A stretch of DNA of 64,000 nucleotides from an uncultured Veillonellaceae bacterium (GTDB lineage Bacteria; Bacillota; Negativicutes; JARBTT01): contig CAWDTA010000003.1 of NCBI GenBank assembly GCA_963805085.1, forward strand, positions 64,001 through 128,000, written 5' to 3'. The notes beneath the pieces are model-generated. The model had not been told where the DNA came from. It worked only from the letters and a program-made list of their open reading frames with translations, and did not search any database. The position numbers were made by a program, and so were the translations under genes. Below are positions 1 through 64,000 of this stretch, piece after piece (positions within the stretch are counted from its first letter, which is position 1; each line of letters begins with the position of its first letter).

Positions 1-1
1 A

Positions 2-559
2 AATGGAACCAACACAACGACAGATACGACTAACAATGCTGATGAATTTTTACAAGACTTAGCAGATTATTTGAAAAACACGAATACATCAGAAAATGCA
101 AGTAAGCCAAAAACAAGTGACGAGATCTTGAAAGAGTTAGCGGATTATCTAAAATCGGCTAATACATCAGACACATCCAGTACGACGGGCGAGACAAAAA
201 CTGCTGATCAAGTCTTAAAAGATCTAGTAGATTATATAAAATCAGCTAATAAATCTGAGACACCAAGTACGATAACAGATACAAGTGATAAGTTGTTGAA
301 AGATTTGGTAGACTATATTAAATCGGTGAATACATCGACGACATCAAGTTCAGTCTCAACTGCGGCAGTGGATACAACAAAAACAAGTGATGAAATATTG
401 AAATCTTTATCCGATTATATTAATTCGTTAGAATCATCTAATACATCAAGTACATTGAGTACAACGAGCACATTAAGTGAAGATGATTTTAAAAACTTGA
501 TGCAACAATATCAATTGGCAAGTGCTTCTTATGATAGCAATTCCAAATACATAGAGTAG
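2..559 (+). CDS. Ser/Thr-rich repeat protein, 5'-truncated by the window edge
   Basis: Frame is open from base 2 (NGTNTTTDTTNNADEFLQDLADYLKN...), so the TTG at 71 is internal. Five (S/A)DxxLxxLxDY(L/I)xx repeats are separated by S/T linkers. Confidence 0.75.
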   Translation, partial: NGTNTTTDTTNNADEFLQDLADYLKNTNTSENASKPKTSDEILKELADYLKSANTSDTSSTTGETKTADQVLKDLVDYIKSANKSETPSTITDTSDKLLKDLVDYIKSVNTSTTSSSVSTAAVDTTKTSDEILKSLSDYINSLESSNTSSTLSTTSTLSEDDFKNLMQQYQLASASYDSNSKYIE

Positions 560-588
560 TTATACTATTTAATAGCTAGATAAAATTT

Positions 589-637
589 AAAACGGGCATC
601 GACTTTGCATTGTGAAGTTGATGCCTGTTATTTTTTT
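589..637. terminator. Hairpin plus T-tract, REP-like copy 1
   Basis: AACGGGCATCGACTTT...GAAGTTGATGCCTGTTATTTTTTT; similar to 5864-5913. Confidence 0.65.
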
Positions 638-702
638 ACGCGGAAAAAATAAAACTGACACCATGTGATGATGTCAGTTTAGAGCAATTTAGTAATGAAG
701 TT

Positions 703-1479
703 TTAGTGGTTATTCAAGGCGGTTAAATACTGATCTTGTACTGTAGTAATATTATGCAACGCATTTTTGATATTTGTATTTGCATACTCAAAAACCATAG
801 TGGCCGTAGGTGCAGAAGCTTGAATGGATTCAAAGAATGGTTTCCATTCAATGTTACCTTCACCAATCGGCAAATGTTCATCGAGAGCACCTTGATTGTC
901 ATGAAGATGACAGGCTTTTAGGCGATTTCCTAGAGCGTGGACTATTTCAGGTAAATTCCAACCATTTATATGGGCATGACCGACGTCAAATAATGCGTCT
1001 GCTTCTGGGAGATCAGTGAGTAATTCAAGAAATTCTGGTTGGTCATAAAGGAGTGAATGCTTATTATAGAGGCCCACATTTTCAATTAAAACTTGGACAT
1101 GGTAAGTGGCGGCTAATGCTAAAATTTCTTTAAGACGGCTTTTGACCAATTGTCGTAGAGTTACTTTATCACCATCAAACGCTTCGTTCGTATGAACGAC
1201 TACATATTCCATATGCCAAGCAGCGGCAAATGAAAAGACATTTTTATATATGGTTAAATAATTTGTATTTTGGATATCTGCTAAATTATTGCTAATACAA
1301 GGAGCATGCATGCTTAAGCCCTGTGGAGTGCGCGAAATATATATTTCTTTTAAAATTTGATTCCAGTAAAAATCATTTCCGAATTCATAAAAAATTTCGA
1401 TTCCAATATTTTCGGGAAGCTTTTTTAGGGCAGAGTATTCAAACCCAGTGAAGGATAAATTACTAATGGCTAAGTTCAT
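703..1479 (-). CDS. Sugar-phosphate isomerase/epimerase (AP endonuclease 2 / xylose isomerase-like TIM barrel)
   Basis: Motifs SMHAP, IENV, FDVGHAH, HLHDNQG-DEHLPIGEG, FEY. Confidence 0.8.
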   Translation of the reverse strand: MNLAISNLSFTGFEYSALKKLPENIGIEIFYEFGNDFYWNQILKEIYISRTPQGLSMHAPCISNNLADIQNTNYLTIYKNVFSFAAAWHMEYVVVHTNEAFDGDKVTLRQLVKSRLKEILALAATYHVQVLIENVGLYNKHSLLYDQPEFLELLTDLPEADALFDVGHAHINGWNLPEIVHALGNRLKACHLHDNQGALDEHLPIGEGNIEWKPFFESIQASAPTATMVFEYANTNIKNALHNITTVQDQYLTALNNH

Positions 1480-1509
1480 GGATTGTTCCTCCTTAGAATG
1501 CTTTGATCA

Positions 1510-2607
1510 TTAAGCGAGTTGCGTACGAATTCTTTGTTCTGGATAGCCAATATTAGTGCCGTTGGCGTCATCAAATAGGCTGACATGGTTCCAAGAAAAT
1601 GAAAGATTTACCGATCCTTCTGCAATGATTTGTTCGGCGGGGGCCATGCATAGTACTTTCTGCCCTCCTTGGGTTAGGCGAACGTGGATGCAATGCTGAC
1701 TGCCAAGATGCTCAATAAAGTCGGTAGTTCCTGCAAGTGAACTTTTGCTAGTCAAAGAGCAATGTTCTGGTCTTATTCCTAATGATAATTGGGGATATTG
1801 TGCAACACGAGGGAGCCATTCGACAGGAATAGATACGCGTGTTCCATCTATCCATAGCGCACCATCTTCAAACTTACATTTGAGGAGGTTCATTGGTGGG
1901 ATGCCAATAAAGGAAGCGACAAAGACATTGGCAGGTTTAGTATAAATATTGTCGGGTGTATCTAGTTGTTGTAAAACTCCGTGTTTCATAATCGCAATAC
2001 GCTGTCCAACGGTCATAGCTTCTATTTGGTCATGTGTAACATATATCATGGTAGATTGATATATTTCGTGGATTTTTACTAACTCTGTTCTGGCTTGCTG
2101 GCGAAGTTGGGCGTCAAGGTTAGAGAGGGGCTCATCTAAGAGAAAGAAAGGAGCCTGTTTTACGAGCGCACGTCCTAAGGCTACGCGTTGTTTTTGTCCG
2201 CCTGAAAGCTCGCTTGGCTTACGTTGTTCATAGCCCGATAAGTTTAGAATTTCGAGGGCTGTTTTTACGCGAGATTTAATTTCATCTGTAGGTAATTTTT
2301 GAATATTGAGCCCAAAGGTAATGTTTTCCCATACTGTCATGTGCGGATATAAGGCATAGTTTTGGAATACCATGGCAACGTTGCGCTGGCCAGGTGCAAG
2401 GTCATTGACTACTTTGCCACCCATTTTTAGGGTTCCAGAGGTTATACTTTCTAGTCCAGCTACCATGCGTAATGTAGTGGTTTTGCCACAACCGGATGGG
2501 CCAAGTAGAATCAAGCGCTCTCCTTGTTTTATCGTTAAATTTAGGTTGGTTACTACATTCGTATCGTTATAGGACTTGCATACATCTTCAAAGATAATTC
2601 CATTCAT
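1510..2607 (-). CDS. ABC transporter ATP-binding subunit (UgpC/MalK family)
   Basis: GPSGCGKTT, VFQNYALYPHM, LSGGQKQR, DEPLSNLD. Start moved to MNGIIF at 2607 because the longer ORF overlaps the permease. Confidence 0.92.
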   Translation of the reverse strand: MNGIIFEDVCKSYNDTNVVTNLNLTIKQGERLILLGPSGCGKTTTLRMVAGLESITSGTLKMGGKVVNDLAPGQRNVAMVFQNYALYPHMTVWENITFGLNIQKLPTDEIKSRVKTALEILNLSGYEQRKPSELSGGQKQRVALGRALVKQAPFFLLDEPLSNLDAQLRQQARTELVKIHEIYQSTMIYVTHDQIEAMTVGQRIAIMKHGVLQQLDTPDNIYTKPANVFVASFIGIPPMNLLKCKFEDGALWIDGTRVSIPVEWLPRVAQYPQLSLGIRPEHCSLTSKSSLAGTTDFIEHLGSQHCIHVRLTQGGQKVLCMAPAEQIIAEGSVNLSFSWNHVSLFDDANGTNIGYPEQRIRTQLA

Positions 2608-2615
2608 TTTAAAAT

Positions 2616-3443
2616 CTATCCTTTCACACCAGATTGCAGAAATGTATTGATAATAAAGCGTTGGCAAACTAAGTATAAAAGCAGTGGCGGTAAGGAGGTG
2701 AGTGTAGCCACCGCCATGGCAATACCCCATTCACTGCCGCCTTCGGCGCTGATAAACATTTGTAGTGCAATTGGCAGTGTATAGCTAGCCTTGTCATTTA
2801 GTACGAGTAGTGGCCAGAAGTATTGATTCCACGAATCGATAAAGAAGACAATTCCCATTGCAAAGATGGCGGGTTTGATGAGTGGTAACATGATACGGGT
2901 CAAAATGTGCCAAGAACTGGCATTTTCTAATTGCCCTGCCTCAATAAGGGGCTTGGGAATACCACGCATTGTTTGGCGCATCAGAAAGATTCCCATGCCA
3001 TCAGCTAACTGTGGCAATATGACGCCTAGTGGAGTATTTAGTAAGCCAAGCTTAGATATTAGCAAGTAGTTTGGCATAATGATCACAGTGATCGGAATGA
3101 AAAAGGTAAACAATAGTGCATTAAAGATTTTTTCTTTATGGGGAAAATCATAATAAACAAAGGCAAAGCCTGCGATGAGACTGGTGAAAATTTTGGCAAT
3201 AGTAATACCGCTGGCAACGATAAATGTATTGATGATATAGCTGCCGAGTGGTAGGGTATGAAGTACGCGTAAATAATTATCTAAGATAACGGAAGTAGGA
3301 AAAGGATTTAGAGTAGCAGTAAAAATTTGATCCATCGTTTTAAACGAAGTGGAAACCATAAACAATAGCGGCCATAACTCTATTAAAACAACTACAAACA
3401 GTAAAATATGCCAATGAAAATTGTAGTTTTTATTAATTTTCAT
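2616..3443 (-). CDS. Carbohydrate ABC permease (UgpE-like)
   Basis: Multiple TM helices, EAA-like loop LIEAGQLENAS, WNQYFWPL. Confidence 0.9.
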   Translation of the reverse strand: MKINKNYNFHWHILLFVVVLIELWPLLFMVSTSFKTMDQIFTATLNPFPTSVILDNYLRVLHTLPLGSYIINTFIVASGITIAKIFTSLIAGFAFVYYDFPHKEKIFNALLFTFFIPITVIIMPNYLLISKLGLLNTPLGVILPQLADGMGIFLMRQTMRGIPKPLIEAGQLENASSWHILTRIMLPLIKPAIFAMGIVFFIDSWNQYFWPLLVLNDKASYTLPIALQMFISAEGGSEWGIAMAVATLTSLPPLLLYLVCQRFIINTFLQSGVKG

Positions 3444-4311
3444 AGTGCACCAACTTATTTAAGAATTTGCTCTTAATTACTAAAAAGCCAGCGTATACAA
3501 GCATGGTGAGTACAGCAAAGGCAGAGGCTTTACCTGTTTGGAAAAATACAAAGCCATATTGATAGACAATATATACTAAATTCGTACTGCCTTGATCGGG
3601 GCCGCCTTGCGTCAGCATATTAATTGGAACCAAGACATATTGTAAGCCAAAGACAATGGTAATAACGAAAACGTATAGTGCAGTTGGTGAAGTAATGGGT
3701 ACGATGATATGACGGAATATATGCCAATTTGAGGCATTTTCCAATTTAGCGGCTTCGATTAGATCCATGGGAACAGCTACCATGGCTGAGAAGAGGACAA
3801 TCAAGTTATAGCCAAATACTTTCCACCCAATGATGAAGCTAATCGCCATAATCACAAAACTAGGATCTTTAAACCAGCTTGGTGAATCTAAACCTATAGT
3901 TGATAATAGTAAACTAATTGGGCCAGCTAATGGATTAAATATCCAGAGAAAAATAATACTAGCTACTGCTAGGGATAAGGTACTGGGAATAAATAATAGT
4001 GAACGATAAAAAAAGCTAAAACGATGAATTCTGTGCGCCATGACAAAGGATAATAGATAAGGCAACAGAAAATTAATGCTTACTAGGATTGTGATATAAA
4101 GGAAGGTATTAGAAAGTACTTTTAGTAATTCTGGTCCAGATATCAGCTGGAGGTAGTTTTGCAGACCGATAAATTTCATATTTGGACTGACCATATTCCA
4201 AGAATGGAAACTTAGCCAGATATCCTGTAATAAGGGCCAGTAGGAGAATAACAAGGATACAATGACTGCAGGAGCTAGAAACAATGCTGGTCGCCAATGG
4301 TAATGCTTCAT
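3433..4311 (-). CDS. Carbohydrate ABC permease (UgpA-like)
   Basis: EAAKLENAS loop, LTQGGP...TNLVY. Start set at MKHYH. Confidence 0.88.
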   Translation of the reverse strand: MKHYHWRPALFLAPAVIVSLLFSYWPLLQDIWLSFHSWNMVSPNMKFIGLQNYLQLISGPELLKVLSNTFLYITILVSINFLLPYLLSFVMAHRIHRFSFFYRSLLFIPSTLSLAVASIIFLWIFNPLAGPISLLLSTIGLDSPSWFKDPSFVIMAISFIIGWKVFGYNLIVLFSAMVAVPMDLIEAAKLENASNWHIFRHIIVPITSPTALYVFVITIVFGLQYVLVPINMLTQGGPDQGSTNLVYIVYQYGFVFFQTGKASAFAVLTMLVYAGFLVIKSKFLNKLVHYEN

Positions 4312-4399
4312 GTTTTTAATCCTTTCCACTTTTTCATAGATAATAAAGAATGCCGAATAAGCCGGTGGGCTATTGCGGCATTCTTTTATATAGACGTAC

Positions 4400-5701
4400 T
4401 TATTGAAGAAGGGCATTTACTTTATCAGCAGCTTGTTTTAGTGCATCGGCGGCTGATTGTTTGCCACTTAAAATCACATCTCGTACATCAATCAGTGCTT
4501 GTTCAGCCTGTAGTCCATTAGCACCAGGGAAACTTGCCCATTTTACAACATCGGGCATTTGTGACATAGCGGATTGCATATTTTTATTTTGTGCAACAAA
4601 ATCTTTTAACCCATTCGGATCTTCGGTTACTCCCTTACGTGGTGGTAAGTACCCAGTTCCTTTTGTCCAAAGAGCCAAAGAAGCAGGGGTTTCAAGGAAT
4701 TTAACAAAACGCCAAGCTGCTTTTTGTTTTTCAGCATCTTTGGAAAAAATCATTAACATATTACCGCCAGCTGGTACTTTTCTTGCCTTGCCATCAAAAG
4801 TTGGGAAAGCGGTACTCATAACAGTAAATTTGGCACTTTTTTCAAAATTTTCTCGTTTGCCAATCGTTGTACAGACCATACCGACTTTACCACTGAGAAA
4901 AGCTTGAAAAGCTTCTTCGTTGCTTGCATGAAGACCAGTGCCTGCTTTCACCATATCGGCAATGATTTGATATGCTTGAGCTGCTTCTGGAGAATCAAAG
5001 GCTGCTGCGATTTTACTATCTTTTTTAGTTAACATTTTACCGCCGTTAGATTCAATTAAGGCTTGTTGTGCCCAGTTGTCTGCGTATTCTTGCATGAAGA
5101 AACCAACATTGCCAGTCTTATCTTTGATTGTTTGCGCATATTGTGTTACTTCTTGCCAAGTGCGTGGCGGTTTATTAGGGTCTAGTCCAGCTTGTTTAAG
5201 AATATCGGGATTGTAATATAATACAGGAACACTTACTGAATATGGTAGACCAATTTGTTTGCCATCATCGGTTGTTGCCAAGGCGATAATGTTCGGCAGA
5301 AAATTATCTTGCATGAAGTTTTTATCTTCAGGAGCTTGTTTACTTAAGAGTTCTGGGATGTCATCATACTTTAAATTTTCACCTGCATAATTTAAGTAGC
5401 TATAGCCCATTTGCACAACATCTGGATTTTTACCAGAGGCCATTGCTGCTTGGAGGTTTTGTGTTAGGCCTTTATACATATCAGGATTGTATTTTTCTAC
5501 GACCTCAATATCAGGATTTTCTTTATTAAACTCTTCAATTAGCTGTTTAACTGTAGTACCACCAAAACTTTCGGCATTTACATGCCAATATTCAATCGTA
5601 ACTTTTTGATTGCTTTTTTGTGCAGTACCACAGCCAGAAAGGGCAATGGCAAAGGCACTTAAACATAAGAATACAATCAGTTTTGTGAATCTTTTCAACA
5701 C
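4400..5701 (-). CDS. ABC substrate-binding lipoprotein (UgpB-like, SBP family 1)
   Basis: Lipobox LSGC; IEYWH, PVLYYN, PPRTWQE, TGYLP. Confidence 0.9.
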   Translation of the reverse strand: MLKRFTKLIVFLCLSAFAIALSGCGTAQKSNQKVTIEYWHVNAESFGGTTVKQLIEEFNKENPDIEVVEKYNPDMYKGLTQNLQAAMASGKNPDVVQMGYSYLNYAGENLKYDDIPELLSKQAPEDKNFMQDNFLPNIIALATTDDGKQIGLPYSVSVPVLYYNPDILKQAGLDPNKPPRTWQEVTQYAQTIKDKTGNVGFFMQEYADNWAQQALIESNGGKMLTKKDSKIAAAFDSPEAAQAYQIIADMVKAGTGLHASNEEAFQAFLSGKVGMVCTTIGKRENFEKSAKFTVMSTAFPTFDGKARKVPAGGNMLMIFSKDAEKQKAAWRFVKFLETPASLALWTKGTGYLPPRKGVTEDPNGLKDFVAQNKNMQSAMSQMPDVVKWASFPGANGLQAEQALIDVRDVILSGKQSAADALKQAADKVNALLQ

Positions 5702-5763
5702 AGATACCTCCCCAAATTTATAATGTATACGTTTTTAAGTTTAACTTGCGCTGAGATAGAGTT

Positions 5764-5801
5764 GGTTAAGAAGATGTTAAGATTAGATTAATTTATATTA
5801 A
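5764..5801 (-). promoter_or_regulatory. Pho-box-like direct repeats (TTAA(C/T)N, 10-11-bp period)
   Basis: Minus strand reads TTAATA-TTAATC-TTAACA-TTAACC, upstream of the ABC operon and a TAAACT -10-like hexamer. Confidence 0.55.
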
Positions 5802-5863
5802 TAAACTAAAACATAACATTTATTAATGGGGCGGCTATACAGAAAAGTGCTAGATTGGAAAAT

Positions 5864-5913
5864 AAAACAGGCCCCGACTTTGCATCGGGCAAAGTTGGGG
5901 CCTGTTATTTTTT
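5864..5913. terminator. Hairpin, REP-like copy 2; terminator for 5916-6404
   Basis: AAAACAGGCCCCGACTTTGC...GCAAAGTTGGGGCCTGTTATTTTTT. Confidence 0.65.
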
Positions 5914-5915
5914 GG

Positions 5916-6404
5916 TTATATTCCGTGTGAATATAACGGCGTTGTAATGTTATAATTAAAACTAGCTGGGATACTTTTTTCGATCAATTTACTTGTCGTT
6001 TTTGATTTGCTGTAGACCTTGAACGCAATTACTTTTTGTTGTTCATGATTAAAGCAAACATTGGTACTTATTTGTAAATTATAACTTCTTAGTTTGTCAG
6101 CAAAAGCTTTACCTGTTTCAAGATTTTGCGAGGTTACCTCATAGACAAATACTTTATCTTTATCTAAGTAATGTAATACTTTAGGGGGCAGATAATTGCC
6201 TAAGAAGGTAGCCAAGAATATTGCTGCATATGCATATTCTCCGGTTTGCTGTGATGCGTATACGAAAGCTACGACGCTTAGAGAAGCACATACAGCTGCG
6301 GCAAAATATTTGTCCTTACATACAAATATCGTTTTGAAAACATTAAACCCGCAATCCACTAGTTTTATCGAAAATAGTGGAATTAAGGATAGTAAGATTG
6401 TAAT
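5916..6404 (-). CDS. Membrane protein, DUF5698/DUF2179-like, probable ATT start
   Basis: Hydrophobic N-half (FLATFLGNY) and a small soluble C-domain. Frame is open 15 codons upstream of the called GTG to an ATT 7 nt after AGGTGA. Confidence 0.6.
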   Translation of the reverse strand: MTILLSLIPLFSIKLVDCGFNVFKTIFVCKDKYFAAAVCASLSVVAFVYASQQTGEYAYAAIFLATFLGNYLPPKVLHYLDKDKVFVYEVTSQNLETGKAFADKLRSYNLQISTNVCFNHEQQKVIAFKVYSKSKTTSKLIEKSIPASFNYNITTPLYSHGI

Positions 6405-6802
6405 TATTTTATCACCTACATTTCATTATATTAAGCAGTCTCCGTCACATATAAAAAAAAGAACTCCCCTCGCTAACCATTAAGCAAGTGACTTCATTCT
6501 AATAGCACCTATATAGTAAAGTAAAAAAAGCTTATAAAGGTATGATATCCTATTGAAGCTGATTTGTCAAGAAAATTATTTTGGTGATGTCATAGGCATA
6601 CTAAATTAAAACATATAATATAGAAATATTGCGAATCCATCATAAAATCATGGAAAAGTTTGGGGCTTTAAGTAATTGCTTTTTGACAGAATAATGGATA
6701 TTATAAATTTATTATAGTACAAGCCTGTTACCGAAAAAAATTGACTTTCTCATAATTGGAAAATATAATCATATTACAATGTAATACAAAGGAGGACGTA
6801 TC

Positions 6803-7348
6803 ATGAATTTAATTCATACTATTCAGGAGTGGATTTGGAGTTTTATTGTTGCTCTTGGAATAGCTTTTTTTATTAATATTTTTGTTGGTGAGCATATGGT
6901 GGTAGAAGGACATTCAATGGATCCAACATTACAAAATCAAGAACACTTAGTAGTATCTAAGTTATCTCGCACGCTGAATCAATTACCTGCATATGGCGAT
7001 ATTGTTATCGTTGATAGTCGGGTAAATAGAGAACGGAGTGTAAAAGACAATTTAGCAGAACCTGTTGCAAAATTTATTAGTCAACAAAATTATATTTATG
7101 TTAAAAGGGTAATAGGCAGACCTGGAGATGTACTAGAATTTAAAGATGGCAGCGTTTTTAGGAATAGTGTAAAGCTTGATGAGCCATATATTTTAGAGCC
7201 TATGAAGTATTCTGTAGACAAAACAGTTATCGTGCCAGATAAAAGTATATTTGTAATGGGCGATAATCGAAACAATAGTATGGACAGTAGATTTATTGGA
7301 AATATTCCATTAGATCATGTTTTAGGCGTAATGTTTGCTAAAATTTAA
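6803..7348 (+). CDS. lepB: Signal peptidase I
   Basis: GHSMDPTL, YVKRVIG, GDNRNNSMDSR; GGAGG RBS. Confidence 0.93.
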   Translation: MNLIHTIQEWIWSFIVALGIAFFINIFVGEHMVVEGHSMDPTLQNQEHLVVSKLSRTLNQLPAYGDIVIVDSRVNRERSVKDNLAEPVAKFISQQNYIYVKRVIGRPGDVLEFKDGSVFRNSVKLDEPYILEPMKYSVDKTVIVPDKSIFVMGDNRNNSMDSRFIGNIPLDHVLGVMFAKI

Positions 7349-7496
7349 AACTGCTAAATTAGAAGATAAAAAATTAAAATGAGAATAAATTAAGAGGGAT
7401 ATTCGTGTAGATATTGTGCGAATATTTCTTTTTGACCGTGGAAATAATGGGGCTGATTTGCGCAGCTTAGTGTGGGTAGCTAAATGAGGTGATGAA

Positions 7497-8432
7497 GTGA
7501 TTTTAAGTGTGAGCCGTAGAACTGATATTCCCAATTATTATGCAGAGTGGTTTTACAATCGTATGAAAGAAGGCTTTGTTCTTGTCCGTAATCCAATGAA
7601 TAGTCATCAAGTAAGTAAAATAGAAATAAGTCCTGAGGTTGTTGATTGTATCGTATTTTGGACTAAAAATCCATCACCAATGTTAGCGCGGCTAGATGAA
7701 TTAAAAGAGTATCCTTATTATTTTCAATTTACCCTGAATTCTTATGGCAAAGATGTGGAAGAATATGTTCCGGCAAAAGGAAATCGTTTGATTGAAACGT
7801 TTCAACGATTGTCGGATCGAATTGGTCGGCAAAGAGTGATCTGGCGGTATGATCCTATTTTGTTAAATGAGAAATACACCATTGAGTACCATCTTCATTA
7901 TTTTGACAAGCTGGCGGAAAAGCTACATGATTATACGGAGAAATGTACAATCAGTTTTATTGATTTTTATAGAAATATCAATGCTAACGTGAGAACTTTA
8001 AACATCCAGATTATTGGGGCAGAAGAAAAGCACGCACTGGCGGCAAATTTAGTAAAAATTGCTGAATTTTACCATTTTGAAATAGATACATGTGCAGAAG
8101 ATCTTGAACTGCGTGATTTAGGAATAGATCATGCTCGGTGTATTGATGCTCAGTTAATCGAAAAAATGCTTGGTTGTAAAATGAAGGTTGAAAAGGACAG
8201 GAATCAAAGACTAGCGTGTGGATGCGTGGAGAGTATTGATATTGGTATGTACAATACTTGTGTAAATGGCTGTAAATACTGTTATGCAAATCATAGCAGA
8301 AAGGCCGTTGAGAAAAATTTTAAGCAGCACGATAAACAGGCGCCATTGCTCTGTGGAATAGCAACAGAATCGGATGTTGTAAAAGTGAGAGCGATGAAAT
8401 CGTTAAAGAAAAAGCAGGCTGATTTGTTTTAA
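7497..8432 (+). CDS. DUF1848 family protein
   Basis: SRRTDIP, VFWTKNP, WRYDPI, C-terminal CGC...DIG-YNTCxxGCxYCYAN. Confidence 0.88.
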   Translation: MILSVSRRTDIPNYYAEWFYNRMKEGFVLVRNPMNSHQVSKIEISPEVVDCIVFWTKNPSPMLARLDELKEYPYYFQFTLNSYGKDVEEYVPAKGNRLIETFQRLSDRIGRQRVIWRYDPILLNEKYTIEYHLHYFDKLAEKLHDYTEKCTISFIDFYRNINANVRTLNIQIIGAEEKHALAANLVKIAEFYHFEIDTCAEDLELRDLGIDHARCIDAQLIEKMLGCKMKVEKDRNQRLACGCVESIDIGMYNTCVNGCKYCYANHSRKAVEKNFKQHDKQAPLLCGIATESDVVKVRAMKSLKKKQADLF

Positions 8433-8585
8433 GGACGCGAATCAACAGTATAGTGTGGATAAGGATTTTTTTATTAGGCACTATACTAAAGTGAGAAGCA
8501 AAGTTCGTTTTGTTGTGTTGACGTCATTAACTTGATACTCAATTTAGCATAGGCTAAGCATAGTACTGCTAGAATTTTGTAAATT

Positions 8586-8658
<73 letters not shown>

Positions 8659-8670
8659 AGAGGTGGACCA

Positions 8671-9573
8671 ATGAAAAAGATTGCAATTGTTGGCGCTCCA
8701 ATGTGGCTTGGACAAACCCATTTTGGGACAAGTTTAGGGCCAGATGCAATTCGTGCGGCTGGTCTTGTGGAAAAATTGCAGACAGTTAGTGATGATATTG
8801 TCGACGTTGGCAATATTACAATTGATAGCAAAATTGATGGAGTAGAAAGCAATTGTGGTAATATTAAAAATTTAGCAACGGTTCGTGATGGGGTTGAGCA
8901 TTTAGCGGAAGCTGTTTCTCAGATGGTGAGCGAAGGGAGATTTCCACTTGTTTTAGGTGGGGATCATAGTATCGCGATTGGGACTTTAGCTGGGATTGCA
9001 CAGCACTATCATAATCTAGGGGTTATTTGGTATGATGCGCATGCGGATAGCAATACTGCGGAGGTTTCACCGAGTGGCAATATTCACGGAATGTCATTGG
9101 CGGCAAGTGTTGGAATCGGGCATCCGGATTTAGTACAGGCAGGAGGTTATCAGAAGAAAATTAGACCAGAAAATGTTGTGCTAATCGGTGTACGTGATAT
9201 GGATCCAGCGGAGAAAAAAATTGTATATGATATGCCAATCAAAATTTTTACTTCGGAAGATGTAAAAGCGCGAGGAATCATTAGCGTGGTTGATGAAGCT
9301 ATTTCCTATTTGGCGCCGAAATGCGACGGTATTCATTTGAGCTTTGATTTGGATGTTGGTGATCCAAAGGAGATTTGTGGTGTTGGAACACCTGTTGCGG
9401 GCGGGATTGACTTTGATAAAAATCTAGAAGCAATGCGACAGCTGTCGCATTACAATGTCATTACTTCAGCCGAATTCGTGGAAGTAAATCCGGCATTAGA
9501 TAAGGATGGCAAAACAGTTGCAGCTACACTTGAATTTATCCAAGCTTTACTTAATGATGAGTTTACAAATTAA
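8671..9573 (+). CDS. rocF: Arginase
   Basis: GGDHS, DAHAD, SGNIHGM, SFDLD, GTPV, VEVNP. Confidence 0.93.
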   Translation: MKKIAIVGAPMWLGQTHFGTSLGPDAIRAAGLVEKLQTVSDDIVDVGNITIDSKIDGVESNCGNIKNLATVRDGVEHLAEAVSQMVSEGRFPLVLGGDHSIAIGTLAGIAQHYHNLGVIWYDAHADSNTAEVSPSGNIHGMSLAASVGIGHPDLVQAGGYQKKIRPENVVLIGVRDMDPAEKKIVYDMPIKIFTSEDVKARGIISVVDEAISYLAPKCDGIHLSFDLDVGDPKEICGVGTPVAGGIDFDKNLEAMRQLSHYNVITSAEFVEVNPALDKDGKTVAATLEFIQALLNDEFTN

Positions 9574-9579
9574 AACACA

Positions 9580-9631
9580 AAAAAAACAGGCTTCCCTTTT
9601 TGTATGATACAAAAGTGGAAGCCTGGTTTTT
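9580..9631. terminator. Bidirectional terminator
   Basis: CAGGCTTCC...GGAAGCCTG stem with A and T tracts between convergent genes. Confidence 0.75.
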
Positions 9632-9633
9632 GT

Positions 9634-10056
9634 TTAAGCATTCACAGGTTGTTTAATGGTACATCGCTTGGCGAAATGCTCAATAATTTCCCGGCGGCGA
9701 ATGATGCCGATAAAGATACCGCTATCATCCAACACTGGAACAAAATTCTGCACAATCGCGAGTGAGAGTAAATCTTCCATTTCCGCATCAATTCGTACGG
9801 GGGTATTTGTCATCCGCCTTGGGACATCTCTGAGCATAACTCGATCGGTATGAAGAAATGTTAAGCCTGGGGTATTTTTCATTTTCCATAATAAATCTCC
9901 CTCGGTGATGGTACCAGCATATCTGCCATCCTCATCAACGAGTGGAACTGCTGTATAACGGTGATACTCCATCTTTTCCAGCGCTTGCCTCATGGTTGAG
10001 TGCAAAGGTAAGTAAATGATATCTTTTTTTGCGATAAGAAAAAATGCTATATTCAT
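9634..10056 (-). CDS. CBS-pair protein (YkuL/DarB-like)
   Basis: YTAVPLVD...GTITEGD and FVPVLDD-GIFIGIIRRR. Confidence 0.85.
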   Translation of the reverse strand: MNIAFFLIAKKDIIYLPLHSTMRQALEKMEYHRYTAVPLVDEDGRYAGTITEGDLLWKMKNTPGLTFLHTDRVMLRDVPRRMTNTPVRIDAEMEDLLSLAIVQNFVPVLDDSGIFIGIIRRREIIEHFAKRCTIKQPVNA

Positions 10057-10380
10057 TAAGTAATCTCCTTTAACAATTGGCTAGTTATGATAAGAACAGC
10101 GATCAATATTTCAACGATTGCTCTTCAAAAAAAAGTGTCAGGGCAAACATAGTTGAATCATTTATAATCGTTTCTTAGTGATAGGCCTTAAGCTAATTAT
10201 AGCATGTAATCATGAAAAAATGATGTAAAAATCATGTAGAAATAATGAACAAATAATAAAAATAATGTAAAGAAGAACAATCGATTTTTTTTTGATTTGA
10301 TATAGAAAAATTCTCTTATTAGCGTTATGATAAGCAAAGAATATTTTATCTAGAAACGATTGGTGGAATAACGATTTTTT

Positions 10381-11562
10381 ATGGAATTTTGGCAGAGAAA
10401 TTTATGGGTTTGTAGTTTTGCCGTTTTTATTGTTTCAATAGGAATGAGTCAAATGGCACCGATTTTACCTTTGTATGTGGAGCATTTAGGAATCCATGAT
10501 ACGGCAGAAATTGAGCAGTGGGCAGGAATTATTTTTGGCTGTAACTTTATTAGTTTAGCTATTTTTTCACCGATTTGGGGTAGGCTCGCTGACCAATATG
10601 GGCGGAAGCCGATGGTGCTCAGAGCGAGCTTATGGCTATCGGTAATTATGATTTGTATGGGACTCGCACAGAATGTATATCATTTGGTTATTTTACGAAT
10701 TTTACAAGGGGCGCTGTCGGGGTTTCAGGGCGCTGTTGTAACTTTAATTGCAATGCAAACGCCAAAACAAAAATCTGGTTGGGCGCTGGGAATATTGTTT
10801 ACTGGCCAAGTGGGAGGTTCTTTGCTAGGGCCATTATTTGGGGGCTATCTTTCTGAAGTTATCGGCTATCGCGAGACATTTTTTGTCATTGGTTTCTTAT
10901 GCTTCTGTGGTTTTGTAGCAATTTATTTTTGGGTTACGGAAAAACTTACACCTTTTGATGGTAAGATCTTAAGTTCGCGTGAGGTTTGGGCAGCGTTGCC
11001 GAATCCTCAATTGACAATCTGCTTGTTTGTTACAACTTTGGTTATGCAACTAGCCTTAATGTCGATTCAGCCGATTATAACGGTCTATATTGTTCAATTA
11101 TCAGCCAATGTAAATCACATTGCCCTGATTGCTGGGCTGGTTTTTGCTGCGTCTGGCTTTGCTAGTATGCTTGCGGCCTCGAAACTCGGGGCATTGTCTG
11201 ATCGAATTGGTCCGAAAAAAGTGTTATTAACGGCTTTGCTGCTGGCAGGGATTATTTTTATTCCTCAGGCTTTTGTTCAAAATCCTTGGCAACTTGGTAT
11301 TCTCCGGTTTTTGTTAGGGCTAGCTACCGCTGGCTTGTTACCTTCGATTAATAGCATGATCAGGCAGAGTACCCCAAAAGAAGTGATCGGCAGAATTTAT
11401 GGCTTTAATCAGTCCGCACAGTTTGTGGGGATGTTTTCGGGAGCCATTTTGGGCGGACAAATTGCGGCTTGGGCGGGGATTGAATACGTATTTTTCTTTA
11501 CAGCAGTCTTGCTGCTAAGCAATGCTTTTTGGTTTTATCGAATGGTCTATCGAAAAAGTTGA
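10381..11562 (+). CDS. MFS efflux transporter (MdtG-like)
   Basis: WQRNLW, WGRLADQYGRKPM, about 12 TM segments. Confidence 0.88.
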   Translation: MEFWQRNLWVCSFAVFIVSIGMSQMAPILPLYVEHLGIHDTAEIEQWAGIIFGCNFISLAIFSPIWGRLADQYGRKPMVLRASLWLSVIMICMGLAQNVYHLVILRILQGALSGFQGAVVTLIAMQTPKQKSGWALGILFTGQVGGSLLGPLFGGYLSEVIGYRETFFVIGFLCFCGFVAIYFWVTEKLTPFDGKILSSREVWAALPNPQLTICLFVTTLVMQLALMSIQPIITVYIVQLSANVNHIALIAGLVFAASGFASMLAASKLGALSDRIGPKKVLLTALLLAGIIFIPQAFVQNPWQLGILRFLLGLATAGLLPSINSMIRQSTPKEVIGRIYGFNQSAQFVGMFSGAILGGQIAAWAGIEYVFFFTAVLLLSNAFWFYRMVYRKS

Positions 11563-11645
11563 TTTCTAAGTAATTTTTATAACAAAATGACAGAGAACGC
11601 CTAACACGAATTTTTGCGATAGGCGTTCTTCTTTATGTTTATTAT

Positions 11646-12806
11646 TTATTTGATGATAACGCGATTTACTAAGCCTTTTACTGATGGTCTACCGCCACCA
11701 TCGGCCATCGCATGATTGATTTGCATCATACTAACTTGGGCACCAATATAGTTGCGGAAATGATTAAATTTAGCCGATTTTAAATCAGCGATTGTCATGT
11801 TGTAATCATTTTTGGCAACTTCTTGCAATGCTTTGATTGATTTCTGTGCTGCGGGAACGCTCAGTACCCAATCATGATCGGCAAGATGGGTAATATAACC
11901 TTCTTGTTTATGCGGTGTAGGCAGTGTTCCTCCGTCATTACTTAACAAGCCAAGCGCAATCGGATCTTTGCCAGCGATGATTGACGCTGCCTTTATCCAA
12001 CCGACGACATCAGCTTCATCTTTTTCTGAACCAGGATGATTGTGCGCGCAGGCCTGTGCTACAATGACATCAGCAGGTAAAGAGCGATAAATGGATTCAG
12101 CAATACTTAAAATGTGATGAGAGCCAGTACCAGCAATTGGTAGCTCGGTTAAACAGGAACCGTCTTCATTCCATTGAAATACCCAGGGTTTGTGCAAGTC
12201 GTGTAAGGCTTCCGAGGCAATAACGACATCGCGATTAACTTGATAACCAAATACTTCTTGATAAATAGAGCAAATGGCACTGGCAATACATAAGTTTGTT
12301 GCTGTGTGGGTAACCAGTCCGCCTGGATAAGAATGATGACTGTTATAACCGCTGCCTGGAGCTGAGATGAATGGTTGTTGCATCTTATTTGCACTACTAT
12401 ATTTAGGGAAGAGGGTCTCCCAACTGACTTTATTTTGATCTACTAAATTTTGCGCTAATAATTTTTGATAAACGGTTTCAATATGATTACTGCTTGGATA
12501 TTGCTTCATAATGGTAGGAGCGGGATTTTCAATAATATCCAAAACTGTTTTACGTAAATTGGAATTATTAATGCTTTTTACCGTAGACATTATTTTTTTG
12601 TAAGCATTCTGTATCATTTCTGATTGCTCTACTACGATGAGAGGATCAGTTGGGCAATTGACTAAATTGGTTGTCGTGATTTTGGTAGAATTGGCAAAAG
12701 ATAATTTAGGCACAGATAATAACGCTAAACTTGCCAATGTACCAGCTGACAATTGGAGGAAATTTCGTCGACTACATACTGGTTGACTCATAATAGGATC
12801 ATTCAT
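11646..12806 (-). CDS. Tat-exported HD-domain metal-dependent phosphohydrolase
   Basis: SRRNFL twin-arginine signal; HHSYPGGLVTHT, LHDLHK, HH, LADHD. Confidence 0.75.
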   Translation of the reverse strand: MNDPIMSQPVCSRRNFLQLSAGTLASLALLSVPKLSFANSTKITTTNLVNCPTDPLIVVEQSEMIQNAYKKIMSTVKSINNSNLRKTVLDIIENPAPTIMKQYPSSNHIETVYQKLLAQNLVDQNKVSWETLFPKYSSANKMQQPFISAPGSGYNSHHSYPGGLVTHTATNLCIASAICSIYQEVFGYQVNRDVVIASEALHDLHKPWVFQWNEDGSCLTELPIAGTGSHHILSIAESIYRSLPADVIVAQACAHNHPGSEKDEADVVGWIKAASIIAGKDPIALGLLSNDGGTLPTPHKQEGYITHLADHDWVLSVPAAQKSIKALQEVAKNDYNMTIADLKSAKFNHFRNYIGAQVSMMQINHAMADGGGRPSVKGLVNRVIIK

Positions 12807-12868
12807 TGTTTAAAGATACCCCCTACTTCTATTCTATTCTTATTTTAAATGGAATAGGGAAGGAGAGT

Positions 12869-12907
12869 TGTTATGCATTTGTTAAAATCAAGTTAAATTT
12901 GCGTGAA
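12869..12907 (-). promoter_or_regulatory. Pho-box-like direct repeats
   Basis: Minus strand TTCACG-N5-TTAACT-N5-TTAACA-N5-ATAACA, exact 11-bp period. Confidence 0.55.
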
Positions 12908-13190
12908 CAATACAGAAGCTGCAATCGGTAGTTTAGGGGAAAGAAAGGAAGGATGTATTGCTAGGGCAATGTAGACTTCAGCAAATAAAAAAATAGGTAA
13001 GCTTAGCAGTATTTATGAGAAAAATACAGAAAAATCGTGTGATTCGTAATGAAAATGATATATCTGCAAATAAATACTGAATTATGTATACTTTTAGCAG
13101 GAATTCATAGCTTTATGTGGAAAACAGAGCAAAAAGCTATGATTTTCTGTAGTTCTTATGATTGAATATTTTGGCTGGGGGGAAGTCTGG

Positions 13191-14750
13191 ATGCGTGTTA
13201 AGGTTTCCTATGTAGATCGAGTTGGTATCGTGTTTGATATTGCTTATGTTTTTATTAACCATCAACTAAATATTGTTTCAATGGAAGTGGGGGTAAATGT
13301 TATTTTTCTTGAGACGGAGCCACTGGTGCTGGAACGTGAACGGATATTAATTGATGAGTTAAGTAAGATTGCTGATATTAAACGGGTTGAGCAGATTGAA
13401 TTAATGCCGCATGAAGAAAAATCAGAACAACTCAAAGCTGTTTTGGATACTGTAGCGGATGGTGTCGTTGCTGTCGACAGTCGTGGATTTATTACGCAAT
13501 ATAATCCCGCTGCGGAAAGAATAATGCATAGATCTGTCGAGAATGTGATAGGAAAAAAATTAACCGATATTTTTCCATGTTGTTTAGCTTTAGTAGAATC
13601 AATGAAAAATGGAACAAAATCACTAAATCACGAAATATTTTTTGAACAAACCAACAGCCACTATTTGGTCAGTAGCCATCCAATTATGGATCATTATAAA
13701 AAAATTATTGGTGGCGTAGCTGTTTTAAAAGATATTAAAGATGTTCGCAAGATGTATCAAAGATTAACGCAGCAGCCAGCTTTTCACTTTGATGAAATTA
13801 TCCATACGAGCGAAGCGATGAAAAAAATCATTACACTTGCTAAGTCTTATGCATATAGTGATTCTACAGTGTTGATTCGTGGTGAAACGGGAACGGGAAA
13901 GGAGCTGTTTGCGAGAGCTTTGCATAGTGCTTCTTCGCGCGCGGAAAATATTTTTGTGCCAATTAATTGTGCAGCGATACCAGATACTCTGCTAGAAAGT
14001 GAACTTTTTGGTTATGAAGATGGTGCTTTTACTGGTGCGACTAAAGGAGGAAAACAAGGACTATTTGAATTGGCTAATGGTGGGACGCTGTTCTTAGATG
14101 AAGTTGGGGAGATTTCAGTACATTTGCAGGTGAAATTACTGCGGGTATTGCAAGAACGAAAAATACGACGCATTGGTAGCCAACGGGAATTTCCTATTGA
14201 TGTGCGTATTTTGGCGGCAACGAATCGGGATCTTGAAGTGATGATTGAACAAGGAACTTTTCGTGAAGACTTATATTATCGCTTAAATGTGATTCCATTA
14301 TTTTTGCCACCATTGCGTGAACGCCGAGAAGATGTTGCTTTGCTGGCTAACGTTTTCTTACAGCGTTTTTCACTTAAACTGCACAAAGAAGCTGATTATA
14401 TTAGTGAAAAAGCGTTGCAAGTATTAACCGGATATGATTGGCCGGGAAATATCCGTGAATTGGAAAATGTAATGGAAAGGGCAGTAAATATCGTTCATGG
14501 CAATATCATATCAGAAGAACAGCTGTTTCTTGGTCGCAATGTTACACCGCTTCGGCAGGCATTGCCAGCGGTAGCTGAGAGAACGTTAGAGGAGATGTTG
14601 GCAGAGACAGAGCGGGAAATTTTATGTCGAGTCCTTTGTCAGTACCATACATCGCGAAAACTTGGCAGTGTGCTAGGATTATCGCATACAAGCGTGCTGA
14701 AAAAATTACGCAAATATGGTCTTTCATTTGAACAATTTAAAGCCAAGTAA
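13191..14750 (+). CDS. TyrR/PhhR-like sigma54 enhancer-binding protein (ACT-PAS-AAA+-HTH)
   Basis: DRVG ACT start, PAS, GETGTGKE, ESELFG, intact GAFTGA, C-terminal STRKLG-like HTH (TSRKLG...SHT). Confidence 0.9.
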   Translation: MRVKVSYVDRVGIVFDIAYVFINHQLNIVSMEVGVNVIFLETEPLVLERERILIDELSKIADIKRVEQIELMPHEEKSEQLKAVLDTVADGVVAVDSRGFITQYNPAAERIMHRSVENVIGKKLTDIFPCCLALVESMKNGTKSLNHEIFFEQTNSHYLVSSHPIMDHYKKIIGGVAVLKDIKDVRKMYQRLTQQPAFHFDEIIHTSEAMKKIITLAKSYAYSDSTVLIRGETGTGKELFARALHSASSRAENIFVPINCAAIPDTLLESELFGYEDGAFTGATKGGKQGLFELANGGTLFLDEVGEISVHLQVKLLRVLQERKIRRIGSQREFPIDVRILAATNRDLEVMIEQGTFREDLYYRLNVIPLFLPPLRERREDVALLANVFLQRFSLKLHKEADYISEKALQVLTGYDWPGNIRELENVMERAVNIVHGNIISEEQLFLGRNVTPLRQALPAVAERTLEEMLAETEREILCRVLCQYHTSRKLGSVLGLSHTSVLKKLRKYGLSFEQFKAK

Positions 14751-14763
14751 TACTAGTGTAAAC

Positions 14764-14812
14764 GAGAAGGGGAATATTCACGGCCGATTGGCATGAATAT
14801 TCCCCTTCTTTT
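14764..14812. terminator. Terminator between convergent genes
   Basis: AGAAGGGGAATATTCA...TGAATATTCCCCTTCT inverted repeat. Confidence 0.75.
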
Positions 14813-14860
14813 CAGAAACTTGGCATGAACGATATTTTTTTTGAATATCAAGTGCCTAAG

Positions 14861-16243
14861 TTAGCTGCCAGTTTCTTGTTTATTGAGACCATTCATATAA
14901 TAAGAAGCAATTACACCAGCGAACCAGATCGGCGCGATATAAAGAGCGATGCGAGTATCCTCCTTAAAGAACATGATGATTGCTACAAAAATAAAGAAAG
15001 CGATACAAATCCAACTAGAATAAGGTGAATGTGGCATAGGGTAATGCAAGTTAGCAATCTGTTCTTTCGACAAAGTCTCTCTGAATTTGATTTGTACCAT
15101 TAAAATAATACCCCAGATCCAAAGCGCCCCGAACGTAGCAACGCTGGTTACATAAGTAAATACTTCAGCGGGAACTAGATAATTTAATACAACACCGATT
15201 AGTAAGAAGAAAGAAGAAACGAGGATGCCATTGGCAGGAACCAAATGATCACTTAGTTTAGCGAAAAATTTCGGTGCCTTTCCTTGTAAAGCCAGGTTAT
15301 AAAGCATCCGTCCAGTACTGAAAAGACCACTGTTACAAGAAGATAAAGCAGCTGTTAAAACTACAAAGTTGATAATACCAGCTGCGGTACTAATGCCAAG
15401 CTTACTGAATGTAAGAACGAAAGGGCTGCCAATAGTACCGATCTGATCCCAAGGATAGATGGACATAATAACGCTTAAAGCCAGTACATAGAAAATTAAA
15501 ATCCGCCAGAATACTTTATCAATTGCTGCTGGTATTGTTTTTTCGGGATGAGCAGCTTCACCAGCAGTAACACCAATGATTTCAATCCCAAGATAAGAAA
15601 ACATAACCATAACGATAGCCATAAACATACCAGAAATACCATTCGGGAAGAAACCATCATGCGTCCAAAGATTAGAAATGCCGATAGCGACGCCATCGTT
15701 ACCGATACCAAAAAAGATCATCGCACAGCCGACGATAATCATAGCGATAATCGTGACAACTTTAATCAAGGCAAACCAGAATTCAAACTCGCCGTAAGCA
15801 GATACGGCAATTAGATTTACAATCGTCATACAAACGAGAGCCGCTAAAGCTGGAATCCATTGAGGCAGATCAGGAATCCAGTAATTCACATAAACACCGA
15901 CGGCGGTGATCTCGGCCATACAAGTAACGACCCACATAAACCAGTAGGTCCAGCCAGTAATGTAGCCACATAAAGGGCCTAAAAATTTACTGGAGTGAGC
16001 ACTAAAAGCCCCAGAAACAGGATACTCTACGGTGACTTCGCCTAAAGCCCGCATCACATAAAATATGACGACACCACCGAGAAAATAGGTAAGGATCAGT
16101 GAAGGACCAGCGACTCTGATTGCTGCAGCTGAACCAAGAAATAAACCAACCCCAATTGCTCCGCCCAAGGCAATCAACTGAATATGTCTTTCTTTGAGAC
16201 CACGATGTAATTCTTCTTGAAGACCATTATTTTCTTTTTCCAT
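14861..16243 (-). CDS. APC-family amino acid permease, copy 1
   Basis: RHIQLIALGGAIGVGLFLG, GEFEFWFA; GGAGG RBS before MEKENN. Confidence 0.93.
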   Translation of the reverse strand: MEKENNGLQEELHRGLKERHIQLIALGGAIGVGLFLGSAAAIRVAGPSLILTYFLGGVVIFYVMRALGEVTVEYPVSGAFSAHSSKFLGPLCGYITGWTYWFMWVVTCMAEITAVGVYVNYWIPDLPQWIPALAALVCMTIVNLIAVSAYGEFEFWFALIKVVTIIAMIIVGCAMIFFGIGNDGVAIGISNLWTHDGFFPNGISGMFMAIVMVMFSYLGIEIIGVTAGEAAHPEKTIPAAIDKVFWRILIFYVLALSVIMSIYPWDQIGTIGSPFVLTFSKLGISTAAGIINFVVLTAALSSCNSGLFSTGRMLYNLALQGKAPKFFAKLSDHLVPANGILVSSFFLLIGVVLNYLVPAEVFTYVTSVATFGALWIWGIILMVQIKFRETLSKEQIANLHYPMPHSPYSSWICIAFFIFVAIIMFFKEDTRIALYIAPIWFAGVIASYYMNGLNKQETGS

Positions 16244-16449
16244 TAGTTTCCCTCCTAACATATACATATTTAGTATGAACAAAATCAGTAGGTACTTTAT
16301 AAAAGTTATTAGAATTTTCGGAAAATTATACTAGGGAATAAAGTAACTCTATGCCAATTAGCCATAGAAAATATTTTTCTTAGCAAATAGTTTGCCTATT
16401 GACATAGAGTTACTAGATATGTTCAAGGATAATTTTATTTTATGAGGAA

Positions 16450-17565
16450 TTATAAAATCTTACTCAACTCAACATAAGGTAATCTTAGACCATCAGCAAC
16501 TCCTTTGAAGGTCACGTTTCCGTTCAATACGTTAATGCCTTTTGCTAAACCAGGATCATCTAGACACGCCTGACGATACCCTTTGTTCGCTAGTTGTAAA
16601 GCGTAAGGTAATGTAGCGTTTGTAAGGGCGAAAGTAGAAGTACGGGCAACTGCGCCAGGCATGTTGGCAACTGAGTAATGGACAACACCATGTTTGATAA
16701 ATGTTGGATTATCGTGAGTTGTACAGTGGTCACAAGTGACAATCGAGCCACCTTGGTCAATCGCAACATCAACAACTACAGAGCCAGGTTCCATAGTCTT
16801 TATCATTTCTTCTGATACTAATTTTGGTGTTTTTGCTCCAGGAACTAATACAGAACCAATCAATAAATCCGCTTTTTTCACCCATTCAGCAATATTATAA
16901 CTATTAGACATTACCGTAATGATACGACTGCCAAAAATATCATCAAGATAACGTAAACGGTCACCAGACATATCGATTACTGTTACTCTTGCTCCCATGC
17001 CAACAGCAATTTTAGCAGCATTTGTACCAACATTGCCACCGCCGATGATGACTACTTGACCAGATTCTACGCCTGATACGCCGCTTAATAGAATACCTTT
17101 ACCGCCATTTTGCTTTTCTAAGAATTGAGCACCGATCTGAACTGCCATACGTCCAGCAACTTCACTCATTGGTGATAATAATGGTAATGTATTATTTCTG
17201 CCTACGATCGTTTCATAAGCGATACCGACCACTTTATGTTTTAACAAGGCTTGTGTAAGCTCCGGTTCTGGAGCGAGATGTAAATACGTAAATAACACTT
17301 GACCTTCATGGAATAAATCATATTCTGGTTCTATTGGTTCTTTTACCTTAATAATCATTTCTGATTGATCAAATAAAGCTTTTTTATCACTGATAATTTT
17401 GGCACCTGTTGATTCGTAGCTGCTATCGCTAAAGCCACTGCCGATACCAGCGCCTTTTTCGATGAATACTGTGTGACCAGCTTTACATAGTGCTTCGCTG
17501 CCCGCAGGAGTCAAGCCAACTCGATACTCGTTGTTTTTGATTTCTTTTACTACGCCAATAATCAT
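16450..17565 (-). CDS. ald: Alanine dehydrogenase
   Basis: [40 protein letters not shown]. Confidence 0.96.
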
Positions 17566-17618
17566 GTGAAACCCCTCCGTATTAATTTATTTATAGGTCT
17601 TATCTATGAATAAATTAA

Positions 17619-17635
17619 TGCAAGTTATGTGCCAA
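17619..17635 (-). promoter_or_regulatory. sigma54 (-24/-12) promoter of ald
   Basis: Minus strand TTGGCACATAACTTGCA matches TGGCAC-N5-TTGC. Confidence 0.88.
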
Positions 17636-17673
17636 TCCTATAAACCAATGAAATTAGGTAAGATTATATTTCG

Positions 17674-17734
17674 TGGAAATAAATCATTACAAAAAGTGGA
17701 ACGGAAAGTTTACAGTTGTAAACTTTTCGTTCCA
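17674..17734. promoter_or_regulatory. Three tandem TyrR-box-like enhancer sites
   Basis: TGGAAA-N6-ATTACA (17674), TGGAAC-N6-TTTACA (17697), TGTAAA-N6-GTTCCA (17717), compared with the TyrR box TGTAAA-N6-TTTACA. Confidence 0.7.
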
Positions 17735-17878
17735 CTTTATATGTATATTTATTTTATGCCAAATCGATAGGAGGTTACTTCGTGATATATCTCACCTGCT
17801 TTTAAAATCGGCTGAAGAAAATTTGGATTTTTTAAGGCATTAGTAGATATTCAATGCCAGCAAGCTAAAGGTCAATCA

Positions 17879-18126
17879 ATGTCTAGAAGAGGTAACTGTT
17901 GGGATAATGCACTACGAGAATCATTCTTTGATAGGAAAGATGAGATTGATTATAAAAATTGCACAGCATTTGAAGATCTGCAAAAGACAATTGATGATTA
18001 CATACGATATTATAATAATTACCGGGCAATGGAATTTAAAACAGCTGACTTCTGTTCAATACAGAAATCAGCTGTTAGTTGCTTAGTACTCTTTTTTATA
18101 TTGTCCTTGACATAGGGTCCACTTTA
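17879..18126 (+). pseudogene. IS3-family transposase C-terminal remnant with right end
   Basis: MSRRGNCWDNA..ESFF..K.E, IDDYIRYYNNYR integrase tail then frameshift; ends TTGTCCTTGACATAGGGTCCACTTTA. Confidence 0.85.
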
Positions 18127-18153
18127 CTATTGAGTGGATCCATCGTACGAAAT

Positions 18154-18930
18154 CTATTTCTCCACCATATATTCAGGGCTTCGGTTTTTAAAATAGATTA
18201 GCTGTAACTTGCATTGTTCAAGGAATTCTTTAGCAATTGCAAAATTACTACCAATAGCTTGTTGCGTATGCGCATCAGAACCAATAATCACCAATCTGCC
18301 ACCTAATTCATAATAGCGTTTATAAATCGGCGTCAACGCATTGACAACACTTCGCTCACCAAGCCGTCGTGTATTTAATTCCAAAACAATATCATTGGCA
18401 ATTGTTTTTTTTAAAACTTCATCAATGAAATCTTGAAACTCATGATAATAAATTTCTGTATCCTCATACTTGGCATAACGTGCAATATAGTCTATATGCC
18501 CTAACGCATCAATAAACTTATATTCTTTTACGCACTTGGCCATCGTTTCAAAATAACTTGCATAGGTTTGCGCCTTAGTTCGATTTTCATAAAAAAAATC
18601 ATAATAAATATCTATGCCTTCTACCATGTGAATAGAACCTAAAACGTAATCAAAACGATCTTTTTTCACAATCGCATAATTCTCAGTAACACACTCTGTT
18701 CGCATACCAAGCTCAATACCAAGTAGCAAATGATTACTTCTATATTGATTATAGGTAGCAAAATAATCATCAACATCAAAAATGAGTTGATCATGCTTTG
18801 GATATAATAAATCCATGTGTTCTGTTGTGATTAAACCAATACCACATTCTTTTGCTCGCATCATAGCATCAGTTAAGAGCATTTTTGAATCTGAAGAAAA
18901 ATCTGTATGTATATGAGCATCAAATATCAT
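18154..18930 (-). CDS. PHP-family histidinol-phosphatase (HisJ/HisK-like)
   Basis: DAHIHT, TEHMD, GSIH, LGHIDY, ELNT, GSDAH. Confidence 0.85.
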   Translation of the reverse strand: MIFDAHIHTDFSSDSKMLLTDAMMRAKECGIGLITTEHMDLLYPKHDQLIFDVDDYFATYNQYRSNHLLLGIELGMRTECVTENYAIVKKDRFDYVLGSIHMVEGIDIYYDFFYENRTKAQTYASYFETMAKCVKEYKFIDALGHIDYIARYAKYEDTEIYYHEFQDFIDEVLKKTIANDIVLELNTRRLGERSVVNALTPIYKRYYELGGRLVIIGSDAHTQQAIGSNFAIAKEFLEQCKLQLIYFKNRSPEYMVEK

Positions 18931-18958
18931 CTATATTTATAACCATGCCTTTCGTATA

Positions 18959-19101
18959 CTCAAGGACAAAACTATATGAAAGTTTTGTCCTTGAGCCCAT
19001 TTTTTGTACTATGTACTTGAGAAAGCAAATTACTACAAATCACGGAGAGGGGAGTGTGTTGTTTCTCCAGAAATTGTCCACATTTTTATATGTGTAGTTC
19101 A
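18959..19101. mobile_element. IS end remnants: a long IR hairpin and an IS3-like terminal IR
   Basis: CTCAAGGACAAAACT...AGTTTTGTCCTTGAG hairpin; the reverse complement of 19074-19101 (TGAACTACAC...TGTGGACAA) resembles an IS3 terminus. Confidence 0.4.
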
Positions 19102-19237
19102 TCCGTTTCAGGCACAAATAAGTGTGCTACCGAGCACATAGACTTATCTTTGTTTTAACAATTAAAACCTATTTACATAAAATTTTCTGTGCCCTCCTGG
19201 CTTCAAAACCATTTTTTCAAAACAAGGTCTAAAACTA

Positions 19238-19942
19238 CTAAGCTACTTTAGTAGCTTTTATAATGAAAATTTTATGGTAATAGTTATCTCCATCTTTTTT
19301 TAACATATCATATGCGCAATTAGTAATATGATCTATTCTTTCAAAAGACAGTTTTCCTAATTGATTTTCTATAGTATTAACTATCTCAACCTTAAGTTGT
19401 TTATCTTCAAGAATCTTTACAGTAGTTTCCAAATTGCAGATTTCAAAATGCATTAAGTATAGTGAACCGCCTGGGTTTAAATGCTTATCTACATCATTTA
19501 TTATTTTATCTATAACATCGCGGCCTAGATTTCCTCCGTTGTTTGCCCAGCCAATCCAGTTATTTCGTTCTTTACTTTGTGGAGTAGGAAGTTGGGGAGG
19601 ATTTGAGTAAATAATATCAAATTTTTTATTACTGAACGGCTCATAGCAGTCTCCAACAAAAATGTTATCTTTAAAATCAACATCATTTAGATAGCCATTA
19701 ACTATTGTACTCATTACGGCGTTTTTGTTTATATCTACGCCATAAAATTCTTTTACCTTTTGCCCTATGAAAACAGCTGCTACTCCAAGACCTACCCCAA
19801 TTTCCAGAACTACGTCTGTTGGTTCGGTCTGGATGGCATCTGCAAGAAGAAGTGTATCTTCTCTAGCTTCATGTACTTCACTGTGGGAAAGAAAAATTTT
19901 ATCCCCGGTTATAAATAAATGTTTTATGGCTTCAATAGACAT
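19238..19942 (-). CDS. Class I SAM methyltransferase (HemK2/MTQ2-like)
   Basis: EDTLLL, VLEIGVGLG, DIN, SNPPQLP, GG-LGRDVID. Confidence 0.82.
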   Translation of the reverse strand: MSIEAIKHLFITGDKIFLSHSEVHEAREDTLLLADAIQTEPTDVVLEIGVGLGVAAVFIGQKVKEFYGVDINKNAVMSTIVNGYLNDVDFKDNIFVGDCYEPFSNKKFDIIYSNPPQLPTPQSKERNNWIGWANNGGNLGRDVIDKIINDVDKHLNPGGSLYLMHFEICNLETTVKILEDKQLKVEIVNTIENQLGKLSFERIDHITNCAYDMLKKDGDNYYHKIFIIKATKVA

Positions 19943-20135
19943 GAAAATTCCCCCTTTGTTTATCTTGATTAATTTTAGTATTACCTATAATTGTAATGTA
20001 ATCATTTGTAATTTACAACAATAAATACCAAAAAATATAAAACTATTGCATTTTATCCAAATACTGTATAATATCAATATATATATATAGGTTTATCATA
20101 TAAAACTATTTACTGTAATATTAAGGAGGTATAGA

Positions 20136-20780
20136 ATGTATACTTGTATAATTTTTGATGTTGACGGAACACTCATAGATTCGCAAAAGGCGATCATTGA
20201 AGCTTTAAAAAAGGTGCTGAAAGAAGAAAAACACAGTTTTGAATATTCCGATGAAGAACTATCCTTCGTTTTGGGGATACCGGGATACCTAGCACTAGAA
20301 CAGCTGGGGGTACGTGACATAAAACGCAGTTTGAATAATTGGACGGAATATACTCTTTTGCACTCTCATTACATAAGACTATTTCCAAAAATCAAGAATT
20401 TACTTAAATTGTTACGCAATTTAGGAATGCAAACTGGTGTAGTAACATCAAATACCAAAAAAGAGTTAGAAGATAATTTTTTGCCTTTTGGATTAATGGA
20501 TTTTTTTGATTACATTGTTTGTGCAGACGATACGGAAAGGCATAAACCAAACCCCGAGCCGTTGCTGAAATTTCTTGAATTGTCGGGTGCAAATCCTTCA
20601 AGGTCTTTATATATAGGAGATACTGTTTATGATTTGGAATGTGCCAAAGGAGCAAATGTAGACTTTGGGTTAGCACTATGGGCAGCAAAACCACATTATG
20701 AGCTTAATCCCAAGTTTAAATTTAAGTCTCCTAATGAAATTTTGAAAGTTATCGGAATTGAAGAAATCGAAAACTTTTAA
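20136..20780 (+). CDS. HAD-family hydrolase
   Basis: FDVDGTLIDS, HKPNPEP, YIGDT-YD. Confidence 0.9.
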   Translation: MYTCIIFDVDGTLIDSQKAIIEALKKVLKEEKHSFEYSDEELSFVLGIPGYLALEQLGVRDIKRSLNNWTEYTLLHSHYIRLFPKIKNLLKLLRNLGMQTGVVTSNTKKELEDNFLPFGLMDFFDYIVCADDTERHKPNPEPLLKFLELSGANPSRSLYIGDTVYDLECAKGANVDFGLALWAAKPHYELNPKFKFKSPNEILKVIGIEEIENF

Positions 20781-20781
20781 A

Positions 20782-20865
20782 AGATTAGATGTGCAAGTAG
20801 TAGCCTCAACTGTAGGAAGTCTAGAAGGCAATGTAACTATAGAAGCCGGCAAAGACGTAGTAATT
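20782..20865 (+). pseudogene. Fragment resembling a filamentous hemagglutinin/CdiA repeat
   Basis: Translates RLDVQVVASTVGSLEGNVTIEAGKDVVI with no RBS context. Confidence 0.45.
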
Positions 20866-21012
20866 GATAAGAGACAAGCTCACGTTTACTTTTGTCTCAA
20901 CTAAAATGTAATTAAAGAGTATAAAATAAAATGTGTAAGTTCTTTTCATATGCAAATACGAAAAGAACTTACACATTTTTGACAACAGAGGGTGCTTTCA
21001 TTGGTGTTTCTT

Positions 21013-22062
21013 TTATTTTATGCCAAATTGATACGTGGTTACTTCATGATATATTTCACCGGCTTTTAAAATGGGCTGAAGAAAGTTTGGATTTTTCAAT
21101 GCGTTGGGGAAATATTGGCTCTCTAAGCAGAATCCATATCTTTTTGCAATCGTGGAGCCTTTTTTGCCAGCAGGTGCACCATCTAAATAATTTCCGCTAT
21201 AAAATTGAATGCCTGGTAAAGTCGTCGAGGCAGTTAAGGTGATTCCGGTATTTTCAGCGTAAGCCCAAGCCGCTTTATTTAAGCTGCCATCATAATCGTT
21301 GATAACCCAGTTGTGGTCAAACCCGCCAGCAAATTGAAGCTGAGCAAAGTCATCATCAATATGATCACCAATTCTAGTTGCTTCTCTTAAATCTAACGGG
21401 GTGTTTTCTACAGGTGTAATTTCACCAGTTGGCAGAGATTCTTGGTCGGCAACGGTATAATAGTCGGCAAAGAGTTGAATTTGTTGATCTAGAATTGTAC
21501 CGCTATTATAGCCAGATAAATTGAAGTAGGTATGGTTGGTGAGGTTACATACCGTATCGGTATTACTCATTGCTTTATATTCAATCAATATGGTATTGTC
21601 CTCGGATAGTGTATAAGTAACATGGGTAGTCAGCATTCCAGGATAGCCTTCTTCACCAGCTTGACTTATGTAGGTGAGTTTTAATTGATTATTGCTTACT
21701 TGTGCATCCCAGACTTTTTTATCAAAACCGATTTTGCCACCATGCAAATGATTGTTGCCGTTATTACAGTAAAGCTGATAGTCGTTAGCGTTCAAATGAA
21801 ATTGACCTTTGGCAATTCGATTGCTGCATCGACCGATGAGGGCTCCGATATATTTATCTTGCTTTTCATAGCTGGCAAGGTCATCATAACCTAAAACCAC
21901 ATCGATGGGCGTTCCATTTTTATCAGGTACCTCTACCGATAATAACGTACCGCCGAAGCTTGAAATCATGATCTTCATTTTATTTTTATTGGTTAAGGTA
22001 TAAAGAGAAACGGTGGCTCCTTGCTCAGTTGTTCCGAATGCTTGTTTAGAAACTTCAATCAT
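21013..22062 (-). CDS. galM: Aldose 1-epimerase
   Basis: GRCSNRI, LHGG, GEEGYPG, NLTNHTYFNL, FDHNW, FCLESQ. Confidence 0.93.
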   Translation of the reverse strand: MIEVSKQAFGTTEQGATVSLYTLTNKNKMKIMISSFGGTLLSVEVPDKNGTPIDVVLGYDDLASYEKQDKYIGALIGRCSNRIAKGQFHLNANDYQLYCNNGNNHLHGGKIGFDKKVWDAQVSNNQLKLTYISQAGEEGYPGMLTTHVTYTLSEDNTILIEYKAMSNTDTVCNLTNHTYFNLSGYNSGTILDQQIQLFADYYTVADQESLPTGEITPVENTPLDLREATRIGDHIDDDFAQLQFAGGFDHNWVINDYDGSLNKAAWAYAENTGITLTASTTLPGIQFYSGNYLDGAPAGKKGSTIAKRYGFCLESQYFPNALKNPNFLQPILKAGEIYHEVTTYQFGIK

Positions 22063-22389
22063 TTCTATTCCCCCTACAATGCTAGTTTTATAGTAGTGTG
22101 TTATTACCTATTGATTAAGAAAAAGTTCAAACTATACTCAGAATATCACTTAAAAATAGGGTTGTAAATAATAAGATTGTTTGATAAAATTTGGTAAGTA
22201 AATATGAAGGGCGATCAATGATAATTCTAGTCAAAGAACGTAGAATGTTTCTTAAACATAGCATGCTTGAGCGATAAGCGAACTTTATTATTCCAAAAAT
22301 GAAATTTATTAAAATATGAATAAAAACGTGGTACTATTATCCTGTATTATGTTAAAATAGATAGAAGATTGATATGGAGGAGAGAAAAT

Positions 22390-24417
22390 ATGAATTTCAA
22401 AAATATTAAATTTAAATTTTTAGCATTTTTAATTCCTTTATTTATAATTATGTTCGCAATTTTAGGTCAAACCAGTTATTATTTAGCAAGTAAAAATTTG
22501 TATGAAACGACAAATGATTCTGCTAATGCAATAAGTGAAAAGTTTTCTATACAAACGTATCATCAATTACATAGTAAAATCGCTCGGCTTGAAGAGTTGG
22601 CTACTCAGCCAGCGATCTTAAGCCAAAATCAAGAACAAATGGTTCCTCTATTGGCTAATGTACAAAAAAGAGTTGGCGGCTATGCTGTTATGTTTTATAT
22701 TGATGCGAAAGGTCAAGGTACAACAGCAGAGGGGAAAAACTTTGATTATAGTGATCGGGCTTATTATAAATATGTTATGCAGAATAAAAAATCTTATATT
22801 TCAGAACCAATCGTTTCAAAAAGCACGGGTAAGTTAGCGATTGTTGCAGTTTCGCCAGTCTTTTCTAACAATCAAGTCGTTGGTTTGGTTGGTGGAACGA
22901 TTGGCTTAGATACATTATCAGATATTATGGCTCAGGTGAAATTCGAAGATACTGGATATGGCTATTTGGCTGATGAAACAGGACTTGTACTTGCTCACGC
23001 GAAAAATCCAGATAGTGTGGGTAAGTTGAATCTAACAGAAAAAACAGTGAATAAGGAAGTTAAGGCTGCTAGCAGTGAATTAGATGATCGCCTCATATCT
23101 GGATTTAAGGCTGCACTTGATACAGGGAAACAAGTAACTGCAAAGTATACTGGGCTTCAGGGAAATGAAGATTTTGCTGTACTGACTCCTTTTGAAATGG
23201 ATGGCAGACGTTGGGTTATGGTGGTTAGTGCTCCAATGGCAGAGGTCAATAGTGGGGCAAAAACATTGTGGATTACGATGCTGGGAATATCTTTGTTTTT
23301 TATTATTATCGCAGTAGGAATTATTTATATTTTTGCAAAACGTATTGCTAAACCAATCGAACAAATTCGTGATGAATGTGTAGTTTTAAATGATGGCGAT
23401 TTTAGAGCGAAAACAATAAATATTAATTCAGAAGATGAAATCGGTCAGCTAGCGCAAGGATTTCATAGTATGCGTGATAATTTACGAATTTTAATAACAA
23501 AAGTACAAAATCAAGCTGAAAAAGTGGCGGCATCTAGTGAAGAATTAACTGCTGGGGCAACGCAGTCTGCTGAATCTTCTAATCAGGTAGCTAGCTCAAT
23601 TAGCGAGATTGCAAAAGGGATCGAGCAACAATCTATGGCAGCTGAAGATGTCAATATCATTGCTGATCAATTAAGTAAAACAGCCGATGAAATTTCGGGA
23701 AAAACAAAAGAGATTGCTGAAACTGCAAGCAGTGCTAGTAATGATGTAGAACTTGGTCGTTCCTCCATAGCTAAGGCTGTTGCTCAAATGCAAGAGATCG
23801 GTGAGGGCTCGACACAGATTCAAGAAGCGGTTTCGGAACTAGCAAGGGGATCTAAGGAAATTAGTGATATTGTTAATTTGATCTCAAATATTGCGGGGCA
23901 AACGAATTTGTTGGCACTGAATGCAGCTATAGAAGCAGCTAGAGCTGGGGAACAAGGACGTGGCTTTGCCGTTGTAGCGGATGAAGTAAGAAAACTTGCT
24001 GAAGAATCTAATCAATCTTCGCAAAAAATTGGCGAGTTAGTTAAACGTAATCAGCTGGGTATGGAAAAAGCAGTAGCTGCAAGTAAAGCTGGAACAGAGG
24101 GGATTCATCTTGGTATCGAAGCTGTCAATTCAGCGGATGAAACCTTCAAAAATATTGTTAAAGTGATTCTTCATTTATCCGAAGAAATTGCAACGGTTTC
24201 TGAATCTATTGAAATGATGGCTTTTGGTAGTGGCGCCATGGTAGCATCTATTGGAGAAATTGAAAAAGTTAGTAAAACAAATGCAGGAGAAGCGCAGACA
24301 GTATCGGCGGCAACGCAGGAACAATCGGCATCCATGCAAGAAATTGCTTCGGCAAGCCAAAGTCTAGCGAATCTTGCGAGTGATCTACAAGAAGCGGTTG
24401 CGAAGTTTAAAGTATAA
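22390..24417 (+). CDS. Methyl-accepting chemotaxis protein (dCache-HAMP-MA)
   Basis: Two TM helices, DRAYY cache motif, [27 protein letters not shown]. Confidence 0.95.
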
Positions 24418-24431
24418 TTAGATTAAGAAGT

Positions 24432-24479
24432 AAAAGGTCCAACAAATAGTTTTGAGTTAACTATTTGTTGGACCTTTTT
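24432..24479. terminator. Bidirectional terminator
   Basis: AAAAGGTCCAACAAATAGTT...AACTATTTGTTGGACCTTTT. Confidence 0.8.
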
Positions 24480-24505
24480 ATCATTCGTACGAGTCAGTTA
24501 TGTAG

Positions 24506-25381
24506 TTAGGCCAATGTATTGCTTAAGGAACCAATATGCTGAATAGAAACGGTTACTTTATCGCCCGCTTTAAGCCAGTTTTGTTCAGCTTCGGGATAAC
24601 CTAAGATGACGCCACTTGGGGTTCCAGTGAAAATAATATCACCAGGTTTTAAGGTGAAATGTTTTGAAATATAACTTACAATTGTTGCACAATCAAAGAT
24701 TAAGTCGCTGGTATTAGCAGATTGGCGTACGATACCATTGACTAGGCATTCGATGTCTAGGTTGTTTGGATCAATTCCATCCGAGGTTACGATATAAGGA
24801 CCGATCGGCGCGAAGTGGTCACAGGTTTTGCCAAGAAGCCACTGTCCAGTGCGCATTTGTAAATCGCGTGCGCTCAGATCGTTACCAACCGTATAACCAA
24901 AAATATAGGATAAGGCATCTTCCTTGTTTACATTTACAGCTTCTTTGCCGATGATGATCACGAGTTCAGCTTCATAGTCGAATTTTTCTGCGGATTCTGG
25001 TAAAGTAATGACCTGCTTATGGGCAGCCAAGGCATTATTAAATTTACTAAATAGAACTGGCGATGTAGGTAATTCTTGGTTACATTCTTTGCTATGACTG
25101 CCGTAGTTTAAGCCGACACAAATAATTTTTTCCGGATGCATTACAGCTGGGGCATAGGTTAAATTTTCTTCTGAGATAGGTTCACCCGCATTATTTATTA
25201 AGGCCGTAAGTTGTAACAGCCCTTTCTTCCCTCTGGCAATGACTTGCTCGATACTTAAAGGTGCATCCGAAGAGTAATTGGCAGCAAGTTTATTCACATC
25301 AAAAAGTCCTCGTTCAGTTTTGACTCCTAAATGTAACTGTTCTCCTACTTTAAAATGAACTAATTTCATAATATGTGTCAC
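24506..25381 (-). CDS. Fumarylacetoacetate hydrolase family protein
   Basis: KIICVGLNY, DYEAEL, NDLSARD, GDIIFTGTP. Confidence 0.92.
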   Translation of the reverse strand: MTHIMKLVHFKVGEQLHLGVKTERGLFDVNKLAANYSSDAPLSIEQVIARGKKGLLQLTALINNAGEPISEENLTYAPAVMHPEKIICVGLNYGSHSKECNQELPTSPVLFSKFNNALAAHKQVITLPESAEKFDYEAELVIIIGKEAVNVNKEDALSYIFGYTVGNDLSARDLQMRTGQWLLGKTCDHFAPIGPYIVTSDGIDPNNLDIECLVNGIVRQSANTSDLIFDCATIVSYISKHFTLKPGDIIFTGTPSGVILGYPEAEQNWLKAGDKVTVSIQHIGSLSNTLA

Positions 25382-25731
25382 TCCTTCTTGTTACTGCTAT
25401 TTATGTGATTAAATGGACTACTTTTTTGTGGCAATCAGATTGTAAAACCTAGTATGGTACTAATAAATATATATATAAATAATTACCAGTATAATTACAA
25501 TTATAGCAGGAGTAGCGAGCAGAATACTACCGATTCAGTCAAATAATTTATTGGCGATAGAAAAGTAAATAAATTATTTTTTCATAGAAACTAGCGGGGG
25601 ATAATGGTAAAATTATAGTATTGCGGTAAAACTGAAGATAAAATGTGGAAAGCCAATGCTGGCTCAAGTCGATTAACTAATCACTGAGTTCAATATTTGA
25701 ACTTAAATATATTATACGAGGAAGTAATGAA

Positions 25732-26922
25732 ATGAATAGTTTTGAATTTTACTCTCCCACGAAAGTTATTTTCGGTAAAGATACGGAAAATAATGTTGGT
25801 AATGAAATAAAGGAATGGGGTGGCAGTAAGGTACTGCTCCATTTTGGCGGAAAAAGTGCAAGGCGTTCAGGTTTGCTAGATCGCATTGAAAAGAGTCTTG
25901 ATGAAGCAGGCATTGCTTATGTAAGTTTAGGTGGAGTCGTTCCCAATCCGCGTGTATCACTTGTCCGTGACGGAATTGAACTTTGCAAGAAAGAAAACGT
26001 TGATTTTCTTCTCGCCGTTGGTGGTGGTAGTGTCATTGATTCAGCAAAGGCGATTGCGATGGCACTTGCCAATCCTACGTTAGAGGATGTTTGGGATATT
26101 TACGACGGTAAGTTCGTTCCGACAGCTTGTTTTCCCATTGGCGCAGTTTTAACGATAGCGGCATCTGGCAGTGAAAGCAGTGATTCCAGCGTTATTACCA
26201 ATGAAGATGGTTGGCTTAAAAAAGGTTTTAATAGTAATATGACTCGTCCCAAATTTGCGTTAATGAACCCAGAACTTACTTACTCACTGCCTCCTTATCA
26301 AACAGCTTCTGGTGTTGTCGATATTATGATGCACACCATTGAACGCTATTTTTGCTCACAAAAGGGCAATGAACTTAGTGATCGTATTGCAGAGCAAGTA
26401 CTGCGTAATACGATTAAGTACGGTAAAATCTGTATGATTGACCCTCAAAATTACAAAGCGCGTTCTGAAATTATGTGGTCAGGCAGTCTTTCACACAACA
26501 ATTTGACTGGGCTGGGTGGTAATAAAGATTTTTCTGGTCATGCGATAGAACACGAGCTAGGTGGTATGTTTGATGTAACACATGGGGCTGGTCTAGCGGC
26601 AGTGTGGTGTTGGTGGGCGCGGTATGTAATGCAAGAGGATATCAATCGTTTTGCTCAATATGCAATCAATGTATGGGATTGTGTTTTAGATCCGATTGAT
26701 CCAACGATTACCGCATTAGAAGGCATACAAAAAACCGAAGAATTCTTTAGCTCGCTTGGTATGCCAATTAACCTTTCTCAATTGGGGGTAGGGAAATTAA
26801 CTGACGAGCAAATTGAAGAGATGGCGATCAAATGCACCCGTTTTGGTAAACGTATCGTTGGAACGCTAAAACCATTATATATTGAGGATATAAAAAAAAT
26901 TTATCATATGGCAAATGTATAA
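25732..26922 (+). CDS. Iron-containing alcohol (butanol) dehydrogenase, BdhA/YqhD-like
   Basis: GVVPNP, AVGGGSVID, SGSE, His triad HTIE/HAIEH/HGAG. Confidence 0.9.
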   Translation: MNSFEFYSPTKVIFGKDTENNVGNEIKEWGGSKVLLHFGGKSARRSGLLDRIEKSLDEAGIAYVSLGGVVPNPRVSLVRDGIELCKKENVDFLLAVGGGSVIDSAKAIAMALANPTLEDVWDIYDGKFVPTACFPIGAVLTIAASGSESSDSSVITNEDGWLKKGFNSNMTRPKFALMNPELTYSLPPYQTASGVVDIMMHTIERYFCSQKGNELSDRIAEQVLRNTIKYGKICMIDPQNYKARSEIMWSGSLSHNNLTGLGGNKDFSGHAIEHELGGMFDVTHGAGLAAVWCWWARYVMQEDINRFAQYAINVWDCVLDPIDPTITALEGIQKTEEFFSSLGMPINLSQLGVGKLTDEQIEEMAIKCTRFGKRIVGTLKPLYIEDIKKIYHMANV

Positions 26923-27011
26923 ATTGGGGATAAAAATATGCCTTGCCTTAAAAAGTGGATTAGCAATCAAACCTATTGAAATCGTTGAAAGTAGTAAGAG
27001 GAGTTGTAATT

Positions 27012-27479
27012 ATGAAAAAGATATTTTTCTATGATACGAAAATCGGTAAAATAGGGATTGCTGAGGAAAATGGTTCCATTACTAATTTGTATTTTTCTGA
27101 AGCAATGGCAGATGCGAAGGCTATTTTAGAGGAAACAGTTATATTAAAAAAGACTAGCCAACAATTACAAGAGTACTTTGCAGGAAAACGCAAAGTATTT
27201 GATCTTCCTCTTGCACCGAAAGGTACAGAGTTTCAACAAAAGGTTTGGCGAGCGTTAAAAGAAATTCCTTTTGGTGAAACGAGAAGCTATGGTGAGATTG
27301 CAAAAAGGATTGGACAGCCTAAAGCAAGCCGAGCAGTTGGTGGGGCAAATAATAAAAACCCACTTCCGATTTTTATTCCTTGTCACCGTGTTATTGGTGC
27401 CAATGGTAAATTAGTTGGCTATGCTGGTGGGTTAGAAGTGAAAAAAACACTTTTAAATGTAGAGAATTTGGTGTACTAA
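27012..27479 (+). CDS. ogt: Methylated-DNA-protein-cysteine methyltransferase
   Basis: GTEFQQKVW, RAVG, PCHRV; GAGGAG RBS before MKKIFF. Confidence 0.93.
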   Translation: MKKIFFYDTKIGKIGIAEENGSITNLYFSEAMADAKAILEETVILKKTSQQLQEYFAGKRKVFDLPLAPKGTEFQQKVWRALKEIPFGETRSYGEIAKRIGQPKASRAVGGANNKNPLPIFIPCHRVIGANGKLVGYAGGLEVKKTLLNVENLVY

Positions 27480-27578
27480 TTAAATAAAAACAGTACATTT
27501 TGTTATTTAGTGAAAATAGAAATGGATATTCAAAGCAAAACTTGCGATGAATATCCATTTCTATTTTCATATGTTTTT

Positions 27579-28979
27579 TTATTTCTTTATAAAGTCAAAT
27601 TCTTTATGATCTTGTTTATTGAGACCATTCATATAATAAGAAGCAATTACACCAGCGAACCAGATCGGCGCGATATAAAGAGCGATGCGAGTATCCTCCT
27701 TAAAGAACATGATGATTGCTACAAAAATAAAGAAAGCGATACAAATCCAACTAGAATAAGGTGAATGTGGCATAGGGTAATGCAAGTTAGCAATCTGTTC
27801 TTTCGACAAAGTCTCTCTGAATTTGATTTGTACCATTAAAATAATACCCCAGATCCAAAGCGCCCCGAACGTAGCAACGCTGGTTACATAAGTAAATACT
27901 TCAGCGGGAACTAGATAATTTAATACAACACCGATTAGTAAGAAGAAAGAAGAAACGAGGATGCCATTGGCAGGAACCAAATGATCACTTAGTTTAGCGA
28001 AAAATTTCGGTGCCTTTCCTTGTAAAGCCAGGTTATAAAGCATCCGTCCAGTACTGAAAAGACCACTGTTACAAGAAGATAAAGCAGCTGTTAAAACTAC
28101 AAAGTTGATAATACCAGCTGCGGTACTAATGCCGAGCTTACTGAATGTAAGAACGAAAGGGCTGCCAATAGTACCGATCTGATCCCAAGGATAGATGGAC
28201 ATAATAACGCTTAAAGCCAGTACATAGAAAATTAAAATCCGCCAGAATACTTTATCAATTGCTGCTGGTATTGTTTTTTCGGGATGAGCAGCTTCACCAG
28301 CAGTAACACCAATGATTTCAATCCCAAGATAAGAAAACATAACCATAACGATAGCCATAAACATACCAGAAATACCATTCGGGAAGAAACCATCATGCGT
28401 CCAAAGATTAGAAATGCCGATAGCGACGCCATCGTTACCGATACCAAAAAAGATCATCGCACAGCCGACGATAATCATAGCGATAATCGTGACAACTTTA
28501 ATCAAGGCAAACCAGAATTCAAACTCGCCGTAAGCAGATACGGCAATTAGATTTACAATCGTCATACAAACGAGAGCCGCTAAAGCTGGAATCCATTGAG
28601 GCAGATCAGGAATCCAGTAATTCACATAAACACCGACGGCGGTGATCTCGGCCATACAAGTAACGACCCACATAAACCAGTAGGTCCAGCCAGTAATGTA
28701 GCCACATAAAGGGCCTAAAAATTTACTGGAGTGAGCACTAAAAGCCCCAGAAACAGGATACTCTACGGTGACTTCGCCTAAAGCCCGCATCACATAAAAT
28801 ATGACGACACCACCGAGAAAATAGGTAAGGATCAGTGAAGGACCAGCGACTCTGATTGCTGCAGCTGAACCAAGAAATAAACCAACCCCAATTGCTCCGC
28901 CCAAGGCAATCAACTGAATATGTCTTTCTTTGAGACCACGATGTAATTCTTCTTGAAGACCATTATTTTCTTTTTCCAT
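27579..28979 (-). CDS. APC-family amino acid permease, copy 2
   Basis: Identical protein to copy 1 except after LNKQ. Confidence 0.93.
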   Translation of the reverse strand: MEKENNGLQEELHRGLKERHIQLIALGGAIGVGLFLGSAAAIRVAGPSLILTYFLGGVVIFYVMRALGEVTVEYPVSGAFSAHSSKFLGPLCGYITGWTYWFMWVVTCMAEITAVGVYVNYWIPDLPQWIPALAALVCMTIVNLIAVSAYGEFEFWFALIKVVTIIAMIIVGCAMIFFGIGNDGVAIGISNLWTHDGFFPNGISGMFMAIVMVMFSYLGIEIIGVTAGEAAHPEKTIPAAIDKVFWRILIFYVLALSVIMSIYPWDQIGTIGSPFVLTFSKLGISTAAGIINFVVLTAALSSCNSGLFSTGRMLYNLALQGKAPKFFAKLSDHLVPANGILVSSFFLLIGVVLNYLVPAEVFTYVTSVATFGALWIWGIILMVQIKFRETLSKEQIANLHYPMPHSPYSSWICIAFFIFVAIIMFFKEDTRIALYIAPIWFAGVIASYYMNGLNKQDHKEFDFIKK

Positions 28980-28980
28980 T
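27610..28980. repeat. 1371-bp direct repeat of 14874-16244
   Basis: Constant offset of 12736; only one difference spotted by eye (15398 A / 28134 G, synonymous). Confidence 0.92.
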
Positions 28981-29516
28981 TACATTCCTCCATCACTTAT
29001 TCATATTTTGATAAATAAAAACTGTAGTATACTACTGTCAATCATCTACGTATCCTCGGAAAGAATGATCCAAAATGATGCTGGTGAGGATGATATAATA
29101 GAAGTAAATAATCGAATAATTTGATTCATACAATTAAACCGCCTTTACAAAGTGGAAAATATATAAAAACATTTTTCGTGAAAAATAAAGAAAAAACGAC
29201 AAAATCTTTTTTTTATTCAGCTTTTAACGTTATTATTGTATCATTTATTTCATATTTTAAAAAGTGTTTTAGTCTATAAAAATGAAAAAAATTCCAAAAA
29301 AGGAATAAGGTACGAATGAGTATACAAAATTATATTTAATTTGATAAATTTTTTTTTAGTGTTTTCATTGTTAAACCTAGTTAGATTGACTATAGAGTAA
29401 TTTTTGCAAAAACTAGAAAAGTTTTTGTATATTTGTAATTTGGGTAATATCTATGGTAGAATGTAGTTATTGATTATGCGCGGAAAAATTTTAAATTCAT
29501 AATGGAGGTTTTCTTT

Positions 29517-31178
29517 TTGTTACAAAAAAATAAATTACTTGTGATTCCTTTAGGTGGACTAGGGGAGATCGGTAAAAATATGACGGTATTCCAATATGGT
29601 GATGATATTGTCATTCTTGATGCGGGATTAGCCTTTCCCGAAGATGATATGTTTGGAATCGATTTAGTTATTCCTGATATGTCGTATTTGCTAGATAATC
29701 GCGATAAAATACGTGCTGTTGTCTTAACACATGGTCATGAGGATCATATTGGAGCGCTGTCATATTTATTAAGAGAAATCAATGTTCCTGTATATGGAAC
29801 AAAACTTACGTTGGCGTTGGTTGAATGCCGATTGAGGGAAAATAATGTTGCCGATACGGAGTTAATCCCTGTAGAAGCTGGTGATGAAATCAATGCGGGA
29901 ATTTTTAATATAGGTTTTATTCAAGGAAGTCATTCTATCCCAGATGCTTGTGGAATTTACTTTCAGACACCGATAGGCACGATTGTCCATACGGGCGATT
30001 TTAAAATAGATCAAACTCCTGTTGATGGGAAGCATTTAGATATTCATAAATTTGCTGAATTGGGAGACAAGGGTGTCTTACTGATGATGTCTGATAGCAC
30101 GAATGCGGAACGTCCAGGCTATACTGGCTCAGAAAAAGATGTTGCGTTAGCAATTGAGGAAGAAATTAAAAATGCTAAAGGTAGAATTATTATGGCGACA
30201 TTTTCTTCCAATGTTTCTAGGATTCAAGAGGCAATATATTCTGGGTGTAGGTTAGGTCGTAAAATTGCAGTATTTGGGAGAAGTATGGCCAATGTAATAG
30301 GAATAGCCACAGAATTGGGTTATTTGCAAATTGCTGAAGGGTCTATTATTGATACCGAGGAAATTAAAAATTATAGAGATGATCAACTCTTAATTTTAAC
30401 TACGGGTAGCCAAGGCGAAACTATGGCTGGCCTAAGCAGAATGGCAAATAATACACATAGAAATGTTTCAGTGAAACCAAGTGACACAATTTTAATTGCC
30501 GCCAATCCTATTCCAGGTAATGAGAAGTCCGTATCTAAAACGATTAATAATCTTTTGCTGTTAGGTGCTGATGTAATCTATGAAAAAATTTCGGGCATCC
30601 ATGTTTCAGGACATGCCAGCCAAGAAGAATTAAAATTAATGTTAAATTTAATTCGGCCGAAATTCTTTATTCCAGTGCATGGGGAGTTCCGTATGCTTAG
30701 TCAACATGCAAAAATGGCAGAAGAGTTGGGGATTGCTAAAGACCACATCTTTATTGGTGAGAATGGTAATGTATTTGAGTTTTCTTCAGATAGTGGAGCT
30801 TTGACTAGAAAAGTTAAAGCTGGCAGAGTATACGTAGATGGTCTAGGTGTTGGGGATGTCGGCAATATCGTTATTAGAGATCGTAAACAATTATCTCAAG
30901 AAGGTGTTGTTATTGTTGTTCTTACCGTGGATAAAGAAAGTGGTGTCATCATATCTGGCCCAGATATTGTATCGCGTGGCTTTGTTTATGTGAGAGATGC
31001 CGAGCAATTGATGTATGAATCAAGAACAAAAGTTAATTTGGCATTAGAAAAAATCACACAAAAGAATATGCGTGATTGGTCAGGGATAAAGTCAGTAATT
31101 AGAGAAGCTTTGGGAACGTATTTATATGAAAAAACTGGACGAAAACCAATGATACTTCCTATTGTTACTGAAGTATAA
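29517..31178 (+). CDS. rnj: Ribonuclease J
   Basis: PLGGLGEIGKNM, THGHEDHIG, HSIPD, HTGDFK, HVSGH, PVHGE; TTG start after GGAGG. Confidence 0.95.
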   Translation: MLQKNKLLVIPLGGLGEIGKNMTVFQYGDDIVILDAGLAFPEDDMFGIDLVIPDMSYLLDNRDKIRAVVLTHGHEDHIGALSYLLREINVPVYGTKLTLALVECRLRENNVADTELIPVEAGDEINAGIFNIGFIQGSHSIPDACGIYFQTPIGTIVHTGDFKIDQTPVDGKHLDIHKFAELGDKGVLLMMSDSTNAERPGYTGSEKDVALAIEEEIKNAKGRIIMATFSSNVSRIQEAIYSGCRLGRKIAVFGRSMANVIGIATELGYLQIAEGSIIDTEEIKNYRDDQLLILTTGSQGETMAGLSRMANNTHRNVSVKPSDTILIAANPIPGNEKSVSKTINNLLLLGADVIYEKISGIHVSGHASQEELKLMLNLIRPKFFIPVHGEFRMLSQHAKMAEELGIAKDHIFIGENGNVFEFSSDSGALTRKVKAGRVYVDGLGVGDVGNIVIRDRKQLSQEGVVIVVLTVDKESGVIISGPDIVSRGFVYVRDAEQLMYESRTKVNLALEKITQKNMRDWSGIKSVIREALGTYLYEKTGRKPMILPIVTEV

Positions 31179-31390
31179 ATCTACATTAAGTACATGCATT
31201 GAATAGAATAAATGATAAGAATAAGCGATCGTTATGGATGGATAGTTAGCAAACTAAACATAACGATCGCTTCTTTTTATCGTAAATATTGGATAAATAT
31301 AACAAGGAAGAATACTTAAGGAAATTTATGCATAGTTATGAATTAGGTAAATTACAAATGAATATGAATATGAATATGGGAGGGAAAAGT

Positions 31391-31690
31391 ATGAGTTTTT
31401 TCAACTGCTTAGCCAATAGTATAGGATCGATAACAATACTAACAGATGATGGTTTTGTATTTCAGGGACAAATCATAAGGAATCGTGATGAGGAACGTCA
31501 CATTGAAGAGGATTTTATTTTTTTAGAATTGACTTGTGATGCTTCAATGGTCACTGAGGATGCTGAATTTAGAACTATACATCCACCACTTTATCGGGAT
31601 GGTGATATCGTTAGAATTAATATATGCAATATCATCGCAGTTGGTCCTAGTAATGGCTGCCCAATGAAGCATAGCAAATGCGAGTGTTGA
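31391..31690 (+). CDS. Small hypothetical protein, paralog of 50306-50620, possibly spore-associated
   Basis: GGAGGG RBS; high identity to the paralog (SIGSITILTDDGF.FQGQI). Confidence 0.75.
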   Translation: MSFFNCLANSIGSITILTDDGFVFQGQIIRNRDEERHIEEDFIFLELTCDASMVTEDAEFRTIHPPLYRDGDIVRINICNIIAVGPSNGCPMKHSKCEC

Positions 31691-31893
31691 CTTTAGGTAA
31701 CATAGAAACTATGTATTAGAGAAATTATGATATTTTTTAAGCGGACACCTTGGTTACAGGGTGTCCGCTTCTCGTTGTAAGGTTGATTTTTATTGGGATG
31801 TCTGGATCAATCATGCGAATTTACCTTCTGATTTTAGCAGTTGGTATAGCGTGTATATGCGGGCGCAAACCAATTGTACCTAAATACTCGTCA

Positions 31894-33021
31894 TTAAACG
31901 CCGATTAAGGCTAAGATAATACCACCAGAGATTGCTGTTCCAAACACACCAGCTAGGTTTGGTCCCATTGCATGCATGATTAAAAAATTGTAGCGGTTTT
32001 CTTGTAATCCGACTACATGAGATACACGTGCTGCGATAGGTACGGAGGCAATTCCAGCGGAGCCAATTAATGGGTTGATTTTACCACCGCTTAATTTATT
32101 CATGATTTTTGCGCCAATGATACCAGAAGCGGTACCAAAAACGAAAGCAACTAGACCTAAGATGATAATGAGCAGTGTTTTAAAGTTCAAAAATAAATCC
32201 GCATTCATTGTTGAGCCGATGGCTACAGTTAAGATTAGTGTTACGATATTCAGTAATGTATTGGCAGCTGTTTCGGCTAAGCGATCTACTAATAAACATT
32301 CTTTTAGTAAATTACCGAGCATTAGCATGGTAATTAAAGGGGCTACTGGTGGTAAGAAAAGATTAACGATGACCGAAATAACGATTGGGAAGACGATTTT
32401 TTCGAGCCTGGAAACATATCTTGGTTGTTCCATAATAATGTTTCGTTCTGCTTTTGTAGTTAATAATCTCATAATTGGTGGTTGAATGAGTGGCATAAGC
32501 GCCATATAAGAATAAGCAGCCACTGATATCTGAGGTAATAAATGTGGCGCTAACTTCATGGTTACGTAAATTGCCATCGGTCCATCTGCACCGCCGATGA
32601 TGCCGATCGCACTTGATTCTGCTAAGGTAAATCCTAATAGTTTTGCACCAATTAAGGCAACGAAAATGCCTAGATGGGCAGCCGCACCTAGAATAACTAA
32701 ACTGGGATTGGCAATCATTGGTCCAAAATCCGTCATTGCACCGACCCCTAAAAAAATAAGCGGTGGAATAATGAGAAGTTCTACACCTTGATATGCATAA
32801 TGAAATAATCCGCCTGGTTTTATCAGATCAGAACCTGGTACATTGGCGATGATACAGGCTAAGCCAATGCCAACTAATAGAAATGGCTCATATTTTTTGG
32901 CAATCGCTAAGTAAAGTAAAATGCCACCAACGACAATCATAACAATGTTGCCCCACCAAAGCTCAGTTAAACCTGTTTGCAACATTAAATCATTCATCAA
33001 TGAAGCTATTTGTTCGTACAT
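31894..33021 (-). CDS. Na+-translocating decarboxylase beta subunit (OadB/MmdB/MadB family)
   Basis: GVGAMTDFGP, IGIIGGADGP, AAYSYMAL, INPLIG, MHAMGPN. Confidence 0.93.
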   Translation of the reverse strand: MYEQIASLMNDLMLQTGLTELWWGNIVMIVVGGILLYLAIAKKYEPFLLVGIGLACIIANVPGSDLIKPGGLFHYAYQGVELLIIPPLIFLGVGAMTDFGPMIANPSLVILGAAAHLGIFVALIGAKLLGFTLAESSAIGIIGGADGPMAIYVTMKLAPHLLPQISVAAYSYMALMPLIQPPIMRLLTTKAERNIIMEQPRYVSRLEKIVFPIVISVIVNLFLPPVAPLITMLMLGNLLKECLLVDRLAETAANTLLNIVTLILTVAIGSTMNADLFLNFKTLLIIILGLVAFVFGTASGIIGAKIMNKLSGGKINPLIGSAGIASVPIAARVSHVVGLQENRYNFLIMHAMGPNLAGVFGTAISGGIILALIGV

Positions 33022-33060
33022 ATAAATTCCCCCAATAAAATTTCTAATAAATAGAGTATG

Positions 33061-33210
33061 TTAAAATTCATCTTCTTTCACTTCACCTAATTTATTTAAC
33101 AAGGGAAATAGATATAAAATGACTCCGATACCAGCAATAAAAATAAAGCTTAAAAAAAAGTCGATGATACTTAGTAGAGCTGCTCCTTCGATGCTATCTG
33201 GTATTTTCAT
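33061..33210 (-). CDS. 49-aa single-TM protein, not in the ORF track; gamma-subunit-like candidate
   Basis: MKIPDSIEGAALLSIIDFFLSFIFIAGIGVILYLFPLLNKLGEVKEDEF with AAGGTGG RBS; fills the gap between the thioesterase and the beta subunit. Confidence 0.75.
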   Translation of the reverse strand: MKIPDSIEGAALLSIIDFFLSFIFIAGIGVILYLFPLLNKLGEVKEDEF

Positions 33211-33226
33211 TTTTCGCCGCCACCTT

Positions 33227-33652
33227 TTATATTTTTCTATTTGTTAAAAATCTTGTGCGTTGTTTAGCTTTTTTTAATAAAGCCTCATGGTTAACGACCA
33301 TTCTTTTGTGGATTCCATGACCAACTTCGCCTTGGTCATCCCAAGCTTCAATTTGTAAAATGACTTCGTGATCGTTTATCTCAATGATAGAAGCTTTGAC
33401 TGTGATTGTCATGCCCAAACTAGTGCTGGCTGTATGAGTAAACTCTGTGGAATAACCGATGCTAATGAAGCCATCCGGTAAATACTGATCTACGGTTTCA
33501 ATCGAAGCCTTGATCGCCATACCTACGCAGGCAGGTGTTGCCAATAACTCATTTAATTCTTTAGAATAGTTACTCGCAGTATCTGACTTTTGAACAACTT
33601 GCCGAATCATTGCATTTTGCCCAATCGATAGGATATTTCTTAAATCAAACAT
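33227..33652 (-). CDS. Hot-dog thioesterase (FlK-like)
   Basis: LATPA, SIG...FTHTA-TSLGM, VGHGIHKR. Confidence 0.8.
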   Translation of the reverse strand: MFDLRNILSIGQNAMIRQVVQKSDTASNYSKELNELLATPACVGMAIKASIETVDQYLPDGFISIGYSTEFTHTASTSLGMTITVKASIIEINDHEVILQIEAWDDQGEVGHGIHKRMVVNHEALLKKAKQRTRFLTNRKI

Positions 33653-33849
33653 AATAGATACCTCCCAAAATATTTTGTAGTTATATATCGATATATAAAT
33701 AAATAATATTTGAATGTTCTGGAATTATTTCACATTCTCATTTTAACGCCAAATGACAAAAAAAGAAAATAATAAATTGGAATGTTTTGATGCCTTTAAG
33801 ATATCGTTTTTAGGTACTTCTCAAGAATTTTCATCATAAACTATAAAAA

Positions 33850-33864
33850 TGTGATTTAATCACA
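33850..33864. promoter_or_regulatory. Crp/Fnr-type palindrome upstream of trxA
   Basis: TGTGATTTAATCACA, upstream of TATAAT; related site at 36071-36085. Confidence 0.6.
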
Positions 33865-33931
33865 GAAAAATTTTTGAATTTGGATATAATAAAACTATAA
33901 TATAATTTAAACTGTAAAGGGGTTTTAAATA

Positions 33932-34246
33932 ATGAGTGTATTAACAATTACAAAAGAAAATTTTGAAGATGAAGTCTTAAAATCTGATAAACCGATATTA
34001 ATTGATTTTTGGGCAGAGTGGTGTGGACCTTGTAAAATGTTATCACCGATTGTAGATCAAATTGCCGGCGAAGTTACCCAAACAGCGAAGGTTGGTAAGG
34101 TAAATGTTGACGAGCAGCCAGAACTTGCCTCACAGTTTAAGGTGATGAGTATTCCGACGCTTGTTATGATCAAAGATGGTAAGCCTGTGGCTACATCTGT
34201 TGGGGTAAAACCGAAGGACGATATTTTGGCAATGCTAAACCAATAA
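33932..34246 (+). CDS. trxA: Thioredoxin
   Basis: WCGPC, SIPT. Confidence 0.96.
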   Translation: MSVLTITKENFEDEVLKSDKPILIDFWAEWCGPCKMLSPIVDQIAGEVTQTAKVGKVNVDEQPELASQFKVMSIPTLVMIKDGKPVATSVGVKPKDDILAMLNQ

Positions 34247-34909
34247 TTTTTCTAGCTTAGTTTTATCAAGCAATGTTACTTCACCGCGAGCAAGCTTGAC
34301 GATCCCTTCATTGGCAAAGTATTTGAGCATACGGGAAACAACTTCTCTCGCACTGCTGATGTATTTGGCAATTTGCTCGTGACTAAGGTGAAGCGTGGTG
34401 GAGTTTGTATTCGTCGATTCCTTTAATAAAAAAATTGCTAGCCTTTTGTCAAAACTCATGAATAGAATTTGTTGCATTGCCCACATAACATCAGAAAACC
34501 GATCAATGGTATCTTTATAAGCGAAGTTTTCAACGTATATATTTTGATGATATAATTGCTCAAAGATAGCGGTACTAATTAAAAAAGCTTCGCTGTCGAC
34601 TTCAGCATCAATATGAACGGCAAACGTTATATTTTCTAAGATACAAGAGGCCGAAAGTATGCATATGTCGCCAGCACTAAGACGATAGAGGGTAATATCT
34701 CTACCGTCTTCTGATAAGATATAGGTTCTGATTCCGCCACTTCTGATAATTAAGACGCCGATGCAATCTGTTCCGCTACTGTGGATATGTTCTCCTGATT
34801 GATAGTTTACAGAAGTTATATTGTTTAATATTAAGTTTTTTTCAATTTCATTTAAGTTATCCCAAAAAGTTAACGTGTTTGTTATTAAATTACGATCTAC
34901 TGTATTCAT
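34235..34909 (-). CDS. Crp/Fnr family regulator
   Basis: cNMP-type domain (GRDITLY, CILSASC) and HTH AREVVSRMLK. Confidence 0.9.
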   Translation of the reverse strand: MNTVDRNLITNTLTFWDNLNEIEKNLILNNITSVNYQSGEHIHSSGTDCIGVLIIRSGGIRTYILSEDGRDITLYRLSAGDICILSASCILENITFAVHIDAEVDSEAFLISTAIFEQLYHQNIYVENFAYKDTIDRFSDVMWAMQQILFMSFDKRLAIFLLKESTNTNSTTLHLSHEQIAKYISSAREVVSRMLKYFANEGIVKLARGEVTLLDKTKLEKLLV

Positions 34910-35152
34910 GACATTCGCTCCAATCGCAAATTGATTATTTTAAGTAAGAATATAAATAGAAAAATAGTAGTACATTTATTTCAAAATAGGTGATGAGAAA
35001 TATTACAGTGGATGTTGCCAAGAAAGCATTGAAGCTTAAAAAATCATACCATAATTTTACTACAGTTATCGTTGCTTATAAAGAAATAATAAAAATATAA
35101 CCTATCGACAACAATCTATGTCTAGATCGTGTCTATAGGCTATATTTTTTAT

Positions 35153-36010
35153 TTAATGTTTTTTAATATATTTGATCGCTTCTCTACCAGCCATTGCTCC
35201 CTCGTAAACAGCTTTGGCTATTTGTAACATACCGCCAGTACAATCGCCAGCAGCATATAGTCCTGGCAAATTGGTTTCCATTCGTTCGTTGATAACAATT
35301 TTTGTTCCGCTTGTTTGTGCTCCCAATTTTCTAGCTAAATCATCACTACCAGCAACACCAACTGCGATGAATACACCACTGAGGGTTTGCGTCGTATCAT
35401 CTTGGAATTTAACAGAATCGAGGACATCAGTACCATGAAAGGCAAGCAATTTTTTTTCATTCACGTTAATGGTCTCAGGAATTGTTACTTTAGGATTCGC
35501 ACCATTGGTCAGTAAGGTGACCGATTTTGCTAGTGGTAAAAGTGCCTGCGCTTCATGCAAGGCATAATGTCCATCACCTAAGACTGCAACATCTTTACCA
35601 CGATAGAAAAAGGCATCACATTCTGCACAATAACTGATACCACGTCCTTCAAAATTCGTTAGTCCATGGATTACAGGTGCTGAACGAGTGGAGCCAGTAG
35701 CGAGTATGACACTGGTGGCAGAATATCGTTCGTCGTTGGTTTTGATCAGGTAGTTATTTTCATATGAAATTCCAACGACTTCACTTGTGATGAGCGTCGC
35801 ACCTAGCCGCTTTGCTTGCTTGATACCTGTTTGTATTAATTCTTCTCCACCAATTGGTTGTTCAAAGCCGTAATAATTTTCTATTTTATCAGCTTTGCTT
35901 AAGGAGCCAAAGTCACGACCAATGACTAAGGTCTTTAATCCACCTCGACAGGCATATAAAGCAGCAGAAATACCAGCAGGACCATTGCCAACAATGATTA
36001 CGTCAAACAT
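35153..36010 (-). CDS. trxB: Thioredoxin reductase-like flavoprotein
   Basis: GNGPAG, ILATG, GISYCAECD, YAAGD; start MFDV after GAGGTG. Confidence 0.85.
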   Translation of the reverse strand: MFDVIIVGNGPAGISAALYACRGGLKTLVIGRDFGSLSKADKIENYYGFEQPIGGEELIQTGIKQAKRLGATLITSEVVGISYENNYLIKTNDERYSATSVILATGSTRSAPVIHGLTNFEGRGISYCAECDAFFYRGKDVAVLGDGHYALHEAQALLPLAKSVTLLTNGANPKVTIPETINVNEKKLLAFHGTDVLDSVKFQDDTTQTLSGVFIAVGVAGSDDLARKLGAQTSGTKIVINERMETNLPGLYAAGDCTGGMLQIAKAVYEGAMAGREAIKYIKKH

Positions 36011-36204
36011 AGTAAACACCTCATGATTTTCAATATATTTTTTATTATAATAGATACTCTGCATAAAATCTGTAATTTGGTCACCAAAGAGTGTAGGAAT
36101 CTAACAAAGTTAGAAACGAAAAAAGTCCAGAATCCTGAAAGATTTGGACAGAGGACTTTTCTTGAATGGTAGTGATGTTATTGTTGAAAGTAAATTTTGC
36201 AAAG

Positions 36205-36561
36205 TCAAAAAATTTCGGATTTAATATAATTTTTAATAATGTAATAGTTAATGATTATATGTTGTATCTTGGTGAAATCTTTATAAGAATAGCGATACAA
36301 TAAGGTAGTATCAGTTTTAAATCTTTTCAAGAAATTTTCAAAACGTTTATCTGTCATTTTGGGCAAAGAACGAATAAATTTTTTTACTTTTCGCTCTTGA
36401 TTGAAGGTTAAAAGGTGTTGAATCACAAGCTCAGAATATTGATTTTCTAGGTCTTTATAGCTATATATAAATTTTGTTTGAGTATATGGAGCTTTAAATT
36501 TTTCGAACCATGTTTGAAAGCGTTCATTACTCATTCGATATGAACTTTTACGATTACGCAT
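36205..36561 (-). CDS. Basic hypothetical protein with an internal duplication
   Basis: GAGG RBS; two MxxxRF..F..FK...YSYKD units. Confidence 0.6.
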   Translation of the reverse strand: MRNRKSSYRMSNERFQTWFEKFKAPYTQTKFIYSYKDLENQYSELVIQHLLTFNQERKVKKFIRSLPKMTDKRFENFLKRFKTDTTLLYRYSYKDFTKIQHIIINYYIIKNYIKSEIF

Positions 36562-36844
36562 TTAGTTACCTCTTATCAATTTAATTTATTTTCAAAATTT
36601 CTTGAATTATAAAAATAAAAATACTACAGCATTTATAGAAAACTTATGTATTAAATGGATATTCATATTATTGCTTGCGACGAAGCATTGTATACCTAGT
36701 GAAAGTTATAGATGAGAGATTTTCGCGAAAAATTAAAAATAAAAGTACAGTTTGTTCTTTGCGGGAAAATCGCTTCTAGTGTATATTTAAATTTATAAAG
36801 GTAAAAATTGTGCTTTTAAGATAATTTAAGAAAAGGGGAAAATA

Positions 36845-37066
36845 ATGCTTCAAAATGATCTAGGTAAGACTTTAATTTATATTGGATTAATAATTGTGGT
36901 GATTGGTCTAATTCTGCATTTTGGTGGTAAACTTATTCAATTTGGCAAATTACCAGGTGATTTTAAATGGGAAAGTGGTAACTTTGGTTTTTATTTCCCT
37001 TTAGCTAGTTCAATTATTATTAGTATCATATTAACAATACTAGTAAATTTATTTTTGCACAGGTGA
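36845..37066 (+). CDS. DUF2905 membrane protein
   Basis: GKLPGD...FYFPLASSIIIS. Confidence 0.88.
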   Translation: MLQNDLGKTLIYIGLIIVVIGLILHFGGKLIQFGKLPGDFKWESGNFGFYFPLASSIIISIILTILVNLFLHR

Positions 37067-37193
37067 GATAAAGTTTAAATAGCTAGAAAAGCAATGGCAG
37101 ATATACTCAAATATTTTTTTGAGTATATCTGCCATTGTTTTGGAGAAAATTTATTTATGTAAGTTTTTTTGATCTATTTAGATTTAAGAGAGG

Positions 37194-38150
37194 ATGATTG
37201 TGATGCTTCCCCGTGGAGCCAATTTACAACGAATAAAAAATGGTAAGAAAACCTACGCCATTACGCCTCATCTGCCTGGGGGTTTTGTTACACCAGAACG
37301 ACTCGAAAAATATGCGAATGTCGCCCGTAAATATCATGGTGCGTTAAAATTGACCTCAGCGCAGCGAATTATGATCACAAATTTGCAAGCTGAAGACGTC
37401 GAAGCAATTTGGCAGGAACTTGGGATAGAGCCAGCAATCGGTTTTGCAAACTGTGTGCGTAGTGTTAAAATTTGTCCTGGTACTACTTTTTGTAAACGAG
37501 CCAAAAAAGATAGTGTAAAGATTGGTCTCGAATTGGATAAAAGATATATAAAGAAGGAAATGCCATCACGTATGAAAATAGGTGTTTCTGGTTGTCCTAA
37601 TTCTTGTTCTGAATCAGTAGTGAAAGATATCGGTCTTATTGGTACCGAGCAAGGCTGGGACGTTTATGTTGGTGGCTCAGCTGGCTCTCACCCACGTTTA
37701 GCTGAAAAATTAATCGGTGACCTATCTGATGATGAGGTATTGGTTGTTGTTGAGTATATTATGAACTATTATCAAGCAAATGCCGATATTGAACGCCTTG
37801 GTAAATTTATTGATCGTATTAGTTTTGCAAAATTTCAAGAGGAGGTCTTGGAGAAGTATACGAATAAAAGTAAAATCGAGACTGGTAAAGTGCGTGTAAA
37901 AAACAATGAGTTTGCTCCCCTGCCGGGTGGTTTGACAGAAGGAACTTTAGCTATAGGTGATGATATTACGGCTGATAGTATTGTAGCTGATATTATTCGA
38001 ATTTATCCCAATACGATTCCGGCGTTACGATCCTTGGGCCTTGGTTGTTTAGGGTGTCCATCAGCTTCCGGTGAGCCAATTCGTCAAGCTGCTGAAATAC
38101 ATGGAATTGAGCTTGATCAGTTAATCAAAACATTAAATGAAAAACGTTGA
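37194..38150 (+). CDS. Nitrite/sulfite-reductase 4Fe-4S/siroheme-type domain fused to DUF1858
   Basis: TSAQRI, VKICPGTTFC, VSGCPNSC; C-terminal GLGCLGCP...E..AAEIHG. Confidence 0.82.
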   Translation: MIVMLPRGANLQRIKNGKKTYAITPHLPGGFVTPERLEKYANVARKYHGALKLTSAQRIMITNLQAEDVEAIWQELGIEPAIGFANCVRSVKICPGTTFCKRAKKDSVKIGLELDKRYIKKEMPSRMKIGVSGCPNSCSESVVKDIGLIGTEQGWDVYVGGSAGSHPRLAEKLIGDLSDDEVLVVVEYIMNYYQANADIERLGKFIDRISFAKFQEEVLEKYTNKSKIETGKVRVKNNEFAPLPGGLTEGTLAIGDDITADSIVADIIRIYPNTIPALRSLGLGCLGCPSASGEPIRQAAEIHGIELDQLIKTLNEKR

Positions 38151-38159
38151 GGTGATCAT

Positions 38160-38813
38160 ATGAGTGAGTCTTTAGCACAAATACATCATTGGTTATTTAA
38201 TAAAATTAAAATTGTAAGCAATCGCGAAAATTTACTAATGAAAAAGTTCCAAGATCATGCCGATATTGTTGAAAGCGTCAGGGAAATGGCCAACCAAAGT
38301 GTTGGAATCAGCTCTTTTAATCAGGAACTTGAGCAAATGATTGACCATAATAATATTCATCAATGGCTACAGCGGCAAATAAATCTTGTCGAGGCAAGAG
38401 AGGCATATATTATTAAAGAATTGATCAATATGATTGGTAATGACATTCGTGTTACGATGGAAGAAACTTTTAAAAAAGATGGCTTTAGTTACGGAAAAGA
38501 AGCAGTTACGTTTAGTAAAGGAGTAAGTACAGCTCCAGAGCTTTATCAAACATTAAATGATTATTATTTAAATGGTATGCCTTGTGATAAATGTGATTTA
38601 GTGAAACAAATATCACCTAATATCATGATTTGGGAAAATGAGCAGTGGCAGCAACAGGTAAATTGGCAACGGGTAGGCGCTGATCATAGTAAGATGGAAG
38701 AACTTTATCTTATCTGGCTAAAATCATTCATAACGGGAGCTAATTGTAGTTTCAGTTTAGAATTTAATAAGAAAAATTCAATAAATATTTTCACCTTGAA
38801 AAAATCAGATTAA
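38160..38813 (+). CDS. Conserved hypothetical protein, co-operonic with the upstream gene
   Basis: LAQIHHWLFNKI, IDHNNIHQWLQ, LNGMPCD. Confidence 0.75.
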   Translation: MSESLAQIHHWLFNKIKIVSNRENLLMKKFQDHADIVESVREMANQSVGISSFNQELEQMIDHNNIHQWLQRQINLVEAREAYIIKELINMIGNDIRVTMEETFKKDGFSYGKEAVTFSKGVSTAPELYQTLNDYYLNGMPCDKCDLVKQISPNIMIWENEQWQQQVNWQRVGADHSKMEELYLIWLKSFITGANCSFSLEFNKKNSINIFTLKKSD

Positions 38814-38948
38814 ACATAATTGTGAAAGAAAGCTTGGATAAACGATAAATTACCAGTAGCGTTTATCTATCTGAAAAAATATTAATGCAAAAAATCCCGT
38901 ATTGTAGAATGAACTACAATACGGGATTTTTATCATAGACTATTGAAT

Positions 38949-40367
38949 TTACCAATAACCGAGAACTTTCCACCATACACCACCGACACCGACCCAGATA
39001 ATGATGTGCATGATTGAGACACCAAAACCAATTTTCCACCAATCTGCTTGCGTAACATAACCAGAACCAAAATAAACTGGAGCTGGGCCTGTACCAAAAT
39101 GCGTTAAACAACCGCAGATATTAGAAGCAAGTGCTACAACAAAAGCGGAAATAAATGGTGGAGCACCTGAAGCTACGCCTAAGGTGATTAGAGCAGCATA
39201 CATTGCCGTTACGTGAGCTGACATACTAGCAAAGAAGTAATGACTATACAAGTAAATTACGAAGGATAATACTACCGCGGTAAGCATGCCTACACCAACC
39301 ATTTGGTTTTCTAATATCTTAGCAAACCAACCGATAAAACCAGTTTTATTGAGGTAATCAGACATTAAGATAACACTACCAACCCAAATTAAAGTATCCC
39401 AGGCTCTCGTTTCTTTTATTACATCTTTCCAAGTTAAAACTTTAGTCGCGAGTAAGATACATAATCCCAGAAAGGCAATTAAAGTGCCGTCTAGCTTCGT
39501 CATCGAAGCTGTAGCCCAAAGTATTAATAGCATAATAAATACAAAGAACATAATTTTTTCATTCTTGGACATTGGTCCCATTTCTTTTAAGACATTAGCG
39601 GCCATTGTTTTTGCTTCAGGCGTGTTTTTGATTTCAGGAGGATAAAATTTGTAAATTGCGTAAGGAATACCAATTAACGCAACAGTACCAGGAACCACAG
39701 CAGCGATAAACCAACCCATCCAAGTGATATCCACATCTAAAACTTTTTTCGCCATTGCAGCAGCAATTGGATTACCAACCATTGCTGTCATAAACATTGC
39801 AGATACAACGAGGTCAATATGAAAGACCGAAGTTACTAGAAAAGCACCGATTTTTCTAGCAGATTCACCTGGTTTTGAATCAAAGGCTTCAGCTAAACTT
39901 TGTACAATTGGGAAAACAAGACCACCAGCCCGCGCTGAGTTAGATGGAATTGCAGGCCCGATAATTAAATCACTTAAAGCTAAAGAATATACAAGTTTCA
40001 GACTGCTATCACCAAAGGATCGCATTGCCATGTAAGCGATCCTTCTGCCTAGACCAGTAATGATAAAGGCTCTAGCTAAAATGAAGGCGGAAACGATCAA
40101 CCATACAGTACCGCCACTGAAAGCGGTTAATACTTCACTGAATTTTAACGTATAAGTTAATGAACATGTGACAATTGCAATTAAAGCTACGGAACCAGCT
40201 TCTATTGGTTGTAAGATAAAACCAACTACTGTACCCATAAAGATTGCGAATAAGTGCCAAGCTTGAGGTTTTAACCCTTCTGGCACTGGGTAAAACCATA
40301 AAATAAGTACAATTCCGACTGTTAATATGGCAGCAGGTATTTTGCTTTCGCCAAAAAGTTTTTTCAT
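38949..40367 (-). CDS. DASS-family di/tricarboxylate transporter (CitT-like)
   Basis: TGLGRRIAY, PSNSARAGG, HYFFASMSAH, THFGTGPAP; GAGGAG RBS. Confidence 0.92.
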   Translation of the reverse strand: MKKLFGESKIPAAILTVGIVLILWFYPVPEGLKPQAWHLFAIFMGTVVGFILQPIEAGSVALIAIVTCSLTYTLKFSEVLTAFSGGTVWLIVSAFILARAFIITGLGRRIAYMAMRSFGDSSLKLVYSLALSDLIIGPAIPSNSARAGGLVFPIVQSLAEAFDSKPGESARKIGAFLVTSVFHIDLVVSAMFMTAMVGNPIAAAMAKKVLDVDITWMGWFIAAVVPGTVALIGIPYAIYKFYPPEIKNTPEAKTMAANVLKEMGPMSKNEKIMFFVFIMLLILWATASMTKLDGTLIAFLGLCILLATKVLTWKDVIKETRAWDTLIWVGSVILMSDYLNKTGFIGWFAKILENQMVGVGMLTAVVLSFVIYLYSHYFFASMSAHVTAMYAALITLGVASGAPPFISAFVVALASNICGCLTHFGTGPAPVYFGSGYVTQADWWKIGFGVSIMHIIIWVGVGGVWWKVLGYW

Positions 40368-40444
40368 ATGCACTACTCCTCGTATAATAAGTTTTGTAAA
40401 CAATAATCCGCCATTGTTTACAAAACTTATTTTTTATTTTTTAA

Positions 40445-40712
40445 TGCTTAAAGGAATCCCTTGATGCTAAAATATTTCTAAGAGATTTTAGCAAAGGTAA
40501 CGTCTTATCCTCCTTGCGAAACCTTTTGGTTATTGCTTTTAAAGCTTGACGCCTGCCTTATTCATCAAATACCGCTTACACAGATGTTGCGTCTCTTGGC
40601 GAAAGCTTTCCAGCAAATTTACTTTCACAGATGAATGCTTATTATGCGAGGCTGCGGTCAGTGAATAAGATCAGGGTATTCCTTTTCTATCTTTCTTATT
40701 CTCAGCCAGAAA
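40445..40712 (+). ncRNA. Candidate IS110 bridge RNA
   Basis: Non-coding region, more GC-rich than the flanks, downstream of the predicted junction promoter. Called on position only; loops not mapped. Confidence 0.5.
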
Positions 40713-40727
40713 GGTGGTGACATTTCT

Positions 40728-42008
40728 ATGAAGAAGGCGGATCTTCTTTCTACTTTGTTTGTGGGAATTGACATAAGTTCCCGCGAAAATGTCGTTTGCG
40801 CTATTGATTTTGAAGAGCAAAAACTGTTGCGATTTACTGTGCCCAATAATCAACCAGGTGCAGTTGAAATGGCTAAAAAGTTTCATGATTTTTTTTCTGA
40901 AAATCATGATCTTAATAAGCTGGTTGTTGCCTTAGAATCTACATCTTTCTATGGTATTCACATAGCTAACTACTTATCTTCCTGTGAATTATTGATGCCA
41001 TTTGACACTCATGTTTACTGTATAAATCCCAAGATGGTTGCCAATTACAAAAAGTCTTATATCGGTCTAGGCAAAACTGATGCAATTGATTCTTTTATTA
41101 TCGCTGATTTTGCTAGAGTTGGCAGAATTACCTCTGCTCCTTGGCGCGGCAGTCAATTTTTAGCTTTGCAGCGTCTAACTCGCCATCGATTACATATAGC
41201 TCGTTCTCTTACTCGTGAGAAAACCTATATGCTTTCAAACATCTTTCTTAAATTTAGTGAGTTTTCTATTCTCGACGATGATAAGCAGCCCTTTTCTAAT
41301 AACTATGGCGCTGCCGCTTCTTCGGTTTTAACTGATTTTCTTTCTACCGAAGATATCGCTAACATGCCGATGGCAGCACTAATTGAACACATTTGTAAAA
41401 AAGGCAAAAATCGTTTTGCAAATCCTGAACACACAGCTTCTTTACTACAGCAAGCCGCTCGCAATTCCTACCGATTGGATAAATGTTTATACGAGCCTTT
41501 AACTATCTCTATCGCCTCATCATTTAACCTTATTTCAGCCTATGAATCTGAAATGAAGGCTATCAATAAGGCTATTGAGAAAACGCTTCGGGGACTTGAT
41601 CCTAACGCTTACCAAAGCCTTTTATCCATTCCTGGAATTGGTCCGGTTTATGCTGCTGGCATTATTGCTGAGATTGGTTCTATTGAGGCCTTTAAGTCTC
41701 AGGAAGCTCTTGCTAAATATGCTGGTCTTGTCTGGCGTGAAAACCAATCTGGCAATTTCAGAGCCGATGATACCATCCTTTCAAAAGCTGGCAATACTTA
41801 TCTCAGATACTATTTAATTGAAGCTGCAAGCCATGTAAAGAATCATTTAGCTGAATATGCAGCTTTTTACCAGAAAAAGTATGATGAAGTTAAAACTCAT
41901 CAGCACAAACGCGCACTCGCACTTACTGCTCGTAAATTCATCCGGCTGATTTTTGGATTGCTGGCCAACCATCAGCTTTACTCTCCAAGTAGAGTAAGCC
42001 AAATTTAA
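40728..42008 (+). CDS. IS110 transposase/recombinase
   Basis: VGIDIS, LEST, KTDAID (DEDD), SIPGIG, AGL...NQSG, GNTYLR, ALARK-like. Confidence 0.95.
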   Translation: MKKADLLSTLFVGIDISSRENVVCAIDFEEQKLLRFTVPNNQPGAVEMAKKFHDFFSENHDLNKLVVALESTSFYGIHIANYLSSCELLMPFDTHVYCINPKMVANYKKSYIGLGKTDAIDSFIIADFARVGRITSAPWRGSQFLALQRLTRHRLHIARSLTREKTYMLSNIFLKFSEFSILDDDKQPFSNNYGAAASSVLTDFLSTEDIANMPMAALIEHICKKGKNRFANPEHTASLLQQAARNSYRLDKCLYEPLTISIASSFNLISAYESEMKAINKAIEKTLRGLDPNAYQSLLSIPGIGPVYAAGIIAEIGSIEAFKSQEALAKYAGLVWRENQSGNFRADDTILSKAGNTYLRYYLIEAASHVKNHLAEYAAFYQKKYDEVKTHQHKRALALTARKFIRLIFGLLANHQLYSPSRVSQI

Positions 42009-42433
42009 TAGTTCCATTATTTTACTTTTTCTTTGTTTTGAAGAAGAAGCTTGTTTAGTGCACCCATTTTTTACGGATTGCTTACAAAATTTATTTTTTA
42101 TGGGCTTGACATATTACCAGATTGCTTGTTATAAATTTTAAAAAATTTATGAAAATACATTGATAAATTTTATTAATTAAATCATATAAAAATAAACAAG
42201 CAATGTAAAATCTAAAAAAATTATTGTTGATTATCATATAATTGAATGATTATTTAGATAATTTCTAAATTTAACAGTTTTTTATTTATATAATTCGTAT
42301 AAAATGAAAATTGCTAAACAGCAAAAAGTGAGTACTTGAAATAAAAAAGATATTTAAAATATGCTAAATATTTTAAATATCTTTAATAAAATTGTTTTGG
42401 CGATGGATGTTTTAATGATCATTATAATGCTAA

Positions 42434-43294
42434 TTAGAATGGTAGGTTTTTCACAAAATTAACAAACAATTTGACGATAGGAAGTTCAAGGGTGTCATTG
42501 TTATAAATCATCCAGGTCTTTCTTATAATATAGTTACCGGTGGCATCTTTTAAATTTAATTTGTGGATATTTGGAATGTTATCAACAATGCGTGATGGCA
42601 AAATGGCATAACCCAAACCGTTTTTGACCATTTCTTTACAAGTTGCTAATTTATCAACATGCATATTGATGGTTGGTGGTTTCAAGAAGTTTTCACGCCA
42701 CCATTTATCAATCTGTGATTTTAATAAATAGTCACTTTGATATTCGATACGGGGCAAATTTGGCAATTCATTAAAAATAAATGGTTGTGTAGAAGCAATA
42801 CATACAGGTTCTTCATACAATAGATCCATATTTTTGCAACCGCCATAATCAACGCTGACGAATCCGACATGGGTCTTTTTATTATAAATAAGACTAAAAA
42901 TATTTTTTGTCCAATCCGTGGTCATATTAAAATCAGCATTTGGATAATTTTTCTTGAATAGTTTTAATACATACGGTAATGTGTACGTAGTGAAATAATG
43001 AGAAGCACCAATTTCTAATGTTCCAGAGTCGATCTTAGATAAGTTGCGTACTTCATTTTTGATGTTGCTTAAACGTGAAACCATTTCAGAAGATGCTTTT
43101 ACGAGAAATTCACCTTCGGGAGTGATCTGGATTCCCTTGGTACTTCTATGAACAATTTGTACACCGAATTCTCTTTCAATATGTTGTAGCCGTGATGTTA
43201 AAGCAGGCTGTGACATATATAATAGTTGGGCGGCTTTGGTTATATTTTTTTCTGAATTCAGTGCTTGAATGATAAGCCAATCACGATCTTCCAT
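42434..43294 (-). CDS. LysR family regulator
   Basis: NITKAAQLLYMSQPALT...RSTKGI. Confidence 0.94.
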   Translation of the reverse strand: MEDRDWLIIQALNSEKNITKAAQLLYMSQPALTSRLQHIEREFGVQIVHRSTKGIQITPEGEFLVKASSEMVSRLSNIKNEVRNLSKIDSGTLEIGASHYFTTYTLPYVLKLFKKNYPNADFNMTTDWTKNIFSLIYNKKTHVGFVSVDYGGCKNMDLLYEEPVCIASTQPFIFNELPNLPRIEYQSDYLLKSQIDKWWRENFLKPPTINMHVDKLATCKEMVKNGLGYAILPSRIVDNIPNIHKLNLKDATGNYIIRKTWMIYNNDTLELPIVKLFVNFVKNLPF

Positions 43295-43872
43295 AGAAAA
43301 ATCCTCCTCTTTGATAAATAAGCATCAGATTGTCATCAATACTTTGTAATATTAATCATAATATTTTTTACGATAAACCTGGGTTAGCGAATCTTTTGTT
43401 TATCGTAGAAGAGTTACAATGAATAAAAGTTAAGTAGCATTATCGTTGCCTAACTTTATTTTTTTAATACAGCTCTGTTGATTTCTATAAAATAGTGTAT
43501 GACTAAATTTTATTAAAATTAATTGTTGTAAAAATGAATGTGCAATAATTATTTATAAAAAAACATATTGTATACTTATTATTATAGCATAGTGCCAATA
43601 ATGAATTGTTGGAATTTTTTAAATGCCGTACATTATTTTGTTTTTCACTATGAATATGTGAATTTTTGGTTGAAAAATACTAAAAAACTCTAAAAAGTGG
43701 TGCGCTGATTAAAAATGTATAAAGTATTTATTTAAAATAAAATTGTTTTCCGATAGGAACTTTTACTGTTTATATAGAAATAAGATAAAACAATAATAGT
43801 TTAAACTTTGTATTGCTGATGTGTTTTGTCTTTAGCATATTATCATCGATATACGATAGGGGTGGTTTTTTT

Positions 43873-44646
43873 ATGAGAATGCCAGCATTGTTTATTGGAC
43901 ATGGTTCACCAATGAATATTATTGAGGAAAATAATTATACCCGTAGTCTAATGAATTTAGGAAATAATCTTCCTAGGCCAGCTGCAATTTTGGTGGTAAG
44001 TGCACATTGGCAGACCATAGGTACTTATATTACGTCCGCTGAGCTCCCACAAACGATTTATGATTTTTATGGATTTCCAGAAGAGGTATACCAAGAAAGT
44101 TATCCTTGTCCAGGTTCATTAAAAATAGCAGGACGAGTCCAAGAACTTATGCCGGATGAGGTTAGTGGCGATTCTATTAGAGGAATTGACCACGCTGGTT
44201 GGGCTGTATTAAAGCATATGTATCCACAGGCTGACATCCCCACTTTGCAGTTAAGCCTGGATGTCAGAAGATCACCACAAGAACATTATGAACTAGGTAA
44301 AAATTTTGCTCGTTTGAGAGAAGAAGGGGTTCTAATCATCGGTAGTGGAAATATCGTCCATAATCTTTCGCAATTAGATTTTTCCAGTATGTATGGTACT
44401 GAAGTTTATCCATGGGCAGCAGCGTTTGACAAAACTGTAGCAGAGTTGTTAGTAAACCATGATCATGCAAGTCTCATTTCGTATGAAAATTTGCCTTATG
44501 CCAATATCTCTTTGCCTACCAATGAGCATTATCTGCCAATGCTTTATATAATCGCTATGCAAGCAGAGCATGAAAAGTTACAATTTATTTGTACAGATAT
44601 ACAAAATGGATCGATTGCAATGCGTAGTTTTATGATTTCTGATTGA
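43873..44646 (+). CDS. 4,5-DOPA extradiol dioxygenase family (YgiD-like)
   Basis: FIGHGSPMN, SAHW, IDH, GSGNIVHNL, EHYLP. Confidence 0.92.
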   Translation: MRMPALFIGHGSPMNIIEENNYTRSLMNLGNNLPRPAAILVVSAHWQTIGTYITSAELPQTIYDFYGFPEEVYQESYPCPGSLKIAGRVQELMPDEVSGDSIRGIDHAGWAVLKHMYPQADIPTLQLSLDVRRSPQEHYELGKNFARLREEGVLIIGSGNIVHNLSQLDFSSMYGTEVYPWAAAFDKTVAELLVNHDHASLISYENLPYANISLPTNEHYLPMLYIIAMQAEHEKLQFICTDIQNGSIAMRSFMISD

Positions 44647-44778
44647 TCGGTCATGGAATCAAGTCTATTTTTTATTTATACTAATAATTGATTTATCATA
44701 ACGTGTTTATTTTGCAAAGATATGATAAAATGTATATGTAGAATTTATGGATCACAATGATTTAAGGGAGGTTAGAAT

Positions 44779-45969
44779 ATGAGTTTTAAAATTACTGAAA
44801 ATGTTACTTGGGTAGGTAAGATAGACTGGGATTTAACAAAGTTCCATGGAGAAGAATATTCTACGCATAAGGGGTCTACCTATAATGCATATCTTGTTCG
44901 CGATGAGAAAAACGTCTTAATTGATACAGTGTGGTTGCCTTATACAGAAGAATTTGTCGACAATCTACAAAAAGAAATCGCATTAGCGGAGATTGATTAT
45001 ATTATTATCAATCATGGTGAAGTTGATCATAGTGGTGCATTGACGAAATTGATGGAACTGATTCCTGATACTCCAATTTATTGTACAGCAAATGCAGTAA
45101 AATCATTAAAAGGACAATATCATAAAGACTGGAATTTTCACGTGGTGAAAACAGGGGACAAGCTTAACATAGGTTCCAAAGAATTTATTTTTGTTGAAGC
45201 GCCGATGATGCATTGGCCAGATACGATGATGTGTTATCTCACAGGTGAAAATATTTTATTTAGTAATGATGCTTTTGGCCAACACTATGCATCCGAATAT
45301 ATGTTCAATGATTTGGTTGACCAAGCGGAATTATATAGAGAAACGTTAAAATACTATGCCAATATTCTTACGCCATTTAACCGTCAGGTTGAGCGTAAAT
45401 TAAAGGAACTCGCAGAGCTTAATTTAACGATTGATATTATTTGTCCAAGTCATGGTGTGGTTTGGCGTGACAATCCAATGCAAATTGTGAATAAATACAG
45501 CGAATGGGTGAAGGATCATCAAGAAAACCAAATCACCATTATTTATGATACAATGTGGGATGGGACACGTAAACTCGCTGAGGCTATTGCCGAAGGTATC
45601 AAACAGGCCGATGCGACTGTTAATATCAAACTTTATAATACAGGTCGCAAGGATAAAAATGATATTTTAACGGAGATCTTCCAATCTAAAGCAATTTTGG
45701 TTGGTTCACCAACCGTAAATAATGGCGTGTTATCATCAATTGCTGGTATCATGGAAGAAATCAGAGGTTTACAGTTTAAAAATAAAAAAGCTGCTGCTTT
45801 TGGTACCTATGGTTGGAGTGAAAAATCAGTAAAAATGATTGGTCAACTTTTAAACGAAGCGGGATTTGAAGTGGTCAATGATGGATATAAGGTTTCGTGG
45901 AATCCAGATGAAGCAACACTTGATGGGGCAGTGGAGTTTGGCAAGAGTTTTGTGAAAGCACTGGGATAG
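44779..45969 (+). CDS. fprA: Flavodiiron protein (FprA/NorV-like)
   Basis: HGEVDH, HWPD, SNDAFGQH, PSHG, flavodoxin domain. Confidence 0.92.
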   Translation: MSFKITENVTWVGKIDWDLTKFHGEEYSTHKGSTYNAYLVRDEKNVLIDTVWLPYTEEFVDNLQKEIALAEIDYIIINHGEVDHSGALTKLMELIPDTPIYCTANAVKSLKGQYHKDWNFHVVKTGDKLNIGSKEFIFVEAPMMHWPDTMMCYLTGENILFSNDAFGQHYASEYMFNDLVDQAELYRETLKYYANILTPFNRQVERKLKELAELNLTIDIICPSHGVVWRDNPMQIVNKYSEWVKDHQENQITIIYDTMWDGTRKLAEAIAEGIKQADATVNIKLYNTGRKDKNDILTEIFQSKAILVGSPTVNNGVLSSIAGIMEEIRGLQFKNKKAAAFGTYGWSEKSVKMIGQLLNEAGFEVVNDGYKVSWNPDEATLDGAVEFGKSFVKALG

Positions 45970-45994
45970 GCTCTAATTGCAGATGAATTGCAAC

Positions 45995-46144
45995 GAAAAA
46001 CAACAAGTCGGCAAGAGACGAATCTAAGGGCTAGTGCTAGGTATAAGAACGCAATGAAGGCTAAGCTCCCTGCGGTCAAACAAAAAGCCTTCAAAGCTAC
46101 GTACTAGTATGATCCGTCTATGTTGCCTTGGTTAAATGTTTTTC
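45995..46144. repeat. ~150-bp rod-like palindromic element (REP/MITE-like or ncRNA)
   Basis: Nested arms GAAAAACA/TGTTTTTC, GGCAA/TTGCC, AGACG/CGTCT, CTAGT/ACTAG, TGAAGGCT/AGCCTTCA around the loop CTCCCTGCGGTCAAACA. Confidence 0.6.
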
Positions 46145-46342
46145 TTATGTAACACATCTGATTTCGATATAAAATTATTTTAATTGATAAACTGAAATGG
46201 ACAGGTTACTGTCCATTTTTTTTAGTTTATGGTAGAATTTTAAAATAAAAATTTTTTATAGGGTTTTTATTTATTATATTGAAATATAAAGAGATATTAG
46301 ATTTCGTATAAAATTTTATTGATTAATAGGATGGTGTAAATT

Positions 46343-47305
46343 TTGAATGTTTCAGTTTTAGGTTGCGGGCGTTGGGGGACTTTTTTGGCTTGGTATGCAA
46401 ATCGAGTTGGGCATACTGTTATGTTATGGGGGAGAGAAGGTTCGCGAAAATTTGCCGAGTTAGAAGATGTGCGAAAAAATGATTATTTAACCTTGCCAGC
46501 GGAAGTTCAGTTAAGCAATGAGTTAGAAAAGGTAATTTCCTTTGGTGAGACTATTATTATTTCGATTAGTGCGCAAGAATTACGTTCCTTTGGTGAACGA
46601 ATTAGTCAGTTCGCTCGTATAGAAGATAAAATATTCGTTTTATGCATGAAGGGGATTGAAGCGAGTAGTGGTAAACGTTTATCGCAGGTGTTTCAAGAAC
46701 AAATTGGCCAAGATAAAAAAATAGGCGTTTGGGTAGGCCCTGGGCATGTCCAGGATTTTGTTAGAGAGATTCCTAACTGTATGGTCATTGGTTCTAACAA
46801 TCTTACGGTAACGAAGACAATTGTCGATACATTTAATAGTAACTTAATTCGTTTTTATTATGGTAAAGATTTACTTGGTATCGAAATCGGTGCTGCGGCG
46901 AAAAATGTTATGGGAATTGCAGCAGGGATGTTAGATGGAATGAATTATAGTAGCTTAAAAGGCGCTTTAATGGCGAGGGGAACGCGCGAGTTATCCTTGT
47001 TGGTAGAAGCAATGGGTGGCGATGCTACAACGATCTATGGACTGAGCCATCTAGGTGATTATGAAGCTACTTTATTTTCTTTACATAGCCATAATCGGAA
47101 ATATGGCGAAGGTTTGGTTAAGGGAGAGAAATTTGATAAATTAGCCGAAGGTGTTTCCACGGTGGTGGCATTAAAAAAATTAGCAGAGGAATATAAAATA
47201 GAGTTACCAATCTGTAATGCTGTGTATGAAATCGTTATTGAACGTAAAGAGCCGAAAGAAAAGTTATTAGATTTATTTTTACGTCCAGTGAAGTTTGAGT
47301 TTTAG
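46343..47305 (+). CDS. gpsA: NAD(P)H-dependent glycerol-3-phosphate dehydrogenase
   Basis: GCGRWG, KGIE, AKNV, LGD, SHN, AEGV. Confidence 0.88.
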   Translation: MNVSVLGCGRWGTFLAWYANRVGHTVMLWGREGSRKFAELEDVRKNDYLTLPAEVQLSNELEKVISFGETIIISISAQELRSFGERISQFARIEDKIFVLCMKGIEASSGKRLSQVFQEQIGQDKKIGVWVGPGHVQDFVREIPNCMVIGSNNLTVTKTIVDTFNSNLIRFYYGKDLLGIEIGAAAKNVMGIAAGMLDGMNYSSLKGALMARGTRELSLLVEAMGGDATTIYGLSHLGDYEATLFSLHSHNRKYGEGLVKGEKFDKLAEGVSTVVALKKLAEEYKIELPICNAVYEIVIERKEPKEKLLDLFLRPVKFEF

Positions 47306-47382
47306 ACATGATGACTAGTATTAAGGGCTAAAAACTTGTACAATGCTACTATTAAAATAGTAAAATTATGTGGAGGTAACTT

Positions 47383-48726
47383 GTGAATTTTCAAAATGAA
47401 TATCAAAAGAAATTGGTTTCAGGACAAACAGCAGTAAAGGTAGTAAAATCGGGAGATTGGATCGACTATAGCTTTGGTTTAGGCCAACCAGTGGCTTTAG
47501 ATAAAGCATTGGCGGTGCGTAAAGGTGAGCTTAGTGATGTAAAGGTTAGGGGCGCGCTTAGGTTTTCGCCGCTGGCGATTACTGAAGTTGATCCAGAAAG
47601 GGAGTATTTTTGCTATAATAGTTGGCATTTTAGTGGGCTTGAACGTAAACTTAGCGATCAGGGGCTTTGTAATTATCTGCCGATGATTTATCGTAATTTG
47701 CCACTTTACTATCGTAAAAGTTTAGAAGTCGATGTTGCGATGTTGGCAGTTTCGCCGATGGACCAGCAAGGGTATTTTAATTTTTCTTTGACGAATTCAG
47801 CATCAAGAGCAGTTATAGAGCGAGCAAAAATTGTTATTTTAGAAATAAATGATAAGTTGCCACGGGTAAGTGGCGGCAAAGAAAATGCCGTGCATATTAG
47901 TGAAGTTGACTTTATTGTTGAGGGAGATCATCCTGGGGTGCCAGTGATTAATCCTAGTGAAATTTCTGCGGAAGAAATGAAAATAGCGGCGTTTATCACG
48001 AAAGAAATTCCCGATGGAGCAACGATTCAACTAGGAATTGGTGGCCTGCCAAATGCAGTGGGAACGATGATTGCTGATTCAGATTTGAAAAATCTCGGTA
48101 TGCATACAGAAATGTTAGTGGATGCGTATATGGTGATTGATCAAGCAGGTAAGTTAACGAATACAGAAAAAGCGATGAACCCTGGGAAAGGCGTATTCTC
48201 CATCTGTGCTGGTAGTAATAGCTTGTATGAATGGGTGAAGAATAACCCTGCATTGGAATCTTATCCGGTGAATTATGTAAATGATCCTGCTGTAATCGCG
48301 CAAATCGATAATTTTATCAGCATAAATAATTGTATTGAAGTTGATCTTTATGGGCAGGTGACAGCAGAGTGTGCAGGAAAACGTCATATTAGTGGGACAG
48401 GTGGACAGCTTGATTTTGTAACAGGGGGATACTTATCGAATGGTGGTAAAAGTTTTGTTGCTTTAACCTCTACCTATACGGACAGAAAGACTGGCTTGCT
48501 AAAATCACGTTTAGTACCAACATTAGTTTCTAATACAGCGATTACCAATCCACGTTCACAAGTACATTATTTAGTAACAGAGTGGGGCATTGCTGATTTA
48601 GCAGGACGCTCGACTTGGGAACGTGCGGAACGGATCATTGCGATCGCGCACCCAGACTTCCACGAAACATTGATAAAAGAAGCAGAAAGTTTAGGAATTT
48701 GGAGGACAACAAATAAGCGGATATGA
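47383..48726 (+). CDS. Butyryl-CoA:acetate CoA-transferase / acetyl-CoA hydrolase family
   Basis: QLGIGG, GMHTEM, HISGTGGQLDF, ERAERIIAIAHPDF. Confidence 0.9.
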   Translation: MNFQNEYQKKLVSGQTAVKVVKSGDWIDYSFGLGQPVALDKALAVRKGELSDVKVRGALRFSPLAITEVDPEREYFCYNSWHFSGLERKLSDQGLCNYLPMIYRNLPLYYRKSLEVDVAMLAVSPMDQQGYFNFSLTNSASRAVIERAKIVILEINDKLPRVSGGKENAVHISEVDFIVEGDHPGVPVINPSEISAEEMKIAAFITKEIPDGATIQLGIGGLPNAVGTMIADSDLKNLGMHTEMLVDAYMVIDQAGKLTNTEKAMNPGKGVFSICAGSNSLYEWVKNNPALESYPVNYVNDPAVIAQIDNFISINNCIEVDLYGQVTAECAGKRHISGTGGQLDFVTGGYLSNGGKSFVALTSTYTDRKTGLLKSRLVPTLVSNTAITNPRSQVHYLVTEWGIADLAGRSTWERAERIIAIAHPDFHETLIKEAESLGIWRTTNKRI

Positions 48727-48889
48727 AATAAAAATTTCGCAGCATACTTGCGAATTTTGTAGTGAATAGAATGATGAAATAAGGAAAAATCCTATTAACT
48801 TAGATGAATGTAAATTCATAAGGGAATTGGAAGATTATTCTTGTATTTTGTTTTTTTATGAGATATAATGTAATATAATATGTATATGT

Positions 48890-48976
48890 TTTATATATAG
48901 CAAACCTATTGAAAAGTAGGGACGCAAAGCCGTGGGTCTAAAGATGATACGAGTCTATGACTGCCTGGTTGCATCA
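48890..48976 (+). ncRNA. GEMM-I cyclic-dinucleotide riboswitch aptamer, A20 variant
   Basis: AGCAAAC-CTATT-GAAA-AGTAG-GGACGCAAAGC...GGGTCTAA...ATGACTGCCTGGTTGC. Confidence 0.9.
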
Positions 48977-49004
48977 ATTCATGATGTAACTAGGCAGTTT
49001 TTTT
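48960..49004 (+). terminator. Riboswitch expression-platform terminator
   Basis: ACTGCCTGGTTGCATCA / TGATGTAACTAGGCAGT stem plus T-run, overlapping the aptamer 3' strand. Confidence 0.85.
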
Positions 49005-49072
49005 GTTAACCTTTTTACTATGATATTTACAGAGAATATTTGATTTGATCAAAGTTATAGGAAAGGAAAAAC

Positions 49073-49969
49073 ATGAATTTAGAAAAACAAATTGTTCTTA
49101 TTGTTGATGATATATACTTTAATGCTAAATTTATTGAGGATATTTTGAAAGATGATTATCTGGTAGTCATCGTAACATCGGGAAAAGAATGTCTTGATTA
49201 TGTTGAGCATAAAAAAGTCGATATTATTTTATTAGATATTGTTATGCCTGAAATAGATGGATATGAGGTATGTCAAAGGCTAAAAGCAAACTCGGCAACA
49301 AAAAAAATTCCAGTTGTTTTTTTATCGGTAAAGGGAGAAATTGAAGATGAAACAAAGGGCTTGGAGCTTGGGGCAATCGATTATATTATAAAGCCTGCTA
49401 GTATCTCCATTATAAAGGCACGAATTAAAAATCATTTAGCAGTAAAAAAATATAATGATGTCTTGGAGAAACTTTCTTTTGTTGACGAATTAACGGGGCT
49501 ATTTAATCGTCGTTATTTAGATAAGGTATTAAAGAAAGAATGGCAATGTGCTTTGCGTACTGGTGAGATCTTATCGGTTCTTTTAATTGACATTGACTTT
49601 TTTAAAGGCTTCAATGATTGTTATGGCCATTTAAAGGGAGATAAGTGTCTGCAAAAAGTGGCGACTGTTTTAAAAAATTCGGTATTGCGTTCGAGTGATA
49701 TTGTTACAAGGTATGGTGGCGAGGAATTTATTATTATTTTGCCGTCAACATCTCAAAATGGAGCAATAAAAGTAGCAAAAAGATTACAGGAGCAATTAGC
49801 TTTATTAAAGATAATCCACCAAGGGTCAGATATCAGTGAGTATGTTACGGTGAGTATTGGTATGGCTTCTGTTATTTCAAAAGACTTTATCGATGAAAAA
49901 GGGATCCTTGAAATGGCTGATTTCGCATTATATCAAGCCAAAAGGCAAGGGCGAAATAGAATTGTATAA
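49073..49969 (+). CDS. REC-GGDEF diguanylate cyclase
   Basis: IVDD, LLDIVMP, KP; DIDFFK, NDCYGHLKGD, RSSD I-site, GGEEF. Confidence 0.94.
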   Translation: MNLEKQIVLIVDDIYFNAKFIEDILKDDYLVVIVTSGKECLDYVEHKKVDIILLDIVMPEIDGYEVCQRLKANSATKKIPVVFLSVKGEIEDETKGLELGAIDYIIKPASISIIKARIKNHLAVKKYNDVLEKLSFVDELTGLFNRRYLDKVLKKEWQCALRTGEILSVLLIDIDFFKGFNDCYGHLKGDKCLQKVATVLKNSVLRSSDIVTRYGGEEFIIILPSTSQNGAIKVAKRLQEQLALLKIIHQGSDISEYVTVSIGMASVISKDFIDEKGILEMADFALYQAKRQGRNRIV

Positions 49970-50065
49970 GCTGGTCCGATAAGGTAATGCACCTGTAATT
50001 TAATTATCATTCGTGAGCATAATTGCTATCATAATTAAAAATTTCAAATAGTAGAGTTTCTATAT

Positions 50066-50129
50066 GCAACCAATAAAAGCTTACTTAAATCCTATTTTAT
50101 ATGGATTTAAGTAAGCTTTTATTGGTTGT
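50066..50129. terminator. Long inverted repeat downstream of the cyclase
   Basis: CAACCAATAAAAGCTTACTTAAATCC...GGATTTAAGTAAGCTTTTATTGGTTG. Confidence 0.65.
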
Positions 50130-50305
50130 AGAAAAATGTGATCTTTTTTAGGTAAAATTCTATGTAGTCATATATTTCACTGATCTATATTGTGTGGTTG
50201 CAAGAAATCAATGATAGGCAGATGAAAAGAAGAACATAAAAAAAAGTTGATGCATAATATAAGTTAGGTAAATTGCAAATGAAAAAGAATATAGGAGGGA
50301 AAAGT

Positions 50306-50620
50306 ATGAGCTTTCTCAACTGCTTTGCCAATAGTATAGGATCCATAACAATACTAACGGATGATGGTTTTATATTTCAAGGACAAATCGTGAAGTTCCG
50401 TGAAGAAGACCGACATAAGGAAGAGGATTTTATTTTATTAGAATTGATTTGTAACGCTTCAAGGGTTACTGAAGATGGAGAAATTAGAAATATACATCCA
50501 GCACTTTATCGGGATAATGATATTATTAGAATTAATATATGCAGTATCATTGCAGTAGGTCCTAGTAACGGTTGCCCGAGCAACCATGACCATCATAAGA
50601 GCGAAATTTGTTCACAGTAA
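50306..50620 (+). CDS. Small hypothetical protein, paralog of 31391-31690
   Basis: AGGAGG RBS; SigK-like AC-N17-CATAATATA at 50234-50261. Confidence 0.75.
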   Translation: MSFLNCFANSIGSITILTDDGFIFQGQIVKFREEDRHKEEDFILLELICNASRVTEDGEIRNIHPALYRDNDIIRINICSIIAVGPSNGCPSNHDHHKSEICSQ

Positions 50621-50792
50621 TTTAAACCCTGCTTATTGGATTAATTATGGCAGTTACTGAAGCTGGCACCTTTGTTATAGGGTGTCAGCTTCAGTATGGT
50701 ATTTAAAATATACAAAAACCCGCAGATTTGCGGGCTTTTGTATGCTTACTGATTTATATTTGAACCACATCAATACTGCATCGGAAAATCTT

Positions 50793-51317
50793 TTACCAAG
50801 TAGTTCCACTAACGATTGCTCCAAGTGTTGCGTTGTTAATAGTAAGAGTGCCAGCCACAGTACTAATACTAGGAGTTACAACTAGGGTATAGGTGGCGCC
50901 GTCTTGATTTGCCTCAAGATCATAAACGAAGAATGAAAAAGTATCCGTAGTAGCTAAAGATACAGTTTGAGGAGGTGTTATGCCAACCGCAAGTTGTCTG
51001 GAGAAAACCCATTGTGGTCCAACAGCAACGAGTAACAGTTGGTTAAAATCCTGCCTGAATATCTGAAAGTTTAAAGTTGCATCAAATTGAGTAGCTGGGA
51101 ATACTATATTACCAGCAAATTCAAGTTTTATAATTTGCTGAGAAAAGCGAGAAGTATTGATAGGAAGTGTAGAAATCGTTGTTCCTGTCGGTGTGCCAAC
51201 TGTTGGTATTGCTATTGTTGCTGTCGTAGGTGTTCCAGGTTTTATAAGAGTTAAAGTTGATTCTGGTTGACAAAGATCATTACATTGATCTTCACAATTA
51301 TTTTTTTTAAAATCCAT
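50793..51317 (-). CDS. DUF4489-like putative spore-surface protein
   Basis: IKLEFAGNI, LNFQIFR, VGPQWVF, TFSFFVYD, TYTLVV, INNATL. Confidence 0.75.
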   Translation of the reverse strand: MDFKKNNCEDQCNDLCQPESTLTLIKPGTPTTATIAIPTVGTPTGTTISTLPINTSRFSQQIIKLEFAGNIVFPATQFDATLNFQIFRQDFNQLLLVAVGPQWVFSRQLAVGITPPQTVSLATTDTFSFFVYDLEANQDGATYTLVVTPSISTVAGTLTINNATLGAIVSGTTW

Positions 51318-51581
51318 GTGTTAATTCCCCCTTAAATTTTAGAATAGAGATTTGATACAAATTCACTACCGTTCATACACTTCATTATATGAGTCAAATG
51401 AATAAATGTTCCTATTTTATTTATTTTTATGGGGAAATAAATAATAATTTACAAATTCGATAAGTTATAGATAAAGAATAATTACGTAAACTTAAAATAG
51501 TAATTGGGAATTAGAGTGAAAAGCGACAACTAGGTAGAAAAATGTACTTAATTGCCGCTTTATTGTTTTATTCGATTAATT

Positions 51582-51926
51582 TTAGAATATCCAATGACAC
51601 TTAAAGCACTCATGTTGATCTTTAAAATGATGCCCACATTTTAAGCACATATGACAATCCCATTCACATCTACAACCACACTTCGGACAAATGCGGTCAC
51701 ATTCAAAATGGCATTTTGGACAACAATGTTTTTTATGATCATGGTTGCAGCAATCTTCTTTATGATCATGGTTGCAACAATCTTCTTTATGATTATGGTC
51801 GCAGCAATCTTCTTTATGATTATGGTCGCAGCAATCTTCTTTATGATCATGGTTGCAGCAATCTTCTTTATGATCATGGTTGCAGCAACCTTTTTTAGGG
51901 TTATGATCGCAATAAAAATCTGACAT
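51582..51926 (-). CDS. Cys/His-rich repeat protein (spore coat or metallothionein-like)
   Basis: AGGAGG RBS; six CC(N/D)H(D/N)HK(ED/KH) units followed by a CxxC-rich tail. Confidence 0.8.
   Translation of the reverse strand: MSDFYCDHNPKKGCCNHDHKEDCCNHDHKEDCCDHNHKEDCCDHNHKEDCCNHDHKEDCCNHDHKKHCCPKCHFECDRICPKCGCRCEWDCHMCLKCGHHFKDQHECFKCHWIF
51726..51887. repeat. 27-bp tandem repeat x6 (coding VNTR)
   Basis: Unit approximately ATCTTCTTTATGAT(C/T)ATGGT(T/C)GCAGCA. Confidence 0.92.
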
Positions 51927-51961
51927 TTAAGATCCTCCTAAGATTTATTTACTTACATTCT

Positions 51962-51991
51962 TAGGTTATGTTTCTTAGCCAATTATTGTGC
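51962..51991 (-). promoter_or_regulatory. SigK-type promoter
   Basis: GCACA-N16-CATAACCTA on the minus strand; a similar site GAACA-N15-CATATAATG at 51383-51411. Confidence 0.7.
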
Positions 51992-52060
51992 TTGAATTAT
52001 TGAAAATAGCAGGTAGGAGAATGTAAGGAGAGTTCTTTATATCATATTTATATTACAAAG

Positions 52061-52282
52061 TTATGTAAAGTTTCTTTCTAGTATCATTATTTTATTTTCA
52101 TTTTTATAAAATGTTAATATTCCATTTATAATTTTCTTAGCTTGCTCAGGACTCTTACAACGGTATTTATATGAATTCCTAGAGCTTGATGCTGCTTTAA
52201 AATATATCGCGGAACCATGTACATAAAATGTTTTAAAGTGATCTAAATTGATTACTTTACCGTTAGGAAATTTAATAAGCAT
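52061..52282 (-). CDS. Small basic hypothetical protein
   Basis: 73-aa ORF with strong AAGGAGG RBS. Confidence 0.65.
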   Translation of the reverse strand: MLIKFPNGKVINLDHFKTFYVHGSAIYFKAASSSRNSYKYRCKSPEQAKKIINGILTFYKNENKIMILERNFT

Positions 52283-52426
52283 GGAAAATTAACCTCCTTA
52301 CGGAATGGAATCTCCGAATATTTTACATTGTAATTATATTAACATAAATGACATAAAGTTCATATAATTATAATGTGGATACTAGATAGTATCTATATTA
52401 TTAAATATAGTTGAGGTGTTATTATT

Positions 52427-53107
52427 ATGACTGAAGGTGAATGTGCTAAAGAAAATTGTTTTATTATATGTAAGGATAAATCTGTAACAAACGAATGTAT
52501 AAGAGTCAATAAAATTTATGACTGGGTTATGCTAAATACTGATGAAATAAAACAAGTGGCTATTCCTACAGCAGATCTTGCAACCTTACAGGCACTTGTT
52601 GATGCAGGTCATCTTTTGGAAGTTGTAGGTACGATAACTGTCGCCGATATAACCACAAGAATTGTAAGCGTGGTTAGAAAAAATATTATTATTCATTGTA
52701 AAAAAACTGAAATTGGTTGTGCACAAATTCTTAAGACAGTCCCTCTTACAATAGAAGTTTACGATCTGACCACGGGTTCTACAACTCCTGTTGTCATTTT
52801 TTCAGTAACTTTTCAAGTATTAGAAAGAGTAGGACTATGTTTCCCCGAGGAATTCACTGTTGATAATATTACAATTCATGTTCGTAGTGCAGACGCCATT
52901 TCATTGAGCAATACTCCGGTTAATGGAAATTTTATTTTTGAAATTTCTATTTGTCAAGACGTACAAGTAGAAACAGAAGTAAAATTAGAAGTGCAAGGCA
53001 AATTCTGTGAGCCTAGAAAGAATAATCTTGATTGCGGAATTAATGGGTGTATTTGTCAAAAACCTACATTTCCAAAACAATGTCCTGATATTTTCCCTGT
53101 TGAGTAA
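52427..53107 (+). CDS. Cys-rich putative morphogenetic spore coat protein
   Basis: ECIRVNKIYDWV, ICQDVQVETEVKLEV...FCEPR, FPKQCP, resembling Bacillus BMQ_0737-type coat proteins. Confidence 0.72.
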   Translation: MTEGECAKENCFIICKDKSVTNECIRVNKIYDWVMLNTDEIKQVAIPTADLATLQALVDAGHLLEVVGTITVADITTRIVSVVRKNIIIHCKKTEIGCAQILKTVPLTIEVYDLTTGSTTPVVIFSVTFQVLERVGLCFPEEFTVDNITIHVRSADAISLSNTPVNGNFIFEISICQDVQVETEVKLEVQGKFCEPRKNNLDCGINGCICQKPTFPKQCPDIFPVE

Positions 53108-53199
53108 AAAAGTGGAGAGTATAAGAAGCTCTCCACTTTCTTTATTATAGAGAAAATATGGTTGTTATATATCCATACAAAAGGCAAGGGGGCAATTGA

Positions 53200-53673
53200 A
53201 TGATTATATTACTAGTATTTGCACTTGCATCAGTTTTTGTATATGTTTTTATAAAAGAAGGCCTAAATCATAAAATATATGATTGGAACGTTAAAAATAT
53301 GTTAATGCTACTTTCTATTGCTTGTATTATAAGTACAATATGGACCTTTCTACCTGAAATTCAATTGGGCATCATTATCTTAGCTTCATCTGGCTTAAGT
53401 TATCTGATCATCTGTCATATGATGAATAGAAAAAGTAATGCAGAAAACCCGCAACGGATATATGTAAATCAAGAACAAGGAAATTCACAAATAATGGATT
53501 CTAAAGAAGGTAGCATAGGAAAGCAGCAGCTAGAAAAACATTGTCAGATCATACGTCAAAATAAAAATTATACAAAAGAAGAATTTGTACGTGAAGTAAA
53601 TAATCAAAATATTGCCATCAGTACATCTTTGTTAGAAAGGTTGAATGATAAAGATAGCAACAGTAGCATTTAA
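53200..53673 (+). CDS. Hypothetical membrane protein
   Basis: Three hydrophobic segments plus a polar tail; AGGGGG RBS. Confidence 0.6.
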   Translation: MIILLVFALASVFVYVFIKEGLNHKIYDWNVKNMLMLLSIACIISTIWTFLPEIQLGIIILASSGLSYLIICHMMNRKSNAENPQRIYVNQEQGNSQIMDSKEGSIGKQQLEKHCQIIRQNKNYTKEEFVREVNNQNIAISTSLLERLNDKDSNSSI

Positions 53674-54043
53674 TAAAGTGTGTCCACGATGATGATATTG
53701 CTTTAAAGCGATTAGTTATTTAAATAATAGGACTTATATCTATGGGATTACCGCCATTAAAACCAAATGACTGCAAGATATGAATTAAGATATCTTGCAG
53801 TCATTTGGTTACTAATATTACCTCACTACATTTCTATTATAAGAGATGGCAATAGAAATGAAATGATCTATCAGATCAAAAAGGAAAAAACAGTTTTATT
53901 TCTGTAGCAATTTAGCAGGGGTTTTGTCACTTTACGGAGAATTTAGAAATTAATTTACAAATTTTATAAGTCAACTGTATCTGTAGATCGTGAGGATTTG
54001 ATTGCTTAAAATAATAAAAAGCATCTTTGGAGGTTAATAATGA

Positions 54044-54817
54044 ATGAGTAAATTTGTAGTGCCATCTTATAAAAGTGATAATTTTCATTGCCCAATTTGT
54101 GGGGTTTATTCGCATCAGAACTGGCGAGAGTTATACGTTGGCTCGGGGTATGCTGATGATAATTTGCCTTTTCAATGGCGAACGAATCTCAGCTATCGAC
54201 CTTATCCATTAACTGTTTCTTACTGTGAGCATTGTAAATGTTTTTCGCTTTGGGCTGGGGATAAATTGATCATTCCGTCGGCATCTACGTTGCCTCATCC
54301 ACATGTAGAGACACCAACTAAAGTATCAAAAACCTACTTGGAAGCGATGAATGTATATCCTTCTTCAGTGAGAGCTGCTGAGGCATTAATTCGGATTGCA
54401 TTACAAGAATTGGTTACTGAATTGGGTGACCAAGGTAATAACATTACGGAAGATGTTGCTCGATTTGTCGAAGATGGATTACCGGCACAACTTCAGCAGG
54501 CGTTAGAATATCTTGGTGTAATAGGTGATTGTCCCGTGGAGCCGGAGGTTATTCATACGGAAGATAACCGGGATGAAACAATCGCGTTATTTGAAATTTT
54601 TAATTTAATAGTGGAATACATGATTACCAAGAAAAAACAGATGAAAACCTTATATAACAAGTTACCAAAAAAAGAATTGCTGAGTAAGGAACTGCCAGAA
54701 CAAGATCTTTTTCAAGCGGAAGAGTTAGGCGATGAAGAATTAACAATTGCTGTAAGCAACGAAAAAATAGAAATTGAGAGCAATAAACAAGTTGGAACAG
54801 TTGATCAGTTAGTATAA
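54044..54817 (+). CDS. DUF4145-domain protein with an N-terminal Zn ribbon
   Basis: FHCPICGVYSHQNW, CEHC, YLEA, RAAEALIRIALQEL, LGVIGD; acidic tail. Confidence 0.78.
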   Translation: MSKFVVPSYKSDNFHCPICGVYSHQNWRELYVGSGYADDNLPFQWRTNLSYRPYPLTVSYCEHCKCFSLWAGDKLIIPSASTLPHPHVETPTKVSKTYLEAMNVYPSSVRAAEALIRIALQELVTELGDQGNNITEDVARFVEDGLPAQLQQALEYLGVIGDCPVEPEVIHTEDNRDETIALFEIFNLIVEYMITKKKQMKTLYNKLPKKELLSKELPEQDLFQAEELGDEELTIAVSNEKIEIESNKQVGTVDQLV

Positions 54818-54895
54818 TAATTGATTTTCTAGAATATACAATAAATAAGCCTATTATTTTGAAAACTTAGTAGTTCAAAATAATAGGCTTATTGT

Positions 54896-55303
54896 TTACG
54901 ATTTCAGCTTTGCTTGTGCTTTTTGAAGAAACTTATCGGCAGAAACGATAAATCGTTCATGTGTACCTTCGCCAATTTTTTCTTTTTCGTCAAAAGCAGT
55001 AACGTTAAAAAGCAGCTTATTTCCATTAATTTCAATCAATTCACTGACAGCGCGTACTTTCATCCCAAGCGGTGTTGCTGCTAAATGTTGAATGGCTAAG
55101 CTGATACCAACGGTGCTCATACCTTCTGCTAATTCATTCTCAACGCTTGCTGCGGCAGCTCCTTCCATCAAAGCTACCATTGCGGGTGTTGCATATACAG
55201 GCAAGTTGCCACTGCCATAGTGAATAGCGGTATTTGTTTCAATGACGAATTCCATTTTTTCATTCTTGATACCAATTTTAAAAGTTGAATCCAATCGTAT
55301 CAC
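54896..55303 (-). CDS. FlK-like thioesterase
   Basis: GSG-LPVYATPAMVALME, STVG, HLAATPLG, GEGTHERF. Confidence 0.9.
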   Translation of the reverse strand: MIRLDSTFKIGIKNEKMEFVIETNTAIHYGSGNLPVYATPAMVALMEGAAAASVENELAEGMSTVGISLAIQHLAATPLGMKVRAVSELIEINGNKLLFNVTAFDEKEKIGEGTHERFIVSADKFLQKAQAKLKS

Positions 55304-55565
55304 CTCAAATAAATTTGTTTTTCTTGCTTTAGTATTTATATAAAATTTTTTATTGTATACTTATTGTAGACTATTTTGTGGTATTTACCAAGGAGTATCA
55401 TTCTGAACGGCTAAAATTCAAAAGTGTAGTAACTTAGTTCCGCTATTGGTTTATATTCCTAAATTTAAATTGCTAGAAAAGTAAAACACGACTATAATAG
55501 TTATGTTAAGTTTTGTTTATGAAACCCTAGCTAATCACAAACATGATGAAGGAGAGGTTTTTTAA

Positions 55566-56441
55566 TTGTATACTTTAGAAAATGAAACAATAAAAATTAC
55601 AGTTAGTGAGCATGGGGCGGAGCTTCACTCTATTACGGGGAAAAAAGAAGGTACAGAGTATCTATGGAATGGTGATGAAAAGTACTGGAAATATCATTCC
55701 CCCGTTTTATTCCCGATTGTTGGGAAACTTGTTGATTCAACCTATAGTGTTGATCAGAAAACTTATCAATTGCCAGCACATGGATTTGGTAGAATCTCTG
55801 AATTTCAAATGATTAATAAAGTGGAAGAGTCTATTACCTTAGAATTAGCATATTCAGAGGAAACTTTAAAGGTATATCCTTATCGCTTTTCTTTACAAAT
55901 TACATATGTGCTTGCAGAGAATTCGGTAAAGGTCATTTGGAAAGTCATTAATTTAGACGACAAAACAATTTTCTTTTCAATTGGAGCACATCCAGCGCTA
56001 ATGTGTCCAATTGATCAAAAAGATCGTTTAGAAGATTGCTATTTAGAATTCGATCAGCTAGAAACTGCTGAAATTATGAAGATTACGCCAGAATGTTACT
56101 TGAAGCGTCAGAAAAAATCATGTCTAGAACATACGAAAACATTGCCACTTTCGCAGGATACTTTTAAAAATGGTGTACTTATTTTTGATGAACTGAAATC
56201 GGATATGATTACGATAAAATCAAAAAATAATGCGAAAACCATCAGTGTCAAAGCGGAAGGCTTTCCTTATTGGGGAATCTGGGCACCAGAAGCTGGCGCA
56301 CCATTTTTATGTTTAGAACCTTGGTTCGGACATGCAGATTATGCTGACTTTAAGGGAGAATTTTCAGAAAAAGCTGGTAATAATTCATTGAAAATTGGTG
56401 ATAAGTTCAGTTGCTGTTATGAAATTAAAATTGGACAATAA
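55566..56441 (+). CDS. Aldose 1-epimerase family (LacX-like)
   Basis: HGAELHS, PVLFPIVG, HGF, GAHP, CLEPW. Confidence 0.9.
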   Translation: MYTLENETIKITVSEHGAELHSITGKKEGTEYLWNGDEKYWKYHSPVLFPIVGKLVDSTYSVDQKTYQLPAHGFGRISEFQMINKVEESITLELAYSEETLKVYPYRFSLQITYVLAENSVKVIWKVINLDDKTIFFSIGAHPALMCPIDQKDRLEDCYLEFDQLETAEIMKITPECYLKRQKKSCLEHTKTLPLSQDTFKNGVLIFDELKSDMITIKSKNNAKTISVKAEGFPYWGIWAPEAGAPFLCLEPWFGHADYADFKGEFSEKAGNNSLKIGDKFSCCYEIKIGQ

Positions 56442-56513
56442 ACAAAGAGCTGATTGCAAATTTGCAATCAGCTCTTTGTTTAGTAGTGATCCTTACCGTT
56501 CTTACGTATGAGA

Positions 56514-57464
56514 TTAGAGCTTATCAAGCATACTTTCTAACAGCAGTAGTTCTTCCATATCATTTAAGAATTGATATAAAATGCTTCTGTTTTCAAATTC
56601 TGCTCGATCTTGAGGAAGTGGCATCGTTGTAAAGCTTGTTCTTAAATTTCTAAGTTCAGTTAATTGGTTGTTAGTCATTGTATAGTCTGAAATAGAATGA
56701 GCTACTTTTGTGGAAAAATTAGCAATAATAATGGTTTGTTTATATGTAATTGATAAACGTTCAAAAATTTTTTTCATACTTAACAAACAGTTTAATTGTT
56801 GCTGGCGAATCTCCATATATTGTCTATGATTATTATTCGCTGTGAAAATTTTATTGTTATAGTTGATATGGGCGATATCGGAACCTTCTTTTAAGGTTAA
56901 TTTAAGTTGATTAAATAAGTTGTTTTCTTCAATCGAGCATGATTGATCACGCAGTGACTCAGACATGATTAAAAGTATAGAGCTGATCAAATTTTCAATG
57001 AACTGTTGTTTTTCTTTGAATTTATGTTCCAGATTAGGCATAAATAAATTTAGGATTAATGCAATTGTAACACCAATTGCTACTAAATACAGTTGATTTA
57101 GTAAAAATGAGAATTGAGTGTTTTGTTCAACTAATAAATGGGTAATCAATACAGCGCTATTAACAATACCCTCCTGCAATTTCAAACGTACTGTTAAAGG
57201 AATAAAAATCAATAGAAATAAACCAAAAATAAATGGAGTATAGCCAAGGAGTCTAAATAATATTACTGAAATAAATAGAGCTAATAAAAAAGCACCTATT
57301 ATTTTTATAGCAAGTTGAATGGACTGCTTTCGCGTGTTTTGTAAGCTAAGAATTGTGATAATGCCCGCCGATGTAGCATCATTTAGCTCAAGCGTGATTG
57401 CAATATACATTGCGACCGCAACACCAAATGCCGTTTTTAAAGTTCTATAGCCAATAAAGTTCAT
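56514..57464 (-). CDS. Aromatic acid exporter family protein (YqjA-like)
   Basis: IGYRTLKTA, SAGIITILS, LPQDRAEFENR. Confidence 0.85.
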   Translation of the reverse strand: MNFIGYRTLKTAFGVAVAMYIAITLELNDATSAGIITILSLQNTRKQSIQLAIKIIGAFLLALFISVILFRLLGYTPFIFGLFLLIFIPLTVRLKLQEGIVNSAVLITHLLVEQNTQFSFLLNQLYLVAIGVTIALILNLFMPNLEHKFKEKQQFIENLISSILLIMSESLRDQSCSIEENNLFNQLKLTLKEGSDIAHINYNNKIFTANNNHRQYMEIRQQQLNCLLSMKKIFERLSITYKQTIIIANFSTKVAHSISDYTMTNNQLTELRNLRTSFTTMPLPQDRAEFENRSILYQFLNDMEELLLLESMLDKL

Positions 57465-57818
57465 AATTTCCCTCCAATTATTGTATGAAATAAGTATAAG
57501 AGTTATTGTTATTATAAGATTAAATGTTCGAAATAGTCTAGTAAATAGTAAAGTAAAAAGCGTTTACAAGATAGATCAAATATGTTTTATAGCTGTTAAA
57601 TTTGACAGTGAAAAGCAAATAGAGTATTATTATTATGTAGTAAAGGCGTTCAAAGTAATTTGGGGGTCTTTTTGTTTTTTTAATTATTTTGTGTATATAA
57701 TATTCATCAAACAACTTTGAATAGTTGCATTAAAGTGGCTGGATGCTTGATATAATGAGAAATTCTTCAGATGAGCAGGTAAAAAAATGTGAAAGATTTG
57801 ATGAAAGAGGTTAGATAA

Positions 57819-59228
57819 ATGGATTTTTTTGGTTTAGCGCTTGGCTTTTGTAATGATATTTTATGGTCTTATGTTTTAATTATTATGTTAATTAGTGTGG
57901 GCGTGTATTTTTCTTTTCGGACCAAATTCGTGCAAATTCGTTTCATCCGTGAAATGTTCCGTTTGTTAGGCGAAGGTGTTGGTGTGAAAGCTAGCGAGAA
58001 TAAGGTTTCGTCCTTTCAAGCCTTTTGTATTAGCACGGCATCGCGTGTTGGTGTTGGTAATATTGCTGGCATTGCAATTGCAATTGTGACGGGAGGACCA
58101 GGTGCTATTTTATGGATGTGGATTCTTGCAATTTTAGGTTCTGCTACTGGTTTTGTTGAAAGTACATTAGCGCAGATTTATAAAATTCAAGATGCCAATG
58201 GTGGGTATCGCGGCGGACCTGCGTACTATATTAAAAATGCCTTGGGAAAACCGGGGATAGCGGCATTCTTTGCGATTTTAATTAGTATTACATTCGGTCT
58301 TATTTTTAATTCGGTGCAAGCTAATACGATCACCATCGCGTTGCAATCAGCATTCGGCCTCGAACGTATGACCACGGGAATCTTGATTACCATATTAACA
58401 GCGATGACTATTTTTGGTGGGGTAAAGAGAATCGCAACCGTGTCAGAATGGTTAGTGCCGATTATGGCAGGTGTATATATATTGGTAGCACTTTATATAA
58501 CCATTAGCAATATTGGTCTATTACCTAGCGCTTTTAAAAGTATCATTGCTAATGCATTTAGTCCCGATGCCGCAGTGGGAGGCGGACTTGGCGCCGCGAT
58601 GATGGCTGGTATCAAACGTGGACTATTCTCGAATGAAGCTGGTATGGGGTCCGTACCAAATGCGGCTGCAGCTGCTGAGGCTTCTCATCCAGTGAAACAA
58701 GGACTAATTCAAGCACTTGGCGTGTTTGTTGACACCTTAATGGTTTGTACATCTTCGGCATTTATTGTTCTATTGACAACGGATTATGCAGCGACAAATT
58801 TAACGGGAATCGAATTGGTACAAGCAGCGCTTACTACGCATTTAGGAGCAAGTGCACCAGCATTATTAGCAATTTTTGTGCTTATGTTTGCCTTTAGTTC
58901 TATCATAGGAAATTACTATTATGGTGAAAGTAATATTGGTTTCTTACATTCTAGTAAAACCTGGCTTACCATTTTCCGTATTACTGTTATTGCTATGGTG
59001 TTGTTTGGTTCAGTAGCAAAAGTATCTATCGTATGGGATATGGCCGATTTATTTATGGCATTGATGGCAATTACAAATTTAATTGCGATTGTGTTCCTAG
59101 CCAAATATGCATTAATTGCACTCAATGATTATGCTGACCAAAAACGTAGAGGGATTAAAGAACCTACTTTTGATCCAAGTATTTTACCAAGTCAACAAGG
59201 TATCCAAGTTTGGCAAAAAAGTAAATAA
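57819..59228 (+). CDS. Alanine/glycine:cation symporter (AGCS)
   Basis: RVGVGNIAG, GGPGA, RGGPAYY, RGLFSNEAGMGS. Confidence 0.94.
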   Translation: MDFFGLALGFCNDILWSYVLIIMLISVGVYFSFRTKFVQIRFIREMFRLLGEGVGVKASENKVSSFQAFCISTASRVGVGNIAGIAIAIVTGGPGAILWMWILAILGSATGFVESTLAQIYKIQDANGGYRGGPAYYIKNALGKPGIAAFFAILISITFGLIFNSVQANTITIALQSAFGLERMTTGILITILTAMTIFGGVKRIATVSEWLVPIMAGVYILVALYITISNIGLLPSAFKSIIANAFSPDAAVGGGLGAAMMAGIKRGLFSNEAGMGSVPNAAAAAEASHPVKQGLIQALGVFVDTLMVCTSSAFIVLLTTDYAATNLTGIELVQAALTTHLGASAPALLAIFVLMFAFSSIIGNYYYGESNIGFLHSSKTWLTIFRITVIAMVLFGSVAKVSIVWDMADLFMALMAITNLIAIVFLAKYALIALNDYADQKRRGIKEPTFDPSILPSQQGIQVWQKSK

Positions 59229-59301
59229 CATAAAAACAGCAAAACAGCTGTTTCAGTTCAAATAAAAAGGGTGTGAATAGAAATTTCTATTCACACCCTT
59301 T

Positions 59302-60294
59302 TTATTTGTGTAGTAACTTAAAACTTTCGCGTTCAATAATTCTTGGCGAAATGATTGTTTTTTGTGGTACTTCCTTGCCAGCTAGGATATCAATTAACTT
59401 ATTTACAGCCGTAGGACAAAGAATATCCAATCTATTATCCACACTGGTTAATTCTGGCGTAGTACACTTGGCTAAAATTGAATTATTAAAGCCGATTACC
59501 GGGATATTGAGCCCAGCTTTGATCGTGGCTTTTTGGATACCAACGGCTAGTAAATCTTCTGCCGCAATCGCTGCGGAAAACTCTATCCTACTTTGTAGCA
59601 GTTCCGTCGTTTTTTGCATCGCCGCTTCAGTGGTTTTGGAAATTCTGTGAAAAAGCTGACTGTCCTCGGGGAGTTTGTATTTTTTTAGCCCTTGTTTATA
59701 GCCTAAGAGCTTTTGTTGTCCACCAAACGTCAAGGCATCATAGAGGTATAAAATTTTATCGTAGCCTTGTTTGTGTAATAGTTCTACATTTTTCATAATC
59801 GCTTTTTTCTCATCACATAAGACACAATAAATATTTTGGTGATCCATTAAGCCATTGATGATGATGATAGGAATTTGTTTGGCGGTTTCTTCAATGTAAG
59901 TATGGTCTTCAAGTTCACTAAAAGGAGAACCAATTAAAATAATTGCATCTACGCGTTTCTCAAGGAGCAGTTGTAGATATTTTTTCTTATCTTCTAGTTC
60001 ATTACCAGTACAGGCTAATAAAACATCGAAGCCACGTGTTCTAAGATCACGTTCTACAAGTGAGACTGCTTTGGCGAAAAATGTATCAGAGACATCTGTA
60101 CATAAAATGCCAATCATTTTCATCGAATTTAGACCGAGCCCACGGGCAAATGCATTTGGTGTGTAATTTTGTTCGCGCATCATAGCAAGAACTTTATCTC
60201 TGGTTTTGTTACTTACTTTAGAACTGCCGTTTAATACTCTAGAAACAGTAGCAATAGAAACATTACAGCAGCGTGCAATATCGTAGATCGTCAT
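59302..60294 (-). CDS. LacI family regulator (probable hexuronate repressor)
   Basis: TIYDIA...VSIATVSRVLN; divergent from uxaB. Confidence 0.93.
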   Translation of the reverse strand: MTIYDIARCCNVSIATVSRVLNGSSKVSNKTRDKVLAMMREQNYTPNAFARGLGLNSMKMIGILCTDVSDTFFAKAVSLVERDLRTRGFDVLLACTGNELEDKKKYLQLLLEKRVDAIILIGSPFSELEDHTYIEETAKQIPIIIINGLMDHQNIYCVLCDEKKAIMKNVELLHKQGYDKILYLYDALTFGGQQKLLGYKQGLKKYKLPEDSQLFHRISKTTEAAMQKTTELLQSRIEFSAAIAAEDLLAVGIQKATIKAGLNIPVIGFNNSILAKCTTPELTSVDNRLDILCPTAVNKLIDILAGKEVPQKTIISPRIIERESFKLLHK

Positions 60295-60508
60295 TCATTT
60301 CACCTCGTGGTATAGTACCGTACGTCACCTAAAAGCATGGATAAACTTGTGGGATTTTATTTAATGTTTTAAATGATGTACGGTACTAATTTATATCATA
60401 AGTATAACGGAATTTTTCCTAAAATCAATAAATTTTAAAGAAAATTTATTGATAATTATTAAAATTGTCGCTAAATTGTAAATATTTCATAAATTCGTAA
60501 TGTTTATA

Positions 60509-60558
60509 TTGACATACATTAAATTAATGATAAAATAAAAAATGTAAGCACTTACATT
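60509..60558 (+). promoter_or_regulatory. sigmaA promoter and LacI-type operator of the uxa operon
   Basis: TTGACA-N16-TAAAAT with TG extension, then the palindrome AATGTAAGCACTTACATT (60541-60558). Confidence 0.78.
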
Positions 60559-60604
60559 GTAAAAAACATACTATACTTTTCGGGCAAAGGAGAGTTTTGA
60601 TTAG

Positions 60605-62074
60605 ATGAAAAAAATTAATGAAATCTATAGTAGATCTGAAAAACCAATTAAAATCATTCAGTTTGGTGAAGGAAATTTTTTAAGAGGGTTCATAGACTAT
60701 GCAGTTGATGTTGCCAATGAAAAAGGTACTTTCCATGGTGATGTCGCAATTGTAAAACCTAGGCAGGGAAATTTAGAAAAGTTTCATTGCCAAGATAATC
60801 TCTATACTGTTTCCTTACGCGGCATAAAAGATGGTAGCATTTATGAAGAAAATCGCGTGATAACTTGTCTGCAAAAAGCTTTAGCAGCATATGAACAGTA
60901 TGACGAATTTATAGCATTAGCCCGTCTGCCAGAGTTAGAATTTGTTGTTTCTAATACGACAGAGGCGGGGATTGTCTATGATGAAACAGATGTACTTACT
61001 TTACAACCGCCCAACACTTATCCTGGTAAATTGACGAAGTTTTTATATGAAAGATTTGTAGCGTTTCAAGGCGCTCCGACTAAAGGATTGACGATGTTAC
61101 CAATAGAACTCATCGAAGCAAATGGCGAAAAGTTACAACAGTGTATATTGAACTATAGTTCCTTGTGGAAACTTGACGATGCTTTTAAAGCTTGGATTTT
61201 AGAGCATAATATTTTTTGCAATTCATTGGTAGACCGGATTGTTACTGGCTATCCAAAAGGCGAGGCAAAAGATTTGGAAGAAAAACTGGGATATCAAGAT
61301 GATTTGCTAACCGCTGGTGAGCCTTTTGGTTTATGGGTCATTGAATCAAAAGTGGATATTTCAAAACGGTTACCACTTTCCACAGATACACTTTCAGTTG
61401 TATTTACACAGGATTTGAAACCTTATCGTGATCGTAAGGTTCGCATATTAAATGGTGCGCATACTTCTATGGTATTGGCAGCTTATTTAGCAGGAAAAGA
61501 CTATGTACTGGAATGTATGAAAGATCCAGTCATTAGAAAATATATGGAACAAATCGTACTCAATGAAATTGTACCAACAGTGAAACTTCCGCATGAAGAA
61601 GCTGTCGCTTTTGCGAAATCTGTATTTGAACGGTTTGAAAATCCATTTGTGAAACATGCGCTACTTTCTATTTCCTTAAATTCAGTATCTAAGTGGAAGG
61701 CAAGGGTTTTGCCGATCTTACGAGATAGTTATCACAATGAAAAAGTAATCCCAAAATTAATCGCATTTTCTTTTGCCGCACTGATCAGTTTCTATTCGGC
61801 GAAGGAATATAAAGCGGGCAGTTTAACTGGATATCGTAATGTGGAGCCATATCAAATTTCCGATGACGAAAAAGTTTTGCAATTTTTTGCAAAACATAGT
61901 GATAAATCAGCAGCTGAATTAAGCCTTCTGGTTGCAGCAAATAGTGATTTCTGGGGTGAGGATTTGACGAGCTATGTTGGATTCGTCGATATGATAGAAC
62001 TACACTTAGAAAATATTAAAAAAATTGGTATGTATCAAACCATACAAGAACTTATTGGGATAGAAAAGGTGTAA
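60605..62074 (+). CDS. uxaB: Tagaturonate reductase (altronate oxidoreductase)
   Basis: QFGEGNFLRGF, SNTTEAGI, LVDRIVTG, KVRILNGAHT, RFENPF. Confidence 0.95.
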   Translation: MKKINEIYSRSEKPIKIIQFGEGNFLRGFIDYAVDVANEKGTFHGDVAIVKPRQGNLEKFHCQDNLYTVSLRGIKDGSIYEENRVITCLQKALAAYEQYDEFIALARLPELEFVVSNTTEAGIVYDETDVLTLQPPNTYPGKLTKFLYERFVAFQGAPTKGLTMLPIELIEANGEKLQQCILNYSSLWKLDDAFKAWILEHNIFCNSLVDRIVTGYPKGEAKDLEEKLGYQDDLLTAGEPFGLWVIESKVDISKRLPLSTDTLSVVFTQDLKPYRDRKVRILNGAHTSMVLAAYLAGKDYVLECMKDPVIRKYMEQIVLNEIVPTVKLPHEEAVAFAKSVFERFENPFVKHALLSISLNSVSKWKARVLPILRDSYHNEKVIPKLIAFSFAALISFYSAKEYKAGSLTGYRNVEPYQISDDEKVLQFFAKHSDKSAAELSLLVAANSDFWGEDLTSYVGFVDMIELHLENIKKIGMYQTIQELIGIEKV

Positions 62075-62076
62075 CT

Positions 62077-63561
62077 ATGCAGAAACTTATAAAAATTCAT
62101 CTAAAAGATAACGTTGCCGTTGCTGTCTGTTCACTAAAAAAAGGCGATGTAGTCGAAATAAATGAAAAGAAGATTACCATAGGTACAGATGTTGCTGCTG
62201 GTCAGAAAATTGCACTAAACGATATTCATAAAATGGAATGTGTTATGAAATATGGTTTTCCGATTGGTTTGGCAAGCGGTGATATTCACGCGGGCGAATG
62301 GGTGCATATCCACAATGTAAAATCACGGCTCGGCGATTTACTTGAGTATCAATATAAACCGGATTTCGAGACCGGTAAACAAGAAAAATCGCAAGAATTT
62401 TTAGGATACAAGCGTCCCAATGGAAAAGTTGGGATTCGTAATGAGGTTTGGATTATTCCGACAGTGGGCTGTGTAAACGCCATTGCTAAATCTATCGAAG
62501 ATCAATCTAAGCAGTTTTTATCACCACAGATTGATGGAATTTTTTCCTATAGTCATCCACATGGTTGTTCACAGCTTGGTGATGATCAACTCTTTACACA
62601 AAAAATTTTAGCCGGTTTGATTGATCATCCGAATGCTGGCGCAGTATTGGTCCTTGGTCTCGGATGTGAAAATAATCAAATTGAGGATTTAAAAAAAGTG
62701 TTAGGACCGTATGACGAGAAGCGGGTAAAGTTTTTAGTCTGTCAGGAACATGAAGATGAAGTCGCTGTGGCCTTAGATATCATGAAAGAACTTTGTGAAT
62801 ACTCTGCCCAATTTCATCGTGAATTATGTCCTGTAGATCGGCTGGTAGTCGGTTTAAAATGTGGGGGGTCAGATGGTTTTTCTGGGATAACGGCAAATCC
62901 GTTGGTTGGTGAATTGTCTAATATGTTGATTGCACAAGGCGGAACATCGATTTTAACAGAAGTTCCTGAAATGTTTGGGGCAGAAACGTTGTTAATGAAT
63001 CGTTGCATCGATGAAGAGACATTTACCAAAACAGTCGGCCTTATCAACGAGTTTAAACGATATTTTATGCGCTATGGACAGAAAGTCAATGAAAATCCAT
63101 CACCTGGCAATAAAGCTGGCGGGATTACGACCTTGGAAGATAAATCATTGGGTTGTGTGCAAAAAGGTGGTACAGCACCAGTTATTGACGTGCTTTCCTA
63201 TGGTGATCGCGTTAAAAAACGTGGCTTGAACCTTCTTACAGCACCAGGAAATGATCTCGTAGCGTCTACGGCACTCGCAGCGTCTGGCGCTAACTTGGTC
63301 CTATTTACGACTGGACGTGGAACTCCCTTTGGTTGTCCCGTACCAACCGTAAAAATAGCGAGTAATTCGCAGCTTGCAACGAGGAAGGCAAATTGGATTG
63401 ATTTTGATGCCGGTAAATTACTCAGCGGTATGGATATGAAATCAGTTTCCAATCAATTTTTTAAATTTATACTAGAGGTTTCTTCGGGAAGCCAAAAAGC
63501 GAAGTCTGAGTCGCTTGATAAACGTGACCTAGCAATATTTAAAGATGGCGTTACCTTATAA
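62077..63561 (+). CDS. uxaA: Altronate dehydratase
   Basis: SAF domain, GIRNE, HGCSQLGDD, KCGGSD, FTTGRG, FKDGVTL. Confidence 0.95.
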   Translation: MQKLIKIHLKDNVAVAVCSLKKGDVVEINEKKITIGTDVAAGQKIALNDIHKMECVMKYGFPIGLASGDIHAGEWVHIHNVKSRLGDLLEYQYKPDFETGKQEKSQEFLGYKRPNGKVGIRNEVWIIPTVGCVNAIAKSIEDQSKQFLSPQIDGIFSYSHPHGCSQLGDDQLFTQKILAGLIDHPNAGAVLVLGLGCENNQIEDLKKVLGPYDEKRVKFLVCQEHEDEVAVALDIMKELCEYSAQFHRELCPVDRLVVGLKCGGSDGFSGITANPLVGELSNMLIAQGGTSILTEVPEMFGAETLLMNRCIDEETFTKTVGLINEFKRYFMRYGQKVNENPSPGNKAGGITTLEDKSLGCVQKGGTAPVIDVLSYGDRVKKRGLNLLTAPGNDLVASTALAASGANLVLFTTGRGTPFGCPVPTVKIASNSQLATRKANWIDFDAGKLLSGMDMKSVSNQFFKFILEVSSGSQKAKSESLDKRDLAIFKDGVTL

Positions 63562-63612
63562 TTTTTTAATAAAATGCATGGTTTTTAACTTAAAAGCGAA
63601 AGGGTGTTACCA

Positions 63613-64000
63613 ATGAAAACATTTATGGATGAAGATTTCTTATTATCGAATGAAACAGCAAAAACTCTGTTTCATAAGTATGCAAAGCAAATGCCGATTA
63701 TTGACTATCATTGTCATATTAATCCAGAACAGATTGCCAAAAATCATAAATTTGCTAGCATTACCGAAGCGTGGCTTGGTGGCGATCATTATAAATGGCG
63801 GATGATTCGTTCCAATGGCGTAGCAGAAAAATATATTACAGGCGAAGAAAGCTCCGATCGGGAGAAATTCCAGAAGTTTGCGGAAACAATGCCAAAGGCG
63901 ATTGGCAATCCACTTTATCATTGGACGCATTTAGAATTGAAACGTTATTTTGATTGTAATTTGACTCTTTCAGAAGATACAGCAGAAGAAATTTGGCAAC
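63613..64000 (+). CDS. uxaC: Glucuronate isomerase, 3'-truncated by the window edge
   Basis: [11 protein letters not shown]...PIIDYHCH...GDHYKWR...[16 protein letters not shown]. Confidence 0.95.

Follow-up and report, generated by a model that had tools for sequence, protein, structure and literature searches.

Within the 64-kb window (the whole stretch of DNA that was analysed), Rfam cmscan gives a single match, to the c-di-GMP-I riboswitch family RF01051 (GEMM-I), and the matched aptamer lies with an expression platform in the 5' leader of a cyclase gene, its position 20 standing 174 nt upstream of the ATG (Table 1). With 69.4 bits (E 1.6e-11) the match lies well above the gathering score of 35 and covers model positions 1-87 of 87, and by family membership the predicted RNA is a class-I c-di-GMP riboswitch. 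c-di-GMP-II (RF01786) gave a sub-threshold match only, elsewhere in the genome (33.6 vs. 53.5 bits). In the aptamer P2 is a hairpin capped by GAAA and P3 a hairpin with the tetraloop-receptor-like CUAAAG/CUAUGA, and in the RF01051 alignment all of the conserved junction bases are kept except position 20: the base preceding GCAAAC (model position 11, G20 in Vc2) is A. Such A20 variants are still counted inside the RF01051 family. We take the Vc2 number to be the model number plus 9, in line with the G20 and A47 registers; on this provisional map the aptamer has A47 (model 38) and C92 (model 83) but A in place of G20, and C48972 is presumably the C92 equivalent, the Watson-Crick partner of the second ligand guanine.

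Table 1. Features of the riboswitch-cyclase locus, in window coordinates.
Feature	Position	Strand	Basis
Candidate -35 TTGTAT, poor; 17-nt spacer to the -10	48841..48846	+	By eye
Candidate -10 hexamer TATAAT	48864..48869	+	By eye, inference only
c-di-GMP-I (GEMM-I) aptamer	48889..48976	+	RF01051 covariance-model match
A at Vc2 position 20, reader of the first ligand base; consensus G	48899	+	RF01051 alignment
Intrinsic terminator: 18-bp hairpin (5' arm ~48959-48977, 3' arm ~48983-48999) and U7 run	48959..49006	+	Consensus scan, MFE fold
U48966, U-U mismatch with U48933 in stem P3	48966	+	cmscan non-standard pair mark; 12-leader alignment
C at model position 83, within the terminator 5' arm	48972	+	RF01051 alignment
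Ribosome-binding-site-like GGAAAGGA, 5 nt before the ATG	49060..49067	+	Read from sequence, inference
REC-GGDEF response-regulator diguanylate cyclase, 298 aa	49073..49969	+	Pfam, PleD alignment
Asp190 of GHLKGD	49640..49642	+	Aligned to PleD GHDIGD
RSSD I-site, aa 206-209, five residues before GGEEF	49688..49699	+	Aligned to PleD RAID
GGEEF active site, aa 215-219	49715..49729	+	Aligned to PleD GGEEF
Perfect 26-bp inverted repeat, 10-nt loop, 98 nt past the cyclase stop codon	50067..50128	.	By eye

The encoded protein consists of a Response_reg domain (PF00072, aa 8-118, 2.4e-25; about 49094-49426) and a GGDEF domain (PF00990, aa 136-296, 1.5e-51; about 49478-49960), and among solved structures PleD is its best match (E 4.9e-58), the WspR-type 3bre scoring 1.3e-51. 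The receiver is intact: its VDD, DIILLD, FLS and IKP motifs align to the D1 domain of PleD, where DIILLD is identical. The Asp of the GHLKGD motif occupies the base-specificity position (D344 in PleD), which is Ser348 in Hypr enzymes. According to PMC6456294, Asp in combination with GGEEF gives diguanylate cyclase activity only, and the predicted enzyme is, judged by its motifs, a canonical Asp/GGEEF diguanylate cyclase with an I-site. Both PleD of Caulobacter and WspR of Pseudomonas share the REC and GGDEF domains, GGEEF, Asp and RxxD with it; the window enzyme has a single receiver like WspR, whereas PleD has two. To our knowledge neither PleD nor WspR is under riboswitch control. The inverted repeat past the stop codon probably serves as the terminator of the transcription unit, and the 115-aa ORF downstream is shared only with G004 (the closest relative with an orthologous A20 switch) and therefore lies outside the conserved unit. 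On the upstream side, transcription from the candidate promoter would begin about 10-25 nt ahead of the aptamer core; a promoter scan returned 10 sites against 9.3 expected, none of them on the + strand upstream of the aptamer.

The consensus scan places an 18-pair stem with 7 G-C pairs and a loop of 5 at 48959-48999, followed by TTTTTGTT; terminator-like sites in the region number 3, against 0.6 expected from shuffles. Because the 5' arm of this terminator is the aptamer 3' strand, including the ligand-pairing C92 equivalent, it excludes P3 and the aptamer and terminator folds cannot coexist. The leader has an MFE of -46.5 kcal/mol with the terminator hairpin included (z -5.45, 0/200 shuffles as stable). 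Over 48889-49006 the MFE with the terminator is -42.4 kcal/mol vs. -15.7 kcal/mol for the aptamer secondary structure, a difference of about 27 kcal/mol, and the default state would therefore be off. The terminator hairpin segment (-28.5 kcal/mol) is the strongest among the 12 orthologs. In all of the 12 orthologous leaders a T-run accompanies a hairpin that has the start of its 5' arm inside the aptamer, and the arm sequences vary between ortholog groups yet stay complementary. The same overlapping-terminator layout is found in 4/9 aptamers of the source genome. No separate anti-terminator was seen in the leader folds. This arrangement is that of an ON switch, and regulation in vivo would presumably run in the same direction. 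An earlier sequence-only reading of this DNA had named the GEMM-I aptamer, the A instead of G before GCAAAC at 48899, the terminator that consumes the aptamer 3' strand, and the GGEEF, RxxD I-site and Asp in GHxxGD of the cyclase; the covariance-model score, the RF01051 alignment, the layout in the orthologous leaders and the alignment to PleD bear out all of these.

The class is represented by 300 other genomes, in which 27 REC-GGDEF loci are homologous to that of the window; 12 of these have the riboswitch with its overlapping terminator upstream. At 77% identity, an ortholog from a different family has retained aptamer, A20 and terminator. In the alignment of the 12 orthologous leaders the paired cells amount to 96.2%, with 8 pairs changed on both sides; 0/500 shuffles reach a pairing as high, and slid controls give 26-49%. 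The specificity Asp is present in 26/26 cyclases on the protein tree. Loci L141 and L142 were left out of the tree and the motif table since they have no query-matching ORF of at least 200 aa with GG[DE]EF. Of 80 loci from a genome-contig scan, mostly from other phyla (best named match Acetobacterium wieringae, 51%), none has an upstream aptamer; two pattern matches among them were rejected as aptamers by eye. The riboswitch, the overlapping terminator and the REC-GGDEF gene form a unit that is kept across several families of the class.

Position 20 does not share this conservation. Among the orthologous riboswitches before homologous cyclases in 12 relatives, 4 have A20 and 8 have G20, and on the protein tree A20 requires 4 changes and is unclustered (128/500 shuffles as low). 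Both bases occur even within one genus-level clade (support 100/100), which has two A20 and two G20 members with otherwise near-identical aptamers; G200 and G096 are an example of such a natural A/G swap. No column co-varying with position 20 was seen by eye in the 12-leader alignment. In the source genome A20 is present in 3/9 aptamers, and the gene classes under its A20 and G20 aptamers overlap, with MCPs and GGDEFs among them. The A-type aptamer core pattern matches 71/301 genomes of the class (G type 127/301), and A20 is thus kept in many lineages. Contigs of a related strain from four soil/groundwater DNA contig sets span 48824-49730, with no difference at 48899 among the 40 matches listed of 89. 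The A/G alternation among orthologs suggests that A20 is a tolerated or threshold-tuning natural variant that would still bind c-di-GMP. The A20 aptamer probably binds c-di-GMP more weakly than G20, and may therefore raise the threshold. On the best reading of these data A20 does not denote that this lineage signals with cGAMP.

By analogy, the best functional counterpart of the window aptamer would be Cbe 1-2 of Clostridium beijerinckii, likewise a low-GC Gram-positive GEMM-I aptamer with A20. In PMC6140456 it is described as bispecific, with binding through a protonated adenine and values of 30 nM for c-di-GMP and 463 nM for cGAMP; Vc2 G20A gives 53 nM and 120 nM, respectively. The locus and sequence of Cbe 1-2 differ from those of the window aptamer. 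The Geobacter GEMM-Ib cGAMP riboswitches (Gs1761/pgcA, Gmet_0970 and pilM) also have A20 and, according to PMC9262584, the same transcriptional ON design with a terminator overlapping the aptamer 3' strand; the pilM ON switch has a mutually exclusive layout in which the terminator sequesters the ligand-pairing C (same source). In Geobacter, A20 vs. G20 decides selectivity for cGAMP vs. c-di-GMP (Gmet_0970 A20G; PMC6456294), and A20 can therefore matter. However, Geobacter has a cGAMP-making Hypr GGDEF (GacA, Ser348), whereas neither a Hypr GGDEF nor SMODS was found in the source assembly, and the Geobacter switches control cytochromes and pili, whereas the window switch controls a canonical cyclase and its orthologs swap A for G. 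Vc2 of Vibrio cholerae and Cd1 of Clostridioides difficile share RF01051 membership, the P2/P3 architecture and the junction bases with the window aptamer, but position 20 is G in both; Cd1 works as an OFF switch whose terminator is separate, and Vc2 differs further in its longer P1 and its picomolar affinity. GEMM elements upstream of GGDEF, HD-GYP, histidine-kinase and MCP genes have been listed since 2007 (Weinberg et al., PMC1950547, Table 2), and the 9 aptamers of the source genome control classes listed there; that table is without ON/OFF logic, position-20 state or orthology. We found no experimental test of a riboswitch-to-cyclase feedback loop in the literature searched.

The reading that we favour, with a probability of about 0.7, is a c-di-GMP-induced ON switch by which a product-inhibited cyclase, gated by phosphorylation, comes under positive feedback, A20 being tolerated or tuning the threshold. 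In this scheme the nascent RNA would fold the aptamer first, and c-di-GMP bound at the three-way junction would lock 48959-48976 in the aptamer, with A48899 (presumably protonated) contacting one guanine of the ligand and C48972 the other. With the aptamer locked, the 3' arm at 48983-48999 could not build the 18-bp terminator and transcription would read through into the gene; without ligand the far more stable terminator would form and transcription would stop at the U7 run. The predicted protein would then make c-di-GMP upon phosphorylation of its receiver and would be subject to product inhibition at the RSSD I-site. Thus c-di-GMP would induce a c-di-GMP synthase, with the two-component input as the gate and the I-site as the cap. 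For this circuit we infer which ligand acts, which way regulation runs in vivo, how the feedback behaves and how the threshold is tuned. A c-di-GMP positive-feedback switch was one of two alternatives offered in the sequence-only reading, and it fits the evidence, namely the ON layout, the canonical cyclase, the A/G flips and the cGAMP enzymes that were not found.

The other alternative was a cGAMP-to-c-di-GMP relay, in which a GEMM-Ib-like A20 sensor with 3',3'-cGAMP as its physiological ligand turns on c-di-GMP synthesis. It is favoured by the A at position 20, by the single base that sets cGAMP selectivity in the Geobacter aptamers, by the ON layout that matches the cGAMP pilM switch, and by candidate cGAMP phosphodiesterases that are reportedly common in Firmicutes (bioRxiv 10.1101/600031). 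However, known cGAMP enzymes show no sign in the assemblies searched. All 20 GGDEF domains of the 83%-complete source assembly carry Asp (0/20 Hypr), and 0/17 are Hypr in G004, which is 97% complete and has the orthologous A20 switch. SMODS CD-NTases gave 0 matches in the source assembly and in 4 other A20-bearing genomes; this CD-NTase search rested on one working Pfam model (SMODS), and the PF21654 (DncV-like) search gave 0 matches, but its control matched in no genome either. The cGAMP-type Rxx(Q/N) motif, taken here to lie after DxxDAxTS, is found in 0/9 HD-GYP domains of the genome: of these HD_5 domains 7 have RxY(K/R) and 2 are without the motif. A cGAMP synthase might still be encoded in the portion that the 83%-complete assembly lacks. 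Of the targets that had been suggested for a genome search (Hypr GGDEFs, CD-NTases and other A20 aptamers), the search of this assembly, with SMODS as the CD-NTase model, turned up the aptamers. Considering also that A and G alternate among orthologous switches within one genus, and that the clostridial A20 aptamer Cbe 1-2 prefers c-di-GMP 15-fold (PMC6140456), we regard the relay as very improbable. A bispecific sensor is also unlikely; here the A20 aptamer would integrate c-di-GMP and cGAMP (or a different G-containing dinucleotide) whose source is beyond the reach of the searches, e.g., a prophage, a defence island or a CD-NTase outside SMODS. In its favour, PMC6140456 describes broad in vitro bispecificity for A20 variants, the A-type core is kept in many lineages of the class, and the CD-NTase search was limited to one model. 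In vitro binding, however, does not establish a second ligand in vivo, the Hypr, SMODS and Rxx(Q/N) searches found no synthase or specific phosphodiesterase, and the A/G flips between close orthologs indicate that loss of cGAMP binding (A to G) costs little. It is quite improbable that A20 aptamers are kept because they read, besides c-di-GMP, 3',3'-cGAMP or some other dinucleotide with G that comes from an enzyme invisible to current models, such as a divergent defence-island CD-NTase; if true, a phage-defence or stress dinucleotide would directly turn on c-di-GMP synthesis and a sessile programme.

A different possibility is that the leader is decaying or ligand-blind: its aptamer would no longer compete, and the leader would work as a constitutive attenuator or be released by a factor that is not a dinucleotide. 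The weak P1 pairing pointed out in the sequence-only reading is real, about 2 bp by eye (U48898-A48973 and A48897-U48974); in addition, the P3 column pair 49-82 is UA in 11 of the 12 leaders and U48933-U48966 in the window copy, a mismatch unique among the orthologs, and U48966 has an alternative partner in an A of the terminator 3' arm. The strength of the terminator and its large energy advantage over the aptamer fold would also fit decay. As a sign of decay, however, the weak P1 is not borne out, since the P1 of the G20 orthologs is equally weak, and ON switches under kinetic control normally favour the terminator by a wide thermodynamic margin. Such a bias was modelled for pilM (PMC9262584). 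The high-scoring full-length match with its conserved junction bases, and the other-family ortholog that retains aptamer, A20 and terminator, also speak against decay, which we consider distinctly unlikely. The window copy might nevertheless respond poorly, or only at high ligand, because its P3 carries the U-U mismatch and no terminator among the 12 is stronger. An OFF switch with negative feedback, in which ligand favours termination, is the hardest to credit. Negative autoregulation is the more usual homeostatic design for a synthase, and other aptamers of this genome, e.g., the one before the TM-GGDEF gene at C2:1216110, have a separate, non-overlapping hairpin; at the window locus, however, the ligand-pairing strand is itself the terminator arm, and no alternative anti-terminator was seen.

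Taken as an isolated case, the c-di-GMP-responsive switch favoured here is ordinary, since clostridial A20 GEMM-I variants and the GEMM-GGDEF link are already in the literature. As a conserved unit, the riboswitch, terminator and REC-GGDEF gene would constitute a hard-wired c-di-GMP positive-feedback element, and may offer a simple system for bistable commitment to a high-c-di-GMP state. The natural A/G swaps (e.g., G200 vs. G096) argue that, beyond Geobacter-like lineages, A20 should not be read as marking cGAMP, and the swapped orthologs are ready matched pairs for the effect of A20 on threshold and selectivity.

It has been proposed from a sequence-only reading that an A20-type GEMM-I riboswitch of the ON type precedes a canonical diguanylate cyclase gene (A20 or G20 is the base at Vc2 position 20, directly before GCAAAC). 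The sole Rfam match at the gathering threshold within the 64-kb window is the c-di-GMP-I aptamer RF01051, which covers the whole model (69.4 bits, cut-off 35; E 1.6e-11). In the Rfam alignment, A is indeed found at model position 11, where the consensus and Vc2 (G20) have G. The conserved A after CGC (model position 38, Vc2 A47) is kept, and the C at model position 83 is taken to be the equivalent of Vc2 C92. The first hairpin carries a GAAA loop and the second (P3) a receptor-like CUAAAG/CUAUGA. Among 12 aligned leaders (the window leader and 11 from relatives found by motif scan), a U-U mismatch in P3 occurs in the window copy only; the terminator compensates this mismatch, and the window copy may as a result lean toward termination. 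The enclosing stem P1, absent from the Rfam model, is as weak as had been noticed (about 2 bp). Visual comparison of the 12 leaders, G20 ones included, shows the same short stem throughout, so its shortness is a group feature and not a sign of decay.

Features of the window and related GEMM-I aptamers elsewhere (G000, the window's own genome; G001, the only other genome of the genus; C, contig; L, locus of the comparison set)
Feature	Location	Strand	Details
c-di-GMP-I aptamer (RF01051)	48889-48976	+	A20
Vc2 position 20 (model position 11)	48899		A
P3 U-U mismatch	48933 with 48966
Model position 83	48972		C
Terminator-like hairpin	48959-48999	+	18 pairs (7 G-C), loop 5, then T-run; consensus scan
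REC-GGDEF cyclase ORF	49073-49969		298 aa; receiver aa 8-118 (2.4e-25); GGDEF aa 136-296 (1.5e-51)
Inverted repeat	50067-50128		perfect, 26 bp, 10-nt loop
115-aa ORF	50273-50620	+	Cys/His-rich tail; no Pfam match; start probably internal MSFLNCF
Third A20 aptamer (L003/L013)	G000:C5:476574-476658	-	outside window; 75.7 bits
A20 aptamer core before 4HB-MCP gene	G000:C4:350763-350793
Identical cores in G001	C53:7255-7285; C237:12563-12593		two copies
G20 aptamer before membrane GGDEF gene (L005/L015)	G000:C2:1216110-1216205	-	outside window; 400 aa, PF00990 1.7e-43

Three terminator-like sites were found in the scanned region versus 0.6 from shuffles. The 5' arm of the leader terminator is the aptamer 3' strand, C48972 included, and the two folds are mutually exclusive; a separate anti-terminator was not seen in the window leader. 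The minimum-energy fold of the leader contains the terminator hairpin (-46.5 kcal/mol, z -5.45, none of 200 shuffles as stable), and over 48889-49006 the terminator fold reaches -42.4 kcal/mol versus -15.7 for the aptamer secondary structure alone. Judged from sequence, this shared-strand arrangement is the layout expected of a kinetically controlled ON switch. For the pilM cGAMP switch of Geobacter this ON logic has been established, with a terminator that sequesters the ligand-pairing C (PMC9262584); the window terminator arm likewise takes in C48972. The layout is also conserved: all 12 leaders have a hairpin and T-run with the 5' arm starting in the aptamer. Hairpin energies run from -16.8 to -28.5 kcal/mol, the window leader being the strongest, and the arms vary in sequence between groups with complementarity kept. 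In the alignment 96.2% of aptamer-pair cells are paired, a level that none of 500 shuffles reached (slid controls 26-49%), and 8 pairs are changed on both sides.

Among solved relatives, PleD is closest to the cyclase (E 4.9e-58) and WspR-type proteins come next. The cyclase's DIILLD aligns with the phospho-acceptor region of PleD, RSSD with the I-site RAID, GGEEF with GGEEF, and GHLKGD, which holds the guanine-specifying Asp, with GHDIGD. The equivalent of this Asp in Hypr enzymes, the GGDEF enzymes making cGAMP, is Ser348, and Asp combined with GGEEF is reported to give diguanylate cyclase activity only (PMC6456294). The earlier description of the enzyme is therefore right, and the predicted ON switch before a canonical cyclase is confirmed as far as sequence logic and conservation go. 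Related-strain contigs differ in the inverted repeat that separates the cyclase gene from the 115-aa ORF, by single-base indels at 50092 and 50102, at the edges of its loop. Genome G004 has this ORF at the equivalent place behind its cyclase gene (53% identity), and the other orthologous loci lack it.

When the cyclase protein was searched against 300 other genomes of the class (E <= 1e-60), 27 homologous loci were found in 23 genomes. An aptamer lies upstream at 12 of these (11 by motif scan, one added by Rfam scan of the other 16), four with A20 and eight with G20. Position 20 is 119-218 nt upstream of the cyclase start in nine of the 12 aligned leaders and 448-503 nt upstream in the other three, which have an ORF of about 100 aa in between. 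At L127, L128 and L129 (genomes G200, G096 and G180, one genus), the riboswitch and terminator are separated from the REC-GGDEF gene by an ORF of 95-111 aa, and the leader may thus govern two genes together at these loci. A maximum-likelihood tree was built from 26 cyclases, leaving out two loci without a usable ORF; all 26 have the specificity Asp. The window cyclase and its G004 ortholog (69% identical), both A20, form one clade (100/99) whose sister clade has G20 switches. Another clade (100/100), all of one genus, contains two A20 and two G20 members with otherwise nearly identical aptamers. The A20 label requires four changes and clusters no better than chance (128 of 500 label shuffles as low). 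Class-wide, A-type core patterns match 71 of 301 genomes, a few by plain chance and without a hairpin, and G-type patterns 127 of 301.

Two circuits had been offered, c-di-GMP positive feedback and a cGAMP-to-c-di-GMP relay through the A20 aptamer; the former is favored and the latter disfavored. The sole positive support for the relay is A20 itself. In published binding measurements (PMC6140456), Vc2 (G20) binds c-di-GMP with picomolar Kd and cGAMP at 10 uM, and its G20A variant binds the two at 53 and 120 nM. The corresponding values are 30 and 463 nM for Cbe 1-2, an A20 aptamer that occurs naturally in Clostridium beijerinckii and whose adenine is protonated when c-di-GMP is bound. Unlike this picture, A20G in Geobacter turned a cGAMP switch into a c-di-GMP switch (PMC6456294).

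The search for known cGAMP enzymes speaks against such signaling in the lineage. In the 4.21-Mb assembly of 5 contigs, which is 83% complete, all 20 GGDEF-domain matches have Asp at the specificity position, as do all 17 in G004 (97% complete), which carries the orthologous A20 switch. SMODS-family CD-NTases gave no match in this 83%-complete assembly, in G004 or in three further genomes where an A20 switch precedes the homologous cyclase, and control genomes did match; a DncV-like model had no match in the assembly but is uninformative, as it matched nowhere, controls included. The incomplete assembly and limited CD-NTase models leave the relay some room. With the Rxx motif placed where we presume it to sit, none of nine HD-GYP-type domains in the genome has Rxx(Q/N), seven having RxY(K/R) and two lacking the motif. 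Rxx(Q/N) in place of Rxx(K/R) marks the cGAMP-specific HD-GYP enzymes, called common in Firmicutes (bioRxiv 10.1101/600031). Nor do A20 and G20 divide by function among the nine GEMM-I aptamers of the genome. Besides the window copy, two more A20 aptamers were found, before an MCP gene and without a clear downstream ORF; downstream of the six G20 aptamers are three MCPs, an M23 peptidase, a histidine kinase, a membrane GGDEF protein and a sugar epimerase operon. The overlapping-terminator layout occurs in four of the nine, three of them G20. The alternation of A20 and G20 among orthologous switches, even inside one genus, argues against the relay as well.

The A20 core before the 4HB-MCP gene occurs twice in identical form in G001, so this A20 is also conserved. 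Downstream of the third A20 aptamer, 432 nt separate it from the first same-strand ORF (58 aa), and the genes that follow lie on the opposite strand; this aptamer may have no target gene, regulate a small protein or function as an RNA in its own right.

The likeliest mechanism is an ON switch through which c-di-GMP induces a canonical cyclase. Ligand caught co-transcriptionally would hold the shared strand in the aptamer, so that the terminator could not form, and c-di-GMP would switch on its own synthase, a positive feedback that would depend on receiver-domain phosphorylation and be limited by the I-site. By analogy with Vc2, from which the evidence comes, A20 affinity is most likely below that of G20, which would suit an element firing only at high c-di-GMP. 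The free A/G exchange among orthologs suggests that the effect of A20 is modest or lineage-tuned.

The first description of the GEMM motif lists it, in Table 2, before GGDEF, HD-GYP, histidine-kinase and MCP genes (PMC1950547). The hairpin that goes with the G20 aptamer of the membrane GGDEF gene, AGCUCUGCC-AUAA-GGCAGAGUU, is separate from that aptamer and has a poor U-tract; on this arrangement the riboswitch could be an OFF switch. If so, c-di-GMP would act positively on one cyclase of the genome and negatively on another.
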